Part shown: positions 1 to 64,000 of the stretch, one piece after another
Numbering within the stretch: position 1 is the stretch's first letter
How the letters are laid out: every line of letters begins with the position of its first letter
DNA from: a virus
Direction: 5' to 3' (one strand)
Virus record (IMG/VR): IMGVR_UViG_3300010354_000044
Location: 32,001 to 96,000 of that record
DNA: 64,000 nucleotides
The notes under the pieces: generated by a model
Database searches by the model: none
What the model was told of the DNA's origin: nothing
The model's input: only the letters and a program-made list of their open reading frames with translations
Program-made: the position numbers and the translations under genes

Positions 1-47
1 AGCTCTTCATCAAAAGCCGCATCAATTTCAAATTCTGTTAGCATAAT

Positions 48-1574
48 TTATACAGTACTACTAGGAGTTCCAAACCCTTTGTTTTTATTTTTGTAAGGAG
101 GTGACCCATCCGACATCATTTTCTTTTTCTTATAGTTAGCGTACTTATTACTCTTTTGCATCGTGGGTTGCCCCGTAAATGGAGGTTTATCTCCGTATTT
201 ACGTTTGTACTCTTTCTTATAAGCAAGAACTGTATAAGCCGCCTTATCCTGTTCTGTCATATTTTTCTTGGCTTTAACCAACGCTGCGATGTTGGCGTAT
301 AAGCGCTTATCACTAGGTTCAACAGTGGAGTAGTTTTCGCCGTCTTTAGCTTCTGCCTGTTCAGACTCCGCAGTCTCCTTATAATCTTTAGTAGTTTGAC
401 TCAGGGCTTCCTTAGATTCTTGATTTGCATAACTACTACTCGTGGGAGCCTGAAAGGCTACGTACTTATCGCATATGTAGCTACTGAGGATTGGTACGTT
501 ATATATCTGACAGACGGCCGTTTGGTACTCTATGTTCCACATAGATGCAGCACATGTTGCGCAAGCCGGGCCGGGCCTATAATTAGGGATTGAACTGTCA
601 TCGTCACTTAATTTCTGTAGGCTGGCCTGTTGCTGAAATGCTTTAATTACGTCGTTTAGATTAGTCCACTTAGAGCTAGTCGGCATACTTTCATCATTAA
701 GATCACAATACTCCTCATAGTCATCAGATGCATGTACGTCATCAGATGTAGAGGTTGATTTAGAGGGGTTGTAAGCCCAGTTCTTCAGAGATATATCTCT
801 TTTGCTGGGGCATCCTTCAGATACAGGACTACCCTGCTCCATACCCCTCATCCGACTCACGAAAGAAATAGTCCTATTGGCCCAAGTAACATGCTTAGCT
901 GTCCAGTTTGCCTTTTCTGTTTGCAGCAGCTCTAGATTACGATTAATAGGGCCCCGGCCTAAACTGGCTTTTGAGCTGCACGGATTGTCCGCCCACCGCT
1001 TCAGTTCACTAGCCGACATATTAACGGTAGCTCTATATTTCTTGTAGACTTCGTCTACGTTGTCAGCGTAGTGTTGTACATCGTCTAGCTCGGCTAAATC
1101 TTCTTCCTCTAGGTAATCCATAGAGTTAGATTCTTTTGGTGCTTGAATCTTCTGTAAGGTGCCACCTTTATGGCCTACTAACGTATCAGTGGCCTCACCT
1201 TCTCTGTAAATCCTAATTTGATAAGCGGGGTCTTCTGGTGTGCCTGTAACTTTAGCGTCAATGTTAGGGACTGTACCGTTGGTTATCTTCTTAGTAATTC
1301 GGCCTCTAGCTGTTCCACCACTAGCTTGCCAACTTACATAATCGCCTACCTTAAAGCTCTTAGGTTCAGCATACGTTTCTGCGCTAGAATTAGTAGAGAC
1401 ATCTACCTCCGGCAGCGGCGTAGTTTCAATGTTAATCCGATCGTCACCCGGATCTACAGACTGAGGAATATCCGCCAACCTCTGAATTGGCGGACTTCCC
1501 TGCTCTTTTCTATAGATATTAACAGAATCAAGCAATAAAGAGTTAATTAGATTGGCTGACAACGATTTTCCCAA
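48..1574 (-). CDS. Head-region protein with DUF2945/Tudor-like and DUF3140-like domains
   Basis: FKVGDYVSWQASGGTARGRITK (DUF2945-like) and VNMSASELKRW (DUF3140-like); near the portal gene. Confidence 0.5.
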   Translation of the reverse strand: MGKSLSANLINSLLLDSVNIYRKEQGSPPIQRLADIPQSVDPGDDRINIETTPLPEVDVSTNSSAETYAEPKSFKVGDYVSWQASGGTARGRITKKITNGTVPNIDAKVTGTPEDPAYQIRIYREGEATDTLVGHKGGTLQKIQAPKESNSMDYLEEEDLAELDDVQHYADNVDEVYKKYRATVNMSASELKRWADNPCSSKASLGRGPINRNLELLQTEKANWTAKHVTWANRTISFVSRMRGMEQGSPVSEGCPSKRDISLKNWAYNPSKSTSTSDDVHASDDYEEYCDLNDESMPTSSKWTNLNDVIKAFQQQASLQKLSDDDSSIPNYRPGPACATCAASMWNIEYQTAVCQIYNVPILSSYICDKYVAFQAPTSSSYANQESKEALSQTTKDYKETAESEQAEAKDGENYSTVEPSDKRLYANIAALVKAKKNMTEQDKAAYTVLAYKKEYKRKYGDKPPFTGQPTMQKSNKYANYKKKKMMSDGSPPYKNKNKGFGTPSSTV

Positions 1575-1623
1575 AATCTAGTCCAAACTTAGTCTTTTAG
1601 TTATATTCCTTTGTGTTCAATAT

Positions 1624-2181
1624 ATGGCTATACCTTCTTTGGCTTATCTACTCTCGGTCCAGAAGCTACTGGAAGTTTATGTGAAAGAGTCTCTTGTAGA
1701 CCTAACTAAGCCTCAGTGTAATATCAGAATTCCAGGCTTACCCGCTCGCATGGTTTGTAGCCAGCAGCTTCTAAATCTGAGTGATTTTAACTGGGACTTT
1801 AGTAATTATGATTTCTGTCTGTCTATCTTAGAATTGGAAGAGTCTATCGCTGACTCAATAGCACACGCTCAGATAAGTAATAATAACCTTTTTATTATTA
1901 TGAACGACTTTAAGTCGTATAACTTCCTAGTACCTAACTATCCAGCGCTTTATGATAAGCTTGTAGCCGCCCAGATGATTCGCCTAGGTTGTACCTTAAG
2001 AGAGTACCCGGGCAGATATATTGTCATAAAGGACATCTCTACAAAACTATTTGAAACAAATGGTATAGCCTGTAGCTGTGAAGCGCCTCTATGTAACCAC
2101 AGAACGCTGGCTAATGTTTACATCAATAATTCCAAGCTGTTGCAACCTATTGTAAGTGCCAGCATGCCTGGTTATTTCTGA
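1624..2181 (+). CDS. Hypothetical protein with C-terminal SWIM-like Zn finger
   Basis: CSCEAPLCNH fits the CxC...CxH pattern. Confidence 0.45.
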   Translation: MAIPSLAYLLSVQKLLEVYVKESLVDLTKPQCNIRIPGLPARMVCSQQLLNLSDFNWDFSNYDFCLSILELEESIADSIAHAQISNNNLFIIMNDFKSYNFLVPNYPALYDKLVAAQMIRLGCTLREYPGRYIVIKDISTKLFETNGIACSCEAPLCNHRTLANVYINNSKLLQPIVSASMPGYF

Positions 2182-3599
2182 TTTAACTTCCCACTAGGTT
2201 TACGCCCAGATACTGGTCTAGGTTTATCCAAAGGGGTAGAAACGCCTACGGGTCTGCCCGGCTGTACCTCTTCCAGCAATACCTTCTTGATAAAGTCTAC
2301 GTCCTTCTTATCGTGCGGCCTGTCTAAAGCTCTTACCATCTGCCGGACCATCTGGTGGTCAGTCGGATTCAAGGGGTTAAAGTAGCCAGACTTTGTCATA
2401 CCAGTGACGACTTGCATCATAGCCACACGATCTTCAGCCCGATCACTATAGACCCGAGAGAAGCTGGCTGCATACCGGGTTGATTCACGGTTGAAGTTAT
2501 ACTCAATTAGCCTTGAGAAGGCTTGGCGGGCAATAGGCTGTAGCAATAGATTCCTGTAGTGCTCCATATTGCCATAGTACAGCTCCATACGGCGCTCTAC
2601 CCCTTGTTCATTGTTATTCAATTCATTGGTAATAAGGAAAGGCGGGATACCCAGTGGTAAGATTTCTTGCTCAGTTACAAACCTAATAGCATCTATAAAC
2701 GTACTGCCGATATTATTTCCGGTGGTGAGAGAACCTACTTCAGGCTTATTCGCCCCATCCTGTTGGGGTAGGAATAGGATGTTACCGTTGGTATCTAAAT
2801 TCTGTATGGTCTCTTGAAATACATCCTGAGTGGTTAAACTACGCTCCTCGCCAGTAGCAGGGTCAATGGTAGTTTGATTGGTTGGGTAAACAGGCATCTT
2901 GACATATAGCAATGGATTACCATAACGGTCTAAAGCCACTGCCATCATGTCAATCAAGGCATCCTTTAACCTATGCCATTTATAACAAGGAGCTACCGCT
3001 GAATAACCATAATAATTACCAAATGCAGCATTATTAGCAACGTAGATGATCTTCCAGAAGGGCAGCTGCTTCTCGGGTCTAAATCTATTAGGTGTTTGAT
3101 AAATTCCTGATTTCCAGTACCCACCGGGCGTAGGTTTATTCTCGGTTAACATCCCGTTAACATCTGGGCGGATAATGATAGTGTTCGGCGGGTATGTCAC
3201 AATACCATCTAGGAACAGCGTACCCATGTCCAGATTATACAGATTCTCTGATACAGAGAACCCGGCCCACAAAGTCGTAAATATAGCTTGAAATAGTATT
3301 TCGTTTAGGTTCTGGTTGGTCTTATCCTGAAGTTTCTGAACGTTGTATTGTAGGAACTCTTTTATCTCTGGGTCCGGATGATAAACCGTACCAACAGTAG
3401 ATAAGATACTCTTTACCATTATATTGAGGGCAGTAAAGAGCGTTGTATCCTGATAGACCATCTGCTCGTAAGTTTTTAGCTTCTGGAGCGATGGGCGTAA
3501 GGTTCCTACTGGGATAGACCCTTGCTGCCTGGATGCACCCCGTATTTGACGCCTGCTCTCAAAGCGTCTATCTACTGTATAAAGGGTAGATGGGGCCAT
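2172..3599 (-). CDS. Portal protein (Mu gp29/DUF935-like)
   Basis: 475 aa; YEQMVYQD, WAGFSVSE, FGNYYGYSAVAPCYKWH, LDRYGNPLLYVK segments typical of this portal family. Confidence 0.75.
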   Translation of the reverse strand: MAPSTLYTVDRRFESRRQIRGASRQQGSIPVGTLRPSLQKLKTYEQMVYQDTTLFTALNIMVKSILSTVGTVYHPDPEIKEFLQYNVQKLQDKTNQNLNEILFQAIFTTLWAGFSVSENLYNLDMGTLFLDGIVTYPPNTIIIRPDVNGMLTENKPTPGGYWKSGIYQTPNRFRPEKQLPFWKIIYVANNAAFGNYYGYSAVAPCYKWHRLKDALIDMMAVALDRYGNPLLYVKMPVYPTNQTTIDPATGEERSLTTQDVFQETIQNLDTNGNILFLPQQDGANKPEVGSLTTGNNIGSTFIDAIRFVTEQEILPLGIPPFLITNELNNNEQGVERRMELYYGNMEHYRNLLLQPIARQAFSRLIEYNFNRESTRYAASFSRVYSDRAEDRVAMMQVVTGMTKSGYFNPLNPTDHQMVRQMVRALDRPHDKKDVDFIKKVLLEEVQPGRPVGVSTPLDKPRPVSGRKPSGKLNQK

Positions 3600-3613
3600 T
3601 GCGTACCTGTACC

Positions 3614-3805
3614 TTAATTACTTTCTGAGCTGTCTGGATCTTCTTGAGGGTCGGCTTCCGGTGGAGAAACATCCAGCTTTGCTGGGTCTAAGTAAGCCTG
3701 CTTATACTCAATAACGGCCTTGGTAAGCTCCGAAGTAATCTCATTGTTACCTTGATCAACTGGCATTTGTAGACTACCAATGAAAAGCAGTGTATAGAAT
3801 AACAT
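3614..3805 (-). CDS. Small acidic hypothetical protein (start may be 3766)
   Basis: Fills the gap between co-oriented morphogenesis genes. Confidence 0.45.
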   Translation of the reverse strand: MLFYTLLFIGSLQMPVDQGNNEITSELTKAVIEYKQAYLDPAKLDVSPPEADPQEDPDSSESN

Positions 3806-3810
3806 CTTAG

Positions 3811-4347
3811 TTAAGTTAAAAACCGCGCAATACTAGAGCCAGGGTCTCTCGGGAATTGCAGCTTAGACTGATTTTCAGCTCTAATCATATCCAGCTTCTT
3901 CTCCTGTTCCCTAGCTGCCCGCTCCCGAGCTCTGACAACTTCTTCTACTTCCCAAGCGATAGCCTTTTTGATTAGGTCATCCAGGCCATGATCTTGCATC
4001 CATGGGTCTCGGCCTAACCAGTCTTGTATGGGTAGATACGTAATCTGGTTGATAGCCACCCAAGAGGCTATGTCATACTTCTTAGCTACTGCCTGTACTA
4101 AATCCTGCTGATCGTTAAAGTCGCTAAAAAATGCTTGTTCGTCCGAGGTGTACTCAAATCTAATCAAGAAATCAACAGCTGTTGAAGCTAAGGCGCCCAG
4201 TAAGTAATATAACGGTTCAAAAACCTCTACTCTATAAATTGGATAGTTGTCTAAGAAACAGTGGCTTTGCGGGATTGTACTGGCGTAGTAGCTTCTGTCA
4301 AGTCTTTGGGACCTGAGGATAGCTGCTGCCTCAGATCGCCAGCTAAC
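3811..4347 (-). CDS. -1 frame extension of tail assembly chaperone (gpGT-like C-terminal part)
   Basis: The frame of ORF 3811..4167 stays open upstream to the A AAA AAG site at 4353-4347, and is closed by TGA just before it. Confidence 0.7.
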   Translation of the reverse strand, partial: VSWRSEAAAILRSQRLDRSYYASTIPQSHCFLDNYPIYRVEVFEPLYYLLGALASTAVDFLIRFEYTSDEQAFFSDFNDQQDLVQAVAKKYDIASWVAINQITYLPIQDWLGRDPWMQDHGLDDLIKKAIAWEVEEVVRARERAAREQEKKLDMIRAENQSKLQFPRDPGSSIARFLT

Positions 4348-5006
4348 TTTTTTGCGTCATCCATATCAGTATCGCCAATAGTAAACATATTGATGAACAC
4401 CGTAGCTGCAAACTGGACATCAGCAATATCCCAGCTATCTAGAATAGAGATAACATCCTTTGGCTTTTCTACCTCTACGTCATTGACAGTAGCTAAGCAG
4501 TACGATAATAGAAACTCTTCTAACGAACATCCAGTTTCAGCCATGCCATTATACTTTTTGTCTGCCTGAAACTGTACGCCGGTAGAAGGGGTATTGAACT
4601 CAATAGTAAGGTTTGGGTTTGGCATAGACCCTTTCGGAATTCTATACCGGGGTTGGTACTGCTTAGACAGGTTCTCTGCAATTTCCTTTGCACTTTGAGC
4701 TTGTTCCTTAGATAGAAACAGCAAGTCTGTCATAGCGATTGTTAGAAACTGTCGGTCCCGAATAGGAAAAGGCTCTAGTCTATCAACGAGGTCCCGGGGC
4801 TGACTATCAAAGGGCTTATCATCTACCTCTTTCATAGCAATAGCCAAAAGCAGCTCTTCCACCGAATAAGGCATACGCTCCTGTTGAGGGTAACGGCGGC
4901 GTGCGCTTCGGTACATACTATACGTCGGAATTTCCAACGTCAGTGAATATAGTTGAGACGGGATCTGGCTTTTGTCAATCCGCAGAGTCTTTACATCAAT
5001 AGCCAT
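4251..5006 (-). CDS. Tail assembly chaperone (gpG-like)
   Basis: 251 aa with internal two-fold repeat (SVEELLL/SLEEFLL); slippery heptamer near the 3' end. Confidence 0.65.
   Translation of the reverse strand: MAIDVKTLRIDKSQIPSQLYSLTLEIPTYSMYRSARRRYPQQERMPYSVEELLLAIAMKEVDDKPFDSQPRDLVDRLEPFPIRDRQFLTIAMTDLLFLSKEQAQSAKEIAENLSKQYQPRYRIPKGSMPNPNLTIEFNTPSTGVQFQADKKYNGMAETGCSLEEFLLSYCLATVNDVEVEKPKDVISILDSWDIADVQFAATVFINMFTIGDTDMDDAKKLAGDLRQQLSSGPKDLTEATTPVQSRKATVS
4347..4353 (-). other. Programmed -1 ribosomal frameshift site A AAA AAG
   Basis: Canonical X XXY YYZ heptamer in frame (GCA AAA AAG TTA), followed by a TAGCTG...CAGCTA stem. Confidence 0.7.
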
Positions 5007-5117
5007 ATACTAAGGAGAAGATGTTGTTATTATCAATAGTCTCCATCATTGTTAACGGATTGTAGAGTTTGTAAGTAGCCAACTTTGAGTTCCGTCGTAT
5101 TGAGTAGTATCTAACTA

Positions 5118-5354
5118 ATGGTTTATGGCAAGCTTTTACTAGTTACTATTTTTGCTATGCTTTACCAACGATCTAAGGCTTCTAATCTGGCCCTACAACT
5201 TACATTGGTGTACATTATTGTAACTCTGAATTTTATATCAGCCGGTATTACTAATGCCGCGGCCACTAAAATAACAGCAGAACGTATGACGGGCCGGCCA
5301 TCGACCAATGAAGCTGTTACCTACAGGCATAAAACCACAACTCCTGCGTATTAA
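5118..5354 (+). CDS. Possible small hydrophobic protein
   Basis: Stop overlaps the start of the giant ORF (TAATG); no recognisable motif. Confidence 0.3.
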   Translation: MVYGKLLLVTIFAMLYQRSKASNLALQLTLVYIIVTLNFISAGITNAAATKITAERMTGRPSTNEAVTYRHKTTTPAY

Positions 5355-8300
5355 TGTCTTTATTCCCCGAGTACAATATATACGGGCCAGATAGTCTTGG
5401 GCGTGATGTACAAAGGTTAATAGATTCAGAAGCTGACCCTGAAAGTATTGCCCGACGTCAACTAACTTTGCCTAACCTAGAGGCAGAACGTGAAGTTGCA
5501 GCTTTTAGGTTAAACTACGGTGAGGTTCATACAAAGCCTGGGAATCGTTACAACATACTGGGCCAAAAGCTATATGACCCTTTACCTACTGCAGTAGAAG
5601 GTCGGTTGGCTACTGGCAATTTGCAGGCAAATATCACGCAAGATAGAACGATTCAATTAAGAGGGTTAGAGGTTATCAACACCCTTAACTCCGGGCTAGG
5701 GGGTACAGCAGCCCCCGCTCTTAGTAATCGCCAGGGTTCTATGGCAAATCGTTTTACTAAGACGACAGTTTTTGATAGCCTTGTAGGCCCTAGTGATACT
5801 AATATTTTACGGGGTCTTGTTAATAGTCCGGTATTTGAAGAGCCGGTTACTGTAAGGCCTACAACTCAAGATATATCAAACCAATTAGTCTTTCCGACTC
5901 AACAACGCACTAATTATAGTTCCCATTTAGGGGCCTTTGCTCATAAAAATGTTAATGAACAAGGGGTGCAGGAATTATACAATAGCGTTGTCAACCTACA
6001 AAATAGTCTGGGTAATGCTATTACGTCTATAGAAAGACAGTATGCCCAGCAAATGGTTAATGGCCGCATTGAACGAGTACTAGTCGGCGTTCGTGTAGGC
6101 ATTCGTAATTATAACGATTTATACGATGGCCTAGGTTTATATAGTCAGGCATCTTATCCCGGTGTACAGCGGGCGCACTATTTCAATTTCACAGTTAATA
6201 GAAACAACCAGGTTATAGAGACCAGTACTAATAGACTTATTACAGGCTCTCTAATCTCTCAAAACTCTGGTCATATCTCTAATATGGGGGGTCGCAATAG
6301 CGCTTATAACACCGTACTGGGTTTACTTTCTAGCTATGCTAGGTCGGCTGAAATTGAGGCTAAGTACGGAGTTACTCATAGTCTATTTAATATCATGGTT
6401 GCGAGGCAAGACTATAGCTCGTTAGGGCGGGTCTTTGCTGAAATGCTAATTCAACGTGACCAAAGTACTATTGTTAACCAGGGTAATAAGTTCAGGGAAA
6501 CGCTGGAGCTTTTACTAAGCACGACAAATAATAAGGGCCTATCGTCCATTGTAGAAAATACGGTTGATAGGATCGCCAGACAAGGTCTAGATTACTATAC
6601 AACCATTGGGGCTCTATTAGATAAAGATGTACTAGAGCAGCAAATTAATAAACTTTATAGTTATAGGAAGCAGCAGCTACTAAAGGCCTTTGAACCTATT
6701 ACGTCCCATGTAGGTGGGATTAACGAGACGTTTGGTCTAGCTGTAGATACAACTTTACGCAACCTCAATGAGCTTGTAGCTAACGATGCCGAGCAGTTTT
6801 CTATTCCTATAAACGGGCGGCGGGTCACTATTGCCGGGTTTGAAGACCTGAAAATGGCTGCGTTGTCCCTCAGTCCATCGGAGCACGCTCATTATGATTT
6901 TAGAAAGAATCAAGCGAGTAGTTCCATATTGCAGCTTTTGATGTCGCCGTTTCTAATGCCGCACGAAACAGGCTTCAGCGGCTCCCAGGCTGCCGCTCGG
7001 CTTGGTTTCTACCACATGGTAGAAACTAGGGGTGGGCGTAATATGTATGAAATATACCCTGCAGTCTACCGGCATGGTTTCGGCGGCACAAAACCTGGGG
7101 AGTACATTAAATTAATCTCAGCACAGTCCGCTAAGTCCAGCTTATTTAAATACACCTCCCATTTATATAACTTTACCGGAGCCAAGAAAGTCGTAGAGTT
7201 CTTTGAAACTCGTACAGTCTTTGAAGGTATGCCCGCCTTGCGCTATAGCTCCCTCAAAGAAGTAAGGGAACACTTGCAGAGTATCAACTATACAAGCGCT
7301 GATGAGATTATAAAAAATTACAAGACTCGGATGCATCTTGGGGCGGATGAGGAGGATGACACTGAGATTCTACTACTGCCCTTTAGAAAGGCCGAGCAGA
7401 TTAGCCAGCGGTTAAAGAATCTACTAGGCGGGCGTCCTATGCTAGAACTTAACACAACCTTCCGCCAAGCTATTCTGAAGCAGGATAAAGAGGCTCTGCT
7501 TAACTTGTTTGAGCGTAATGAGTTCGGGGATTTGTATCTAAGCGCGAACGCCCTGGCCGGTGAAGTGCCCGCTAATCTAAACAAGATACAATATGACCGT
7601 CTTATTCTAGAACGGAATCGTATCATAAAACGTCTAGGCTACGAAGGTAGGGCTTTAAGTGATAGCGAAAAACTCATACTATCCACCGAGCTTGTTAAGG
7701 CCATGCGGGCAGCAGAGCTTGATATATTTGACGGAGGCGGTTTTGTACAAGGTCGCCGGACCCGGCGAGTTGCTGTAGCAATGGGTGTGAACACCCTTAG
7801 CGACTTCATGCTTGTTAATAATGATTACTTGCAAGCATCGTCTTTTGGGTACATGCATGTTAGTAACCAAAAAATTGCTATTACGCATACCCTTAAAACA
7901 GATAAAGTCGGTACGATACGGCAGCCTGACCCTTTATTTGATGCAAAGGTCAACTTTATTGCTAGCGCATTTAGGCCAGGGACTATTGTCTACTTACAAC
8001 CAAAGGCTTTAGAGAATGAGAAGGTAAAGGATAGCTTAAGCAGATTAGCGGCTAAGTTACGCAGTGAATATCTGGCCAAGAATTTAGACAGCCGCTATTT
8101 AGATGCGCAGGTTACGCAAGCTTTACTACAGTCTTTCCCTGCTCTTGATTCAGTTAGCTTTACTGATGGTGAGTTAACCACAGTAATGCTCAAAGCTGGT
8201 GCATATCAGTTTACTAATGACTCCATTAACTTCCTAGGGGCTCTGGAAGGAAGCAGAATCCGACTAGGATTAATGAATAAAGGGGGGCGCTTTAATCTAA

Positions 8301-11300
8301 CCACTGGCCCTAGCTCAGAGCCTGGCACTGAGTTCTTCGAAATAAAAGTACCTGGAGAAGTCCGTAAGTACACAGGAGGTATGCTAGCTGTTGCCGGGCC
8401 TACCAAAGCAAAGCCAGGTCAGGGCGGCGGCCTAGAGCTAGAAATCCCCTGGTTAATAGAAACAGGAATTGGAGGTACAAGCCGGTCATCTTCCCTGACT
8501 AAGGGGCCTTGGTTAATGTACGACGGCGCCGGATTTGAAGCCTTTGGCACGGCTTTCAAAGCCAATTCTATGCTTTCACATCTCCAGAATGACAGCATCT
8601 TTGCCGTGATGAACCCGGGCGTTTTCAAGGCTTATAATTATGAATCTGGGCTGTCTATTCTACGGGATACTGCGTCTAGGCAAAGTCTACTGAATTTAAG
8701 TAGCGGCGATTTAAGTTTGATTCTGGGTATCGCGTTTTTACAAAAGAACACGGATACCCGTCTTCGGCAAGCCCTGGTCAATTACCTAGACAGTAACTCC
8801 AGTTCACTAGCAGTAAGCCCTTACTTACGAACGCTTATTCAAGATAAATCCTTTGGATCATCAGCGGCTAAGTTAGAAAACCTCTTACTAACAGCTCCTG
8901 ACTTAGCTACCTTAGTAGATAGTCCAACCCTTAGAGACTTTGGAGATAAATTAGCTGAGCAATTTGAGAGTGGGACTTTTGATATACAGAGCCGACTTGA
9001 AGCTATTGTTAATAGGGCTCTTAAAGGGTCTACGACTATTTATGAACAGATAGAAGGGGATGTACGGGGCATTCGCACGTTTGACGAGCGAAACTTTAGT
9101 GTACGTAGTGCCGGCATTTTAGCTGATATTATTCATACAACACAACAAACAATAGACCCAAGCCGTACTTTAGGTCGTATAACAGGCAGTAAACCCTTAA
9201 CAGGCCTTAACTTTATAGATGATCAAGGCCGCCCTAACGTTAGAAAATTTATAGATAACCGCGATTTCCGGGCTGCATCGTTAGACATGGCGCAAAAACT
9301 AAGGGTGCGCTCTCTGTTGCCCAATCAGAGTATTTTAGAGAGCTCTTTAAGTCAGCTCAGGGAGGGGGATGCTCTTTATAAGGACATAGAGAACCTGCTC
9401 TATGTTATCCATAGTTCGTTAATGGCGTCTCCCTACATTGAACGAGCCATTAATTTACTACCTAGTCGTGTTTTATACCCGGCAGGCTCTGAGGACGCTG
9501 TAGGCCTAGAATACCATTATTCTTTAAGCCTTAGTAAAAAAGAGTTTGCGGCCTTACGGGGGCAGGGGCTTGATATGGAAAGGTTCACCCAAGCCCAAGC
9601 TGCTTATAGCACTGTTGTAACCCATAGTGGTGTTAATGAAATTAGCCGTAGGATGGAGATTATATCTCCATTTGGTGTAGACCCAGCGCAGCGGAATTTA
9701 GGTCGTATCGTCTCGGCGCTTATACAGAATTACAATGAGATATCGGGTAAAGCTCAGTTTATTGGTAATGATAACCTTAGCCCCTTAGATGCTATTGTCC
9801 GTAGTATAAGCGCCGGGGATGAGACTGAGCTAAATAGCTTAATGTCCCGGTATCAACTTATTAATCAAGCCGTAAGGTATCATCGCGGCGTAGGCCCCTC
9901 TGACCAACAAAGTGCGGTTAATCTGATAAGTGCGGTTAATCTGATAACTGCGCTTAACCCGAGTCGGCTTGATTTAAGTCAAGCCACTGACGAGCAAATT
10001 AGAACCTTAGGAGCTTTATATAACCTAAGGGGCGATGTTACTACTATCCGGCAAAGGTTGTCGGAGTTAGGCCCTACGTTGGGCCGAGGTCTGCTTTATT
10101 TAGACCGCAGTGACAATCTATTTAGTGAAAGGCGCTTGGCTTTGTCTAAAGCCATTATAACCTACTCGGAGTTAAGACGAAATAAGGGGCTTACTGACTT
10201 AAGTTACAACCTAAGTCCTTATGCTGCTGACGTACAGTCTGCATTAGTAACTTCAAATGTTAATAGCTACAATATTGGGTTTCTTGAGTTTGAGCAGGCC
10301 TTAAATTTAGTCACAGACCAGTCCTCCGGACGCCTTGATGTTAGATACGCCGATAATAGGTCTACAAAGATACTTAATGTAGCCAGTAAATTGCAAGCTA
10401 ATGACGCTTTTGTAGAACGGCTAGCGTTGAACGCCGCGGGTACTAGCACTACAGATACGTTTATTAATTCTCTACAGCGAATAGTAGCCGGTACAGAGAA
10501 TATTCTTAAATTCTATGGAAAGGAGACTGAACAAGCCCAGAGAGCACTAAAACTTCGTAGTGAAGTTTACGATACAAAAACGTTGCTCCTACCTGCTATT
10601 GAAACATATACAGCGGGAGACGGGACTATTATAAAACTAGCTGAGTCAGATAGTAACGGAAAAGTACAGTATACAGATACTCCCGTAGTTCAACTAGGGT
10701 TGGATGTTCTAAGTCAAATACCTACTAGATTTGAATCTTACATTAATGAAGTTGTGGAACGCCAGCAACGTATTCGTGAGCTGATTCCTAAATTCCAGGA
10801 AGTGGTTAACCAATTACAGAAGGGCTTCATCTCTAATGCATCTGTCAGCGATATCAGCATTATAGAAGAGATGCAGCGATTAGCTTACGAAAGTCAACAT
10901 GATTTAGAATCTATTTTAACGTCTGTTCTGCAGCAGAATGCTGAGAACGAGAAGCGTAAATACCCTGGGGTGGCGTTTACAGCAGTAGCTGATTACTTAG
11001 CTACACCTACAGAGGCTTTTGTCGGTAAGCGAGTTACCTCCACTGGGTTAAACCAGGTAGTTAGGGATGCGAAAGCTACTTTAAACTCCCCGGAGCTGTC
11101 CAAGGTAGAAGTAGAAGCACTACAACGTATCGGCCAGTTAACCGGGTATGTCAACAGGGCTGGGGGCTTAAGCGGAGCAAGCCAGTCTACTAACATGCTC
11201 CATGATGTTAAGTCTCAGGCTATTCTAAAAGAACGTGGTCAGCTAGAGAATAATCAATTACAGCTATCTCTACAGGGTAATGAAACAGCCTTGATTGTTT

Positions 11301-14300
11301 CTATGTACGGACGATTCGGGGTCCATGGCGGTGACTTTGATGGTGACTCTTATCAGCTGATATTCGGATTTAGGGATATCCAAGAAAGCCTTGTCAAGGC
11401 TATTCAGCACCGCGATGCTATCCGTAATAGCCTGCTAAACCTACAGAGTCAATCTACTCTAAATTCAGATTACAATGTCGCTATTCAAGGTAGGATATCC
11501 AATCTACAGACAGCCCTTACCGCCAGCCAGCAGGACGTAGATAGGTTAATTACTGAGGTAGATAATCTAAGCACCATTACCGCCGACCGGGTTAAAGAGG
11601 GTATGCGTAGGCACGTAGCTGCTTTTACGGGTATTCCCTTGTCTTTGGCTCTAAAACCGGAATATTACAGCGATGAAGAAATCGCGTACATGATTGAACA
11701 GCAGCGAGGGGTTACTCCGGGTTTGACTGACGCCGGCGAGAAGTATGGCGATCAAATAACAAAGTTTACTCAGCTGTTTAACAGACTTAATCCAACCACT
11801 CTCGCTAGTGCCTCGGATGAGATTATTGATTCTGAAGCTAGCCGACTCAAGTTCAGCGCAGAGGAGCTTAGTCTCTTCAAGGAGTTTGCCCGCCAAGATA
11901 ATTTGTACGCGGACAATCTAACGGCTTCGGACCGTAACCGTTTATTTACCGAATCTATCACGTCTTATTTTAACCTGCACATGGGTTTATCTGAAGGGAA
12001 TAAATTTGCCCAGGCCGCCGCAGGTTCTGTATTGGATTTAGGAACCTTTGAGGTTCTCCAGACGGTAGTAGGTAATGTAGGGACATCCTTAATTGGTGAA
12101 GGCTATAACGCTATCACGACACTTATTGGCCGCAGTGTTCTAGCTAGAACTATGGGGCAGGCCTTAAATGACCCTACTACAAATATAGGCGAGGGAATCG
12201 TTCAAGCGCTGGATACCCTAAATACCAATAATACTTTAGACGATAATGTAACCCGTATCAAAGACTTATTTTCAGAAGGGCGATTAAAGCAAACGGCGGC
12301 GTTTGCCGAGTCCCGGGCCCAGCAGTTACAAATGAATTTAGGGCTTATCCAGCAAATCATCCGGGACTCGCTAAAGCCAAAACAAGAGGGAGGGACTATT
12401 GCGGCCATTGCGGAGCAGATGGGCGATGAAAGCTTTAAGACTAAGTTCCTTAACGAGCAAGATACGGACACGCGCATGGAGTTGTTGCGCAACTTCGTGT
12501 CCACCAGAGCGGTGACAACCATGGTTGGGAGTCAGACCTCTGGTAATACTTCCCTTATCAATACCTTCGGGGCTATCTTTTTATTAGCTGACTATACAAA
12601 GCTAGAGGACCCTACCTCTATGCTACGTAGTGATAGCCCTCGGTACGATACGCTGCGCCGCACCCAGCAACTATACAAATCAGCCGCAGAAGGGCTTGAC
12701 GTTAATCTTGAAAGTTTAGACGTTATCAGCCGCTTGAGACTCAAAGACAAAGAGTTTGTGGCCCGGATGGCGACAGATGAAGAATTTTTGGTACGTCAGA
12801 CAATAACTGATCTGATCAATACAGCGGTAGCTGAGGAGGCTTTCAATAAGTACTATGCTTATGGTCAAAGTGACGAATCTCTAATAAGCCGAGCTAACAT
12901 TGAGCGAGATAACTATATTAAAGCGTTATCCGACTCTAACCTTACAGGGGATAGCGGGCTGTACTTCAAGAACGAGCAGCACAGAGAAGCCGTCAGGAGA
13001 AGCCTCCATATAGATGGAAATACCGATGACTTTTTCTTTACGGCAGAGACGGCCCGGCAGTCCTTGTTAGACATAACTCTGGTGCGTAAAACCTTCCTGG
13101 GCATGACTGAGAGCGATGTAGAGTTCTCCCGGAAGGTCAATAGGGCCGGGTCCATTCTATCGCAGCCTGACATTAGTGCCAGTTTTGCCCCTTTTGCCAG
13201 TGCCCAGGCCGAGAACCTTGTAGCTATCCAACAATGGGCTAAGCGTGGTCGTATGGACGACCCTAGAGCCATGACTACATTTGAGATTGGTTCATCCGCA
13301 CGTTTATTTGACGCAATAGACCAGGTCCACCAGAATCTGACGGAGGAGTTTGGTTCTCTAGAAAACGCATTATCTAAACAGGAAGTATACGCAGCCTATT
13401 CTCAGATGGCCGAGCTCGCCGGCGTGTTTGATATTAGCAGGGAGGATAGTAATATTCTAAGCTTGGCGCTTCAGACAAGAGTTGAGGGCCGGCAGTCTAT
13501 ATTCTCAGAGTTAGCTAATTACAATGCCGGACTTGCTTATATGCAGGAACGTATTAACCAGCAACAGGATATTATTTCAAAAGGTACCTTAACTGATGCA
13601 GACGAAAGTCGGTTAAATACCCTTTACGCAGACCTAGAAGCTTTTGCCACCGGCTTAGATGCTAATGCCAATCAGAACGAGGCCTTCAGAGCTAAGGTAA
13701 GAGAGATTGGCGAGTTTCAGCGCTCCTTAAAAATGGACCAGGCTCAGCAGAGAAAGGCCACCTACGCCAATATTATTAATACAAAAATACATACACCTAC
13801 CTCCCTAGATGTTACTGGGTATGGGTTTAATAACACCTTGGAATTGTTTGCGGCCCCTATTATTGGGGCTGCGTTAATCCAAGGGGGACTTGACGAGCGG
13901 TTAGTCTCTGGGACTTACGATTTACTGCAGGGTCTGTCTACCGTTGAGGGTTCGGCCGGCAATGTAAGAGCACTAGAAGCTGACCGGTTATTTAGGTTGG
14001 CGCGCTTTAAAGAGCAAATGTTACAAGGGGAAAGTTTGCTTTTAGGTGCAACTCAAGCCCTAGCTGCCGAGACATTTTTCATGGGAACTGCGTCTTTAAT
14101 TGCCTCCAAATTACGTTCCCCCAACTCCCCCTCCCCTAACTCCCCTAACAATCGGCAGTCTGGTTTAAGTGGAATTATGGCCGAGGCAGTGGTTACAGCT
14201 GCTGCCTTGGCTTTTACTCGCCGGAACAACCAATATGGTATTGACGGAGAACCTTACCGAAATCTCGCTGCAGAGGCTCTATTACAGACAGCGGAAGCAA

Positions 14301-14509
14301 TAGAATCTAGCACCAGCGAATGGTTAGAACGTGCTATGGATATCCAGGTAGAAACGGAAGATCAAATTGTTACCTTTGATTTTGATCCTTCCATTGCCCC
14401 TAGTAGCTATGAAGAGCGTATTGTAACTGGCTGGATTGAGATGAGCATAGAAAACTCTGACGAATTTGCTAATGCTTATTATGAAACTGGGAATTATATT
14501 GATGGGTAA
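5354..14509 (+). CDS. Giant single-chain two-barrel RNA polymerase, probably virion-packaged and possibly tape-measure-fused
   Basis: GGDFDGD at 11333-11347, upstream VNRAGG, beta-like SLTKGP...IFAVMNPG at ~8490-8620; lies between tail chaperones and baseplate genes; hydrophobic helices near the C-terminus. Confidence 0.75.
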   Translation: MSLFPEYNIYGPDSLGRDVQRLIDSEADPESIARRQLTLPNLEAEREVAAFRLNYGEVHTKPGNRYNILGQKLYDPLPTAVEGRLATGNLQANITQDRTIQLRGLEVINTLNSGLGGTAAPALSNRQGSMANRFTKTTVFDSLVGPSDTNILRGLVNSPVFEEPVTVRPTTQDISNQLVFPTQQRTNYSSHLGAFAHKNVNEQGVQELYNSVVNLQNSLGNAITSIERQYAQQMVNGRIERVLVGVRVGIRNYNDLYDGLGLYSQASYPGVQRAHYFNFTVNRNNQVIETSTNRLITGSLISQNSGHISNMGGRNSAYNTVLGLLSSYARSAEIEAKYGVTHSLFNIMVARQDYSSLGRVFAEMLIQRDQSTIVNQGNKFRETLELLLSTTNNKGLSSIVENTVDRIARQGLDYYTTIGALLDKDVLEQQINKLYSYRKQQLLKAFEPITSHVGGINETFGLAVDTTLRNLNELVANDAEQFSIPINGRRVTIAGFEDLKMAALSLSPSEHAHYDFRKNQASSSILQLLMSPFLMPHETGFSGSQAAARLGFYHMVETRGGRNMYEIYPAVYRHGFGGTKPGEYIKLISAQSAKSSLFKYTSHLYNFTGAKKVVEFFETRTVFEGMPALRYSSLKEVREHLQSINYTSADEIIKNYKTRMHLGADEEDDTEILLLPFRKAEQISQRLKNLLGGRPMLELNTTFRQAILKQDKEALLNLFERNEFGDLYLSANALAGEVPANLNKIQYDRLILERNRIIKRLGYEGRALSDSEKLILSTELVKAMRAAELDIFDGGGFVQGRRTRRVAVAMGVNTLSDFMLVNNDYLQASSFGYMHVSNQKIAITHTLKTDKVGTIRQPDPLFDAKVNFIASAFRPGTIVYLQPKALENEKVKDSLSRLAAKLRSEYLAKNLDSRYLDAQVTQALLQSFPALDSVSFTDGELTTVMLKAGAYQFTNDSINFLGALEGSRIRLGLMNKGGRFNLTTGPSSEPGTEFFEIKVPGEVRKYTGGMLAVAGPTKAKPGQGGGLELEIPWLIETGIGGTSRSSSLTKGPWLMYDGAGFEAFGTAFKANSMLSHLQNDSIFAVMNPGVFKAYNYESGLSILRDTASRQSLLNLSSGDLSLILGIAFLQKNTDTRLRQALVNYLDSNSSSLAVSPYLRTLIQDKSFGSSAAKLENLLLTAPDLATLVDSPTLRDFGDKLAEQFESGTFDIQSRLEAIVNRALKGSTTIYEQIEGDVRGIRTFDERNFSVRSAGILADIIHTTQQTIDPSRTLGRITGSKPLTGLNFIDDQGRPNVRKFIDNRDFRAASLDMAQKLRVRSLLPNQSILESSLSQLREGDALYKDIENLLYVIHSSLMASPYIERAINLLPSRVLYPAGSEDAVGLEYHYSLSLSKKEFAALRGQGLDMERFTQAQAAYSTVVTHSGVNEISRRMEIISPFGVDPAQRNLGRIVSALIQNYNEISGKAQFIGNDNLSPLDAIVRSISAGDETELNSLMSRYQLINQAVRYHRGVGPSDQQSAVNLISAVNLITALNPSRLDLSQATDEQIRTLGALYNLRGDVTTIRQRLSELGPTLGRGLLYLDRSDNLFSERRLALSKAIITYSELRRNKGLTDLSYNLSPYAADVQSALVTSNVNSYNIGFLEFEQALNLVTDQSSGRLDVRYADNRSTKILNVASKLQANDAFVERLALNAAGTSTTDTFINSLQRIVAGTENILKFYGKETEQAQRALKLRSEVYDTKTLLLPAIETYTAGDGTIIKLAESDSNGKVQYTDTPVVQLGLDVLSQIPTRFESYINEVVERQQRIRELIPKFQEVVNQLQKGFISNASVSDISIIEEMQRLAYESQHDLESILTSVLQQNAENEKRKYPGVAFTAVADYLATPTEAFVGKRVTSTGLNQVVRDAKATLNSPELSKVEVEALQRIGQLTGYVNRAGGLSGASQSTNMLHDVKSQAILKERGQLENNQLQLSLQGNETALIVSMYGRFGVHGGDFDGDSYQLIFGFRDIQESLVKAIQHRDAIRNSLLNLQSQSTLNSDYNVAIQGRISNLQTALTASQQDVDRLITEVDNLSTITADRVKEGMRRHVAAFTGIPLSLALKPEYYSDEEIAYMIEQQRGVTPGLTDAGEKYGDQITKFTQLFNRLNPTTLASASDEIIDSEASRLKFSAEELSLFKEFARQDNLYADNLTASDRNRLFTESITSYFNLHMGLSEGNKFAQAAAGSVLDLGTFEVLQTVVGNVGTSLIGEGYNAITTLIGRSVLARTMGQALNDPTTNIGEGIVQALDTLNTNNTLDDNVTRIKDLFSEGRLKQTAAFAESRAQQLQMNLGLIQQIIRDSLKPKQEGGTIAAIAEQMGDESFKTKFLNEQDTDTRMELLRNFVSTRAVTTMVGSQTSGNTSLINTFGAIFLLADYTKLEDPTSMLRSDSPRYDTLRRTQQLYKSAAEGLDVNLESLDVISRLRLKDKEFVARMATDEEFLVRQTITDLINTAVAEEAFNKYYAYGQSDESLISRANIERDNYIKALSDSNLTGDSGLYFKNEQHREAVRRSLHIDGNTDDFFFTAETARQSLLDITLVRKTFLGMTESDVEFSRKVNRAGSILSQPDISASFAPFASAQAENLVAIQQWAKRGRMDDPRAMTTFEIGSSARLFDAIDQVHQNLTEEFGSLENALSKQEVYAAYSQMAELAGVFDISREDSNILSLALQTRVEGRQSIFSELANYNAGLAYMQERINQQQDIISKGTLTDADESRLNTLYADLEAFATGLDANANQNEAFRAKVREIGEFQRSLKMDQAQQRKATYANIINTKIHTPTSLDVTGYGFNNTLELFAAPIIGAALIQGGLDERLVSGTYDLLQGLSTVEGSAGNVRALEADRLFRLARFKEQMLQGESLLLGATQALAAETFFMGTASLIASKLRSPNSPSPNSPNNRQSGLSGIMAEAVVTAAALAFTRRNNQYGIDGEPYRNLAAEALLQTAEAIESSTSEWLERAMDIQVETEDQIVTFDFDPSIAPSSYEERIVTGWIEMSIENSDEFANAYYETGNYIDG

Positions 14510-14722
14510 ATGTCAGACCTAAATTATTGACTATACTATTTATTTATTACTTACTATTATCTATTTATTATGATTTGGTCTAGCACGTCTTGGCTTATTT
14601 TTGGCTTTACGTTATATCTCATGACTTTGAAATTATTCCTTTAGCCGAAGGCGGCTGTACGCTCGGCTTCTTTATTTGCAGATCGCATACTTTGCTTAAA
14701 TCCTCTTTGATAAAATGGGTTC

Positions 14723-15631
14723 ATGGTAAGAACTACATTTAGTGGGACTGCGCGGCAAATTACACGTTTTCTAAAGGATGGCGTGCATCTAATTGCTGTG
14801 GGTAATACCAACACAGCATTTAGTTCCGGGGCGTGGCCTATCAACACTAGCCCACCGCCAGTCCCAGTTAGCCTAGCATCATTAGAAAATATCTGTGGTT
14901 ACGTACCGCTAAAACGTGTAACTCCAGTAGTCGAGTATGCGGCGGGTAATCTAACCTTAGCAGACGGCTCTATATGGTTAGATTTTCCCTATTACACCGA
15001 AGACATTCTAATATCAGCAGCCTGTGACTCTGTCCTTGTTGAAGCTTCTATAGACCATAATGCTCTGCCGGTTGAGGTGGATAGGTATCACTCATTGGGT
15101 CTTTACGTTGGCTGTACGGTCAAGCAGCCAATAAACGAAGCTACAAAATTTATACCTAAGGACCAAGTCATAGGTTATTTGGATACAGCCTGGTACTTTC
15201 CAAAAGTTGTTAAGAATACTAACTATGTTCAAAACATCCAACTGATTAGAAAGTTTTCGTCTGTTCCTCGTGAGCAAGGGTTTAACCCTTATTTAGTTCA
15301 AGTAGATTCAGTAACTGACAGTAGTGTAACCTTATCAATCTCTACTACTCCGGCTAAGTTATACTCCATTGTTCTTCCAGCTAACTCTCCAGCTCCAACT
15401 GTTGCAGAAGTTATTAACGCTGCAAACTCATTAAGAGGTGTTTTCACAAGAACCACGACATTTGTAGGATTGGATAGTTTAACTCTATACGAGTTTTATA
15501 CGGTACTAGAAGATATTTACGGTAATTTGTCTACTTTACGAAAGAATACTGCGGCCACATCAAGGAGCCCAACGTTAGGGCTTCAATTATTTAGACCCGA
15601 AAACGCTATACAACTTGGGATGCCTATCTAA
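14723..15631 (+). CDS. Putative baseplate/tail structural protein
   Basis: LIAVGN...AWP N-terminus and FN3-like C-terminal segment; starts the structural cluster. Confidence 0.45.
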   Translation: MVRTTFSGTARQITRFLKDGVHLIAVGNTNTAFSSGAWPINTSPPPVPVSLASLENICGYVPLKRVTPVVEYAAGNLTLADGSIWLDFPYYTEDILISAACDSVLVEASIDHNALPVEVDRYHSLGLYVGCTVKQPINEATKFIPKDQVIGYLDTAWYFPKVVKNTNYVQNIQLIRKFSSVPREQGFNPYLVQVDSVTDSSVTLSISTTPAKLYSIVLPANSPAPTVAEVINAANSLRGVFTRTTTFVGLDSLTLYEFYTVLEDIYGNLSTLRKNTAATSRSPTLGLQLFRPENAIQLGMPI

Positions 15632-15632
15632 G

Positions 15633-16484
15633 ATGCCACTTAAAGGTAAAGACGGTTCACAGACCGACTATTTTATTAAGACAGAGAGTGATGTTTTTAA
15701 TAACAGTAATGACGGGGGTTCCGCGCCTACAGCGACGGCCACTATTGTTGCAAGTCCTGATCTAGGTCGGCAGAGTGATTCCGCAGCTACTAGCAATACT
15801 GGATCGTTTAGTATTGTCGCTCTACTAAAGCGTCTACTAGGGACTACCTTAGTAGACGTTTCTAGTAACCTTACATCGTTACGCTCAGGGGTTAATGATG
15901 ATCTAGGGCGGAGGGCTGATACAGCAGCCACAAGCAACACAGGAGAATTTAGTGTTGTGGCGCTTCTGAAGCGTCTGCTAAACACTACGCTGGCTGATGT
16001 GGCTACTAATGTATCCGCCTTGCGTACTGGCGTTAATAATGACCTTGGCCAAAGAAGCGACTCAGCAGCTACTACCAATACAGGAGAATTTAGTGTTATA
16101 TCCCTGTTAAAGCGGTTGTTAGATACAACCCTTAGTAATGTTTCTACCAATATTGCGGCATTACGTCTAGCTGTTAATAACGATAATAGGGTTCAGGCCC
16201 AAATCTTAGGCTCTATTCCCTTACCCATAACTGATAACGGCAGCAGTGTTACTGTAGATAATAATGGCACGTTTCCGGTACAGGTCAATAACCAAGTTAG
16301 TCTGAATGCTGTTTGGGGTATTCCAGCCTTTGATAGAATTGCACTAACTTACGACGGACAGAATAACGTCACGTCTATTACCTATGGTCGGGGCAATAAT
16401 ACCAATATAGCCACGCTGAGTATTACCTACAGTGGGGGGAACATCGCTACGATTATACGAAATCCTGCCCTAAGTAATCTGTAA
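15633..16484 (+). CDS. Virion fibre-like protein with three ~40-aa repeats
   Basis: DLG..D.AAT.NTG.FS...LLKRLL.TTL repeated three times; ATG at 15633. Confidence 0.55.
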   Translation: MPLKGKDGSQTDYFIKTESDVFNNSNDGGSAPTATATIVASPDLGRQSDSAATSNTGSFSIVALLKRLLGTTLVDVSSNLTSLRSGVNDDLGRRADTAATSNTGEFSVVALLKRLLNTTLADVATNVSALRTGVNNDLGQRSDSAATTNTGEFSVISLLKRLLDTTLSNVSTNIAALRLAVNNDNRVQAQILGSIPLPITDNGSSVTVDNNGTFPVQVNNQVSLNAVWGIPAFDRIALTYDGQNNVTSITYGRGNNTNIATLSITYSGGNIATIIRNPALSNL

Positions 16485-16532
16485 ATTCTAGAAAGTTATG
16501 CCATACATTATACTTGGGAGAGGGTAATTTAA

Positions 16533-17591
16533 ATGCCCGCAGGCTTCAATTTTATTACTGGCGATTTTACTGTAACCCCATCTATTGCACTTAATGACTT
16601 AAACCCTAGTCTAAGGGACAGGATTAAGTTATTTGGGGGTAGTGGGGGTCAAAACGGCACAACAGATTTTGTAGCTACCGCAGATACGACATTAGATCAA
16701 GGTTTTTACTTCTTTCGTAATTTTACAGTTACTGAATGTACAGTAACTATTAATAAATTTGCCTATATTTTCTGCACGGGTAATGTACTGATCAACCAAG
16801 GTCAATTGTTTGTAACCCCCGCCGCTCCTGGGGGTACACCTGGTTACCTGGACCTCGCAGCCGCAACTGGTGCCGCTTTCGGTGGTAGGCCGGGCTTCGG
16901 GGCAGGCACTACAGAAGTAGAAGTTATAAGCCAGCCTAGATACGGTGTTCCAGGTACTGCTTATCCTTGGACACTCCAGCCCTTCGGCAGCGGCGGCAGT
17001 GCTGGTTATGTGACCGGTACTAGTGGGGACGTGAGGGCGGGTAATGGCGGTGCTGGGGGTGGGGGCTTAATCATTGAGGCAATTGGCTCAATTACGATCA
17101 TTCCTGCAGCGGGTTTACCAGGGTCAAGGTCAGCGATCGCAGCTGATGGTGTAGCAGGCACTAATGGCTTTATTGGCGTAGGCGCCGTTGGTGCTGCTTC
17201 CGGTGGTGGGGGCGGTAGTGGCGGATTAGTTAAGTTGTCTAGTCTAACGTCTATCGTCTTTAATGCTGGCTCATCAGGCAATTTTTGCATCTCCGCTCAA
17301 GGTGCCGATGGCGGGGACGGAGTTGCTAGTGACGGACTTGATGCTGGCGGAGGTGGTGGCGGTGGCGGAGGATGGGTGCTACTAACCGCACCTAGCCTTA
17401 CGTTTAATGGAGCATCCAGGGTCCTCCCTGGGCTTATTGGTACTACAATTGGCACACTTGGTGCCAGTCCTGGTGGTGGCTACGGGGGCGCTTTTGGTGG
17501 CAATGGCGGGTCAAATACTGAAGCTACCAATCCAATTATTGATGCGGCCCGCGTCGGGCGGTATATTAGCCGTACTTGGAGAGAGTTTTAG
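16533..17591 (+). CDS. Glycine-rich tail fibre-like protein
   Basis: Repeated GGGGGSGG-LVxL motifs; GGGAGAGGG RBS upstream. Confidence 0.6.
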   Translation: MPAGFNFITGDFTVTPSIALNDLNPSLRDRIKLFGGSGGQNGTTDFVATADTTLDQGFYFFRNFTVTECTVTINKFAYIFCTGNVLINQGQLFVTPAAPGGTPGYLDLAAATGAAFGGRPGFGAGTTEVEVISQPRYGVPGTAYPWTLQPFGSGGSAGYVTGTSGDVRAGNGGAGGGGLIIEAIGSITIIPAAGLPGSRSAIAADGVAGTNGFIGVGAVGAASGGGGGSGGLVKLSSLTSIVFNAGSSGNFCISAQGADGGDGVASDGLDAGGGGGGGGGWVLLTAPSLTFNGASRVLPGLIGTTIGTLGASPGGGYGGAFGGNGGSNTEATNPIIDAARVGRYISRTWREF

Positions 17592-17593
17592 TA

Positions 17594-18097
17594 ATGCAAT
17601 ATTACGTTGACAGTAGCAGCGGTGCCGTTATTGGCGTTCACTACGGAGAGCCTGTAGAACCCCCTGACGGGTGGTTATTAATTGAAGGCCCCGACGGTAA
17701 CCCTACTGATGTCTTTTACGACGAGACGGGTATTCAGTTAAAGCCCGAGAAGCCTACCGTAACAGCTTATTGGCATAGTGAGCTTAAAGAGTGGCGGGAA
17801 CCGGAACCTCTGCCCGAACCTCCAAAACCTCCTAGCTGGGGTGGCTTCTATAAGGACTTCTTAACAACGGCAGCCTACTCAGTAATCCTAGAAGTATCCG
17901 CTCAGAGCTTAGAAGCCAACACAGTCTTTACTAACCTTAGTAACGCTTTGTTATTGGCCTCTCAAGGGTTTGCAAATATAAATGCCATTCAGTCTGCATT
18001 TGATTCTTTGTTATCTCTTACAGAATTTACAGAGGATGATAAGCTGGAGGTTCTGGACTTAGTTGAACAGCATTCTGTTAGCCTGAACGTTCAGTGA
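17594..18097 (+). CDS. Putative tail fibre assembly chaperone
   Basis: Follows the fibre gene; acidic, with P-x-P...W...W pattern; ATG at 17594. Confidence 0.5.
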   Translation: MQYYVDSSSGAVIGVHYGEPVEPPDGWLLIEGPDGNPTDVFYDETGIQLKPEKPTVTAYWHSELKEWREPEPLPEPPKPPSWGGFYKDFLTTAAYSVILEVSAQSLEANTVFTNLSNALLLASQGFANINAIQSAFDSLLSLTEFTEDDKLEVLDLVEQHSVSLNVQ

Positions 18098-18098
18098 G

Positions 18099-19712
18099 AT
18101 GGTGCTCTTTAATTTTGACTTAGGGCGGACCTTAGACGCATTAGATGTAGGGGCTAATAATCTACAGAAAATCCGAGATGCCTGGAATTTAAGTAGTCAA
18201 GAGGAGCGCGAAGCTACTGCGCAGAAGGCTATATTAGATGACCTGAGTCCGTTTCTTTCTCTAAATCCAGAGAATACACAGTCCGGGTTTTTATCTACTG
18301 AACTAATAAGCGGGCCAGCTAGTAACCGTATTTCACAGGCTATAGAGCAGCAGTTCTACCAACGTACTGATTATTTCTCTATCACTTACTATGACAAGTA
18401 TGTAGGAAAAGCCAGAAATTTTGCTTTTTCTTTGCTGCCTGCAATTGAAAATAGTATTAGGCCTAATATCCCGGGCCAGACAGTACCTGGTGTGATGCCG
18501 GGTATTATGATACATACCAAAATGAGGCACCGAGCGGTCCTTATACCTGGTGGGACTCCGGTCTATCAAAGCATAGGGCTTGAGGCTGTTGAAATAAGAT
18601 TATGTGGACTGTTTACCGGAAATGAAAATGCACTTGCGCCGAAAGGTAAATCAGCGCTATTTACGGACTCTCCAGAACTTAATGTCGTTAGTGGCTATGA
18701 TGTAGCGCAGTTCTTTCGGGAGAATATTGTTATACCTGGGACGCCGGTTGAATTAGATATCTTTGCGTCTAATGGTCACATAGATGTAACCGGAGACTCT
18801 TTATCTGAATTAGAACAGCGAGCAGGGTTAGTCCGCATCACCGGGACATTATTAATTAATGAGTTACGTACCTTCAGCGCTAGGGCCTCCCGGGATTACT
18901 ATTGTATTGATGGTTATCTAATTAACTATAAATTAGAGAAGCGCGCCGATCCAGAAGGTTCTGGAGCTGCTGCGGATATCAAGGCTTGTCTACAAAAAGC
19001 TGAAGAGTATAAAAAGAATAAGGCTTCGGCTAAAGAGGCTGCCAAGTCTCAAACTCAAGCCTTAGCAGGACCTGGGCTAGTAGTTTTACCAGAATCCGAA
19101 TACCGCCGGGCTTTAGATATCTACACCGCCGAGGTTAAAAGTGGCCCTGGCGCTCAGTTTCCAACCGTAGGTCGGGCTAAGCAGGGTGATAGCCTTCAGT
19201 TGACAGGTCGGCTTGATAATGGCTGGGCGGAGCTAGCGGACGGTAACTGGATACAAGCCACCTATGTGAAATTCAGTGCTCCGAATGTAGGTCCTGGTGT
19301 TATAGGAACAGGATCTACTCCTTTCCCGCCGTTTGACCCAAATTGCATGCGTATCCTTAAAAATGCGAATGTAGATGTGTCTCAGTTAAATAATGATTTA
19401 GAGGAACCTCTTGCAGAAAGGCCCCCAGCTAACGAGCTGGACGGAGATGGTAGCTCTAAAGTAATTAAAGGCGTAGGGCCTTTTAGTCTGAACGTCATGA
19501 AAAGCGGGCTTGACTCTAATCAAGTTTCGGAGCAGTTAAAGCGCTTAGGGACCGAGGCTGGATTAATAAAGGTTATTTCTGGCCAAAGTGTCTCAGTAGG
19601 TCCATTAGATAATACAACCGCCAACCTATTGTATGGCCGGTATAAAGAAGCACAGTTCACTATTTATACCTACACTAGTGAACCTGGCGGTACCCCTTCA
19701 GCTGCGCGGTAA
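18099..19712 (+). CDS. Tail/baseplate-associated protein with SH3b-like domain
   Basis: EVKSGPGAQFPTVG...GWAELADGNWIQATYV is a bacterial SH3 signature. Confidence 0.55.
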   Translation: MVLFNFDLGRTLDALDVGANNLQKIRDAWNLSSQEEREATAQKAILDDLSPFLSLNPENTQSGFLSTELISGPASNRISQAIEQQFYQRTDYFSITYYDKYVGKARNFAFSLLPAIENSIRPNIPGQTVPGVMPGIMIHTKMRHRAVLIPGGTPVYQSIGLEAVEIRLCGLFTGNENALAPKGKSALFTDSPELNVVSGYDVAQFFRENIVIPGTPVELDIFASNGHIDVTGDSLSELEQRAGLVRITGTLLINELRTFSARASRDYYCIDGYLINYKLEKRADPEGSGAAADIKACLQKAEEYKKNKASAKEAAKSQTQALAGPGLVVLPESEYRRALDIYTAEVKSGPGAQFPTVGRAKQGDSLQLTGRLDNGWAELADGNWIQATYVKFSAPNVGPGVIGTGSTPFPPFDPNCMRILKNANVDVSQLNNDLEEPLAERPPANELDGDGSSKVIKGVGPFSLNVMKSGLDSNQVSEQLKRLGTEAGLIKVISGQSVSVGPLDNTTANLLYGRYKEAQFTIYTYTSEPGGTPSAAR

Positions 19713-19715
19713 GTT

Positions 19716-20633
19716 ATGGTCCCAATTGAGCTGCAGAACCATCTATCTACTATCGGGGCCCAGTTTGGAGGGTTTGATACGATCGCTGAGCTTCTGCCGG
19801 CCTCCGATATTTACTACCTATCTACCTTCCCCGGGTCATTCTTTGTCGTAACACCGTGGACTATTAACCTAGAAGGTTATAAAGTTGATTTCTCCTATGC
19901 CGGACATTTGGCAGGTAGACCTTACAAGGTATTCAATAAAGAGTTTATCTATCTACACAGTAATACTAGCTTAATCTTTGAGGGTACAGAAGCTGAAGCT
20001 CTGTTAGCCTCAGCGTACCATGGCGAGTATTTTCATATACAACTGGCAACTAAGAATGGGCTTGAACTTGTTATCCTATGGGTTTGTAAAAGAGTCGCGC
20101 CTGTTGTAATTGATAATACATTACGCCAGTTACGCAACCAAATTAAACCCGTTGTAGAGCAGCCGCATCAACTTATTCTTGATTGCCGGGGTCTAAGTCT
20201 TTCTATTTACATTGGTTACGGCAATAATCTTACTGTTCAGGACTTAATTGTAAATGGCCAGATAGTTGAGGTCTCAGACCGTATTATACGGTTAACACCT
20301 ACTCAGTCTACCTGGTATGGATTTAAGTCTGAAGATATTTGGTACACAGTTACCCTAAGTGGCGACCAAGCTGACCGTTGGCGGCAGATTGGTGAGCTAC
20401 ATTATTTCAAAGCTACTAATAGTTATATCCCTAGGGTTGATACCCTAACTACCCGAAATTTCTCACTAGCCAAATTGGGGCGGGCAAATTTATACGGTAG
20501 ACCTAAGGCTATTGAATACATCCGAGGCCAGTCGTATGTTATTTGTAGAGTAAACTACGAGCCTGAGTTCATTAACTTAAACTTTGACTTTTCTATACCG
20601 TATAGTTCTATTATGTTTAAACAGTACATGTAA
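19716..20633 (+). CDS. Hypothetical protein in the structural cluster
   Basis: Long ORF tightly coupled to its neighbours. Confidence 0.5.
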   Translation: MVPIELQNHLSTIGAQFGGFDTIAELLPASDIYYLSTFPGSFFVVTPWTINLEGYKVDFSYAGHLAGRPYKVFNKEFIYLHSNTSLIFEGTEAEALLASAYHGEYFHIQLATKNGLELVILWVCKRVAPVVIDNTLRQLRNQIKPVVEQPHQLILDCRGLSLSIYIGYGNNLTVQDLIVNGQIVEVSDRIIRLTPTQSTWYGFKSEDIWYTVTLSGDQADRWRQIGELHYFKATNSYIPRVDTLTTRNFSLAKLGRANLYGRPKAIEYIRGQSYVICRVNYEPEFINLNFDFSIPYSSIMFKQYM

Positions 20634-21238
20634 TGCCTGCAGGACACCTTCCGGCTAGAGATGCCAATAATCAAATTATTTATATTAAAAGCACTAAAGC
20701 TAACTCACAAGCAGAACCGGCGCTTAGTCAGGAAGATGTAGTAACAGCTTTAGGTCTTGAAACTAATACTAGCGCCCCGGCTAGTGATACGGCTGCTGCT
20801 AGTTTAAACGGGCGTTTAGTCCGGCTAGCGCAGCAGTTTACGACTTTGCTGAGCCTCTTGCCGGCATCACTAGGGCAAAAAACGAGCGCGGCTAGCCTTC
20901 CAGTAGTAATAGCGAGCAATCAACCAAGTCAGCCCGTAACAATGACTCCTATTACATTGTCGTCGGTATCAGGCGACCAGACGATCGTTTCCCCAACTGC
21001 TGGCAAGGCCTTACGTATCTATAGCATTGTATTAAGTAACCCTTCTGCAGCGACTAGTTTCATACTGAAATCTGGTACAGCCGCTCAAGGTCAGACAACT
21101 CTTAGCAGTACAATAGTTGCCCACGATTATGCTGGAGATTTTAAACATCCCTTGGGTCTGCTTGCAGACCGGAGCCTTGTTATTAATCTGCCGGTTAGTG
21201 GTTCCCTTAGTGGTTATGTCACCTGGAGGGAAGAGTGA
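20633..21238 (+). CDS. Virion structural protein
   Basis: SLGQKTSAASLPVVIASNQ motif; N-terminus resembles the 15633 gene. Confidence 0.5.
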   Translation: MPAGHLPARDANNQIIYIKSTKANSQAEPALSQEDVVTALGLETNTSAPASDTAAASLNGRLVRLAQQFTTLLSLLPASLGQKTSAASLPVVIASNQPSQPVTMTPITLSSVSGDQTIVSPTAGKALRIYSIVLSNPSAATSFILKSGTAAQGQTTLSSTIVAHDYAGDFKHPLGLLADRSLVINLPVSGSLSGYVTWREE

Positions 21239-21612
21239 GTTCTATTCAAAGTCAAACATTTGGGGGCACCTTTATTAACATGGGAGTACAAGGTATTGGG
21301 CCCACCTCGCCCCTTAACAGTATTACACCCGTAACTACTCATTCACTTTATGTGCAAAGGACTACAAGCTTAGCTGACCCTCAAGGAGCCCGAGAAGTTC
21401 TTTGGGTTGCAGCAGGGGCGACATCAGCTGGGTGGGTTGTAGCCTCCGCTACACCTATTCGGCGATATAGCGTTAATAACCCTGCCGGGACAGTGATAGC
21501 TGACTTTGTAGGGCAGTCTTTGATTAATTACTCTATAGACGAATACGGGAACTCAAGCACCGCAACCCTTTATATATCTGGGAGTGGGAGTACCTCATGG
21601 TATGCCGTATAG
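21235..21612 (+). CDS. Small structural protein
   Basis: N-terminus MSSIQSQTF nearly identical to that of the 22554 gene. Confidence 0.45.
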   Translation: MSSIQSQTFGGTFINMGVQGIGPTSPLNSITPVTTHSLYVQRTTSLADPQGAREVLWVAAGATSAGWVVASATPIRRYSVNNPAGTVIADFVGQSLINYSIDEYGNSSTATLYISGSGSTSWYAV

Positions 21613-22511
21613 CATTTCTTCGGCCTCCATTAGTAGACAACCGCGTGGCTGGCCGACATATCTCAACCCTAGAGCTTGTCAAAGGTCTAAGAAGTATTGG
21701 TGTTAACGCCGTTTACACACATAACCTAAAGGCCAAGGCAGACTACTATGCCGTTGACTGTTTAGAAGATATCCGATGGCTGCCCGATGTAGCTCCAGCC
21801 AGGCGAATTGCTTGGATTAGGCGTGATGTCTATAAGCAGGTACAACGTCCTGTTATTGAAGGTGTTGGGCATTTATTCGCAAGCAGCCAGTTTGTCGCCC
21901 GGGCGTGGAAAGAGTACCCAGTGACAGTCCTACCCGATGCCGTATATCTACCCGCTTGGATACGTCCTCATGTTCGCCACCGTTTACTCTACGTTGGCAG
22001 GGTCTGCCGAAGTAAAGGTATACCCTTATTACTCCAAGCTATGAAGTTCCTGAATTATCGTTGGCATCTAACAATAGCTGGGCCGATTCTTGCAGATTTT
22101 GGCCCAATGGTAGAAAACTATAATATTAAATATCATGTTAAATTTACCGGGGAGCTGCCTTACTGGCGCATTGGTCAGTTATACCGGCAAGCAGAATGTG
22201 TCATAGTCCCGAGCCATAATGAGCCCTTTGGCCGCGCTGTTGTTGAGTCTTGGGCAAATGGATCTACCCCGATCGCTATCGCTGGTAGTGGGGGCCCAGA
22301 GGAAACGCTACAGCAGGTTTCATTAGCAAAGTTCCCTTATTTAGTTCCGCATAACCCTAAGCAGATTGCTAAAGCTATTCGCTGGGTAACCGAGTCTGAT
22401 GGCGATGGTATCCCCTATCGTCTTGATTATGAACACTGCCGAGAACTGGCTAAACCTTATGATAGGCGGTCTATTGCTAAACAATTTATGGAGCATTTAA
22501 CTAATGCTTAG
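21597..22511 (+). CDS. Glycosyltransferase family 4 (GT-B)
   Basis: LLYVGRVCRSKG, PSHNEPFGRAVVES (E-x7-E), GGPEE. Confidence 0.85.
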   Translation: MVCRIAFLRPPLVDNRVAGRHISTLELVKGLRSIGVNAVYTHNLKAKADYYAVDCLEDIRWLPDVAPARRIAWIRRDVYKQVQRPVIEGVGHLFASSQFVARAWKEYPVTVLPDAVYLPAWIRPHVRHRLLYVGRVCRSKGIPLLLQAMKFLNYRWHLTIAGPILADFGPMVENYNIKYHVKFTGELPYWRIGQLYRQAECVIVPSHNEPFGRAVVESWANGSTPIAIAGSGGPEETLQQVSLAKFPYLVPHNPKQIAKAIRWVTESDGDGIPYRLDYEHCRELAKPYDRRSIAKQFMEHLTNA

Positions 22512-22553
22512 TAGTTATTTGCTTGTTACCTACCTTGTCTGGAGAGTACGTCG

Positions 22554-23411
22554 GTGAGTTACATTCAAAGTCAGACATTCTTACCTTCCGGCGGTGGCTT
22601 TAGCTTTAAGTACACCTTCAGCGATAGCACCAGCAGCGGGCCATCGGCGGGGCAGGTGCGGCTCAATAATGCAGCCTCCGCCAGCGCTACTCAAATATTT
22701 ATCAGCGAGACAGACCGCAACAGCAAAAATATGGCAGCCTTGCTGGACTTGGTTGCCGCCAATACTGGCTTGTTGTTGACCAGCGAGGCGGACCCTAGCC
22801 GGTACGCTTACTATGTTGTCACTGGCAGCACCGACAATAGTAGCGATCGCACCTTGGCGGTAACCCATGTGGCCAGCAGTAGCACGCTGACTGGGAACGT
22901 GACCATATCCGTTGCTGGGGGTGGTGGGGGTAGTGGTGGTGCCTCATTGACGCTAACAGAGCAAGCGCAGATCCCAAGCACAAGCGGTGATGAAATCAAG
23001 TTAGCCAACGTCAGTAATAACTTTCAATGGCGGTTAGAAAGCAACGGTCTTACCTACACCGCAGCCGCTACCAACCGAAGCCAGTCCTATACTGGAGCTC
23101 AGACAGTTTCGAGCATCAGTTTAATAGACACATTTACTATTAGTACAAACGCGAGTCAAGGGAACGTTTTTACTGTTACATTATTTGGAAATAGAACATT
23201 AGGAGCTCCCACTAATCTACAGGCTGGGGGAACCTATTTATGGATCATAACTCAAGGAAGTAGTTCCAGAACTCTGCAATATAATTCAATATTTAAATTC
23301 CCTAACGGTTTAGTGCCTGAATTAAGTACTGCAGCTAACGCAATTGATGTTCTGACCTGTGTATATAACGGGACTGCCTTATTGTGTAACTTAGTTAAGG
23401 ACTTTAGGTAA
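22554..23411 (+). CDS. Tail fibre-like protein
   Basis: Ser/Thr/Gly-rich; C-terminal FTVTL.GNRTL..P...ITQG...LST.ANAIDVL domain common in fibres. Confidence 0.6.
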   Translation: MSYIQSQTFLPSGGGFSFKYTFSDSTSSGPSAGQVRLNNAASASATQIFISETDRNSKNMAALLDLVAANTGLLLTSEADPSRYAYYVVTGSTDNSSDRTLAVTHVASSSTLTGNVTISVAGGGGGSGGASLTLTEQAQIPSTSGDEIKLANVSNNFQWRLESNGLTYTAAATNRSQSYTGAQTVSSISLIDTFTISTNASQGNVFTVTLFGNRTLGAPTNLQAGGTYLWIITQGSSSRTLQYNSIFKFPNGLVPELSTAANAIDVLTCVYNGTALLCNLVKDFR

Positions 23412-25948
23412 TGTTTACGTTCCCTACTGGATTATTTGCAGGGGCCCGTCCCGACTACGGAGACAACCTAGCTTTAATTGTTGAGACGGATAATATACCA
23501 TTTTCCAGTGGCAGTCCATCAACAAGTGTACAATTTAGGTTACCTTTAGCATTTCAAACCAGTTACAATTTTACTATTGATTGGGGGGATGCCGTTGTAG
23601 AAACTATTGTAACAAGTGGTATAAGCTCACAACCGGTTCATACCTACCCTAGTGCGGGTGTTTATACTATAAAAATTAGAGAAAACGTTACTAATGGATT
23701 TCCTACGTTAAGGTTTACTAATACTGGTGACCGATTTAAATTAATTGAACTTGCTAATTGGGGTAACTGTACCTGGACTACATTTGAATCAGCGTTTTAC
23801 GGGTGTGCAAACCTCGTCATTACTGCTTTAGATAGCCTAACAGCAAAAACAGGACTCGTTACAAGTTTTAGAGACGCGTGGAGGGGGTGTACTAATTTAA
23901 GAACATTTCCGAATATTGATGTATCAAGTGGTACAAACTTTAGAGATGCTTGGTCCGGTTGTAATAAATTAATTGAATTTCCTGCTCTTAATTTTGTCTC
24001 AGGGGTAGACTTTAGGGGTACTTGGTGGGGTTGTCGGGGATTAACTACATTTCCAACTGTTAATTTTCCGGCAGGGGTGGATTTTAGTAATGCTTGGTAC
24101 GATTGTCAAGGTCTACTCAACTTTCCGAATATTTCGTTTCCAGTGGCAACTGTGTTTACCGCAGCCTGGAAATTTTGCTCTAATCTAGTTAGCTTTCCAA
24201 TCACTGATTTTCCGTCTGGTATATTATTTACTGAAGCTTGGAGTCATTGTTATTTCTTAAGCAGTTTCCCGTCTGCTAACTTCCCAAATGCTACTGATTT
24301 TAAGTATGCATGGTATAGTTGCTATAGATTACAGAGCTTTCTTACCACTAATTTTCCTGCCGCTATAGATTTTAACCGGGCATGGGCTTATTGTGGTCTC
24401 TTGCCAGACTTTCCTCTTATAAATGTACCTAACGCTTCGGGTTTTCAATTAACATGGTTCAACTGCACTAGTTTAACTACTTTCCCGCCCATTAGCTTTC
24501 CTAAAGGTACTGAATTCTCCAACGCTTGGGGTGGTTGTACTGGACTAACGAGCTTTCCTGCCCTTAACTTTCCAGTTGCCACAAATCTTGCCGGCGCATG
24601 GTCTGAGTGTACTAGCCTAACTAGTTTTCCTGTTATTACAGCTCCATTAGCTACTACATTTAATTATGCCTGGGCAGATTGCAGCAGCCTAACCAGCTTT
24701 CCCATTATCGAGTTTCCTCAAGCGACTATCCTTTCACGCGCTTGGCTTAACTGCACTAGTTTAACTACTTTTCCAACTCTTAACTTTCCTGTAGCTACCG
24801 ATTTTGTAGAGACGTGGAGAAACTGTAGTAGTTTAGCAACGTTTCCACTTATTAGTTTCCCAGCGGCTATAAGTTTCTACAGAGCATGGAGTCTCTGTAC
24901 TAGCCTTACAACCTTTCCCGCAATTGATTTCGCTACAGCTACGAGTCTTGATGAGGCGTGGGCAGGATGCACAAGATTAACAAGTTTCCCTCTAATTAAT
25001 ACCCCTAATGTTAGTGGCTTTAGTAGTACATGGGTTGACTGCACAGGTCTAAACAACATTGACTTTCCACTTATTAACATGGGAGTTATGATATCCGGAT
25101 ATGACTGCTTCACCGGCGTCAGTCTATCAACCCAGTCCTACTCCAATTTGTTAATTGACATTAACACTAGAAATAGCCGATCAAATGTTAGCTTTGATGC
25201 CGGCGGCAGCACGTACAATACGAACGCAGCTACCGCCCGCGCTGCTTTAGTCTCCCGTGGGTGGTTGATAACTGACGGAGGGCCTATTGATCCAGATCCT
25301 TTTTATGACAATGTTTCGTTGCTATTGCTTGGAAATGGTACTAACAATCTAGCTAATTTCAGAGATTCAGGGCCGGCGCGTAGATCCGTGACCGTATCCA
25401 GCGGGAATCCAGTAATTACTACCTCTCAATTCAAATATGGCAATGGGTCTATAACCGGCGGTAGGATTGAAGTCCCGTATAGCCCCGCCTTTGATTGGGG
25501 GACTGGAGACTTTACCATTGAATTTTGGTTCAGATGGAGCGGAACGCTCAGTTCTGAGTTTAGGTTCTGCGTAGGCGGTACTCCTCCCTGTTTCGGCTTT
25601 GGAAGTAGAAGCTCTGGAGGCCGTGTCATCGGCCTAGTTCAAGAAAATGTGGCGTGGGATGTTGAGATCCCATGGACTCCAGTAGGGTCAGGTACTTGGT
25701 TCCATCTTGCCCTAGTTAGGGCAAATGGTGTTGTAACTATCTTCCAGAATGGCGTAAGTATCGGATCTCAGGCTAATACCCGAAACTGGACTATGAACAA
25801 CAGTGTATTTGTTATAATGCCTGATACGCTCATAGCCTCTAGCGGCGCCTGGTTTGATGACTTCAGAGCAACCGAAGGCGTAGCCCGGTACACGTCAAAC
25901 TTTACACCACCGAGTACAGAGTTACCCGACGAGGGTGATTTACCTTAG
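23411..25948 (+). CDS. Adhesin/receptor-binding protein: PKD-like, DUF285/BspA-like 22-aa repeats, LamG domain
   Basis: FTIDWGD...HTY..AGVYTIKI; ~18 repeats FP..F...T.F..AW..CTSLT; GDFTIEFW...WFHLALVR...FDDFRATEGVARY. Confidence 0.7.
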   Translation: MFTFPTGLFAGARPDYGDNLALIVETDNIPFSSGSPSTSVQFRLPLAFQTSYNFTIDWGDAVVETIVTSGISSQPVHTYPSAGVYTIKIRENVTNGFPTLRFTNTGDRFKLIELANWGNCTWTTFESAFYGCANLVITALDSLTAKTGLVTSFRDAWRGCTNLRTFPNIDVSSGTNFRDAWSGCNKLIEFPALNFVSGVDFRGTWWGCRGLTTFPTVNFPAGVDFSNAWYDCQGLLNFPNISFPVATVFTAAWKFCSNLVSFPITDFPSGILFTEAWSHCYFLSSFPSANFPNATDFKYAWYSCYRLQSFLTTNFPAAIDFNRAWAYCGLLPDFPLINVPNASGFQLTWFNCTSLTTFPPISFPKGTEFSNAWGGCTGLTSFPALNFPVATNLAGAWSECTSLTSFPVITAPLATTFNYAWADCSSLTSFPIIEFPQATILSRAWLNCTSLTTFPTLNFPVATDFVETWRNCSSLATFPLISFPAAISFYRAWSLCTSLTTFPAIDFATATSLDEAWAGCTRLTSFPLINTPNVSGFSSTWVDCTGLNNIDFPLINMGVMISGYDCFTGVSLSTQSYSNLLIDINTRNSRSNVSFDAGGSTYNTNAATARAALVSRGWLITDGGPIDPDPFYDNVSLLLLGNGTNNLANFRDSGPARRSVTVSSGNPVITTSQFKYGNGSITGGRIEVPYSPAFDWGTGDFTIEFWFRWSGTLSSEFRFCVGGTPPCFGFGSRSSGGRVIGLVQENVAWDVEIPWTPVGSGTWFHLALVRANGVVTIFQNGVSIGSQANTRNWTMNNSVFVIMPDTLIASSGAWFDDFRATEGVARYTSNFTPPSTELPDEGDLP

Positions 25949-26250
25949 GTAAGGCCAATCCTATCGTCTATGGCCTGCAGTAATGTATAGAGCACTGAAA
26001 GCTGGTTTATCTCAAACGGAGTTAGGCCGCGATCGTACATCGCCCTAATCTGATGAATGACGAGGTCTAGCCGTTGCATCGTATAGAATTCAATCAAAAG
26101 CTGAACAGCCAGATCCTGCGTTAGGCCATGGGTCTCGGATAACTGCTTGAGGGCTGTGAACGTAGGGCTGGTGAGTGCCAGTCGGTCATACTCGTACCTA
26201 CCGTTTGTCTTGCTTCTTGCTAACCGCTGTGGTTTTCCTGTTGCAGCCAT
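25945..26250 (-). CDS. Small putative DNA-binding protein (RHH-like)
   Basis: RLALTSPTFTALKQLSETHGLTQDLAVQLLIEFY. Confidence 0.4.
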   Translation of the reverse strand: MAATGKPQRLARSKTNGRYEYDRLALTSPTFTALKQLSETHGLTQDLAVQLLIEFYTMQRLDLVIHQIRAMYDRGLTPFEINQLSVLYTLLQAIDDRIGLT

Positions 26251-26462
26251 ACTTGCTCCTCCTCTTCTTCAGTTCCTACAAAAGACTCATCGCAGTTTAA
26301 ATAAACATTCCTACCATCTATACGAATATCACCGGCGCTTTTAATGGTTATATGCGCACGGTCTATGATTATCTGTGTAGAGCTATTTTGTATGCAAAGT
26401 GTATGCTTATGTACGCGCACATAGTCTAATAAACGCCACAATCTTATTACTTTCTGTATCAT
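26220..26462 (-). CDS. Small baseplate spike-like protein (gpV/gp5 C-terminal-like)
   Basis: ITIKSAGDIRIDGRNVYLN beta-helix-like repeat next to PAAR. Confidence 0.45.
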   Translation of the reverse strand: MIQKVIRLWRLLDYVRVHKHTLCIQNSSTQIIIDRAHITIKSAGDIRIDGRNVYLNCDESFVGTEEEEEQVWLQQENHSG

Positions 26463-26471
26463 GTTATATGC

Positions 26472-26726
26472 TTATTGTACAAAAACTGTATTAGAGCCTT
26501 GGATGCAAACGCCGCCCCCACTATTCCTATCCATCTTCCGATGCGCCCGCCGACCTTCTATGTAAACCCGGCTTGATCCTGTGGTAGCTACAAAGCGCAC
26601 AAGCCTATCGCCTACCGTAGCCGCTTTGCGGTTATTGACAAAGGTGCGTTTGCTTCTGCATCGGGTAATAGGTCTAATCCCGCGCCAGGTTACCTCTAGG
26701 TCCCCTAATCTAGCTTGTGGTTTCAT
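26472..26726 (-). CDS. PAAR-family spike tip protein
   Basis: QARLGD, TFVNNRKAATVGD, GSSRVYIEGRRAHRKMD, GSNTVFV. Confidence 0.85.
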   Translation of the reverse strand: MKPQARLGDLEVTWRGIRPITRCRSKRTFVNNRKAATVGDRLVRFVATTGSSRVYIEGRRAHRKMDRNSGGGVCIQGSNTVFVQ

Positions 26727-27546
26727 TTTGTATAGGTTGGTATAGAGTATTATCAATTAGATTTTGAAGGGCTATTGATTTACATTCCTCAATTAGCCGA
26801 CTCTCTAGGCTGAGATCAATGGTAGGGATATCTCGGTGCTCATAGTTATCCAAATCAGCGGACCAATAGTCTCCTATCTCTTGATCCGTTGCCAAGGTCT
26901 GAATAGATGTTAGGGCAAATTGTTCTACGGTCTGCGTCGTTTGGGTAACTCCGTAAATAACCCTATTAGGTAATTTCCGGATAGTCGCTAGACTCAAGGG
27001 TCTATAGAGGGCTATGTTTGCAGGCGTCTCCTGGGCTGGTACAGTATCACTTAGTAACGTCCGCCTGCGCTGCTCTGCTAGGATAGCCTCTTTTTCGTCT
27101 GCATAGGGCTGTCCAGAATACCCAAAAGAGTAATGCTTTAAGTTTAGTGTCTGACTCTCATAGACAACATCAGTATCTGCCCAGAGTTCGTTAAGCCCTC
27201 GCCCATTAACCCTTCCTGTGTAGGCTTCTTCAATTAAACTCTCGGGCGCGGTAATAGGTTCAGTAAATACAGAGGCACTGCTTGTAAAATAAAATAGCCG
27301 AATATCTAAGTTACCAATGTTTAGAGTTAATTTAGGAATAAACGGTCTATTGGCTAAGCGATCGTAGGATTGGATTCGGACGATAGCGCCCTGCTCAAGA
27401 CGGAGTTCAAACTGCATCTGCTGGTATACTAACCCCCCGCCATATTGCTCTTGTTGGCTATACAGCGGGCGGGCTAAGTCCGGCAGATTCAAGTCCTTGG
27501 TTACAATAATCATATAGAAATATCTGCGGTACTTTGGGTTTAGCAC
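26710..27546 (-). CDS. Hypothetical protein (start may be 27513)
   Basis: Long ORF overlapping the PAAR start. Confidence 0.5.
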   Translation of the reverse strand: MLNPKYRRYFYMIIVTKDLNLPDLARPLYSQQEQYGGGLVYQQMQFELRLEQGAIVRIQSYDRLANRPFIPKLTLNIGNLDIRLFYFTSSASVFTEPITAPESLIEEAYTGRVNGRGLNELWADTDVVYESQTLNLKHYSFGYSGQPYADEKEAILAEQRRRTLLSDTVPAQETPANIALYRPLSLATIRKLPNRVIYGVTQTTQTVEQFALTSIQTLATDQEIGDYWSADLDNYEHRDIPTIDLSLESRLIEECKSIALQNLIDNTLYQPIQNETTS

Positions 27547-27572
27547 CGCAGATATAACGCAGACTATCCAAC

Positions 27573-27887
27573 TCAGAAGTCTAATTCCTGAGCCGCTGGA
27601 AGTGTAACCCCCTTGGAGGCCTTTACGGACTTATCCGCAACAGGCCTTGGCGTCTCTTTTACTACCGGCTCTTGTATAGCAACGGTGCTGCTGCGCGATC
27701 GCTCCACCGCGGCGTTAGTAGGAGGGGCTGTTGACTGAGGTTTATCTAAATAATCCCACGAGACCGTAAGCATAAACTCAAAGACATCGGCCCAGTTTAG
27801 CCTGGCGCGGCGCCTGTTTTCTTGCAGCCGGGTTTTTAATGCTTTTAAACCCTCTACAATCTTTAGGTCCGATATCCTATAGTTCAT
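27573..27887 (-). CDS. ParR-like adaptor/DNA-binding protein
   Basis: Coupled downstream of the actin-like gene (ATGA overlap); disordered tail ending ELDF. Confidence 0.5.
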   Translation of the reverse strand: MNYRISDLKIVEGLKALKTRLQENRRRARLNWADVFEFMLTVSWDYLDKPQSTAPPTNAAVERSRSSTVAIQEPVVKETPRPVADKSVKASKGVTLPAAQELDF

Positions 27888-28972
27888 CCTACCATGACTC
27901 CTACGCGCTGGTTGCTTAGCCTATACAGGGCATGTACATTGCTGAGCTCGGGTTGATCAGGGATATAGATTTCAAAATTCTTCAAAGGGGCGCGCAGAAT
28001 GTTAGCTCCACCGCCGAAGAACATAATACCACTCATCCCTTCACTGCCCGTAGAACCTTTAAATCTATTACTGCACTTAGACTGAATCTCTAGATAATAC
28101 GAGCGAGCTACTTTCCTAAAGATATCAGAAAAGTCAAAGCGCTGATTATTATCCAAGGGGTACTCATATCGCGGTTTGCCGTCATGGCCAATCACCGGGC
28201 GGCATAAAGCATCCATAATAATACCAGAATTGGGAATACCAGTTACTGCATTACGAAATTCTGGGTTATCTGCCAATTGGCTTGTAATAGCGACTACGCC
28301 CGCCAAGGGTGAGCCATTAGAGCCATTATAAGATTCGCGGTCTAGTAGGGTGTTGTCACTATCTAAGGTCACCATCTCAACGGTGCCCCCGCCAATATCC
28401 ACACCTAAAACAGTTCCATATTCCGATAGGTAACCATCTTCCCGCGCAAATACAACAGCATCTAAGCCCTCCGGGCGGCAAACCTTAGGCTTAATAGCAA
28501 CCGTCATATCATAGGCGCCGCTATGGTCCGTATAGGTATACCGGAAAGTCCGCGCGAGGGCCCGCTCCAATCGCTCAGCGACGGTCATCGTAATCTCTTC
28601 ACCCACGTCATCGCGCCCGCGGCAAATTAAACTAGGTTCAGGAAGACTCCAATAAAGTTCTACCTCATAGGAGCAGACTCGCTTACTTAAAGGCCCTAGT
28701 GTAGATAAAACCATAGGCACATAATTTTCAGGCTCAAGCTTGTTTAAGTCCATCAGCTCATGGGCCGCCGCCCCATACTTACGAGCCTGATGCCCAATAT
28801 GCCACGCCCCATATTCATTAGATTCAATAATTACATTATCTGGCTTTACTTCAATCCGGCGGCCAATTAGCTGAGCCATAACTGACTTGCGAGTCCTCGG
28901 CGCCGTCTCATCATCACGTAGTCCATAAGTTGTGTAATTACCAACGTCAATAGCTTGACTAATCGTAGGCAT
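27884..28972 (-). CDS. parM: ParM/StbA-family actin-like ATPase
   Basis: Phosphate-1 AIDVGNYTT, RPEG, phosphate-2 GVDIGGGT, adenosine FFGGGA, PELSNV. Confidence 0.85.
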   Translation of the reverse strand: MPTISQAIDVGNYTTYGLRDDETAPRTRKSVMAQLIGRRIEVKPDNVIIESNEYGAWHIGHQARKYGAAAHELMDLNKLEPENYVPMVLSTLGPLSKRVCSYEVELYWSLPEPSLICRGRDDVGEEITMTVAERLERALARTFRYTYTDHSGAYDMTVAIKPKVCRPEGLDAVVFAREDGYLSEYGTVLGVDIGGGTVEMVTLDSDNTLLDRESYNGSNGSPLAGVVAITSQLADNPEFRNAVTGIPNSGIIMDALCRPVIGHDGKPRYEYPLDNNQRFDFSDIFRKVARSYYLEIQSKCSNRFKGSTGSEGMSGIMFFGGGANILRAPLKNFEIYIPDQPELSNVHALYRLSNQRVGVMVG

Positions 28973-29055
28973 ATATATATATAACTGAATTCGACTTATT
29001 AGAGTATACCTAAATTACCTAAAACTTGCACCTTACTTACATACAAAACTCACCC

Positions 29056-29078
29056 AGCCGCTCTTGAGCGGCTTTTTT
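29056..29078 (+). terminator. Intrinsic terminator-like hairpin
   Basis: AGCCGCTC-TT-GAGCGGCT followed by a T tract. Confidence 0.55.
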
Positions 29079-29397
29079 ATTTGTACTTGCCCAACTTGTA
29101 TGGGTACAAATTTCCAGCATTAACCCTACAAAGAGAGATGGCTGCGACCAGCAGGGTAAAGGGGCAAAGGAGTAAAGCTAGTTGCACTCTTACAACTACC
29201 GAGGAATCGTCGGTAGTTAACCCCCCATCTGCTGGTAAAGGAGGGTGGAGTAAAGAGATTAAAAAGACTAAAGAGACTAAGTATAAATACCTAGAAGGCG
29301 CTATAGCGAAAAAATGGCGCGGATTTTAAGTGGGTAGTTATGGGTCTAATGGACATCCCCCCTCGGGTGTGGAATGAGAAATGAAGACCTGCTTCAA

Positions 29398-29485
29398 AAG
29401 ACCTTGCCGAGTGGTCTTAAAAAATGCTCGGACGGTTTGCCTAGTCCGCTAAAGCTAGGTTGCTGTCGATTCCCAAGGAGGGAAT
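29398..29485 (+). ncRNA. Structured leader: pseudoknot PK1 + pseudoknot PK3 + SD hairpin
   Basis: Covarying copy of the motifs at 32211, 32657 and 33325. Confidence 0.65.
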
Positions 29486-29668
29486 ATGTCTAAAGTAACT
29501 CTAACTGCCGCAACTCTCGTAGTCCTTCTAGGGCTAGGAGGTTGTATGGAGCAGGAGTCTAGCTCCTGCTCGGTCAACGAGCAGGGGGCAGTAGTGAGCG
29601 AGGGGCACGACTGCCCCTCCTCCCATGACCGATTCCCCCGGCGCCGCCAAGGGCCTGGGACCTGGTAA
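29486..29668 (+). CDS. Small lipoprotein
   Basis: AAGGAGG RBS; signal peptide with LGGC lipobox. Confidence 0.6.
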   Translation: MSKVTLTAATLVVLLGLGGCMEQESSSCSVNEQGAVVSEGHDCPSSHDRFPRRRQGPGTW

Positions 29669-29673
29669 CTAAG

Positions 29674-29859
29674 ATGACCTACTACAGGGGTCATTAAATA
29701 AGCTGTAGTTCCCTACCCTGGTGGGCTTGGTGCGGTCCGATTCCGCACTAGGGTTTTGCCTTGAATTTCTTTCTCCAAGGATATTCACACAGGTACTTAG
29801 AGTACAGGCGAAATCTTGTGTATGGATGCCTTTATGCCTACACAAGCTAGGAGAAAAAG
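29674..29859 (+). ncRNA. Structured leader: PK1 + tRNA-like element + 3-way junction/anti-SD module
   Basis: Near-copies at 31504-31685 and 30739-30885 with compensatory changes. Confidence 0.7.
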
Positions 29860-30189
29860 ATGGATTTCAACTTCGTTGACTATAACGGTGCCGACCTCGC
29901 TGGTGAAGACCTCACCGGCGCCAACCTCGTCTGCGCCAACCTTAGCGGCGCCGACCTTACCGGTGCCGACCTCAGCGGTGCCGACCTCGGCGGCGCCAAC
30001 TTTGACGGTGCCAACCTCACCGGCGCCAACCTCACCGGTGCTGACCTCTTTGACACTGTCATCACTAACGCGAACTTTAGCGGTGCTAACCTCAGCGGTG
30101 CTAACCTTAGCCTCGTTGATTTTATTAACTGCAATCTGGTTGGCACCAATTTCGCCGGTGCCAACCTCTACGGCCTCCGCGTTAGCTAA
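29860..30189 (+). CDS. Pentapeptide repeat protein
   Basis: A(D/N)LxG repeats throughout; AGGAGA RBS. Confidence 0.9.
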   Translation: MDFNFVDYNGADLAGEDLTGANLVCANLSGADLTGADLSGADLGGANFDGANLTGANLTGADLFDTVITNANFSGANLSGANLSLVDFINCNLVGTNFAGANLYGLRVS

Positions 30190-30195
30190 CTAAAC

Positions 30196-30336
30196 GACCT
30201 ACTACAGGGGTCACTAAATAAGCTGTAGTGCCCTACACCCAATACAAGGGGGTGCCTGGTAGGTTCGACTCCTACCTAGGGTCTGTCAACAATGCTCTTC
30301 GTTTTGTTGACGATTTTTTAACCATAAGGAGGAAAT
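30196..30336 (+). ncRNA. Structured leader: PK1 + tRNA-like element + terminator-like hairpin
   Basis: GGTAGG-TTCGACT-CCTACC T-arm; TGTCAACAA/TTGTTGACG stem followed by a T tract. Confidence 0.65.
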
Positions 30337-30738
30337 ATGGCAAGTGTTGACTCTTGGGCTGCAGAGATGCAGTTCAAGGCCCTGTGCAAAAAACGGGGCA
30401 TTAAGTTAGTGGCGATATCTGCAAAGGTATTGCCACAGGGGTTACGGTTTGTCGGAAAGCGTAAGCTAGAAAACGCTTTCCGACATTTAAGACTTGCTCA
30501 CCCGAGTGGGCAATTTCCAGCCGGCGAGGTCCTGGACCTCGTCTTTTCTCTGGACGCGGTTATCCAGTACCGCGGTCAGGTAATTGGGGTTGATGTGACG
30601 ATGGACCCCAGCCAGGTTGCAGCTAAAGAAGAGAAGCTGCGCTCTTTGGCCAAAGCGCACGCTGCGATCGGGATTCAACGCTCAGTGACTTACTGCAGCA
30701 CGATTGAATCCTTTGACGAATGGCTGCTGCGCCTATAA
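30337..30738 (+). CDS. Hypothetical protein, possible PD-(D/E)xK-like fold
   Basis: AAGGAGG RBS; LDAVIQYRGQVIGVDVT. Confidence 0.45.
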   Translation: MASVDSWAAEMQFKALCKKRGIKLVAISAKVLPQGLRFVGKRKLENAFRHLRLAHPSGQFPAGEVLDLVFSLDAVIQYRGQVIGVDVTMDPSQVAAKEEKLRSLAKAHAAIGIQRSVTYCSTIESFDEWLLRL

Positions 30739-30885
30739 CCCTGCCCCGGTGGGCTACTCATGGTTCAACTCCATGACAGGGCATTGCCTTGAATTCCTTT
30801 CTCCAGGAATTTTCACTCAGGTACTTAGAGTACAGGCGCAATCTTGTGTATGGATGCCTTTATGCCTACACAAGCTAGGAGAAAC
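30739..30885 (+). ncRNA. Structured leader: tRNA-like element + 3-way junction/anti-SD module
   Basis: TCATGG-TTCAACT-CCATGA T-arm; shared CAGGTACTTAGAGTACAGGCG core. Confidence 0.7.
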
Positions 30886-31488
30886 ATGGCTGTACGTCGC
30901 GAATTTCAAGTCCTCTCTGCCATTAGCAGTGAAGAGGACGTGTTCGACAATCTCCTGCCCGTGCGGGATATAATCTCAGGCCTAGAAGGCCTGCTATTGT
31001 GTAGTGAGGCCTGTACGTGGCCTCAGGATTTGGTTTACGAAGCAACCTGGCTTGAGGGGTGCTATACTCCTCGGGCAGTTAAGGATGACCCTAGGCTGGC
31101 ACTAGGGTTTCATCCCTATACCGAGACACGGTGGAAATACCACTCAGGCGTCTTACGCCTGAGTACGCAGACTACGGAGGGGTGGATTTCGGTTATCAAA
31201 CGTACTAAACGGGCCATGATGGCCTATCTGGAAGGTATTCATCTTCCAGAGGTAGACCTCTGCGGGGTAGACCTTTGGAAGGCTGACCTTCGGGGGGCAA
31301 ACCTTCAGGGGGCAGACCTCAGGGGAGCTGACCTCCGAAGGGCTAACCTTCAAGGGGCTGACCTTCAAGGGGCTGACCTTCGAGGAGCTAAGCTTCTAGA
31401 GGCCAACCTTCTAGAGGCTGACCTTCGGGGAGCCGACCTTTGGGGGGCTTTAGTAGAGAAGGCCACCCTACAAAAGGCGAAGACCTAA
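30886..31488 (+). CDS. Protein with C-terminal pentapeptide repeats
   Basis: ADLRG/ANLQG repeats; ATG at 30886 after AGGAGA. Confidence 0.85.
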   Translation: MAVRREFQVLSAISSEEDVFDNLLPVRDIISGLEGLLLCSEACTWPQDLVYEATWLEGCYTPRAVKDDPRLALGFHPYTETRWKYHSGVLRLSTQTTEGWISVIKRTKRAMMAYLEGIHLPEVDLCGVDLWKADLRGANLQGADLRGADLRRANLQGADLQGADLRGAKLLEANLLEADLRGADLWGALVEKATLQKAKT

Positions 31489-31503
31489 AGTTACTTCCCT
31501 GCT

Positions 31504-31685
31504 TGACCTACTACAGGGGTCATTAAATAAGCTGTAGTGCCCTACTCTGGTGAGCTAGGTGCGGTCCGATTCCGCACTAGGGTTTTGCTTTGTCTATTTA
31601 TCTCCATTTAGACACACAGGTACTTAGAGTACAGGCGCAATCTTACTTGGGACGCCTTTATGCCCTTGTAAGCTAGGAGAACATC
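31504..31685 (+). ncRNA. Structured leader: PK1 + tRNA-like element + 3-way junction/anti-SD module
   Basis: Covarying copy of 29674-29859. Confidence 0.7.
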
Positions 31686-32084
31686 ATGTCTATTATCAAA
31701 CAGACTTCTTCAGTAGTCCCGACTATTGAGGAAGCAACTGCCCTAGCATGCACCCTACGGATGCAGGGGATACCCTGCTATGTGGGGAAAGTTGGAACCC
31801 ACTACCGGGTAGACCCGGCTCTTCCCAAGCAGTACAAGAAACGGGCTAGTAAGAGACCTGCCCGGGACTACATTTCCCTCCTAGGAGGGGATGACTGGTG
31901 CCTTAAGGCGCCGACCAAAGTCCCAAAAACGGGAGACTGGGTGGATTGTACCCCCGAAATGGGGGTGGCGGCCTGCCAGGCCGCTTTGGCAGAGAGGGAC
32001 TGGGAGCTAGTCTCCCGGTTAGAGGTAACGTATTGCGGTAAACCCGCAATACGGGCGACCTATAGCAAGGTACGCCCTAAATAA
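31686..32084 (+). CDS. Hypothetical protein
   Basis: AGGAGA RBS after the structured leader. Confidence 0.65.
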   Translation: MSIIKQTSSVVPTIEEATALACTLRMQGIPCYVGKVGTHYRVDPALPKQYKKRASKRPARDYISLLGGDDWCLKAPTKVPKTGDWVDCTPEMGVAACQAALAERDWELVSRLEVTYCGKPAIRATYSKVRPK

Positions 32085-32092
32085 CCAGCCAC

Positions 32093-32298
32093 CGACCTGA
32101 CACCACGGTCGTTAAATAAAAGGTGACGCCGAGCCCGAGGGATTGTTTATATCCATAGCGTGGTGCCTGTGCAATTCAGGCTTAAATTGGCGTGCCGGTT
32201 TGAATCCGGCGTGACTTTGCCAGGTAGTCATTAAATATGCCCGGACGGTTTGCCTAGTCCGCGAAAGCTAGGTTAGTTTATCCCGAAGGAGGGAAATT
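32093..32298 (+). ncRNA. Structured leader: PK1 + two T-arm-like hairpins + PK1 + PK3 + SD hairpin
   Basis: GCCTG-TGCAATT-CAGGC and GCCGG-TTTGAAT-CCGGC lie between two PK1 copies. Confidence 0.6.
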
Positions 32299-32526
32299 AT
32301 GGGCCTCTTTTACGCCGCTGCTACCCGGTGTTCCTGTGGCGATTTTGTGCTTGTCTGGAACGAGGAGACGGGGGTTCAATACCCCGTCCACAGATCTGTG
32401 CCCAAAGATGGGCACTGGTATAGATTAATCATCGTTGAATACAACGAGAGCCATCTGTACAGATGGCTTCGTCGGGATTATATCCCGGGGGTTCAGTTCC
32501 AAGAATTCCAGGGTGTAGAAGAATAA
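32299..32526 (+). CDS. Hypothetical protein
   Basis: AAGGAGG RBS. Confidence 0.6.
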   Translation: MGLFYAAATRCSCGDFVLVWNEETGVQYPVHRSVPKDGHWYRLIIVEYNESHLYRWLRRDYIPGVQFQEFQGVEE

Positions 32527-32539
32527 ACCCTGGAATTTA

Positions 32540-32749
32540 AACTCTGTCTAAGCTGCGCCAATTAATCTAATTCTGCTTTGCAGCCTAGGCAGAGTTCTAT
32601 TCGCTGCGCCTGTCGCCTGCCCCTGTAGGCTACTTGCGCAGCTATTTAGTCAATCCATGACCCAGACATAGGGTCATTAAATATATATGTCCGGTTTGTC
32701 CAGCCCGTCCAAAGCTGGATTACTCACCTATTCCCAAGGAGGGAACATC
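32540..32749 (+). ncRNA. Structured leader: long hairpin + PK1 + PK3 + SD hairpin
   Basis: Homologous to 33180-33416 with compensatory changes. Confidence 0.6.
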
Positions 32750-33175
32750 ATGAGTTTAGTAATTCGGAATATGCCAGCCCACACCGCGTGGGTTGAGTAT
32801 CAACGGGCCATTAAGGCTCTGGAGACCCGGTTGGCCCAAGAAGGGCTCCGTAGGTATACCTACGGATGGGATACGAAGCTCACGGAAATAGCTCCCCCTA
32901 CGGAGGGGGAGCTTTGGTCTTGTAACGAGGACCTGGCTGCCTACCTCCACGAGATTGTGGAGCTATATATCCCGGAGGAAGGCCTCCGGGGGCCGGATAA
33001 GGCCAGATTAGTACTCAGACTTCAGGCGTTAAGGGCGCTTGGGGTTAAAGCCCCACCGGGCAATGTATATAGTATTTACAGGTTGCTAGGGGGCGAAGGT
33101 CCCCCTGCCCAGAACTTGAAGCTCCGCCTTACGGAGCTCATAAACTTCCTGGAACGCAACGAGGAAGTTTATTAA
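32750..33175 (+). CDS. Hypothetical protein
   Basis: ATG at 32750 after AAGGAGG, with the same leader as the RNAP fusion gene. Confidence 0.65.
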   Translation: MSLVIRNMPAHTAWVEYQRAIKALETRLAQEGLRRYTYGWDTKLTEIAPPTEGELWSCNEDLAAYLHEIVELYIPEEGLRGPDKARLVLRLQALRALGVKAPPGNVYSIYRLLGGEGPPAQNLKLRLTELINFLERNEEVY

Positions 33176-33179
33176 CTAG

Positions 33180-33416
33180 CAGCCGGAGTATAAGCTGCGC
33201 CTATTGGCTGTATACACGCAGTTTCTACTCCGGCTAAGTGGGTGTGTCTGCTGCGCCTATCCCCTGCCCCTGTCGGCTACCTGTAGGACTATTCCTACTT
33301 ATGGCTGACAGGGGCATTTTGCTTTGACCCAGATATGGGGTCGTTAAATATACGTATTCGGTTTGTCCAGCCCGCCCAAAGCTGGATTAGTAAATTATTC
33401 CCAAGGAGGGAACATC
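33180..33416 (+). ncRNA. Structured leader of the helicase-RNAP gene
   Basis: AGCCGGAGTA/TACTCCGGCT hairpin, degenerate tRNA-like element, PK1, PK3, TTCCC-AAGGA-GGGAA. Confidence 0.6.
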
Positions 33417-36400
33417 ATGGCTATTTTGACCATTCTTACCGTTACCGCTACTATCTCAGCCTCCGCCCCTGGGGCTAAGCCCAAAGCGCGTAAGCGCCCC
33501 AACCGTGCTGCACAAAAAGCACAGCAACGCAGGGCCGCATTCTTACGTCGTAAGCGGCAGTCCCGTAATGGGCGCCGCCCATTCCATGGGGTGCGGTATT
33601 GTAATATTGCTGATAGGCCCAAGGCCCGTCAGCAGAAGTTTTGGGCCCGTGCCCGTAAGCTGGGAGTTGCCAGGGAGGTAGCCCACCTCCTATGGATGGG
33701 CGACGACTTAGGCGCCAGGCGCGTCCTTAAGGAGGCCCGGCGGCGCTACCAAGTAAAGCGTAGCCTTGTGCTGCGCACCCCGGTTGATAGCCGGGGGGAC
33801 GAAGCTTTACAGGCCAGGCCCAGTCTAAAACCCTCCACCGGGAGGGTATTTGAGAGGGGCACTAAAGGGAAACCCCCACGTAACTGGGGGTTGACGAAAA
33901 AGTCCCAGCCAGAGCCTAGCTGGCGGGACTTCCTTGTTAAGGCTAGGGAGGTTCACCGGGACATCCTAGCTGACCTGGTTAGGGTCGTGGGTGGGGAGCC
34001 TACAGACACCGTTGTCTGTATGGCCCAAACCCCTCCTCCCCCTTCCCCCCAAGGGCGGCAGTCTACCCTCCAAAGGGTAAATGGGCTAGGGCTACCGTTT
34101 GAGCTGTCGGAGGACCAGCTCACCGCCCTAGACAAGATGCTGGCGTTCGCAGAGAGCCCGGCCCGTGGAGGTACCTTTACCTTAGAAGGGTACGCGGGTA
34201 CAGGTAAGACTACTTTGCTACCTATTTTCCTACGGTTACTGCCAAGGAATATCCGGGCGGCTACCGCAGTAACCGCGCTCAGTAACAAGGCGGCGCGTGT
34301 ACTGTCTGAGAAGCTACGGGGCCAAGGTTTACGTGTAGAGGCTTCTACCATTCACAAGCTTCTAGGTATTAAGGCTATCAAACAGAATGCAGAGATTCAG
34401 TTTGATAGGGGAGGGAGCTGCACTATCAGCGAAAACTTGCTCGTTATCGTAGACGAGGCGTCTATGCTGGGCGAGGTCTTATGGAACCATATGACTTCCT
34501 ACTTCAAGAGCATTAAGTTCTTATTTACAGGCGACCCAGCTCAGTTACCGCCTGTTAACGAAACTGGGGCTCCGTGTTTTAGCTTGGCTGATGACTATGC
34601 CAAGTTGACTAAGGTCCTTCGGCATGGCGGTCCAGTTCTACGTGAGTCAACGCTAGTCCGTGACCTGGGGCATGGTACTTACCACCCGGCTCAGTCGCTG
34701 AGTGAAGGTAATAACGTCTTCTGTTATCAGCACATTAACTGGTTTAAGGTCATTAGTGGGTTGGTAAGTGACCCTGAGAAGTGGGCCAAATTTACCGATG
34801 ATCCTAACTTCTTTAGGATTGTGGCCTGGCGTAACGCTAGGGTTGCTGAGCTAAATACCTATGTCCGCCAACTATTGCACGTAGGGAAAAAGCTGGAGCG
34901 TTTCATGGTGGGGGACCTTGTCATATTAGACGCCCCGTATGAAGACCTCTTTACAGGGGATGAGTTTTGGGTACGTGCTGTAAATAATGGCAAGGTTGAT
35001 GGCTGGAATTGCCTGGAGATTACCTTGGAACCGGTGCATGATGCAAAGGCTGAAACTATAGTACGAGTGCTTGCTGCGGAGGAAGCAAGCCGGTACAAGC
35101 AAGAGTCAGACCGGTTACGTGAACTGGCAACACAGCATGTTATTCCTTGGGCGGAGTACTGGGCGTTGCAAGAATTATTCGCAGGGCTCAGTTATGGCTA
35201 TGCTATGACAGTCCACAAGTCTCAAGGGTCTACGTTTCGTAACGTTCTGGTGGACTATAGCGACATCAAGTTATGTAGGGGTCTTGAGCTTAATAAGCTT
35301 ATCTACGTAGCTATAAGTCGTGCGTCTAAGAACGTCATTATGAACGTAGGCACGAGTCCCATTTATGAGCGGGTGAAACCTGCCGGGGAAATTGATACAG
35401 GACCGCCGGAAATACCAGAACCCCCGGTGGTGAATGCCCAGGAGCCTGTGGTAGAGGAGGCCCCGCCTACCTTGCCAGAGGAAGAGTCTGTTGCTGAGGT
35501 AGGCGCGAGCGTCTCTATTGCTGTTGCTCCACAAGAGCCGGCAGTAGAGGAAACTCAGGCTGCGCCTATTAACACAGGGCAGCCTGTGACGGAAACAACC
35601 ACGAAGGAGGAAACTATGTGGTTTGTAGAGATTGACGTAGCGGAACTCACGTTCTTTGCTACAAAGACCAATCATGCGGGTACATTCCCCGTCAACGGTC
35701 TAGAAGTCTTTAAGAAGGGCTTGCTAGGCAAGGGGTATAAGCTTGTGGAAACGCAAGTAGGCCCCGAAGGGGAGGAGCTTAAGCTCGTCTACGCTAAGCA
35801 GCCGCCTACGGCGCTTGGTGGAGAACGAGCCCCGGCTGACCCGCCTGACCAGCCGTTTGCTTCTGGCAACGTAGCCCAGTTCAAGCAGACGGTGCTGAAC
35901 TTTATTGCTCAGCGACTCGGGAAGCTGCACCAGCAGTATCCCGAGTCTGGTATGCGGGAGTTGATCGTCCGCATGACAGAGGCGATTAACTACAGCCCGC
36001 GGGATGCCTTCTTCGCCGCTCCGCTCAGTGACATGCTAAGTATGTGGGTATTTGAGGCGACCCACTCTAAGGAGCTTGGTAACCGGCCTATTCCGGTTAT
36101 TGAGAAGGAGGCTTACTACCTCTCTGGTAAGTGCCTCACTGGGCGCCCGTCGCTGATCGGAGACTTGGACCTTCTGTTGAGCCGCCAACGGCTTGACATT
36201 GAAGGCGATAGTTACCGCCTGCGGTATCCCATTGAGCAGGTAGAGGCGGCGATACTGGACGCTGAGGGCCGGGATCTCTATGAGGGTTACCGGGTTATCC
36301 TCAGCGAGGGTATCAAAAGCCACGCTGTCCTCAATGGTAACTTCCCCCACCTAGGGGTTGAAGTTGAGGATATGGCGGCAGCGCTGACTGTCCACCAGCT

Positions 36401-39400
36401 AGCGCCCAGTGCCTTTAGCTATGGCCTGCCTATCGTCAAGGCTGTGCTTGCAGAGCACCTGGCCGAGGTGCTTTGTCAACTTGGCTATAGCGAGGCTGTA
36501 GCAGGGATGGTAAGCATCCCTGCTGGGTGGAATCTGCCTTGCCCGCAGATGACTGTCGCTAAGCTCAAGAATATGCTTGAGTACATTAGCGACGTGTTCT
36601 CTTCTTTTGGTATCAAGGATTACGAGTATATCTCGTTGAGTCCTGATGCCACGGAGGAGAAGTTCACCGTGTACATCTGCGGCATTGAATTTGCCGTGGA
36701 TGCTCAAGGTGTAACCTTGGTTGACGCGCTGAATCAGAAGGCCATATACGCCACGTATATGGCCCTTCCTATTTGCCATAGAAGCATCCGGGAGGATGAA
36801 GGCGCTTTGATGAGCCCTCACGCGGTCTTCGCCTATATGCTAGCTGAGGTTGTCTTGCCTCTGCTAGTTCGGGTAGACCGTGATAGCTACCGGAATAGGC
36901 TGGTAGGTAGCAATGTCATGCAAACCTACTTCCGAGTAGCTGGGGCGGTAAACACGTATCTTCGTAATTACGTGTCTATTGACCTCCGTTCAGCTACCAT
37001 CGGTGAGCTAGACGACGCAGCAGAAGCCCGCAACCGGGGTGTCGTGGCAGTAGCCTTGAACTACCCCCGCTCCCTATACCGGGATGCTCTGCCTTCAGAG
37101 GTCAAGTCTGGCAATGGATTCTCCATGCTTAACGTAGGCCTTATGAAGGGAAACATCTACGTTGGGGGTGGCAAGGCTATGCCTTCTGAGCTCAGCGTAG
37201 AGGAACGGCAGAACCTAATCCTTGAGCGCGCTGCGCTTAAGACTTTGGGTTACGCTAACACTCAAGTAGTCCACAAGCGGATGCTTGAGCTCGGCTTCTG
37301 CCAAGAGCCGTTCGGGCGGATGACTGTGGTATCGCAGGACATCCATGGCATTAACTTCACAGGTCAGAAAGAAGCTGTGAAGGACTTCTGGGAAAGCCAG
37401 GGCGTCGTAGATGTCATGGAGGTGGCTGCAATCCTAGGCTGCAGAGCAGACTGGACGGAGATCGCGCGAGAAACTTTCGTCGCGTTGTCCAATAAGGGCG
37501 CTAAGCAGCTCAAGCGGACGGCCAACTTCTACCACAATGGCTGTATCTTCATTAGCCAGGCGGTGCAGGCGGCTCAGACCAACGGGGTCTTCAATGAAAT
37601 CAAGGCACTGGCTGTTAAGGCAATTATTGCCAACAGTGCTTTATTCGGTGGCCCTGGTATGGTTTGGGCTAACAAGCAGAAGATTCAGGACATGGGCATC
37701 CGGTACCGCACCGGTGGCCAGGTCTATGAATTCAGCTCCGAGAGTCAGCTGTACTGCGAAGGCTTCGCTTATGAAGCTCAGCATTATAACGAGCACTCCG
37801 GCTGGAACAGCGTGGAGCCTGTAGACCTCCATGTTGTAGAAGGCCGGCCCTTCGGCTTGCTCATCAAGCACGACGGGTACGAGGCAAACATCTCTGCAGA
37901 GCAGAGTGGCCAGGTCACTAAGATCATGTGGCGCTGGGTCACGAAGTTCAATGCCGAGGTGATGGAACTCCGGCTCATCTATGATAAGCGGGAGTATGGC
38001 GCCTTTAAGATCCGTAATGGCTACAAGGGCCTAGTTGCCTTCGTTGAGCCTGAACTGATCGGCAAGGGTGCTGACCTGGTTATCTTCGGGGATGCCAATA
38101 AAACCATGGACATTCTCTACTCCCGCCTACGGGAGGCCGCAGAGAGCTTCGTCCGGGTGCCCCGTGGAACTACCGTTACCCTTAACGGTAAGGACTATGA
38201 TCTCCGCGAGCTGCTGCGTTCATTGAACCAGCAGGCTGGTCCGGCCATGGGTATGGCTATTGAAGACTATGACAGGGATGATCGCCTGTTCATTGACTTC
38301 AAGCTGTTGGCTAAAGGCGCTTACGACATTGTAGGCGAGCTCTTTGAAGCTATCTTTGGCCAGTCCCACTGGTTCCGTTTTGATGGGCCCGACCTGGTCA
38401 AGTTCACGGCCCAGTATTACGGAGCCAAAGCGGAAGCCAACGAAGGCTGGCGTAAGCTGGTTCCTGCTGAGCTTAAGGGTCTAGGCTACCCGAACGCCGT
38501 CGGTTTTACCGATGGTAAAGTAAATGACCCGCATAGCAATGTGCTGGTTGTTGAAGAGGGTGTCGTGCACCACCGTTCCTGGGTCTATGCCGCTAAAGAC
38601 GGTATTGACCTGTATGTTCCGATTAAGCCGGAATATACCACCGTCAGCCAGAACGTGAACTATGCACCTTTGGCTCTCGGCCCTATTGTAGACCCCAGTA
38701 TCCCGACTGAGGTGGCCCGGGAGCTCATCCATGCTGGTGAGGCCAATCGGACCAAGTACACGCTTCTGCATATTTTGCGGAAGCATAGCCTGGGTCCTGT
38801 GGCGTTCACGATGGGTGGCGTTGAAGTGCAGACCGTAACTCTGGCTAGCACGGATACGTTTGCTGGCTTCTTTGGTGAGCATACCCAGATGCTTCAGCAC
38901 AAACGGGCCCTCAGCCGCACTAGTTTTGTACGCGCACTCTGCAACCTATTGCAGACTAAAGTGCTGTGCGTGGAAACTAGTAGATGGACCGAGAGTGGTA
39001 GGGTGATGGCTAACATTTACCTACCTCTGTTGTCCAGCTTTATCATCGGCTCGCTGGATGACCATGCCGATGAGAGCAGCCTCGCGGGTAATGCCTTCAT
39101 GTTCTTTGACATGTGGGCCGCGGGTGAATCGCTCAGTAGCCCAGCCATGGTCAAGATTGCAACTACCATAAGCAATCTGATCAGCAAGCTCTGCGACGGT
39201 AATCGTATGCAGAAGCAGCTGACCTATGGTCCTACCGCTGTAGGTGCGAAGTTGGGTGCATTGCCCATTATCCCCACTGGGGAGCTATGGGTGCTGCGTG
39301 GTGGCGAAGTGCATCGTCGCTTGAAAGTGCGCTTTGGCGATGCCATTAACAATGGCTACGTCATGATGGTGCGTGCGCCTATGACCCGTTCTTGCATCTG

Positions 39401-41942
39401 CAAACTGCGGGTTGTAGACGCTGAGCAGCGTGGGTTTGTACTAAACGGAGTGATGATGTATACATCTCCCTTCGGTCAGTACTTTAATCTAGGTGACTTT
39501 GACGGCGATGGTGTCTTTACCTATGACATCACTAAGTACGTCAACGCTGGGCTCATCAAGCAAGACTCCTACGAGTCTATGCTGGAGTTCCAGAAGTCCC
39601 TGCTCGGGTATGACATGATGTCCCCTGAGTTCTGGGGTTCTGGCGCCCCTGCTCAGTATTATGCAGACCACTATGACATTCCTAGCTACGCTGCTCTGCA
39701 GAAGAAGCTGGGTATGAAGTGTCTGGATAGCGAAGGGCGTTTGATGAACCCTGAGAAGGCCCATGTCTTTAACCGAAAAGCGTTTGAGCTAAGGCAGACC
39801 GGGGCATATGAACAGCAGACCCGGTATGTCTCTTCTTCTTATGGAGTAGAGTACTTTGCTCAGGTCTTTGCTGAGATCTGCCGGGCTATGGGCTTTAAAG
39901 ACTTCATGTGGCTGGCTGACCTAGCGCCGCAGCTGCAGTCCTTGTATGAGGTCGCCCTGGGTGGATACGACAACAACATGTTGTATGTCGCCTTTGGCCT
40001 TATGGACCGAGCCTATAACGGTATGAAGCATACGCCGCACTGGCTGAAGATTGTAGATGAAGATATCTACGATCGCTTCGTTACCGGCAAGACTCATTAC
40101 TACCGGCCTACGGCGTTTCTGAAGGATACTGAGTATACAGCCTTCACCGGGCTGCCCTTTACTGAGGTTCTTCCTTACATGCAGACCCTAGGCTTCTGCT
40201 GGAAGGATGGTAAGCGGGATGATGAGGCTATCCATGGCTTCATCAATGCCGCTATGCTCGCAGGGCTTGCTAAGGTTGCCCGAAAGCTTCCTAAGCCTGA
40301 AGACAGCACTAGCCCGGCTGCGATCGTAGACCAGCTGTTTGAAGATATGGTCGCTGTCTACGGGCGTGACTTTGCTACGGCTGTTCATATGGCGCAGATT
40401 ATCTGCGACACAAGCCGTAATAAAGATAATCAGCGGGGTGGTCAACTGTGCCGGCTTGTTCATGAGCACATGATTGAGCGTTCAGCCGTTGCGCTATTGT
40501 TCAAGCTCATCATGGATGCAAAGCAGCGTATTAACGCGCCCACGCCCGAGCTTAATATTAACGATGTCATTGCTTTGACTCGTTATATTGAGCTTGCTGA
40601 TGTCCTCTCTGAACAGGATGAGGAGTTCCTTGATGTACCTAGTACATCTGGGGAAGCTGCGGCAGAGCCTGAAGATGATAATCAAGGTGATGATGATGAA
40701 GGGGGCATTGCTGTGCCGGAGCCTACTCCGGATAAGCCCGGCCCTGCACCAGGAGCTGCTGAGCCCATTGAGGAGAGCCCTGCTGGTATTGTTCAAGAAG
40801 ATGCAGGATCTTGTATCGTACAAGATCCAGCTACTGTGGAGGTAAAATCCATGTACGTGCAGAACTGGTTCTCAAATATGCTCCCATTAGAAGTCCCAAT
40901 TAAGACTGACTTTGGGACCTTTCAAACGGTAGAGAACTACTACCAGGCTATGAAAACCCTAGACTTGGAGCAAAGGAAAATTATAGCTGAGCTATCTCCC
41001 CACGCTAGTAAGCGTTATGGTCGGCGTAAAATTCAATTACGCTCTGACTGGGAGCAGATCAAGCTAGCTGTTATGGAGGAAGCTCTTCGCAAGAAATTCG
41101 CTCCTGGGACTAAAGCCCTTGAGAGATTACTTGCAGAAAAAGGTGAGATAGTTGAATGGAATAACTGGGGTGATACTTACTGGGGGGCTCTTGCTACTTT
41201 AAGTAATGACGGAACAGTTATTCCTGTTGAGCCTCGTAAAGGCTGTAACCATCTTGGGCGTTTGCTCATGGCCGTTAGAGACGAACATTTAGCGGAGAAT
41301 AAAGTGACCGGAATATTTGACGTGCCCGCGCAGGTGCTGGTTAATCCAGTTAACTGCGGCGGTACCTGGGGCGGAGCTCTTTCCAAAGGGTTCATAGACC
41401 GATACCCAGAAAATACAGCCGCCCTCAAAGTGGCCTCTGAAGCCGGGTCCGTTAAGATAGGGCAGGTGTTAGTGACTGAGGAAGGGGGTAAGTTCATTGT
41501 GAACTTACCTACTAAGCTGGATGCTAACATCCCCAGCCGGCTCGTTGACATAGAAGCTGGTTTATACGCCTTACTAGCCTGGGCTCTGGTTAATAAGCCC
41601 AAATCCATTGCCATACCCGCCCTAGGGTGTGGCCTCGGTGGGCTTAAGTGGGAGGATGTGCTCCCAGTGATTAAACAGGTAGCCACGCTTATGGGTAACC
41701 ATGGTATTGTGGTTTACCTGTTTAACGACCGTGCCGAGCTAGTCACGGTTGACGGAGTTCCTGTCCAGTACGAGGAAGAAATCGTAGAGGAAGAGGTAGT
41801 AGAGCCCCAGCGTCCTACTCTTCCTAAGCTACCTACCCTCAAGCCTCCACAGGCTAACGATGAGGACGAGTATGTGGAGTATGTGGAGCAGGACCCCAAC
41901 ATGCCTGAAGCTGAAGTAGGGGGTCTCTTCAATAATCAATAA
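33417..41942 (+). CDS. Multidomain protein: Dda/RecD-like SF1B helicase + single-chain two-barrel RNA polymerase + NADAR + DarG-like macrodomain
   Basis: Helicase: GYAGTGKTT, IVDEASM, GDPAQLPPV, TVHKSQGST, YVAISRA. RNAP: FKIRNGYKG...ADLVIF (38007), VRAP...NLGDFDGD (39495-39509). NADAR: FSN...VENYYQAMK...DWEQIK...WGDTYWG...NHLGRLLM. Macro: VNPVNCGG...NLPTK...IAIPALGCGLGGLKW. ATG at 33417 after AAGGAGG. Confidence 0.85.
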   Translation: MAILTILTVTATISASAPGAKPKARKRPNRAAQKAQQRRAAFLRRKRQSRNGRRPFHGVRYCNIADRPKARQQKFWARARKLGVAREVAHLLWMGDDLGARRVLKEARRRYQVKRSLVLRTPVDSRGDEALQARPSLKPSTGRVFERGTKGKPPRNWGLTKKSQPEPSWRDFLVKAREVHRDILADLVRVVGGEPTDTVVCMAQTPPPPSPQGRQSTLQRVNGLGLPFELSEDQLTALDKMLAFAESPARGGTFTLEGYAGTGKTTLLPIFLRLLPRNIRAATAVTALSNKAARVLSEKLRGQGLRVEASTIHKLLGIKAIKQNAEIQFDRGGSCTISENLLVIVDEASMLGEVLWNHMTSYFKSIKFLFTGDPAQLPPVNETGAPCFSLADDYAKLTKVLRHGGPVLRESTLVRDLGHGTYHPAQSLSEGNNVFCYQHINWFKVISGLVSDPEKWAKFTDDPNFFRIVAWRNARVAELNTYVRQLLHVGKKLERFMVGDLVILDAPYEDLFTGDEFWVRAVNNGKVDGWNCLEITLEPVHDAKAETIVRVLAAEEASRYKQESDRLRELATQHVIPWAEYWALQELFAGLSYGYAMTVHKSQGSTFRNVLVDYSDIKLCRGLELNKLIYVAISRASKNVIMNVGTSPIYERVKPAGEIDTGPPEIPEPPVVNAQEPVVEEAPPTLPEEESVAEVGASVSIAVAPQEPAVEETQAAPINTGQPVTETTTKEETMWFVEIDVAELTFFATKTNHAGTFPVNGLEVFKKGLLGKGYKLVETQVGPEGEELKLVYAKQPPTALGGERAPADPPDQPFASGNVAQFKQTVLNFIAQRLGKLHQQYPESGMRELIVRMTEAINYSPRDAFFAAPLSDMLSMWVFEATHSKELGNRPIPVIEKEAYYLSGKCLTGRPSLIGDLDLLLSRQRLDIEGDSYRLRYPIEQVEAAILDAEGRDLYEGYRVILSEGIKSHAVLNGNFPHLGVEVEDMAAALTVHQLAPSAFSYGLPIVKAVLAEHLAEVLCQLGYSEAVAGMVSIPAGWNLPCPQMTVAKLKNMLEYISDVFSSFGIKDYEYISLSPDATEEKFTVYICGIEFAVDAQGVTLVDALNQKAIYATYMALPICHRSIREDEGALMSPHAVFAYMLAEVVLPLLVRVDRDSYRNRLVGSNVMQTYFRVAGAVNTYLRNYVSIDLRSATIGELDDAAEARNRGVVAVALNYPRSLYRDALPSEVKSGNGFSMLNVGLMKGNIYVGGGKAMPSELSVEERQNLILERAALKTLGYANTQVVHKRMLELGFCQEPFGRMTVVSQDIHGINFTGQKEAVKDFWESQGVVDVMEVAAILGCRADWTEIARETFVALSNKGAKQLKRTANFYHNGCIFISQAVQAAQTNGVFNEIKALAVKAIIANSALFGGPGMVWANKQKIQDMGIRYRTGGQVYEFSSESQLYCEGFAYEAQHYNEHSGWNSVEPVDLHVVEGRPFGLLIKHDGYEANISAEQSGQVTKIMWRWVTKFNAEVMELRLIYDKREYGAFKIRNGYKGLVAFVEPELIGKGADLVIFGDANKTMDILYSRLREAAESFVRVPRGTTVTLNGKDYDLRELLRSLNQQAGPAMGMAIEDYDRDDRLFIDFKLLAKGAYDIVGELFEAIFGQSHWFRFDGPDLVKFTAQYYGAKAEANEGWRKLVPAELKGLGYPNAVGFTDGKVNDPHSNVLVVEEGVVHHRSWVYAAKDGIDLYVPIKPEYTTVSQNVNYAPLALGPIVDPSIPTEVARELIHAGEANRTKYTLLHILRKHSLGPVAFTMGGVEVQTVTLASTDTFAGFFGEHTQMLQHKRALSRTSFVRALCNLLQTKVLCVETSRWTESGRVMANIYLPLLSSFIIGSLDDHADESSLAGNAFMFFDMWAAGESLSSPAMVKIATTISNLISKLCDGNRMQKQLTYGPTAVGAKLGALPIIPTGELWVLRGGEVHRRLKVRFGDAINNGYVMMVRAPMTRSCICKLRVVDAEQRGFVLNGVMMYTSPFGQYFNLGDFDGDGVFTYDITKYVNAGLIKQDSYESMLEFQKSLLGYDMMSPEFWGSGAPAQYYADHYDIPSYAALQKKLGMKCLDSEGRLMNPEKAHVFNRKAFELRQTGAYEQQTRYVSSSYGVEYFAQVFAEICRAMGFKDFMWLADLAPQLQSLYEVALGGYDNNMLYVAFGLMDRAYNGMKHTPHWLKIVDEDIYDRFVTGKTHYYRPTAFLKDTEYTAFTGLPFTEVLPYMQTLGFCWKDGKRDDEAIHGFINAAMLAGLAKVARKLPKPEDSTSPAAIVDQLFEDMVAVYGRDFATAVHMAQIICDTSRNKDNQRGGQLCRLVHEHMIERSAVALLFKLIMDAKQRINAPTPELNINDVIALTRYIELADVLSEQDEEFLDVPSTSGEAAAEPEDDNQGDDDEGGIAVPEPTPDKPGPAPGAAEPIEESPAGIVQEDAGSCIVQDPATVEVKSMYVQNWFSNMLPLEVPIKTDFGTFQTVENYYQAMKTLDLEQRKIIAELSPHASKRYGRRKIQLRSDWEQIKLAVMEEALRKKFAPGTKALERLLAEKGEIVEWNNWGDTYWGALATLSNDGTVIPVEPRKGCNHLGRLLMAVRDEHLAENKVTGIFDVPAQVLVNPVNCGGTWGGALSKGFIDRYPENTAALKVASEAGSVKIGQVLVTEEGGKFIVNLPTKLDANIPSRLVDIEAGLYALLAWALVNKPKSIAIPALGCGLGGLKWEDVLPVIKQVATLMGNHGIVVYLFNDRAELVTVDGVPVQYEEEIVEEEVVEPQRPTLPKLPTLKPPQANDEDEYVEYVEQDPNMPEAEVGGLFNNQ

Positions 41943-41989
41943 TAACTTAGCGCCCTGATCTACCTTTAGACCTAGGGCGCTAAGTTATT
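41941..41989 (+). terminator. Long inverted repeat after the RNAP fusion gene
   Basis: AATAACTTAGCGCCCT...AGGGCGCTAAGTTATT. Confidence 0.55.
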
Positions 41990-42097
41990 AAGCTAACAAA
42001 TCCCCCTGGGTGTGTTTATTGCTGCGCTCTACCCTGTATAGGGTCCAGGTGCGGTTCCGGTCTTTGGTTTGTCGGTGGTGTCCGTAGGGTGTCGGGC

Positions 42098-42226
42098 TGG
42101 CCTGCTTCGGTTCGGGTTGGCGGCAGTCTGCAGAGCCTGTCGGTCTGTGCCCGCATTGTTGGGGCTGTCCACTTCCACCGCGTTGTTGGATTGGCCTGCT
42201 TCGGTTCGGGTTGGCGGCAGTCTGCA
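42098..42226 (+). repeat. Exact 35-nt direct repeat (2 copies) in an A-depleted tract
   Basis: TGGCCTGCTTCGGTTCGGGTTGGCGGCAGTCTGCA at 42098-42132 and 42192-42226. Confidence 0.85.
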
Positions 42227-42254
42227 TCGTTGTTGGAATACTAGGAGAAAGAAA

Positions 42255-42872
42255 ATGGAACTGAAAGTAACCCCTAAGATCCTTGAGAACGGACGCGTAT
42301 GGAATACCTTCTGGGGTAGTGCCACCTCAGAGAATGGCGTCAGGGTATTGCAGGAGGACCTAGGTAACAGCATATACGCAATTGACATAAGTTGCGTATC
42401 TGTGATTTGGTATAAGAATGGGGACCTCTCCGTAGAGATATCGTCTCCGCTCCTTACCCCAGTGGGAGAGGTAAAATACTTAACCGTGGGTAAATCCACG
42501 GTTGAGAGGTCGCGTTTTATTCAATTATTCGGGCGTGAGGTCTACGAGACTTTGCTCACCCTAGAAGTGAGTAAGCGCCATTCCCTGGAGGGGCGTGGCC
42601 GAATTGCCTGGAAATGGGCGCCCCGTAAAGAGGAGGGAGAATTGTATTTCTCTGAACTTGATACTGACTGTCCGAACATCAGGATCAGGTTGTTCGCCGG
42701 TGTGGGTGGCCTGCTGCCAAATAGCGCAGTTCGTGCTTGGGAGCCCGCGCCTGCTGCTCCCAAGGCTCCTGCGCCCCTGGCTCCCCTACCCACTCTGGTC
42801 CCGCTTACACCCCAGCCCCCCAAGCTGGGGGTGCCCGAGGCCCCCGCACCCGCCGCCCTAGATAACGTCTAG
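42255..42872 (+). CDS. Hypothetical protein with Pro-rich tail
   Basis: AGGAGA RBS before ATG 42255. Confidence 0.6.
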   Translation: MELKVTPKILENGRVWNTFWGSATSENGVRVLQEDLGNSIYAIDISCVSVIWYKNGDLSVEISSPLLTPVGEVKYLTVGKSTVERSRFIQLFGREVYETLLTLEVSKRHSLEGRGRIAWKWAPRKEEGELYFSELDTDCPNIRIRLFAGVGGLLPNSAVRAWEPAPAAPKAPAPLAPLPTLVPLTPQPPKLGVPEAPAPAALDNV

Positions 42873-43281
42873 GCCCCCCATTCTGCCGTCCTCCCAAGGG
42901 CGGCAGTTTGGTTTGGATGTTACGTAACGGCGAAGTCTTGACCTCCTTCCCCTTACCGACACATCCCACCTCGGCCCTACCCGGTGGGCTAGAAAACTAC
43001 CGGGCGGTGTCGGCTAAGGCGACGTTAAAGACACGCGCGGGGGGAGGACCTAAGCTCCAAAACCCCGCCATGAGGTGTACCAGGACTGTACACCAAATAA
43101 GCCCAGTCCCCTCTAGGGGTTCAAAAAGCCTGGGTCAATGTGCAAAGGGGGCTTGGCCAGCCCCCGGATGGGCTCGCTTTGCCCTCATGCCCAGGGCGCC
43201 CTGGGCAAAAACCAAACCGCCGTTGTGTTAGCTATGATAAGCTAATATAGCGGCGGTTTGGTTTAGGAAAGGTGTAAAAGA

Positions 43282-43668
43282 ATGTTCGTATCACAAATTG
43301 AAGAAGTCTTGTACCGCCCCTATACAACGGGGATGATACGGGAGGAGCTGCCGCAGTCCACAATAAAAGCGGTGGTCGTCTCCCTAGCGGGGACAGACTA
43401 CACGCAACTCCCGGAGGAGGGAGATCTAGATACAGGAAATCTAGGCCTATGCCTGGAATTCCCTGCTTTTGGCTGCCCTCAATGGGTAGTGGCAAAAGTG
43501 GCAAAGAGGACCTCCCACTACCCGTGGGTAGGGGTCTTTGACCACGGTAAAAGGGAGTTCGTGGTAATACACACGATTGCCGATTACTGGGTACCTCAGT
43601 ACCCGGTAATGGGGGAACTCCTTAGCCGCACTCCAGAGGGGGTGGAGCTAGTGCTTCCCCCGGTGTAG
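43282..43668 (+). CDS. Hypothetical protein
   Basis: Bounded by family hairpins; RBS upstream. Confidence 0.6.
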   Translation: MFVSQIEEVLYRPYTTGMIREELPQSTIKAVVVSLAGTDYTQLPEEGDLDTGNLGLCLEFPAFGCPQWVVAKVAKRTSHYPWVGVFDHGKREFVVIHTIADYWVPQYPVMGELLSRTPEGVELVLPPV

Positions 43669-43744
43669 GCTAATCCTACAAACCGCCGTGTATTAGCTTA
43701 TTATAGTTAATACACGGCGGTTTGATTTTGACGGAGTAGAGACT

Positions 43745-44131
43745 ATGGAAATTATGATCAAGTACCCCGCAGGGGGTACCGCTATTGTTTGCGAGCTCCC
43801 CCCTGCAGGGAGTCTCCCTACCGCGTTTGCGTTAGAAGATGTCTCTAGACCTAGACAAGTAATCCGCATTGAGCGGAGAGAGGAGGGCGACCTCCTGGTT
43901 GAACGGGGAATCGTAGGTAGACACTGGCACGTATATAAGGTAGCTACTATTAAGGTAGCTGGTATTTGGGGGGAAGTCCGCGGGGACTTCTGCTCCATTA
44001 AGGAAGGGGATGGGACAATAATTGAATACAGAAAAGGCCCAGGGGATTATTGTATCTCCTGCGGGACTTTTCAAGGCCCTCGCGGGGAGTACCGCGAGGG
44101 CCATAACTGCTACATGTGCGGGATGAATTAG
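43745..44131 (+). CDS. Hypothetical protein with C-terminal Zn ribbon
   Basis: CISC...CYMC. Confidence 0.6.
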   Translation: MEIMIKYPAGGTAIVCELPPAGSLPTAFALEDVSRPRQVIRIERREEGDLLVERGIVGRHWHVYKVATIKVAGIWGEVRGDFCSIKEGDGTIIEYRKGPGDYCISCGTFQGPRGEYREGHNCYMCGMN

Positions 44132-44132
44132 C

Positions 44133-44261
44133 ATGTATATGTCTCCGTTAAAACAGCTAGGCTTGTGGGTATCAGGAGTGGCGATTGGCTTTGCGATCGC
44201 CACTGGTATCCAATTGGTAGAGTGCCCGCCACCGCTACCATCTACAGAGCAACAGCCTTGA
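44133..44261 (+). CDS. Small membrane peptide (42 aa, not in ORF track)
   Basis: MYMSPLKQLGLWVSGVAIGFAIATGIQLVECPPP...; fills the gap exactly. Confidence 0.4.
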   Translation: MYMSPLKQLGLWVSGVAIGFAIATGIQLVECPPPLPSTEQQP

Positions 44262-44371
44262 AACCAAACCGCCGTTACTAAGCTACTATAAGCAAAGTAA
44301 CGGCGGTTTGATTTATTCCACGGATTCACTACAATAATTACCCCCGACCGTGGCGGGGGAGGAGGAAAATT

Positions 44372-45298
44372 ATGAGCCTGTTGTTTGTATTAAACCCCGC
44401 GCCCAAGGCGCAGGAGGAAATGATCAAATTGATTAAGGCCCAGCCCGGGCCTTACATCGGGTTGGAAATGACGGTCCCAGAGCTAGCAGCTCTGATGGAC
44501 GTCAATATAGACCCTCAACATACAGGCTTTGACGCAGCGACGAGCTGCGTCAAAGCCTGCCTAGAAGGGTCCTTCCTGGTGAAGGGAGGGGCCTACTTCA
44601 CCGTCCGCGCTGACCTGGACGCATTCGCGTCCTACCTGATCCTCGCGGGTCTAGTAGATATTAATAATGAAGATGTCTTCGTCAGACTCATGATGATTCA
44701 TGTAGCGGATACGTTCGCCCATGGCCCTTGGTCACTTGGAGCTAGCGGTACTGGCTATGAAAAGCCTTCGTTGGCGGGTATTAACCGCTGCGTGGCGGAC
44801 TACAAGCTGCCGGTAGAGGAACGGCTCGCTGCTCTCCAGCATTGGCTGGAAACCGGGGAGCATCCAGAGAAACACCTGGCTGAGGTAGAAGCCGAGGCCG
44901 AGGAAATCGCCACCGCCTTAGAAAGCGGGCAGACTGTAGTAACCATTTTAAGTGGTTACACCATAGTACAGTCTGAGTTGCGCGGAGCACCCAGCATTGG
45001 CTACCGGAGTAATCCGGTGGTTCTTGCGTGGAACCCGGCCTTCCCCATTTACGGGGAAATTGATGGAAATCAGGTTGTCGTTGGGCAAGGGCTTAAGTAC
45101 TCCGTCTGCCAGTGGGCAGAGGGGTACATTGACCTGAATGGTTTCCTTGCGGAAATCCGTAAGGAAGAGCCCGGGTGGGGAGGAAGCCCCACGTTCGTAA
45201 GCTCGCCCCAGAACGTGGCTAGTGAGGTCCCACTACAGCGTGTGCAAGAACTGTTTTACCAGTTCTTGCACCCTACTGCACAACTTGCTAGTTGCTAA
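44372..45298 (+). CDS. Putative DHH-superfamily-like phosphoesterase
   Basis: NIDPQH, RADLDA and C-terminal GWGGS motifs; GGAGG RBS. Confidence 0.4.
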   Translation: MSLLFVLNPAPKAQEEMIKLIKAQPGPYIGLEMTVPELAALMDVNIDPQHTGFDAATSCVKACLEGSFLVKGGAYFTVRADLDAFASYLILAGLVDINNEDVFVRLMMIHVADTFAHGPWSLGASGTGYEKPSLAGINRCVADYKLPVEERLAALQHWLETGEHPEKHLAEVEAEAEEIATALESGQTVVTILSGYTIVQSELRGAPSIGYRSNPVVLAWNPAFPIYGEIDGNQVVVGQGLKYSVCQWAEGYIDLNGFLAEIRKEEPGWGGSPTFVSSPQNVASEVPLQRVQELFYQFLHPTAQLASC

Positions 45299-45386
45299 TG
45301 TTTCGTAAATCAAACCGCCGTTACTAAGCTATTATGCAAGGTAACGGCGGTTTGATTTACATAGCTATAGCTAAGGGAGAAACTAA

Positions 45387-45773
45387 ATGGATTGGGTCAG
45401 AACGATCCAGGAGCAGGTAGCTCCTGTTATGCTGAGTGAGTTTGAGGACCGAAAAAGACGCCTAACGGTTTTCCTGGAATTATGGAAACGTCAAGAGCCC
45501 CAAGCATATGCTAAATGGGCCCAAGAGGAGGAAGAGGCCACACTTGCCGACTGGCAGTGGGCTAACGGCACGGGAAATGGGACGTTTGGCCCTCTGTCGG
45601 TCTATCATATAGATCCGACAGAATATATAAAGATAGGTGTCCCCACTAAACAAGCCTACGCGGGCTTGTTCAACAAGGATACCCGAACATGGACCGGCGT
45701 GTACCTAAATAAAATACAAACCCTATGCTTGAGTAGTAAACTACCCAAGCATTGCGAGATAAGGGTCATATAG
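45387..45773 (+). CDS. Hypothetical protein
   Basis: GGAG RBS; bounded by hairpins. Confidence 0.6.
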   Translation: MDWVRTIQEQVAPVMLSEFEDRKRRLTVFLELWKRQEPQAYAKWAQEEEEATLADWQWANGTGNGTFGPLSVYHIDPTEYIKIGVPTKQAYAGLFNKDTRTWTGVYLNKIQTLCLSSKLPKHCEIRVI

Positions 45774-45840
45774 GTTGCTGCCGTGGTGTTGACTCCCTAG
45801 GTCAACACCACGGCGGTTAGATTTGCAGTAGGAAATAACC

Positions 45841-46029
45841 ATGCTTACAGAACACCAAAAAAATCACGCAGCGAAGACCCTCAGGCTATTTGAAGTTCTT
45901 CCTCCATACAGCGAGGAAGAGCTTACTAAGATCGTAAATGCGCATGCGCAAATCAGCGCATCGCTGAAGGATATAATAGTAAAGCGGGATGGAAGCGGCC
46001 ACGTTGATTGGGGAGATTTATTCTTCTAG
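45841..46029 (+). CDS. Hypothetical protein
   Basis: AGGA RBS after a hairpin. Confidence 0.5.
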   Translation: MLTEHQKNHAAKTLRLFEVLPPYSEEELTKIVNAHAQISASLKDIIVKRDGSGHVDWGDLFF

Positions 46030-46206
46030 GCCGCCGAAACTGCCGCAAGAGGCCGGGTAAACGGGTGTCTACTGATGGAGGAAACGTGCAATGAAATAAA
46101 AGCCGCACGTTCTAGCCTCCGGTAGGTGTACGAACTGCCGGTAATAAAGCCTATTACAGCTTATTACCGGCAGTTTGATATAGTTACCCCAGGAGGGGAG
46201 GAATAT

Positions 46207-46542
46207 ATGAACGTAGTATTTAAGGAGTTCATGGTTGCGCTAGTAGAGAATAATATCAGTTTCTCCTTTCATCAGACGCAGCGTGGAGCATCAAAGGGGA
46301 TTACCATACACTTCGGTACCGCTGAGGGGAGCTATTTCTTCACTCCAACGGAAAAAGAAATCGCGCTATACGCCCCGAACAGGACGTTCACCGGGGGTTA
46401 CATTTACTCCTTTGAGGATGTAGCCCAACTGGCGTTCAAGTATTGGACATCCTCTGAGGACAGTTATGTCCTAGAGGAGTGGGAGGATATTTTCCGGGAA
46501 CGGGGATGGGTTGAAGAGGTTACCGTCCTCAAGCCTAAATAA
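46207..46542 (+). CDS. Hypothetical protein
   Basis: GGAGG RBS before ATG 46207. Confidence 0.6.
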   Translation: MNVVFKEFMVALVENNISFSFHQTQRGASKGITIHFGTAEGSYFFTPTEKEIALYAPNRTFTGGYIYSFEDVAQLAFKYWTSSEDSYVLEEWEDIFRERGWVEEVTVLKPK

Positions 46543-46610
46543 AAACTACCGGGGTATTGATCCTAAAAATCAATACCCCGGCTGTTTGATTTACTCATAG
46601 GGGAGGCGAA

Positions 46611-47321
46611 ATGTACTTAGTAGGGGGGTCCGTTAGGGACCTTTTGTTAGAGCTCACTGTTGACGACTACGACTTTGTATTCGTAGCCTACAGCTGGGAG
46701 CATTTGGTAGAACTAGCCCAAGGGGAGTTTGGGCCAGTTCCTAAGGCCGGGACGGAATCTGGATTTGTTGAATTTCCAGACACCTTCACCTTAAAGGGGA
46801 TGAAGGTGATTGATAGGAAGCGGCAGATCTGTGACATTGCCGCTGCCCGGCGGGAATACCACAGTGGCCCCGGGCATAAGCCCTCGGCTATTTCTTTGGC
46901 GCCTACGCTAGAGGAAGACCTAAAGCGCCGGGACTTCACAGTTAACGCGATGGCACGTGACTGGAAGACCGGTGAGTTAATTGACCTATATGGCGGGCAG
47001 GCCGACCTGTCCGCCAGGGTGCTTCGCTGTGTCGGCGATACGGAAAAACGCCTATTAGAGAACCCAGACCGGGTAATCCGGGCGTTTTATTTCCAGTGTA
47101 AACTAGTAGGCTTCACATTCTGTGAAGAGCTGGAAGCAGTTCTTCGTGAGTCTGTGGTGGTTCAAAAAGCAGTCGCCGACGACTGCCCTGACCGAAAAGC
47201 TCAGCAGCTGACTAAGCTCCTTAAAAGGGCTTCAACGGCTGAGCTGATGGGAACGATCTCCGAATACCCCCAAACATGGGCGGCGATCACAAAGGGGCTT
47301 AAGCTAAAGTTCACAACTTAA
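46611..47321 (+). CDS. tRNA nucleotidyltransferase/poly(A) polymerase family protein (head and neck only)
   Basis: YLVGGSVRDLLL...DYDF, DLKRRDFTVNAMA, ENPDRVIRAF. Confidence 0.85.
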   Translation: MYLVGGSVRDLLLELTVDDYDFVFVAYSWEHLVELAQGEFGPVPKAGTESGFVEFPDTFTLKGMKVIDRKRQICDIAAARREYHSGPGHKPSAISLAPTLEEDLKRRDFTVNAMARDWKTGELIDLYGGQADLSARVLRCVGDTEKRLLENPDRVIRAFYFQCKLVGFTFCEELEAVLRESVVVQKAVADDCPDRKAQQLTKLLKRASTAELMGTISEYPQTWAAITKGLKLKFTT

Positions 47322-47387
47322 GCACACCAGGCTGCCGCTATTACCCCCAATAGCGGCGGTTTGATTTGTAAATCTAAGGAGGGCTTT

Positions 47388-47756
47388 ATGACCAAGATAC
47401 ATCGGGACAGTCGGGGGGTGCTTTACCGCCTTCCCGACCTGGAAGACGCGCACCTAGAGAATATAATCAGGCGCCTAGAGCGGGCAGCCTGTCTAGGGGT
47501 ACGTGTTAAGGTAAAGTATGGGTACACAACCGTCTATGGCGTTGAGGCTGAGCAGTATTTAGAACTCTCAAAGTACCGCGAAGAGCAGGAAAGACGGGCT
47601 AAGATAGCAAGCTTGCGTAAAAGCGTGAGCGAACTTAAGGCTGTTTTAGCAGAGAGGCCTATTCCTAATATACAGGACATCATAAGAGCCCAAGAGGAGT
47701 GGTTTACACAATACCACTTCTACTGTAACGAACCCAAGCGTGGTGCTTACCGCTAA
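47388..47756 (+). CDS. Hypothetical protein
   Basis: AAGGAGG RBS before ATG 47388. Confidence 0.6.
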   Translation: MTKIHRDSRGVLYRLPDLEDAHLENIIRRLERAACLGVRVKVKYGYTTVYGVEAEQYLELSKYREEQERRAKIASLRKSVSELKAVLAERPIPNIQDIIRAQEEWFTQYHFYCNEPKRGAYR

Positions 47757-47832
47757 GGGTAACTAAAAATGACAAGGCCGCCTGTGTATCCTATACACCG
47801 GCGGTTTGATTTGTAAGCTTTAAGGAGGGTTC

Positions 47833-48108
47833 ATGGCTAAAGTATTTACGAAGGTAGTGGGGCATTGTAGCGAATGCCCTAATTACCGAAAGGCCCCCTG
47901 GGGCGGGCAGTGTCTGTCACTTGAGGTAGATATCTATCTTAAGGCAGACACAGAAATCCTAGCTGATTGCCCACTAGAAGGAGACGGGGTACAGGTACAG
48001 GTACAGGAACCCGAGACTAAAGTGCGCTCAAGGGTTGACTGGAGTAAGGTACCTAAAGTAATTGAGCCGGAAGAGTTAGACTTCCGGCAAGCCTGCGAGG
48101 ATGCGTAG
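47833..48108 (+). CDS. Small Cys-containing hypothetical protein
   Basis: CSECP...C...CPL; AAGGAGG RBS. Confidence 0.6.
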   Translation: MAKVFTKVVGHCSECPNYRKAPWGGQCLSLEVDIYLKADTEILADCPLEGDGVQVQVQEPETKVRSRVDWSKVPKVIEPEELDFRQACEDA

Positions 48109-49184
48109 TGATAGGCTTCATCCTGGCCCTACTAGGGAGTAGAATCCCGAACGGGCCTTTAATAGCGTTGTTCATATGCCCCTCGGCATATGACGCTATC
48201 ACCTGCTTCTTTGCAGGCCTTTACCTGAACACTCCCCGGGAGCTGATGCGCCCGGAGGAGTCCGGCAATCTGGAGCAGATGCTTGCCACAGGCGGGCGGA
48301 GGCTCCGGTTTGACGATAGGACGCTTGGCATCGCCATTGAAGTAATGGTGCATGTCAAGCTGATGATGTTCATTTTCGGTCTAGCCTTCGGAGTTTTCTT
48401 CGGCTACGTAGGCGCAGACCGGATCTATGGAATGGCGCCCTTCACCGGGGCGCTCGTTATTCTTTGGGTCATCCTGAAGAGTGACGATACGGTAAAAACC
48501 ATTATTAGCCTGGCGTTTTCAGGCGTAATGGTTTTCGCCTTAATTAAGTTGGGGTTACCTAACGCCCTGCCGGTGCTATTGCTGACTCTAAGCACGTCGC
48601 CGGCAAAAGAAGAGGAGAGCGTTGAGGTGGATGGCCTTACCGAGGTCCTCCGCTGCAAAGAGCATGCCCCGATGGATTGGCTGCTCGGCGGGATGGTTGG
48701 GCTCGTCCCTGGCCTGAACGCCAGCAACTGGGTCTGTAATTTCGGGAATTCCGATAACCGGGATAACCGATTAACGGCCCTTGCCATAGGCATATTCGCC
48801 GAGGGTATTGCCCTTGGCGTCATCATGGCCTCCCGATTTACCGGGAAGACTGCGCTTAGCCAAATGCTAAGTGATTGGCAGTTCATTCCCGGCACCACCG
48901 CGCTGCTACTCGGGCTAATCGCCTGGATGGCAGCTGCGATGCTATATCGCCGGTGGCCGCGGCTGGCGATGGCCCAGGTCCCTGGGTTAGGCCTTATTGG
49001 ACAGGTAGGGCCTCTGGCCCTGGCGGTAGTTTACGCTACTGCCAACCAATGGGCGCTCCTATTTCCAGGCAGCGGCCTAGCTGCTGCGCTGGTTATAGTA
49101 GGAGGGCTGAAGATGTTGTCAGTCTCAGTACCTGACAACATCAAACCCGTCATCGCCACCCTACCCGTCTTGGGAGGTGGGTGA
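48108..49184 (+). CDS. Polytopic membrane protein, TctA-like
   Basis: About 9-10 hydrophobic segments; LLGGMVGLVPGL motif. Confidence 0.5.
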   Translation: MIGFILALLGSRIPNGPLIALFICPSAYDAITCFFAGLYLNTPRELMRPEESGNLEQMLATGGRRLRFDDRTLGIAIEVMVHVKLMMFIFGLAFGVFFGYVGADRIYGMAPFTGALVILWVILKSDDTVKTIISLAFSGVMVFALIKLGLPNALPVLLLTLSTSPAKEEESVEVDGLTEVLRCKEHAPMDWLLGGMVGLVPGLNASNWVCNFGNSDNRDNRLTALAIGIFAEGIALGVIMASRFTGKTALSQMLSDWQFIPGTTALLLGLIAWMAAAMLYRRWPRLAMAQVPGLGLIGQVGPLALAVVYATANQWALLFPGSGLAAALVIVGGLKMLSVSVPDNIKPVIATLPVLGGG

Positions 49185-49561
49185 TGAAATTAAACTTAGC
49201 TCTAGCGCTGGGGGTGCTTGTTTTTGTTGGCCGTTGCGCCGACAATCGCACCCCGATGGAGTGGGAGGTGCATAACCTAGTCGAGTGCGACCAGGATGGG
49301 TGCTTCACAGAAGGCGGCGGTCGTGTTTCTGGCCACCACCTTCAAGAAGGCCTGCAGGAGGTGCTGATACAGAAGGGGAATAACCCAACCATCCTACGCA
49401 GCTCCCCTGTCCTAGGGAAGGAACCCCTAGGTAAAGTTACCGACATAGCCCCGGCGGGGGCGGAGTACGTAGTGACTGCTAACGGTGAGCAATACATCGT
49501 GGCAGACTGCGAAAAGGGTGCACAGCTATTCAAGAAGGGGTTAACCCTCTCCTGCGAATAG
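49181..49561 (+). CDS. Secreted or lipoprotein hypothetical
   Basis: N-terminal signal ending VGRC. Confidence 0.5.
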   Translation: MMKLNLALALGVLVFVGRCADNRTPMEWEVHNLVECDQDGCFTEGGGRVSGHHLQEGLQEVLIQKGNNPTILRSSPVLGKEPLGKVTDIAPAGAEYVVTANGEQYIVADCEKGAQLFKKGLTLSCE

Positions 49562-49794
49562 TTTGTACCCGTACAAAGGGCCCCCTCCCCTACTCCCCCT
49601 AAAAGCGGCGGGTTGGGAGAGGGTACGCTCCGCCCCCACCCCTCTCCCTCCTCCTCCTAAGCCCCCCAAGGGCGGCAGGATGGTCATGATGTTTCTTTAA
49701 ACAAATCGCTGTGTCCCCCAAGGATGCGGCGGTTTGCTTTAGGGGTTTAAACCCCTAAAGCATTATCCACTTAACCAAAACGAGTCAAATCAAA

Positions 49795-50868
49795 ATGTCT
49801 AACCAAACAATCCAAACACTCAACGAACCTGAAAGCCCCGCTGTTATCGAGTTCCGGGAGTCCATGAACCGAGCCATCGGGGAATACAACAAGACCGGAA
49901 ATATCACCGAAAAATTTGAACTATTCGGCCTGCAGTGGGAATGGTATGTGCGCATTGGTAGCAACAACCAGTACTCTTTGGAATGCCAAGTAACCTATGA
50001 TCACCCCACCTTAACGGGAGAAGATGGGAAACCCCTCTCTCAATGGATCGGGGACGATACTGATAATGTCCGGGGCTCTATGATTATCGTCCCTAGAAAG
50101 CAGGGCTCTACGTTTACTGGGGAGTTTTACTATGGAGTAAACTTCTTCTACCGCAATGGTGACTTCTTTAACGGCGTTCGCGATGCTCTATATGGTTATA
50201 AGAGCCTGCACGCTGTTAATAAGCTAGCCGTGCGCCATCCCTTTAAGGCACTGGGGAATTCTGCTGTACAGGGTGAAATGCGTGAGGCTGCTCGGAAAAT
50301 GGTGGCCGCTAAAAACGAAGAACAGCAGCATAAAACCGTCACGACAGTGACTGGGGCCGATGGCTCTGAAATAGTGATCAGCTACACCCAGGTTTCCATC
50401 GGGAAGTTTGGGTTGTACATAAATGTCAGCAATAAGGGGGCTGTCGTAGTGCACTCTGCCAATGGCGGAGAGAACTACACGGTGCTTAACCTTATTGGGG
50501 GGCGCCCTGACCACTTGGACACCGTTCTCCGTAATGACGCCACTACCCTGGTACTGGAGTTGAGTGCCTACATTGCCGTAGGCAATGAACTGCTGACTGT
50601 CCGAGAGCTATTCAAAGGCAAGGAATTCGCCAACGACGCCTGTCGGGACTGGTTCTACCAGAATATGGCCGAGCTTATCTCCAAGGCGTTGCGACATGGT
50701 CCCATGCGCGCAGCGGTGACTCCTGCTATGCTCCATCCACAATACATTCGGTGTGAGTACACCGAACCTCGCATCGGCGGTAACAGCACCGAGCAGTTGC
50801 AGCCGCTTGATACTTTGCAAGTCGCTAACGCGATTCCTCAGGTCAGCGATGCGCTGAGCAACGCCTAA
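49795..50868 (+). CDS. Hypothetical protein (357 aa)
   Basis: Long ORF, last gene before a strong terminator. Confidence 0.7.
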   Translation: MSNQTIQTLNEPESPAVIEFRESMNRAIGEYNKTGNITEKFELFGLQWEWYVRIGSNNQYSLECQVTYDHPTLTGEDGKPLSQWIGDDTDNVRGSMIIVPRKQGSTFTGEFYYGVNFFYRNGDFFNGVRDALYGYKSLHAVNKLAVRHPFKALGNSAVQGEMREAARKMVAAKNEEQQHKTVTTVTGADGSEIVISYTQVSIGKFGLYINVSNKGAVVVHSANGGENYTVLNLIGGRPDHLDTVLRNDATTLVLELSAYIAVGNELLTVRELFKGKEFANDACRDWFYQNMAELISKALRHGPMRAAVTPAMLHPQYIRCEYTEPRIGGNSTEQLQPLDTLQVANAIPQVSDALSNA

Positions 50869-50916
50869 TCCCATAGGGCCTGTGTCTTCATAGGCCCTAG
50901 CTCGTTTTCTCCTAGC

Positions 50917-50961
50917 GGAGCCGGTTACCGTACCCAGGTATAGTAACCGGCTCCTTTTTTT
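50917..50961 (+). terminator. Intrinsic terminator ending the early-type region
   Basis: GGAGCCGGTTAC/GTAACCGGCTCC stem followed by T7. Confidence 0.75.
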
Positions 50962-51011
50962 CTATTAAAAATATCAGGTAATTTTTTATTAGAACGAGGC
51001 GTTATTAAAGT

Positions 51012-51981
51012 AACAGCCCCACATCCTCACCCATCTCCACATCCTCCACTAACAGCCCCACCCTCAACCCCATAGCTATAACCCCAACAGCCCCACCCTC
51101 CCCCACATCCGACTCCGACAGCCCCACCACATCTCAAATATCCCAAGGGGCTATCTTGCGGATTAAGCAATTTACCCCCTATAGGCGAAACGAGACTATC
51201 CGTAACGATATTGAAAAATCGCTACTGTATTAGCCATATCGGAGGTGCCCGGGTTGCGGTTTCTAAGTCTGTAAATGGAGGGTAGGAGGCTAGAGGAAGG
51301 AGTTATTCAGGGGGAAGAGGGTGGAGTAACTCTCTTTAGGGGAACATTCGGTGTAAAAACCGGAAAAAGTAGGGGCAAAAGAGGGTTAGAAGGGGTTTAG
51401 AAGAGGGGCGATGTTGCGGATTCCGCATTTTACCCCCTATACAGAAACGCGACTATCCGTAACGATATTGGAAAATCGCTACGGTATTGGTGATTTGGAG
51501 GATGTTCAGGTTGCGGATAACGGTGGGAGGAATCCCCCTCTCCCCCACTCCCCCTAAATCCGGCGGCCTGAAAGTCACTTCAAGTTGACCACATTTGTGA
51601 TATTTATGTGTGGTTTTATGAAGAGCATAAGGCCAACAGGCGGGTTAAAGCGGTCGGTGGTTCTCCGATAGGTAAGACTTTAAAGACCTAAGGGCACAAT
51701 TGAATAAATTGATACACCTGAATAGGGTGTATATAGGTGGAATTACGCAAAAATGGCATTTTTTTGCCATGGCAAATTCCCCCCTCTTATGTTGCACACT
51801 TTCCGCCCCTCCACCCACGAATCCTCGTTAATCGCTTCATACGGGAGTGGGTTCAATCGCTATCTTAGCAAAAGCATCGCTACGGGCTAGGTTCAATCGC
51901 TATCTGGATTGAATACATATTTTGGTGCGATCGCTGACTGTGTGCGGGTTTAATCGCTGTCGGCATGCGGCTACGATCGCT
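51012..51981. repeat. Non-coding repeat-rich region (origin, centromere or packaging site candidate)
   Basis: 4x RACAGCCCCAC; two ~100-bp direct repeats (51156, 51414); 7x ATCGCT (51831-51981). Confidence 0.7.
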
Positions 51982-52155
51982 GGTTCAGAGTGATTGTTTT
52001 AGTATTAAGCTATAATCTAGGAGTGGAGAAAATTATCCGCGCCTCTGGTATCTAAGCTAAAAAATAGGGCTTTTTCACCTATATTAAGGGCAATATAGTA
52101 TTGCCAACCGATGGCCCCGGGTTGCCTGGGAGTCCCTGTATTAATCTCTTGTACT

Positions 52156-52755
52156 ATGAAAACACAAACTGCCACCGGGGGTAAGGATTACCCCCTTCTA
52201 AACTTTGAACAATTTGAACGCCTAATATGGGGTTTTTTCTCTGAGTATAATAGCCGCCAGTTCACCACTAACGACGGCCTGTTTTCGTGTGCGTTATTTA
52301 ACGCCTCAGAGGTAGGCACGTGCCCAGACAGCATTGTCACTTACTCGGCTATTACAGGTAAGTGGTACCTGCATATTCTTTCCGGCGAGTTCAAAGCCTC
52401 CGAGGGGGATTCTCTTACGGAAGCAATGACTACTGAAATGCTCAAAGGTCTTGGTATTTCTTTTCCAAGTAAGGAAAGGGATATTAGGCCCGCTGGGCGG
52501 GATTCTCAGGCGCATACCTTTGAGCAATTTGAGTTTTTGCTTGATTTCGTTCTGTCTTTTAATAAAGACAAGGACCACTGCGAGTTTGTTAATAAGCAGC
52601 AACTATTCTCATGTGCGGTGTCTCCAACTTATCCCTACTCAGGCACACCCCGGGAGGCTATTGTCACTTATTCTACGAGTACTCAAAAATGGTATCTGCA
52701 TACCTTTTTTGATGGGTTTAAGGCCTTTGAAGGAGATAATCTTGGTGAAATGTAA
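52156..52755 (+). CDS. Hypothetical protein with two copies of a ~70-aa module
   Basis: FEQFE...LFSCA...IVTYS..T.KWYLH...FKA.EGD.L occurs twice. Confidence 0.65.
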   Translation: MKTQTATGGKDYPLLNFEQFERLIWGFFSEYNSRQFTTNDGLFSCALFNASEVGTCPDSIVTYSAITGKWYLHILSGEFKASEGDSLTEAMTTEMLKGLGISFPSKERDIRPAGRDSQAHTFEQFEFLLDFVLSFNKDKDHCEFVNKQQLFSCAVSPTYPYSGTPREAIVTYSTSTQKWYLHTFFDGFKAFEGDNLGEM

Positions 52756-52823
52756 AGCCCCTGGGCTACCTCCGTAGGGGCCATTCAGTTGCTGAGGTGT
52801 TCTTAATCTTTTTTTTATAAGCT

Positions 52824-53141
52824 ATGGGAAACGAAGTTAAATCCAGTACCTACACGTTTAGGCAGTTTAAGGCCCTAGTAGACGCAAAGATAGGTCGCTA
52901 TTACGACGACTACCGCTTCACATCAGCGAATAGTGTGTTTGCTGCCCAATTATGGAATAGTCCCAGTGTATACATAAATGAGGATACGTGCATTATAGTA
53001 CCGGATATTACCATTACGTACTCCTTGAGTACGGGTAAATGGTACTTGCACAATACGTTTGACGGTTTTTCTGTTTCTGAAGGAAACTCTCTTGAAGAAG
53101 TGCTGCCTGGGCATTCTCATAAAACTAATGAGGAAAACTGA
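52824..53141 (+). CDS. Hypothetical protein, paralog of the 52156 module
   Basis: TFRQF...ITYSLSTGKWYLHNTFDGFSVSEGNSLEE. Confidence 0.65.
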   Translation: MGNEVKSSTYTFRQFKALVDAKIGRYYDDYRFTSANSVFAAQLWNSPSVYINEDTCIIVPDITITYSLSTGKWYLHNTFDGFSVSEGNSLEEVLPGHSHKTNEEN

Positions 53142-53146
53142 GCGCT

Positions 53147-53926
53147 ATGGAAATAAAGATTCAGGGGTTTTACGGCTCCACGATGCTTTATATGCAATTC
53201 GTTCGTGGGGGGACCTTTCTCATGGGCTCTCCTTTAGCGGAGCCTGAGCGTGGAAGGGATGAAGGCCCGCAGCATGAGGTAAGCATACCGGCGTTCTCAA
53301 TAGGTAAATACGCGGTTACCAATGCTCAGTGGCGAGCTATGGCAAGTTTAACCCCCGTAAACTTTAAGTTAGACCCCGACCCTTCTTTCTTTAAGGCAGC
53401 CAATTGTCCGGTACAGAACATCTCTTGGTATGAAGCTATGGAGTTCTGCGCCCGGTTGTCTCGTCTTACCGATAAGTTGTACACATTACCCAGCGAAGCC
53501 CAATGGGAATATGCTTGCCGCGCCGGTACTACTACAGCATTTCATTTCGGCGGAAGTATACATACTGAGCAAGTTAACTGTGTAGGTAAGGCCCCGGAGT
53601 GGTGTAAAAACAAGGGGCAGATAAAATCAAGAGAGCGCCCCCTTATTGCAGGCTGTTTCCCTCCTAATGACTTTGGTCTTTACGATATGCACGGCAATGT
53701 ATGGGAGTGGTGCTTGGACTATTATCATGACAATTACGAGGGCGTGCCTACTGATGGCAGTGCGTGGGTTGATATCAACGCTGAGCAAGATAAGCCCCGA
53801 GTTCTTCGCGGCGGTTCCTGGCTAAACCTTAGTCAGTATTGCCGTTCGGCTTTTCGGGGTTGTAGTAAGCCTAGTACTAATAATTATTCGGGTGATATAG
53901 GCTTTCGTGTCGTAACAGAGGAGTGA
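53147..53926 (+). CDS. FGE-sulfatase (formylglycine-generating enzyme-like, CLec fold) protein
   Basis: FLMGSP..E, LPSEAQWEYACRAGT, NDFGLYDMHGNVWEWC, RVLRGGSW, IGFRVV. Confidence 0.9.
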   Translation: MEIKIQGFYGSTMLYMQFVRGGTFLMGSPLAEPERGRDEGPQHEVSIPAFSIGKYAVTNAQWRAMASLTPVNFKLDPDPSFFKAANCPVQNISWYEAMEFCARLSRLTDKLYTLPSEAQWEYACRAGTTTAFHFGGSIHTEQVNCVGKAPEWCKNKGQIKSRERPLIAGCFPPNDFGLYDMHGNVWEWCLDYYHDNYEGVPTDGSAWVDINAEQDKPRVLRGGSWLNLSQYCRSAFRGCSKPSTNNYSGDIGFRVVTEE

Positions 53927-54294
53927 AAACCATGGCTGCCAAAAGTTTAGACCTTAAGTCGTTTGCTACTGAGGTAAACCGGGCGTTGCAACACTTTGCG
54001 CCTGCGTGGTTAGAGGGTGAGTATGAAGGGAACGACTCATATTATTTTTATAAGAAGGGTGATCTACGCATTACTTACTTCGGCTGTTACTCCAGCTGTG
54101 CTCAAGTGAGGTGGAACGGGTGTGAATATAAAAAGCCTGCTATATGGAGCGCTATTGCCGAATGGTATTTCGAGAATAAAGATGTTGTAACGGCCAAAAC
54201 TGACGACAACAGCCAAGTTGGATTTAACGTGCACAGCCAAGATTTATGGGCTGAACTTTTCCGCGAGAGGCATGGGGAATATCCTCATCCCTAA
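53923..54294 (+). CDS. Hypothetical protein
   Basis: Coupled to the upstream gene. Confidence 0.55.
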   Translation: MKTMAAKSLDLKSFATEVNRALQHFAPAWLEGEYEGNDSYYFYKKGDLRITYFGCYSSCAQVRWNGCEYKKPAIWSAIAEWYFENKDVVTAKTDDNSQVGFNVHSQDLWAELFRERHGEYPHP

Positions 54295-54393
54295 ATGGCC
54301 GTGAATAAAGCAACGTCTGAGCGCATCGTCTATGATAAGGGCGAAGACGTTCTGAGTAGGTAGAGTTTTACCCTAGTAATTTTTAGGTAACCG

Positions 54394-54819
54394 ATGATGC
54401 ACATGACTTTTGAAAGCTTTCAAGATTTTGTTAAGGCTCGTTACCCTCAGGCTAAGAATTTTCATGAACTTGATGGCTACTCTTGCGTAGTCAAAGGTGA
54501 GCACAACACTGATTCTATAAATTACAGCAATTGTATTGGCTGGTATGTTGCTCGGGTAACCGCTGAGGAATCCTATAGAGGTACGGGCCCTACCTTAGAT
54601 TCAGCTATTAAAAACCTACAACTTACCTTTACAAGCCCTGTACCAACGCCAGGAGGTACCAGAGATATCCAGAAGATTCTTGAATGTCTGGATGCATTCA
54701 CGACAACTGTGGTAGAAGTATTAGACGCCGCTGGTTACGGTAACCAATACTTGAACGCTACATTAGCGGAATTAAATAAGGCAATTACCGACTATGACCG
54801 GCGTCAAAGCAAAGACTAA
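54394..54819 (+). CDS. Hypothetical protein, paralog family
   Basis: TFESFQD.V...YP.A..F...YSCVVK...SY.G.G.TL shared with 54879. Confidence 0.6.
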   Translation: MMHMTFESFQDFVKARYPQAKNFHELDGYSCVVKGEHNTDSINYSNCIGWYVARVTAEESYRGTGPTLDSAIKNLQLTFTSPVPTPGGTRDIQKILECLDAFTTTVVEVLDAAGYGNQYLNATLAELNKAITDYDRRQSKD

Positions 54820-54878
54820 CTGCCACTACTAAAAGCTGCTAGGGTGCAGACCGCTGTAAATATCTAGAGGATTGAACG

Positions 54879-55178
54879 ATGAAAATAAGTTTTGAAACGT
54901 TTCAGGATACTGTCAGGCGAGTGTATCCACACGCTGAGGGTTTTACTAATAGCGATCGCTGGATTCCAGCCAATTATTCTTGTGTAGTTAAGAACCTGCA
55001 CAGTGCTGAATTTATTAGCTACAACCCTCCTTCTGGGTTGTGGTTCGTGCACCGGGAGACCTCTGGAGGTTCATATGATGGAAGTGGTCTCACCTTAGAG
55101 CTTGCCTTGAATAATTTACAGTGGCAAGACTCCACCATTACTATGGAGTTTCAGGACGGTCTGCTGGTAAATGATTAA
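54879..55178 (+). CDS. Hypothetical protein, paralog family
   Basis: Shares motifs with 54394; GAGGA RBS. Confidence 0.6.
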   Translation: MKISFETFQDTVRRVYPHAEGFTNSDRWIPANYSCVVKNLHSAEFISYNPPSGLWFVHRETSGGSYDGSGLTLELALNNLQWQDSTITMEFQDGLLVND

Positions 55179-55305
55179 TCCGGACAGAGTCTAATGCCGG
55201 GTTATGTGGCCTAAGCCTATTGTGTACCCTAGCGTCTTCATTGTCGCTGGGGTACCCTAGGAAAAGCTTAAAATATAATAAGAACACCACTCGCGGAGGT
55301 CGGTA

Positions 55306-55617
55306 ATGGACGGCGTTGATAAGAATGAATTTGCCACAGACTTAGAAAAATTGCAGCGAATTATGTGGAAGTCCCCTCTTGATTACATAGTCAGGAATAA
55401 CCACCTAGAGTTCCTAGAAGAACTGGCGGAGTGTGCTGCAGAGGTGGCTCAGAAGGCATCCGTGTTATCATCTGCGATCCGTAATGAGCCGGCCCAAGGC
55501 GCTTCTATCTCCTACCCTGTAGGGGATGGGAGCGGCGGTGGCACTTATTCCGTACCGATTTCCGCAGAATCTCAAGAGGAGATTGATCGTCTTAGAGATA
55601 ACTGGGATGTGCGCTAA
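55306..55617 (+). CDS. Hypothetical protein
   Basis: GGAGGT RBS. Confidence 0.6.
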   Translation: MDGVDKNEFATDLEKLQRIMWKSPLDYIVRNNHLEFLEELAECAAEVAQKASVLSSAIRNEPAQGASISYPVGDGSGGGTYSVPISAESQEEIDRLRDNWDVR

Positions 55618-55940
55618 TGTCTGACTATTCGTTGGATCAGCTGACTGATATGATTTTTAAAAAAGAGGTTGAAATCGCCGCCCTTAAGGCCAACCTAGCA
55701 CAACTGCATCGGTCTGAGTTAGGACTTCGTATGATGGTTGAGGACGAGCTCCCGGAAATTAAAAACGAGAAACGGCGCCAGCTTGCAATCCATAACGAGC
55801 TTCTTGCTACACAGGACTATACTGATGTGCAAAACGCAATTGCAAAAAAAACTTTAGAGTTAGAGTTGGCACAAGCGCAGCTGAATTTTCTGAAAAATAC
55901 CTTTGAGGTAGAAAAGCTAAAGTTAAAAAATAATGAGTGA
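55617..55940 (+). CDS. Coiled-coil protein
   Basis: Heptad pattern; EIKNEKRRQ; TAATG coupling. Confidence 0.6.
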   Translation: MSDYSLDQLTDMIFKKEVEIAALKANLAQLHRSELGLRMMVEDELPEIKNEKRRQLAIHNELLATQDYTDVQNAIAKKTLELELAQAQLNFLKNTFEVEKLKLKNNE

Positions 55941-56640
55941 GTTTATAATGAAAAGATTTAGACTCCTACAGAAAACAGTCGCCGAGCATGCATTTGATGA
56001 TTGTTTTAATATGGGGATATACATTGGTTCAGTTCCATCACTCAAGCTAGAAGGCGAGGCATTTACTTGTCTTTGCTTGGCTGGTTTTTCTACAGCCTAT
56101 GCCTTAGGTGAGTCAGACCCCAGCTATTTACCTACGGCTGATAACTTAGTGGGTTATGGACTCTATGCAAAACTTGCCAAAGCTAGGGATGAATACTATG
56201 AGCTTCAGGGGCAAGTATGTAGGGAGTCGGATAATCCAATTACCGTAAACTTTTTCATACGCCACGCCTCAGAGTGGTTGGGAATTCCTTATCATAGCCA
56301 ACTATGGACTACTTTTGAGTGGCCTAAACCGTTTGGCTATCTGTATGACCACTTTGAAAAGGCAAGGCCCACAATTAAGAGTCTATACTTAGAGTCTCGG
56401 TCTCAATGCCTCTATGAGGTTTTTCAGCTTCCTGGTACTTACTTTAGAGCCCTTGCTGGGTGTCTAGCTCTCCAGATTTATATGGAGTGTACGCCTGCCG
56501 AAGACTGGTCTACAAAGGTAGCTGACGTTGGCTGTGCGGACGCTCTGGCTCAGGTCTTCACGGAGTACTCTGGGTTTATTGATAAGTTTGAATCAATGGC
56601 CGCTAACACGCCGGGGGCTAAGCCTTTTCTGGTAAAGTAA
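55933..56640 (+). CDS. Hypothetical protein
   Basis: Overlapping start in the operon. Confidence 0.6.
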   Translation: MSEFIMKRFRLLQKTVAEHAFDDCFNMGIYIGSVPSLKLEGEAFTCLCLAGFSTAYALGESDPSYLPTADNLVGYGLYAKLAKARDEYYELQGQVCRESDNPITVNFFIRHASEWLGIPYHSQLWTTFEWPKPFGYLYDHFEKARPTIKSLYLESRSQCLYEVFQLPGTYFRALAGCLALQIYMECTPAEDWSTKVADVGCADALAQVFTEYSGFIDKFESMAANTPGAKPFLVK

Positions 56641-56657
56641 AAGATTATAAAAGGATT

Positions 56658-57140
56658 ATGAAAAAGTATATTACCGGGCGCGAACTCAAAGAAATGTTTG
56701 AAAAGGGCCTGCCTCTTACTATTGAGATAGCACCCGAACGGGTGTTGACTCAACAAGATGAGTGGCAGGAAAACTACTTGTGTTACGACACAGACTTTTC
56801 CCCTAGGATGAGGGCTGACGTAATAAACGTTAAGAGTGATGATGAACTCTTAGAGTTAGTGTTAGACCTGTCTAATTGGGAATCTTATAACAACAGGTTT
56901 GACCTCCCTAACCATACAGAAGGGGAACACGTAGATTTGAAATGGTGTGAAACTAAACGTTACAAGAAATTCTATAATGGACATACTATTATTAGGACGA
57001 GCATTTATGCTGCCCTAGACACCACCCACGAATTTACCTTAGTCGGGAACGCCGCCCAAGAGCTGCATCAAAAGTTTTTGGAGTCCAGCCATCCAAATTA
57101 TGTCCAATGGTTGGAAAGTCAGATAGGTGAGTGTTCTTAA
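56658..57140 (+). CDS. Hypothetical protein
   Basis: AAGGA RBS. Confidence 0.6.
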   Translation: MKKYITGRELKEMFEKGLPLTIEIAPERVLTQQDEWQENYLCYDTDFSPRMRADVINVKSDDELLELVLDLSNWESYNNRFDLPNHTEGEHVDLKWCETKRYKKFYNGHTIIRTSIYAALDTTHEFTLVGNAAQELHQKFLESSHPNYVQWLESQIGECS

Positions 57141-57199
57141 AGTCACTTGAACATTAAGTCTGCCCCTTAATTACCTAATCCACGTTTATAAAAGAATTC

Positions 57200-57379
57200 A
57201 TGGAAAATCCTATTACAGGGCATAAGCTAAGAATTGAGTTTGAAATATTGCGGCTTCATAGAAGGTTCTATAGGTCAGGCCACCCGGATTATGTCAGATG
57301 GCTAGAGGAGCAGGTACTTCAATTAGAAAAGCGAACAAGTGAGCTAGAGAAAGAAGCAGACCATCTAGCCGCGCAGTAG
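57200..57379 (+). CDS. 59-aa protein resembling both ends of 56658 (not in ORF track)
   Basis: MENPITGHKL...LHRRFYRSGHPDYVRWLEEQV vs YITGREL...LHQKFLESSHPNYVQWLESQI. Confidence 0.55.
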   Translation: MENPITGHKLRIEFEILRLHRRFYRSGHPDYVRWLEEQVLQLEKRTSELEKEADHLAAQ

Positions 57380-57390
57380 AACTCGTATAT

Positions 57391-57429
57391 ACAAAAGCCC
57401 GGTGCTTGTATTAACCACCGGGCTTTTGT
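57391..57429. terminator. Bidirectional terminator-like hairpin
   Basis: ACAAAAGCCCGGTG/CACCGGGCTTTTGT. Confidence 0.65.
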
Positions 57430-57444
57430 GTGCAAACTTTTAAC

Positions 57445-57503
57445 AATTTGTATGTCAAGTGCATGTCAATTGTATGTAATAGCATGCACTTGACATACAA
57501 ATT
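57445..57503. repeat. Perfect 21-bp inverted repeat with 17-nt spacer
   Basis: AATTTGTATGTCAAGTGCATG / CATGCACTTGACATACAAATT. Confidence 0.85.
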
Positions 57504-57675
57504 AGCTCAAATTAGGAGCAAGAACAAGCAATGGATGACCACGAATTGTTGCATGATTTATTGCAGCGCCGGGGCTTAACTTGGGTCTTGGAAGACCTTT
57601 TCAAGCACCCTGAGATTTATTCACCGGGGTGTGTTTACAATACTTTAAGAAGAATATCTATAAACTGGTACGCTC

Positions 57676-58302
57676 ATGTCAAAAACAAACTCAGTCAACT
57701 TTAATACCCCCTTTAATCGCACGGTCGCGGAAAACCTAGACCAACTAGCTATAAAGCTGGTAAGCTATTTCCTTTGTAATAAGTATGGTTCAGCGGGGCT
57801 TTTTAGTTCCCCTCTAAATTCTTCCGTTTGGGAAAGTATCAATAGCCTTTTACTCTGCCCTTGGGAGAATGTTGATGAAATTAGGCAGTTCCTCGTGCCT
57901 AGCGTCATCACTGAGCATGGGGAGATTATCACTATTGAAGGGCTTGCAGCTAAACAAGAGGTAGACACATATTCTTTTGTCCAGCAGTTAAGGGAGGACC
58001 TAAACAAACCAAGTCAGCCCGTCGGTTTATTTGTCTTGTACCTAATGGAACCCTATATAAGATATAAGCGGGATAATATCAAAAGTTACCCTGCGGCTTT
58101 TGTTGAGGCCCGAGGTTATTGGCACTTTTTGGATAACATTCTCCAGTGCCTAGAATCTTTTCGGTCGAATCCGATTGAATTCTATACGCACACAGAATGC
58201 CGGGAGTTTTACATGGATAACCTAGTTAGGTTGATGAGCAACTTTACCCTAACTCATTTTTGTTTCCCGTCTCTGCAATCATACACTGTACGACTGGTTT
58301 AA
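57676..58302 (+). CDS. Hypothetical protein
   Basis: 208-aa ORF on the coding strand. Confidence 0.6.
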   Translation: MSKTNSVNFNTPFNRTVAENLDQLAIKLVSYFLCNKYGSAGLFSSPLNSSVWESINSLLLCPWENVDEIRQFLVPSVITEHGEIITIEGLAAKQEVDTYSFVQQLREDLNKPSQPVGLFVLYLMEPYIRYKRDNIKSYPAAFVEARGYWHFLDNILQCLESFRSNPIEFYTHTECREFYMDNLVRLMSNFTLTHFCFPSLQSYTVRLV

Positions 58303-58411
58303 TCTACAGCTTGCTGTAGAGCTATTAACCCTCAGCAGCAAAAGTCTAAGTATATTGGAAACTTCCGGCCTGTATGGCAGTGAATTCAATTCTATTGACA
58401 TCCTAAAGGAG

Positions 58412-59014
58412 GCTATGATCCGTGAGTACGCGACTGAGGACTTTTAATACCCACTCCCGTGCCCAGGAGTAGCCAGACTAGCACAATTACAATAAATATC
58501 TATTTTAACTATGGGCATTAAACTACCAGGCAATATGACCGTGGGGCTAATCCTGCCACTGTCGCTAATTAGCCTAGACAACTCCGCAGAGGATTGGGGA
58601 GGCAACTGGCCACCGCTGGCCCATTTACTTGAAGAAGTAAACTGGGCTGAATTCTTCCGTCAAGTTAACTATCGGCCAAGAATAGACGGTGATAGGGAGA
58701 CTTTCTTGGAAGACCTAAGAAAGCATTACTTGGATTTCTCGGAGATTCTTGATGCCTTGCTTGATGAGGACGGGCTGAATCTCACCGGTATTATCGTCCG
58801 ACTTGACGTGGCAGGCTTTGACTTTGAAGCCTATGAGGGCTTCCCTTATTTCAAATGGAAGCACTTCTATGGCTACTGCGAAACTTTTGCGGAAGTCGAA
58901 TGGATGATTTTGGGATTGGTCTTAAAAGCCAGTCAGGGGGTAGGGGGTGACGGCATGAACCTACAGCCCGGTCTATAAACACGCTATGATCTGTGAGTAC
59001 GCGACTGAGGACTT
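58412..59014 (+). repeat. 32-bp direct repeats flanking gene 58511..58978
   Basis: GCTATGATCYGTGAGTACGCGACTGAGGACTT at 58412-58443 and 58983-59014. Confidence 0.85.
58511..58978 (+). CDS. Hypothetical acidic protein
   Basis: 155-aa ORF between direct repeats. Confidence 0.6.
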   Translation: MGIKLPGNMTVGLILPLSLISLDNSAEDWGGNWPPLAHLLEEVNWAEFFRQVNYRPRIDGDRETFLEDLRKHYLDFSEILDALLDEDGLNLTGIIVRLDVAGFDFEAYEGFPYFKWKHFYGYCETFAEVEWMILGLVLKASQGVGGDGMNLQPGL

Positions 59015-59023
59015 CTAGCATTA

Positions 59024-59443
59024 ATGTTGTACTACCATGGAAGTACTATCTACTTACCAGTAGGTACTTTACTGAGGCCCGGGATAGACTATGAAAAGCA
59101 CTGGGCGTCAACCGATTTTTATACTGCTCTAGAGCATTACAGACCAACTGGTAAGCTAGCGCATAAAGACGCTGTTTTTATGTGTGAGTCTGAAGATGAT
59201 GTTGATTTATGCGGCGGAGGTACTGAGTGGTTATTTAGTGTTAACCCTCTTGGCCCGGTGCATAAACACGATGTGAATTGGTCTAGTGAGATTAGTTGTT
59301 TAATCTCTAAGGGGTATTCTATAAATAGCCCTGAAGTAGAATCGGCGGCGTCTAGCTACTGGAATTCTATGCCTCATTACAATGAAAGCGTGTGGGAGTA
59401 CTTAACGCCCTCCGCTACGATCCTAAAAGTTGTACGGTACTAA
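59024..59443 (+). CDS. Arr-like ADP-ribosyltransferase-fold protein
   Basis: YYHGSTIYLPVGTLLRPG start, AVFM, FSVNPLGPV, VWEYL. Confidence 0.55.
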   Translation: MLYYHGSTIYLPVGTLLRPGIDYEKHWASTDFYTALEHYRPTGKLAHKDAVFMCESEDDVDLCGGGTEWLFSVNPLGPVHKHDVNWSSEISCLISKGYSINSPEVESAASSYWNSMPHYNESVWEYLTPSATILKVVRY

Positions 59444-59446
59444 AAA

Positions 59447-60055
59447 ATGAAAAAAGTTTCCCTCATCAATGTGGCCCAATTAGGTATCTGTCTTGTATTC
59501 TTGTCTGTTTTGTTCTTAGCACTTCGCCCGTTGTGGGCTCCTAAGCCAGAAACTCCTATGATTGAAGAAGCTGAGGAGGAACTAGTCCAGGAGGACGTTC
59601 CTCAGTCTAATGTCAGTCCGCCTAGTGGAGGTTTCTACGGTAGTGGTTATTACCCTGGAGGGTACAACCAGTTTTATCGTCCTTGGGGGCCATCTCAGAC
59701 CGCTCCTCAACAGCCTTACAGTCCCTCTAACGGGTTCCGGTCTAATCGGAGACCTAGTCGCGATTCTGGCCCTGCAACCACCCCCTCCCCCTCCACCCAG
59801 CAGACCCCCAAGGCTCGGCAGTCTACGCCTGCTACTAGTGGTAGTGGTTCAGGTAATGGGCAACCTACAAGGTCCGTGAGCCCTGTAAAGCCTAATGAAA
59901 CTACAAGACCTTCTACGCCTGCGGCAAGGCCTGCGACAAAGCCTAGTACAGCTAATCCTAGTTCTACTAGACCGGCGGCGCCACGGCCTTCAAGTGTACG
60001 TCCGCCATCACCTAGAGTTAGCCCTAGCCGGCCTAGTAGCCCTACACGACGTTAA
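59447..60055 (+). CDS. Membrane-anchored Pro/Ser/Arg-rich protein
   Basis: N-terminal TM helix and low-complexity tail. Confidence 0.65.
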   Translation: MKKVSLINVAQLGICLVFLSVLFLALRPLWAPKPETPMIEEAEEELVQEDVPQSNVSPPSGGFYGSGYYPGGYNQFYRPWGPSQTAPQQPYSPSNGFRSNRRPSRDSGPATTPSPSTQQTPKARQSTPATSGSGSGNGQPTRSVSPVKPNETTRPSTPAARPATKPSTANPSSTRPAAPRPSSVRPPSPRVSPSRPSSPTRR

Positions 60056-60077
60056 AATAAGCTAAAGAAGGTGCAGT

Positions 60078-61139
60078 ATGAGAATGATAAGATTCCCTGA
60101 CGTTGGACAATTTAGGAATGTGGTCCAGTCACTTCGTCTGCGTGCTCAATTTGCAGGCAAGGCAGAGGATGGGACTCCTATTTATGACGAGTCAAGAAAG
60201 GCGCAGCCTGTTACCTTTTCTGGAACTGTAAAGCTTGATGGAACCAATGCTGCTATCTGTTTTGATGGCGAGAATACCTGGTTCCAGTCCCGAGAGAGGA
60301 TTCTTACCCTTGAAAGTGATAACTATGGGTTTTGTCGGAGATTTCAACAGGATGAAGCAGTTACTTCTTTGATTTCAAGTGTCACTGCAGCAGTGGAGTT
60401 TTCTAACGGGGAAACTCTTTGCATCTTTGGAGAGTGGATTGGAAAAGGCATTGCCAAGGGTATGGCCGTCTGTCAGATTGAGAGAGAGTTTATTGTTTTT
60501 GGCGTTGCTGTTTGCTCAGCCTTTGAAGGTGAACAGGCGGATGACTCTGCCTCTCTTAAGTGGATTGATTTAGGTACGCTTGATCAGGCGATTAAGGGTA
60601 GTGGCTTTGACACTGTTCTATCTTGTCCTCAGTATTTGCTTGTCGTTGATCCAGAGAATGCGGAGGCAGCCTGGCATACTGCAAAATCGCTAACTGACCT
60701 TGTTGTTAGTGAATGTCCATTTGGAAAGCTTCGCGGGAAAGTTGGAGCCGGAGAGGGTATTGTTTGGTTTGGTACTGATGATACTGGGAAAACTTTCCTG
60801 TTTAAAACCAAAGGGCAGAAGCAGTCTGTTGTCTCCTCTCCTAAGGAACTCCCTAAGTTTGAGGCTCAGGGTGCAATTAACACCTTTGTCACTGATGTAC
60901 TTACTGAGGCCCGGTTGAATCAAGGGATTGAGCGGGTCTTTACTGCAAACGACATTGTTCCGTCTATTGAAAAGACTGGCTCCTTCCTTCAGTGGATCAG
61001 CCGCGACATTGAAAAGGAGGAGGGTTTCTCTTTTGAGGCTCTTGCTGCTCTTGGTATTACCAAGAAGAAAGCTATGGGTCCAGTCAATCGTGCCGCTCGC
61101 GATTGGTTTATGGACTATCTAAACTTGTTGTCCCTGTAG
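60078..61139 (+). CDS. RNA ligase (Rnl2-like)
   Basis: Motif I VKLDGTN, QSRER, FGEWIG, GEGIVW, FKTK; ILTEARL-like C-domain. Confidence 0.8.
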   Translation: MRMIRFPDVGQFRNVVQSLRLRAQFAGKAEDGTPIYDESRKAQPVTFSGTVKLDGTNAAICFDGENTWFQSRERILTLESDNYGFCRRFQQDEAVTSLISSVTAAVEFSNGETLCIFGEWIGKGIAKGMAVCQIEREFIVFGVAVCSAFEGEQADDSASLKWIDLGTLDQAIKGSGFDTVLSCPQYLLVVDPENAEAAWHTAKSLTDLVVSECPFGKLRGKVGAGEGIVWFGTDDTGKTFLFKTKGQKQSVVSSPKELPKFEAQGAINTFVTDVLTEARLNQGIERVFTANDIVPSIEKTGSFLQWISRDIEKEEGFSFEALAALGITKKKAMGPVNRAARDWFMDYLNLLSL

Positions 61140-61217
61140 ATTACCACGTCAAAACCCCGCCTGGAAGGTCTAAAGTCCCCAGGCGGGGTTAGGAACCCAT
61201 TTACTAGGTTAATTGCT

Positions 61218-61412
61218 ATGTTACTACCTGCCGTTGATTTACCACCTGTCCATGCCCAGCTGCAGACCGTTGATACCACCGCCGACAGCTCCAGGGATGA
61301 ATTTCCCCGGCGCCGGTGTGCCCCGCACCCTAGAGGTCGTGGCCTGTCCTGTACCGAGATTGTACCGGGCAACCCCTACCAGGTCATCAAAACCTGGTTA
61401 GGGCGGTCCTAG
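61218..61412 (+). CDS. Small hypothetical protein
   Basis: R.P.P...C.T..EIV.G.P resembles 61481. Confidence 0.4.
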   Translation: MLLPAVDLPPVHAQLQTVDTTADSSRDEFPRRRCAPHPRGRGLSCTEIVPGNPYQVIKTWLGRS

Positions 61413-61480
61413 ACCGTTCTAGCTACCATTCCGGGGAGGTTACTACCCCGGTGTACCAGCCGTTTACCTAACTTCAAACC

Positions 61481-61669
61481 ATGACTAGATTTCTGTCTGT
61501 AGCCGCTACCTTTTCGCTTACGTCTTTTTTAGTAGGCTGCCCTCTGCAGCAAGACCAAGCAGATCGCCGATACCCTGACCCGGCTCAACCGGACTGCTAT
61601 ACAACAGTCGAGGTAGTAGCCGGGGAACCCACAGTAAAAGTTCATAACTGCAATCTGGACATTGATTAG
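61481..61669 (+). CDS. Small lipoprotein
   Basis: Signal peptide with LVGC lipobox. Confidence 0.55.
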   Translation: MTRFLSVAATFSLTSFLVGCPLQQDQADRRYPDPAQPDCYTTVEVVAGEPTVKVHNCNLDID

Positions 61670-61724
61670 ACCAGCGCACTAACCACCCCGGGGAGGGAAC
61701 TAACCCGGGTCCAATTCTAAGGAG

Positions 61725-61937
61725 ATGAGAAATACCATGCAACGGTTATCTGTTAGTTTGGCTGAGGATGTTTCTCAATTGCTTGAATCCTTGGCTAAGT
61801 CACAAGGGATTACCAAAAATGAAGCTATCCGCAAGGCTATCGCGACGGAAGCTTATCTTTTGCAAGAGAGGCTGGGAGGCAGCAAAATCCTTCTCCAAAA
61901 ACCTGACAAAGAAGTTCGGGAAGTGCTCTTTCGCTAA
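61725..61937 (+). CDS. CopG/ribbon-helix-helix regulator
   Basis: RLSVSLAEDVSQLLESLAKSQGITKNEAIRKAI. Confidence 0.8.
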   Translation: MRNTMQRLSVSLAEDVSQLLESLAKSQGITKNEAIRKAIATEAYLLQERLGGSKILLQKPDKEVREVLFR

Positions 61938-62003
61938 TAGAGTACTTAGTTTGTTAACTGACAGGGCCTGGTTAACCAGGCCCTGTATAATAAAAAAAAA
62001 TAG

Positions 62004-62074
62004 GAGACATTAGCTTAATGGTAAAGCACGGGGCTTTTAACCTCTTGATGAAAGTTCGATTCTTTCATGTCTCA
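62004..62074 (+). tRNA. trnK: tRNA-Lys (UUU), CCA not encoded
   Basis: GAGACAT/ATGTCTC acceptor, GCTT-AATGGTA-AAGC D arm, CT-TTT-AA loop, GAAAG-TTCGATT-CTTTC T arm. Confidence 0.85.
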
Positions 62075-62104
62075 TTTGCTGTTAGTTAACAACCTGGAAA
62101 CTGT

Positions 62105-62497
62105 ATGAAAGATAAACTTGCGTTACTAGCCTCTTATATACAAGTAGCGTTGGAGGCCTCAGAATCCGACGCTACGCACATCATAGACCTTAACTATATG
62201 CTAACTCTACTTTCTGAGGTAGAGCAGGTATCAAGGGAGCTAAGGGGAGCAATCCTGGAAAAGTCTCCATTTAAGATAGGGGACTACGTTAGGGTCGTAT
62301 CTAATGACTTTCTTGGGCATGACGCGACTTTGAATGAGGGTTATATCTCTCAGATCAATATCTCAGGCTACATGTGCGGGTTGTATTATGTAGTACGGGC
62401 TCCTACAACCAGGGGTAACTTTAATCCAAATGGTAGAATTATTAGGGCCGCCGCTTCATTACGGACACTTGTTAAATGTGACCCGCCTTCTGTGTAG
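62105..62497 (+). CDS. Hypothetical protein (SH3-like barrel possible)
   Basis: SPFKIGDYVRV motif. Confidence 0.55.
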   Translation: MKDKLALLASYIQVALEASESDATHIIDLNYMLTLLSEVEQVSRELRGAILEKSPFKIGDYVRVVSNDFLGHDATLNEGYISQINISGYMCGLYYVVRAPTTRGNFNPNGRIIRAAASLRTLVKCDPPSV

Positions 62498-62557
62498 AAT
62501 AATTTAATTTAACAACCTGTTAGTTTTAAAAGTTGCGACAAAAGGTGTCAGTTAACA

Positions 62558-63139
62558 ATGAATTTTAACGACTATAATTACCCGCTGAAAACCCTTTCAG
62601 ATAACAACTCAGCCTGGGAGGAGGCCTTTAAGGAGGTTTACAACAAATTCAAGGATGATGTCTTTAAGACCTTAACTGCAATCGGACAGCATCCAAACCG
62701 GGAGTTCTTATTCGCCGCAGCCTGGGCAAAATACCCTAGAAGCTGGGAGAAAATTTTCAAGGACCTTGAGGAGTTTTCCAAAATCCTTGACCGTCTATTC
62801 CAGGCGGTAGATAAGGATCAGATGCTGGCCTTGAGCGCCGAATTGGTTAACAAAGCCCAAGTGCAACAAGAGCTAAATTTAGATACCCGATCATTTGCGA
62901 ACGCTGTTAGAGAATTGAAAAACGAACAAGCACTAATTCAGCAGGCCAATCAATTGGTTATGGAAGCCGAATTAGATCAAGCCATGCTAGACATGGACGC
63001 ATGGGGGCATTCAGACAATTTAGACTCTTGGAGAGATTCGGAGGGTTATAATAATCCTTGGAGAGATTCAAAAATGGGATTACCGCACCCTTTAACGCGC
63101 ATTTATAGCCCGTGGAGAGATTCGGACGAGACCGAATAA
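62558..63139 (+). CDS. Hypothetical protein with three C-terminal WRDS repeats
   Basis: DSWRDS, NPWRDS, SPWRDS. Confidence 0.6.
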   Translation: MNFNDYNYPLKTLSDNNSAWEEAFKEVYNKFKDDVFKTLTAIGQHPNREFLFAAAWAKYPRSWEKIFKDLEEFSKILDRLFQAVDKDQMLALSAELVNKAQVQQELNLDTRSFANAVRELKNEQALIQQANQLVMEAELDQAMLDMDAWGHSDNLDSWRDSEGYNNPWRDSKMGLPHPLTRIYSPWRDSDETE

Positions 63140-63192
63140 ACGGCCTGGGATTTCTGCAGGGCTTCTACTAGGAAATTTTTTGAGGTATTTCA

Positions 63193-63645
63193 ATGGTATT
63201 AATACCTAAAACCGTTCTACAGGGCCGTATTCTTGATTTTGAAAATGCGGTGAAATGTGTATTAGATGGGGAGTTCTACGCGGTCGGAGGACTCTTTGGC
63301 AGTATTATGCGCGACTGGTTAAATACCTGCCCGGGTGAATCCGTAGATGTACAGGATATTGCCGAGGGCATTGACCGGCTCGCACAACAAGAATTCCTTG
63401 AAATTGTGATGAGGGAAGCTTCTAGAGACAGGCGCTCTGTTACTTTAAATTATAAACTTGGGTCTATTGTACTAGTGGCAAAAAACAGGCTGATTAAAAT
63501 TCCCGATGCCTGGGCAACTAGTAAAGAGGTCTACCTAGATATTTATGGAGTACTCCATGGTTATCTAAAAAGAGACGGGGTCTCAGATGAAGCTATAAAA
63601 GACGAGCTCGTGCAGTGCTACAAGTACCGTAATGGGGACAATTAA
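63193..63645 (+). CDS. Hypothetical protein
   Basis: GAGGT RBS; paralog follows. Confidence 0.65.
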   Translation: MVLIPKTVLQGRILDFENAVKCVLDGEFYAVGGLFGSIMRDWLNTCPGESVDVQDIAEGIDRLAQQEFLEIVMREASRDRRSVTLNYKLGSIVLVAKNRLIKIPDAWATSKEVYLDIYGVLHGYLKRDGVSDEAIKDELVQCYKYRNGDN

Positions 63646-64000
63646 GAAGACTACTTTATACGAACGGATCGCTGATTTTGAGGATGCGGTGACTGCCGCA
63701 GGTACAGAGTTTTATGGCATCGGACCACTGTTTGGCGATATTGCCCGCCACTGGCTACAAAATCAAGTTGGAGAAAACATAGAGCTGTTGTCTATTGCTG
63801 TCGCGATTGAAACGTGGCTGCGCGATGACTTTGGTAAGCTGGTAGTGCAATACGCTAGTAGAGAAAAGTATGCGGGATCTTTGGAGGGTAAAGTCAACGC
63901 TATTGTACGTGTAGCCAAAAATCGGCTCATTACAGCCAAAGAAGCCTGGTCTGAGGGTAGAGAGTTCTATTCCACTATCTATGGTGATCATCATGAGCTT
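63632..64000 (+). CDS. Paralog of 63193, truncated by the window end (not in ORF track)
   Basis: MGTIKKTTLYERIADFEDAV...EFYGIGPLFG...VAKNRLI...AW; open to 64000. Confidence 0.7.
   Translation, partial: MGTIKKTTLYERIADFEDAVTAAGTEFYGIGPLFGDIARHWLQNQVGENIELLSIAVAIETWLRDDFGKLVVQYASREKYAGSLEGKVNAIVRVAKNRLITAKEAWSEGREFYSTIYGDHHEL

Follow-up and report, generated by a model that had tools for sequence, protein, structure and literature searches.

Eleven related hairpins divide a block of small accessory genes in the genome of an uncultured phage, and comparison with the sequence of a sister phage indicates that the 14-mer at their 3' end is the site where related phages deleted, exchanged and replaced cassettes, which is the best-documented property of the element. 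The reading that we favour, with a probability of roughly 0.45, is that these are intercistronic, terminator-shaped RNA hairpins whose shared word would double as a homology patch for cassette exchange, resembling the promoter-early stem-loops (PeSLs) of T4-type phages without the promoter part. The source contig is 172 kb long, with a completeness estimate of 87%, and the window referred to below is the whole stretch of 64,000 nucleotides that was analysed.

The array and its hairpin family

The array lies directly 3' of an unusual RNA-polymerase gene and contains small accessory genes with a probable role in host takeover or anti-defence. Only the nucleotidyltransferase can be assigned to a Pfam or PHROG family, and a 308-aa cassette protein has distant homologues without names. 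The features are as follows.

42883-49740, + strand: whole array, ten units separated by eleven hairpins, every gene on the + strand
42878-42914, + strand: hairpin 1, core stem 42883-42906, tail TTTGGTTT, after a 205-aa gene (42255-42872)
43209-43264, + strand: hairpin 2, 25 pairs counting the lower A-U stem, closing an ORF-less 290-nt unit (42915-43205)
43680-43728, + strand: hairpin 3, after a 128-aa gene (43282-43668), a cassette missing from the sister phage
44265-44314, + strand: hairpin 4, after the genes at 43745-44131 and 44133-44261
45307-45358, + strand: hairpin 5, after the 308-aa gene (44372-45298), lower stem a perfect palindrome
45777-45824, + strand: hairpin 6, tail TTAGATTT, after a 128-aa gene (45387-45773)
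46126-46181, + strand: hairpin 7, 3' word CGGCAG, tail TTTGATAT, 100% identical in the sister phage
46543-46592, + strand: hairpin 8, 3' word CGGCTG, starting at the stop codon of a 111-aa gene
47328-47367, + strand: hairpin 9, after the 236-aa nucleotidyltransferase gene (46611-47321)
47775-47812, + strand: hairpin 10, after a 122-aa gene (47388-47756), register shifted by one base with the 14-mer intact
49702-49740, + strand: hairpin 11, tail TTTGCTTT, after a three-gene unit (47833-49561)

All eleven fold on the + strand, with energies of -18 to -40 kcal/mol; the stems comprise 13-25 pairs, with a G-C rich clamp and no bulged bases, and the loops measure 3-8 nt and have no conserved base. 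Their 3' end is CGGCGG followed by TTTGATTT. The invariant 14-mer is CGGCGGTTTGATTT, a direct repeat of 14-24 bp that recurs every 0.4-1.9 kb. Allowing up to 2 mismatches, it has 14 matches in the window against 0.43 expected, a number reached by none of 100 shuffles; 11 are on the + strand, and the 3 on the - strand coincide with the lower stems of hairpins 2, 4 and 5, which are palindromic. With at most 1 mismatch, the matches in the whole 172-kb contig are confined to a single 7-kb stretch, in agreement with a looser detector. The initial annotation, which had reported about 11 intergenic hairpins with a near-invariant 3' arm in most gaps and just upstream of ribosome-binding sites, is borne out by these counts and by the placement of the hairpins. 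They start 0-18 nt past a stop codon in 8 of 11 cases, and the 14-mer ends 16-28 nt before the next ATG in 8 of 10, with a GGAG-type ribosome site in between; hairpin 4 is followed by a 57-nt leader containing a second small hairpin. The hairpin-free gene junctions within the array are overlapping stop/start pairs (44131/44133, 48108 and 49181-49184). The tail has 6 U in 8 positions, always interrupted at positions 4-5, and its U-tail score (about 3.1) is on par with that of canonical terminators of the same genome; its first 3-5 bases often pair with the 5' flank.

Because the stretch between hairpin and ATG is too short for a promoter of its own, the whole array would be transcribed as one + strand RNA. 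Sigma-70-like hexamer pairs occur after hairpins 3 and 4 only, with a regional count no higher than in shuffles, and a promoter using the tail TTGATT as -35 was rejected, its -10 falling on or past the ATG in most units. At each junction the predicted RNA would form a stem whose upper part varies, above a clamp of six G-C pairs that is often extended by a short lower stem of A-U pairs; a short U run and the ribosome site would stay single-stranded. This fold may act as a leaky stop for polymerases and/or, once the U-rich linker has been cut, protect the 3' end of the preceding cistron, which would give each cistron its own level and lifetime. Against the favoured reading, stems of 13-25 pairs exceed the needs of a terminator.

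The hairpin structure is selected, with a sense-strand bias. Compensatory changes occur at 11 of 21 stem pairs and 91.9% of cells are paired, which 0 of 500 shuffles reach, and slid controls collapse. The summed RNA energy is -301 kcal/mol for the sense strand versus -253 kcal/mol for the other. G-U pairs, initially described as frequent, are only moderately so: the + strand folds contain 21 among 197 pairs, and the - strand folds 6. The 3' word is retained in hairpins 8 and 10 despite a shifted pairing register, and in hairpin 8 it is partly unpaired. Since this conservation goes beyond what pairing needs, unrelated, independently evolved terminators do not explain the family, as anticipated by the earlier remark that ordinary terminators would not need it. 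That the hairpins are ordinary intrinsic terminators, alike merely through recent local duplication, is highly improbable. Their stems are indeed G-C rich and lead into a T-rich tail, and single hairpins of the same form occur in unrelated metagenome contigs, by chance or as plain terminators; however, the upper stems have wholly diverged among the hairpins while the 3' word has not, and the word is also present in a very distant relative. Moreover, eleven efficient terminators in series, promoter-free, would silence the distal genes, and the last gene of the block is closed by a different, canonical terminator at 50874-50899, the hairpin family being internal only.

An RNase III site of the T7 type spans roughly two turns of double helix and has a conserved internal loop where the enzyme cuts. 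As with the early sites of T7 and T3, related hairpins here occupy nearly every gap of a co-directional, early-type block, with G-U pairs tolerated, and the likely logic would also be alike, a cut leaving a protective 3' hairpin. It is nevertheless quite improbable that the family represents processing sites like R0.3 to R1.3 of T7, where the host enzyme would cut the stem and the leftover hairpin would stabilise the upstream mRNA. Five stems have 18-25 pairs, but 6 of 11 have only 13-17, for which a strict T7-type site is unlikely. No internal loop or bulge is conserved at a fixed height, and conservation lies at the base and in the single-stranded tail instead of mid-stem. The stems of a distant relative (L097, see below) have 7-10 pairs, and no phage RNase III gene was found in the contig. 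An RNase E site in the tail is kept as a lead only: UUU after a purine agrees with the +2 U rule, but the A at -3 reported for Synechocystis (PMC8682795) is absent.

Cassette differences in a sister phage

The differences in cassettes at the hairpins between this phage and its sister, which is about 90% identical and occurs in lakes, are new in this analysis and had escaped the initial annotation. They were identified in metagenome contigs and then on fetched DNA (L095 and L096), the comparison covering two array haplotypes only. The sister phage is devoid of the four cassettes between hairpins 2 and 6 (2.6 kb), 43264 being joined to 45868 with 43 other letters. The left end of this difference is hairpin 2 and the right end hairpin 6, and at the junction the sequence to the left of the 14-mer is that of hairpin 2, and the sequence to its right is the leader of hairpin 6. 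At a second join, 47367 is connected to 47799 with 451 other letters, hairpin 9 being the left edge of this strongly diverged cassette; both joins were confirmed on L095 and L096. The identities of the cassettes to the sister phage are 88.6, 99.2, 91.0, 59-71 and 92.4%, with steps that fall at hairpins, and 5 of 6 breakpoints are located at most 8 nt from a 14-mer (P ~1.5e-6). The hairpins themselves vary in different ways: hairpin 1 is identical in L096 with different flanks on both sides, hairpin 8 is 100% identical, the changes in hairpin 9 preserve pairing, hairpin 10 has the same 14-mer with a different 5' arm and upper stem, and T-to-C changes in the 5' arm of hairpin 11 convert G-U to G-C pairs. 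Under the favoured reading, cassettes would be exchanged by homologous recombination; the contig encodes a RecA-like (RecA/UvsX-like) protein.

Integron attC sites have RYYYAAC and GTTRRRY cores and extrahelical bases, and are used by an IntI-type integrase. The hairpins are similarly imperfect palindromes lying 3' of cassette-like units, with a variable centre and a boundary at the conserved 3' end, yet a role as folded-DNA sites at which a site-specific system recombines cassettes is in our view very doubtful. Their core is GTTTGAT in most copies, matching GTTRRRY in hairpin 6 only, extrahelical bases are absent, and the sense strand pairs better than the other. In the 87%-complete contig there is no integrase or other tyrosine/serine recombinase (PF00589 is unmatched, though 14/14 control genomes match) and no Y1 transposase (PF01797). 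REP/BIME elements are intergenic palindromes distributed genome-wide and associated with a RAYT (Y1) transposase; this identity was rejected, as the elements are limited to one 7-kb array and PF01797 has no match.

The neighbouring polymerase and its distant relatives

An array lies immediately 3' of the polymerase gene in three lineages. The polymerase, a module of a 2,859-aa protein (2,841 aa from the ATG), is of the helicase-fused, two-barrel type, with an invariant DFDGD in the alignment; to our knowledge, this family is undescribed, and its promoter and terminator are unreported. A relative whose polymerase is only 33% identical (L097) carries an array of this type, in which the word is CGGCAG and then TTTAGTTT, and shares no cassette gene with this phage. 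The third lineage (L099) has just CGGCAG then TTTG, in two or three hairpins. Conservation of the 3' word where it is not fully paired, and at such a distance between polymerases, points to a sequence-reading factor; a purely host-driven hairpin would not require one, which counts against the favoured reading. Recombination-driven homogenisation cannot account for conservation between lineages without recent exchange.

A serious, though less likely, alternative is that the hairpin and 14-mer are read by the helicase-fused two-barrel polymerase that the phage encodes, acting as a sequence-specific terminator, as a promoter, or as the two placed back to back. This would agree with the position of the array beside the polymerase gene, with the conserved word and with the lack of space for any other promoter, and a promoter would start at the conserved purine, four bases beyond the stem. 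There is a precedent in the Thermus phage P23-45, where the genes read by the two-barrel virion polymerase have a conserved promoter motif and a 26-nt motif is common to seven transcript ends (PMC10770324). The likeness is that of a conserved end signal repeated in a small-gene cluster of a two-barrel-polymerase phage; in P23-45, however, RNA ends are mapped and the AT-rich promoter motif is separate, whereas here the candidate signal consists of the hairpin base and U-rich tail and is known from sequence only. Against such a signal, only some ten accessory units in the 172 kb are served by the motif, which is absent at the polymerase gene and the structural genes, and L099 retains only a reduced word. 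The G-U strand bias and compensatory changes are easier to reconcile with pairing in RNA than with a promoter in duplex DNA, and in crAss-like phages no upstream motif was shared by the early transcripts.

The hairpin promoters of N4, read by a T7-like virion polymerase, have a 5-7 bp stem and a 3-nt loop with conserved bases. Here too a hairpin lies a few bases 5' of a possible start, and the phage likewise encodes a giant polymerase protein, but stem lengths and loops are variable, no loop base is conserved, and the polymerase is of the DFDGD two-barrel type; the N4-type promoter suggested in the initial annotation thus fails on stem length, loops and polymerase. In the back-to-back version of the polymerase signal, which we consider unlikely, the RNA hairpin would end one transcript and the same DNA would start the next at the purine four bases past the stem, after being opened or extruded with the help of the fused helicase. 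If true, the swappable cassettes would be self-contained transcription units served by a polymerase beyond host control.

No close or cultured relatives turned up when 50,697 phage records were searched with blastn and tblastn. A search for RNA runs containing the locus gave none. Exact hairpin patterns gave 6 and 23 single matches in IMG/VR, about the chance number, and zero arrays, and a scan of metagenomes with the hairpin pattern gave single, unrelated terminator-like hairpins among the matches listed. Nothing was found by a scan of metagenomes with the polymerase alignment or by single-protein scans with the 308-aa protein and with the polymerase. The 80 loci found through the nucleotidyltransferase belong to distant, unrelated phages and serve as a negative control only. 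The hairpin family does not flank the homologues of the 308-aa protein at L126, L127 and L129, and Rfam gave only sub-threshold, microRNA-like matches to the hairpins. Two other ideas were rejected. The stem words recall the type I-F repeats of Cas6/Csy4, yet the contig has no match to such a nuclease, and a cyanobacterial host was considered on the basis of HIP1 counts (7 versus 1.8 expected), but the excess is no greater than for other G-C palindromes.

Comparison with PeSLs and significance

The PeSLs of T4-type phages consist of a stem-loop, a sigma-70-type -35/N17/-10 promoter, a Shine-Dalgarno site and a start codon, and another of their features is excised mini-circles with one element each (Arbiol 2010, PMC2839356; Comeau 2014, PMC4122927). 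Like them, the hairpins described here are present as many conserved copies among the small ORFan genes of a plastic region, directly 5' of a ribosome site; where close relatives differ by indels or replacements, the differences end at the elements, and homologous recombination is the proposed mechanism. Unlike in PeSLs, no sigma-70 promoter fits in the 16-28 nt before the ATG of most units, conservation is concentrated in the 3' arm and tail, and the lineage is an unrelated one with a two-barrel polymerase.

If the favoured reading is true, a second, unrelated phage lineage shuffles accessory genes along repeated regulatory hairpins, and the PeSL idea would extend beyond T4-type phages, with a dispensable promoter part. 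In practice, the 14-mer flags cassette borders and may be used for mining new accessory genes from metagenomes. Finally, a word conserved at 33% polymerase identity is a concrete candidate for a signal of the helicase-fused two-barrel RNA polymerases.

Gene layout and hairpins of the array

Every gene from ~29.8 kb to 50.9 kb lies on the + strand, and the G+C content of the block at 30000-51000, which spans both polymerase gene and array, is 50-55% vs 42-48% in the flanks. The array begins after the 2,859-codon polymerase gene, which carries helicase, NADAR and macro domains (Pfam) and a DFDGD motif invariant among its relatives, followed by a 205-aa gene.

29731, 30259, 30759 and 31560, + strand, four intergenic tRNA T-arm-like stem-loops among the small genes preceding the polymerase gene
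41945-41988, strong 15-pair hairpin directly past the polymerase gene stop, with no T-run and outside the hairpin family
42041-42236, G/T-rich, A-poor leader with a ~43-nt direct repeat (42090-42132 and 42184-42226)
42883-49740, + strand, eleven hairpins separating ten units: one ORF-less (290 nt), one with two genes, one with three genes, and single-gene units with products of 128, 308, 128, 62, 111, 236 and 122 aa
49795-50868, + strand, final gene of the block
50874-50899, canonical terminator of another type

The initial annotation had reported about eleven intergenic hairpins with a fixed 3' arm just upstream of ribosome-binding sites, and this description holds. The word CGGCGGTTTGATTT with up to two mismatches has 14 matches in the window vs 0.43 expected by chance; 11, all within 42901-49740, are on the + strand, and each closes a stable hairpin at its 3' base (13-25 pairs, loop of 3-8 nt, -18 to -40 kcal/mol); the three on the - strand come from the lower stems of hairpins 2, 4 and 5, which are palindromic. 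The hairpin starts 0-18 nt past a stop codon in 8/11 cases, and in 8/10 the word ends 16-28 nt ahead of the next ATG, with a GGAG-type site in the gap. Hairpin-free junctions of the array are overlapping stop/start pairs. When one mismatch at most is allowed, the word is confined to the array stretch within the 171,984-base IMG/VR record. The strongest entries of the genome-wide list of long hairpins cluster at the array, and a loose hairpin detector, which gives 9 matches in 1.41 Mb of unrelated phage loci, finds none in the phage's own genome outside it. An Rfam search of the hairpins returned nothing meaningful. Among the unit proteins, only the 236-aa nucleotidyltransferase matches a family in Pfam and PHROGs; the others have no match in either.

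Other small elements are present in the genome. Outside the window, a second small hairpin family consists of two near-identical 13-14-pair hairpins 178 nt apart (106008-106037 and 106186-106217 of the phage's contig, G000:C1). Each ~43-nt repeat copy in the leader ends in CGGCAGTCTG, near the 3' word, and the repeat is also found in the sister phage (L096 6527-6569 and 6621-6663); the whole leader folds no better than shuffles (z = -0.76). The T-arm-like stem-loops have a 5-bp stem and a loop TTCGACT, TTCAACT or TCCGATT, are not called as tRNAs by ARAGORN or Rfam, and may represent another kind of intercistronic punctuation. A ~40-nt word is repeated at ~30198 and ~31508.

Selection on the fold and on the word

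The fold is under selection with a sense-strand bias, the 3' word is constrained as sequence, and the position is exclusively intercistronic. Among the long hairpins, eight could be aligned; in these, 91.9% of cells are paired, and 11/21 pairs have changes on both sides, values that none of 500 shuffles reaches; sliding the partners by 1-3 columns drops pairing to 26-46%. The clamp's second pair covaries (C-G, U-G, U-A), and changes between orthologous hairpins of the window and the sister phage preserve pairing. Folds of the + strand contain 21 G-U pairs vs 6 for the - strand, with summed RNA energies of -301 vs -253 kcal/mol, while under DNA parameters the strands are nearly equal (-173 vs -162). 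Pairing of the first 3-5 tail bases with a CAAAC-like 5' flank is frequent; it explains the invariant G in the tail and makes the finished fold longer than a terminator needs. Finally, the 3' word persists in hairpins 8 and 10 even though it is partly unpaired or shifted in register there, so the word is constrained beyond its pairing role.

Cassette breakpoints sit at the conserved word

Comparison with the sister phage, fetched as L095 and L096 by exact-protein look-ups, places the cassette breakpoints at the word, a finding that is new here. Orthologues of hairpins 1, 2, 7, 8, 9, 10 and 11 are present, whereas the window's four units from hairpin 2 to hairpin 6 are missing, and the junction reads as hairpin 2 through the clamp, then the hairpin 6 leader past the tail. 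In lake metagenome contigs of this sister phage, which is 90-95% identical, 43264 is joined to 45868 with 43 other letters between, and 47367 to 47799 with 451. The hairpin 9-10 unit has a distant homologue in the sister phage (53% over 76 aa), and the replacing unit has its own 5' arm and upper stem with an identical terminal 14-mer. Nucleotide identity of the unit bodies (88.6, 99.2, 91.0, 59-71 and 92.4%) steps at hairpins; the 99.2% unit lies between hairpins 7 and 8, both of which are 100% identical. Overall, 5/6 structural breakpoints fall no more than 8 nt from a 14-mer (P ~1.5e-6). Only these two array haplotypes, of the window phage and the sister phage, were found, and blastn and tblastn against 50,697 phage records found no cultured relative.

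The ORF-less unit at 42915-43205, between hairpins 1 and 2, is G+C-rich, has no called gene in the sister phage either, where 114 nt are swapped for 104 other letters, and may represent either a small RNA or a cassette that has decayed. The 308-aa protein (44372-45298), missing from the sister phage, is a member of a widespread family that Pfam does not match; the protein's 127 homologues, none above 40% identical, come from phage-like contigs and bacterial MAGs. The 62-aa gene (45841-46029) is shortened relative to the 93-99-aa sister form (L096 7703-8002), which extends to hairpin 7, a stretch that in the window is taken up by 96 non-coding bases.

Distant relatives, known systems and proposed function

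A relative of the polymerase part, 33% identical (P0015), lies on the 16.8-kb contig L097, with an array of small + strand genes separated by hairpins downstream of its polymerase gene. These end in CGGCAG or CGGCGG, then TTTAGTTT or TTTGATTT, with a ribosome site 0-6 nt on, and the loose detector gives eight matches in 6.5 kb; no array gene is common to this contig and the window phage. A second relative (34%, IMG/VR locus L099) is flanked by several genes shared with the window phage and retains the order hairpin, T-run, ribosome site, ATG, with CTGCCG...CGGCAG then TTTG in only two or three hairpins. L097 also has a T-arm-like stem-loop at 847-978 and orphan copies of the conserved 5' word GAAGAACCCGCCGC without a matching 3' arm (11260-11290, 13134-13150 and 16100-16130), which, by analogy with the "degraded PeSLs" of T4-type phages, may be half-sites from cassette loss.

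Conservation of the word at 33% polymerase identity, with no cassettes in common, argues for a sequence-reading factor, and the main rival reading, less probable than the preferred model, is that the word is read by the phage's own two-barrel polymerase. A precedent exists in P23-45, where a two-barrel virion polymerase reads a gene cluster in which both a promoter motif and a 26-nt motif at the ends of transcripts are conserved (PMC10770324). Upstream of the early transcripts of a crAss-like virion polymerase, no shared motif was seen. No promoter is known for the single-chain YonO (PMC5467207).

The closest known system is the promoter-early stem-loop (PeSL) of T4-type phages, a stem-loop with an early promoter found on either side of ORFans, where it mediates indels and swaps (PMC4122927). 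The hairpin family resembles it in stem-loop, position, copy number and breakpoints but lacks the promoter, and thus works like a PeSL without being one. The gap between hairpin and ATG accommodates no sigma-70-type promoter. As for the RNase III processing sites proposed by the initial annotation, the family resembles T7 sites in position, but its stems do not fit theirs. The cores do not fit the consensus of integron attC sites, and no bases bulge from the stems. HIP1 shows no specific enrichment. The contig, estimated to be 87% complete, encodes no tyrosine recombinase, serine recombinase, Y1 transposase, RNase III or Cas6-type nuclease, and does encode a RecA/UvsX-like protein.

Eleven efficient terminators without intervening promoters would silence the distal genes, from which we infer that transcription of the array runs through the hairpins or that each word is itself a start site. 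In the model that we prefer, at a probability of roughly 0.45, the RNA hairpins would act as leaky stops, as 3'-end caps remaining after a cut in the U-rich linker, or as both, and would control each cistron's level and lifetime, while recombination, both within a genome and between genomes, would use the shared word as its homology patch.
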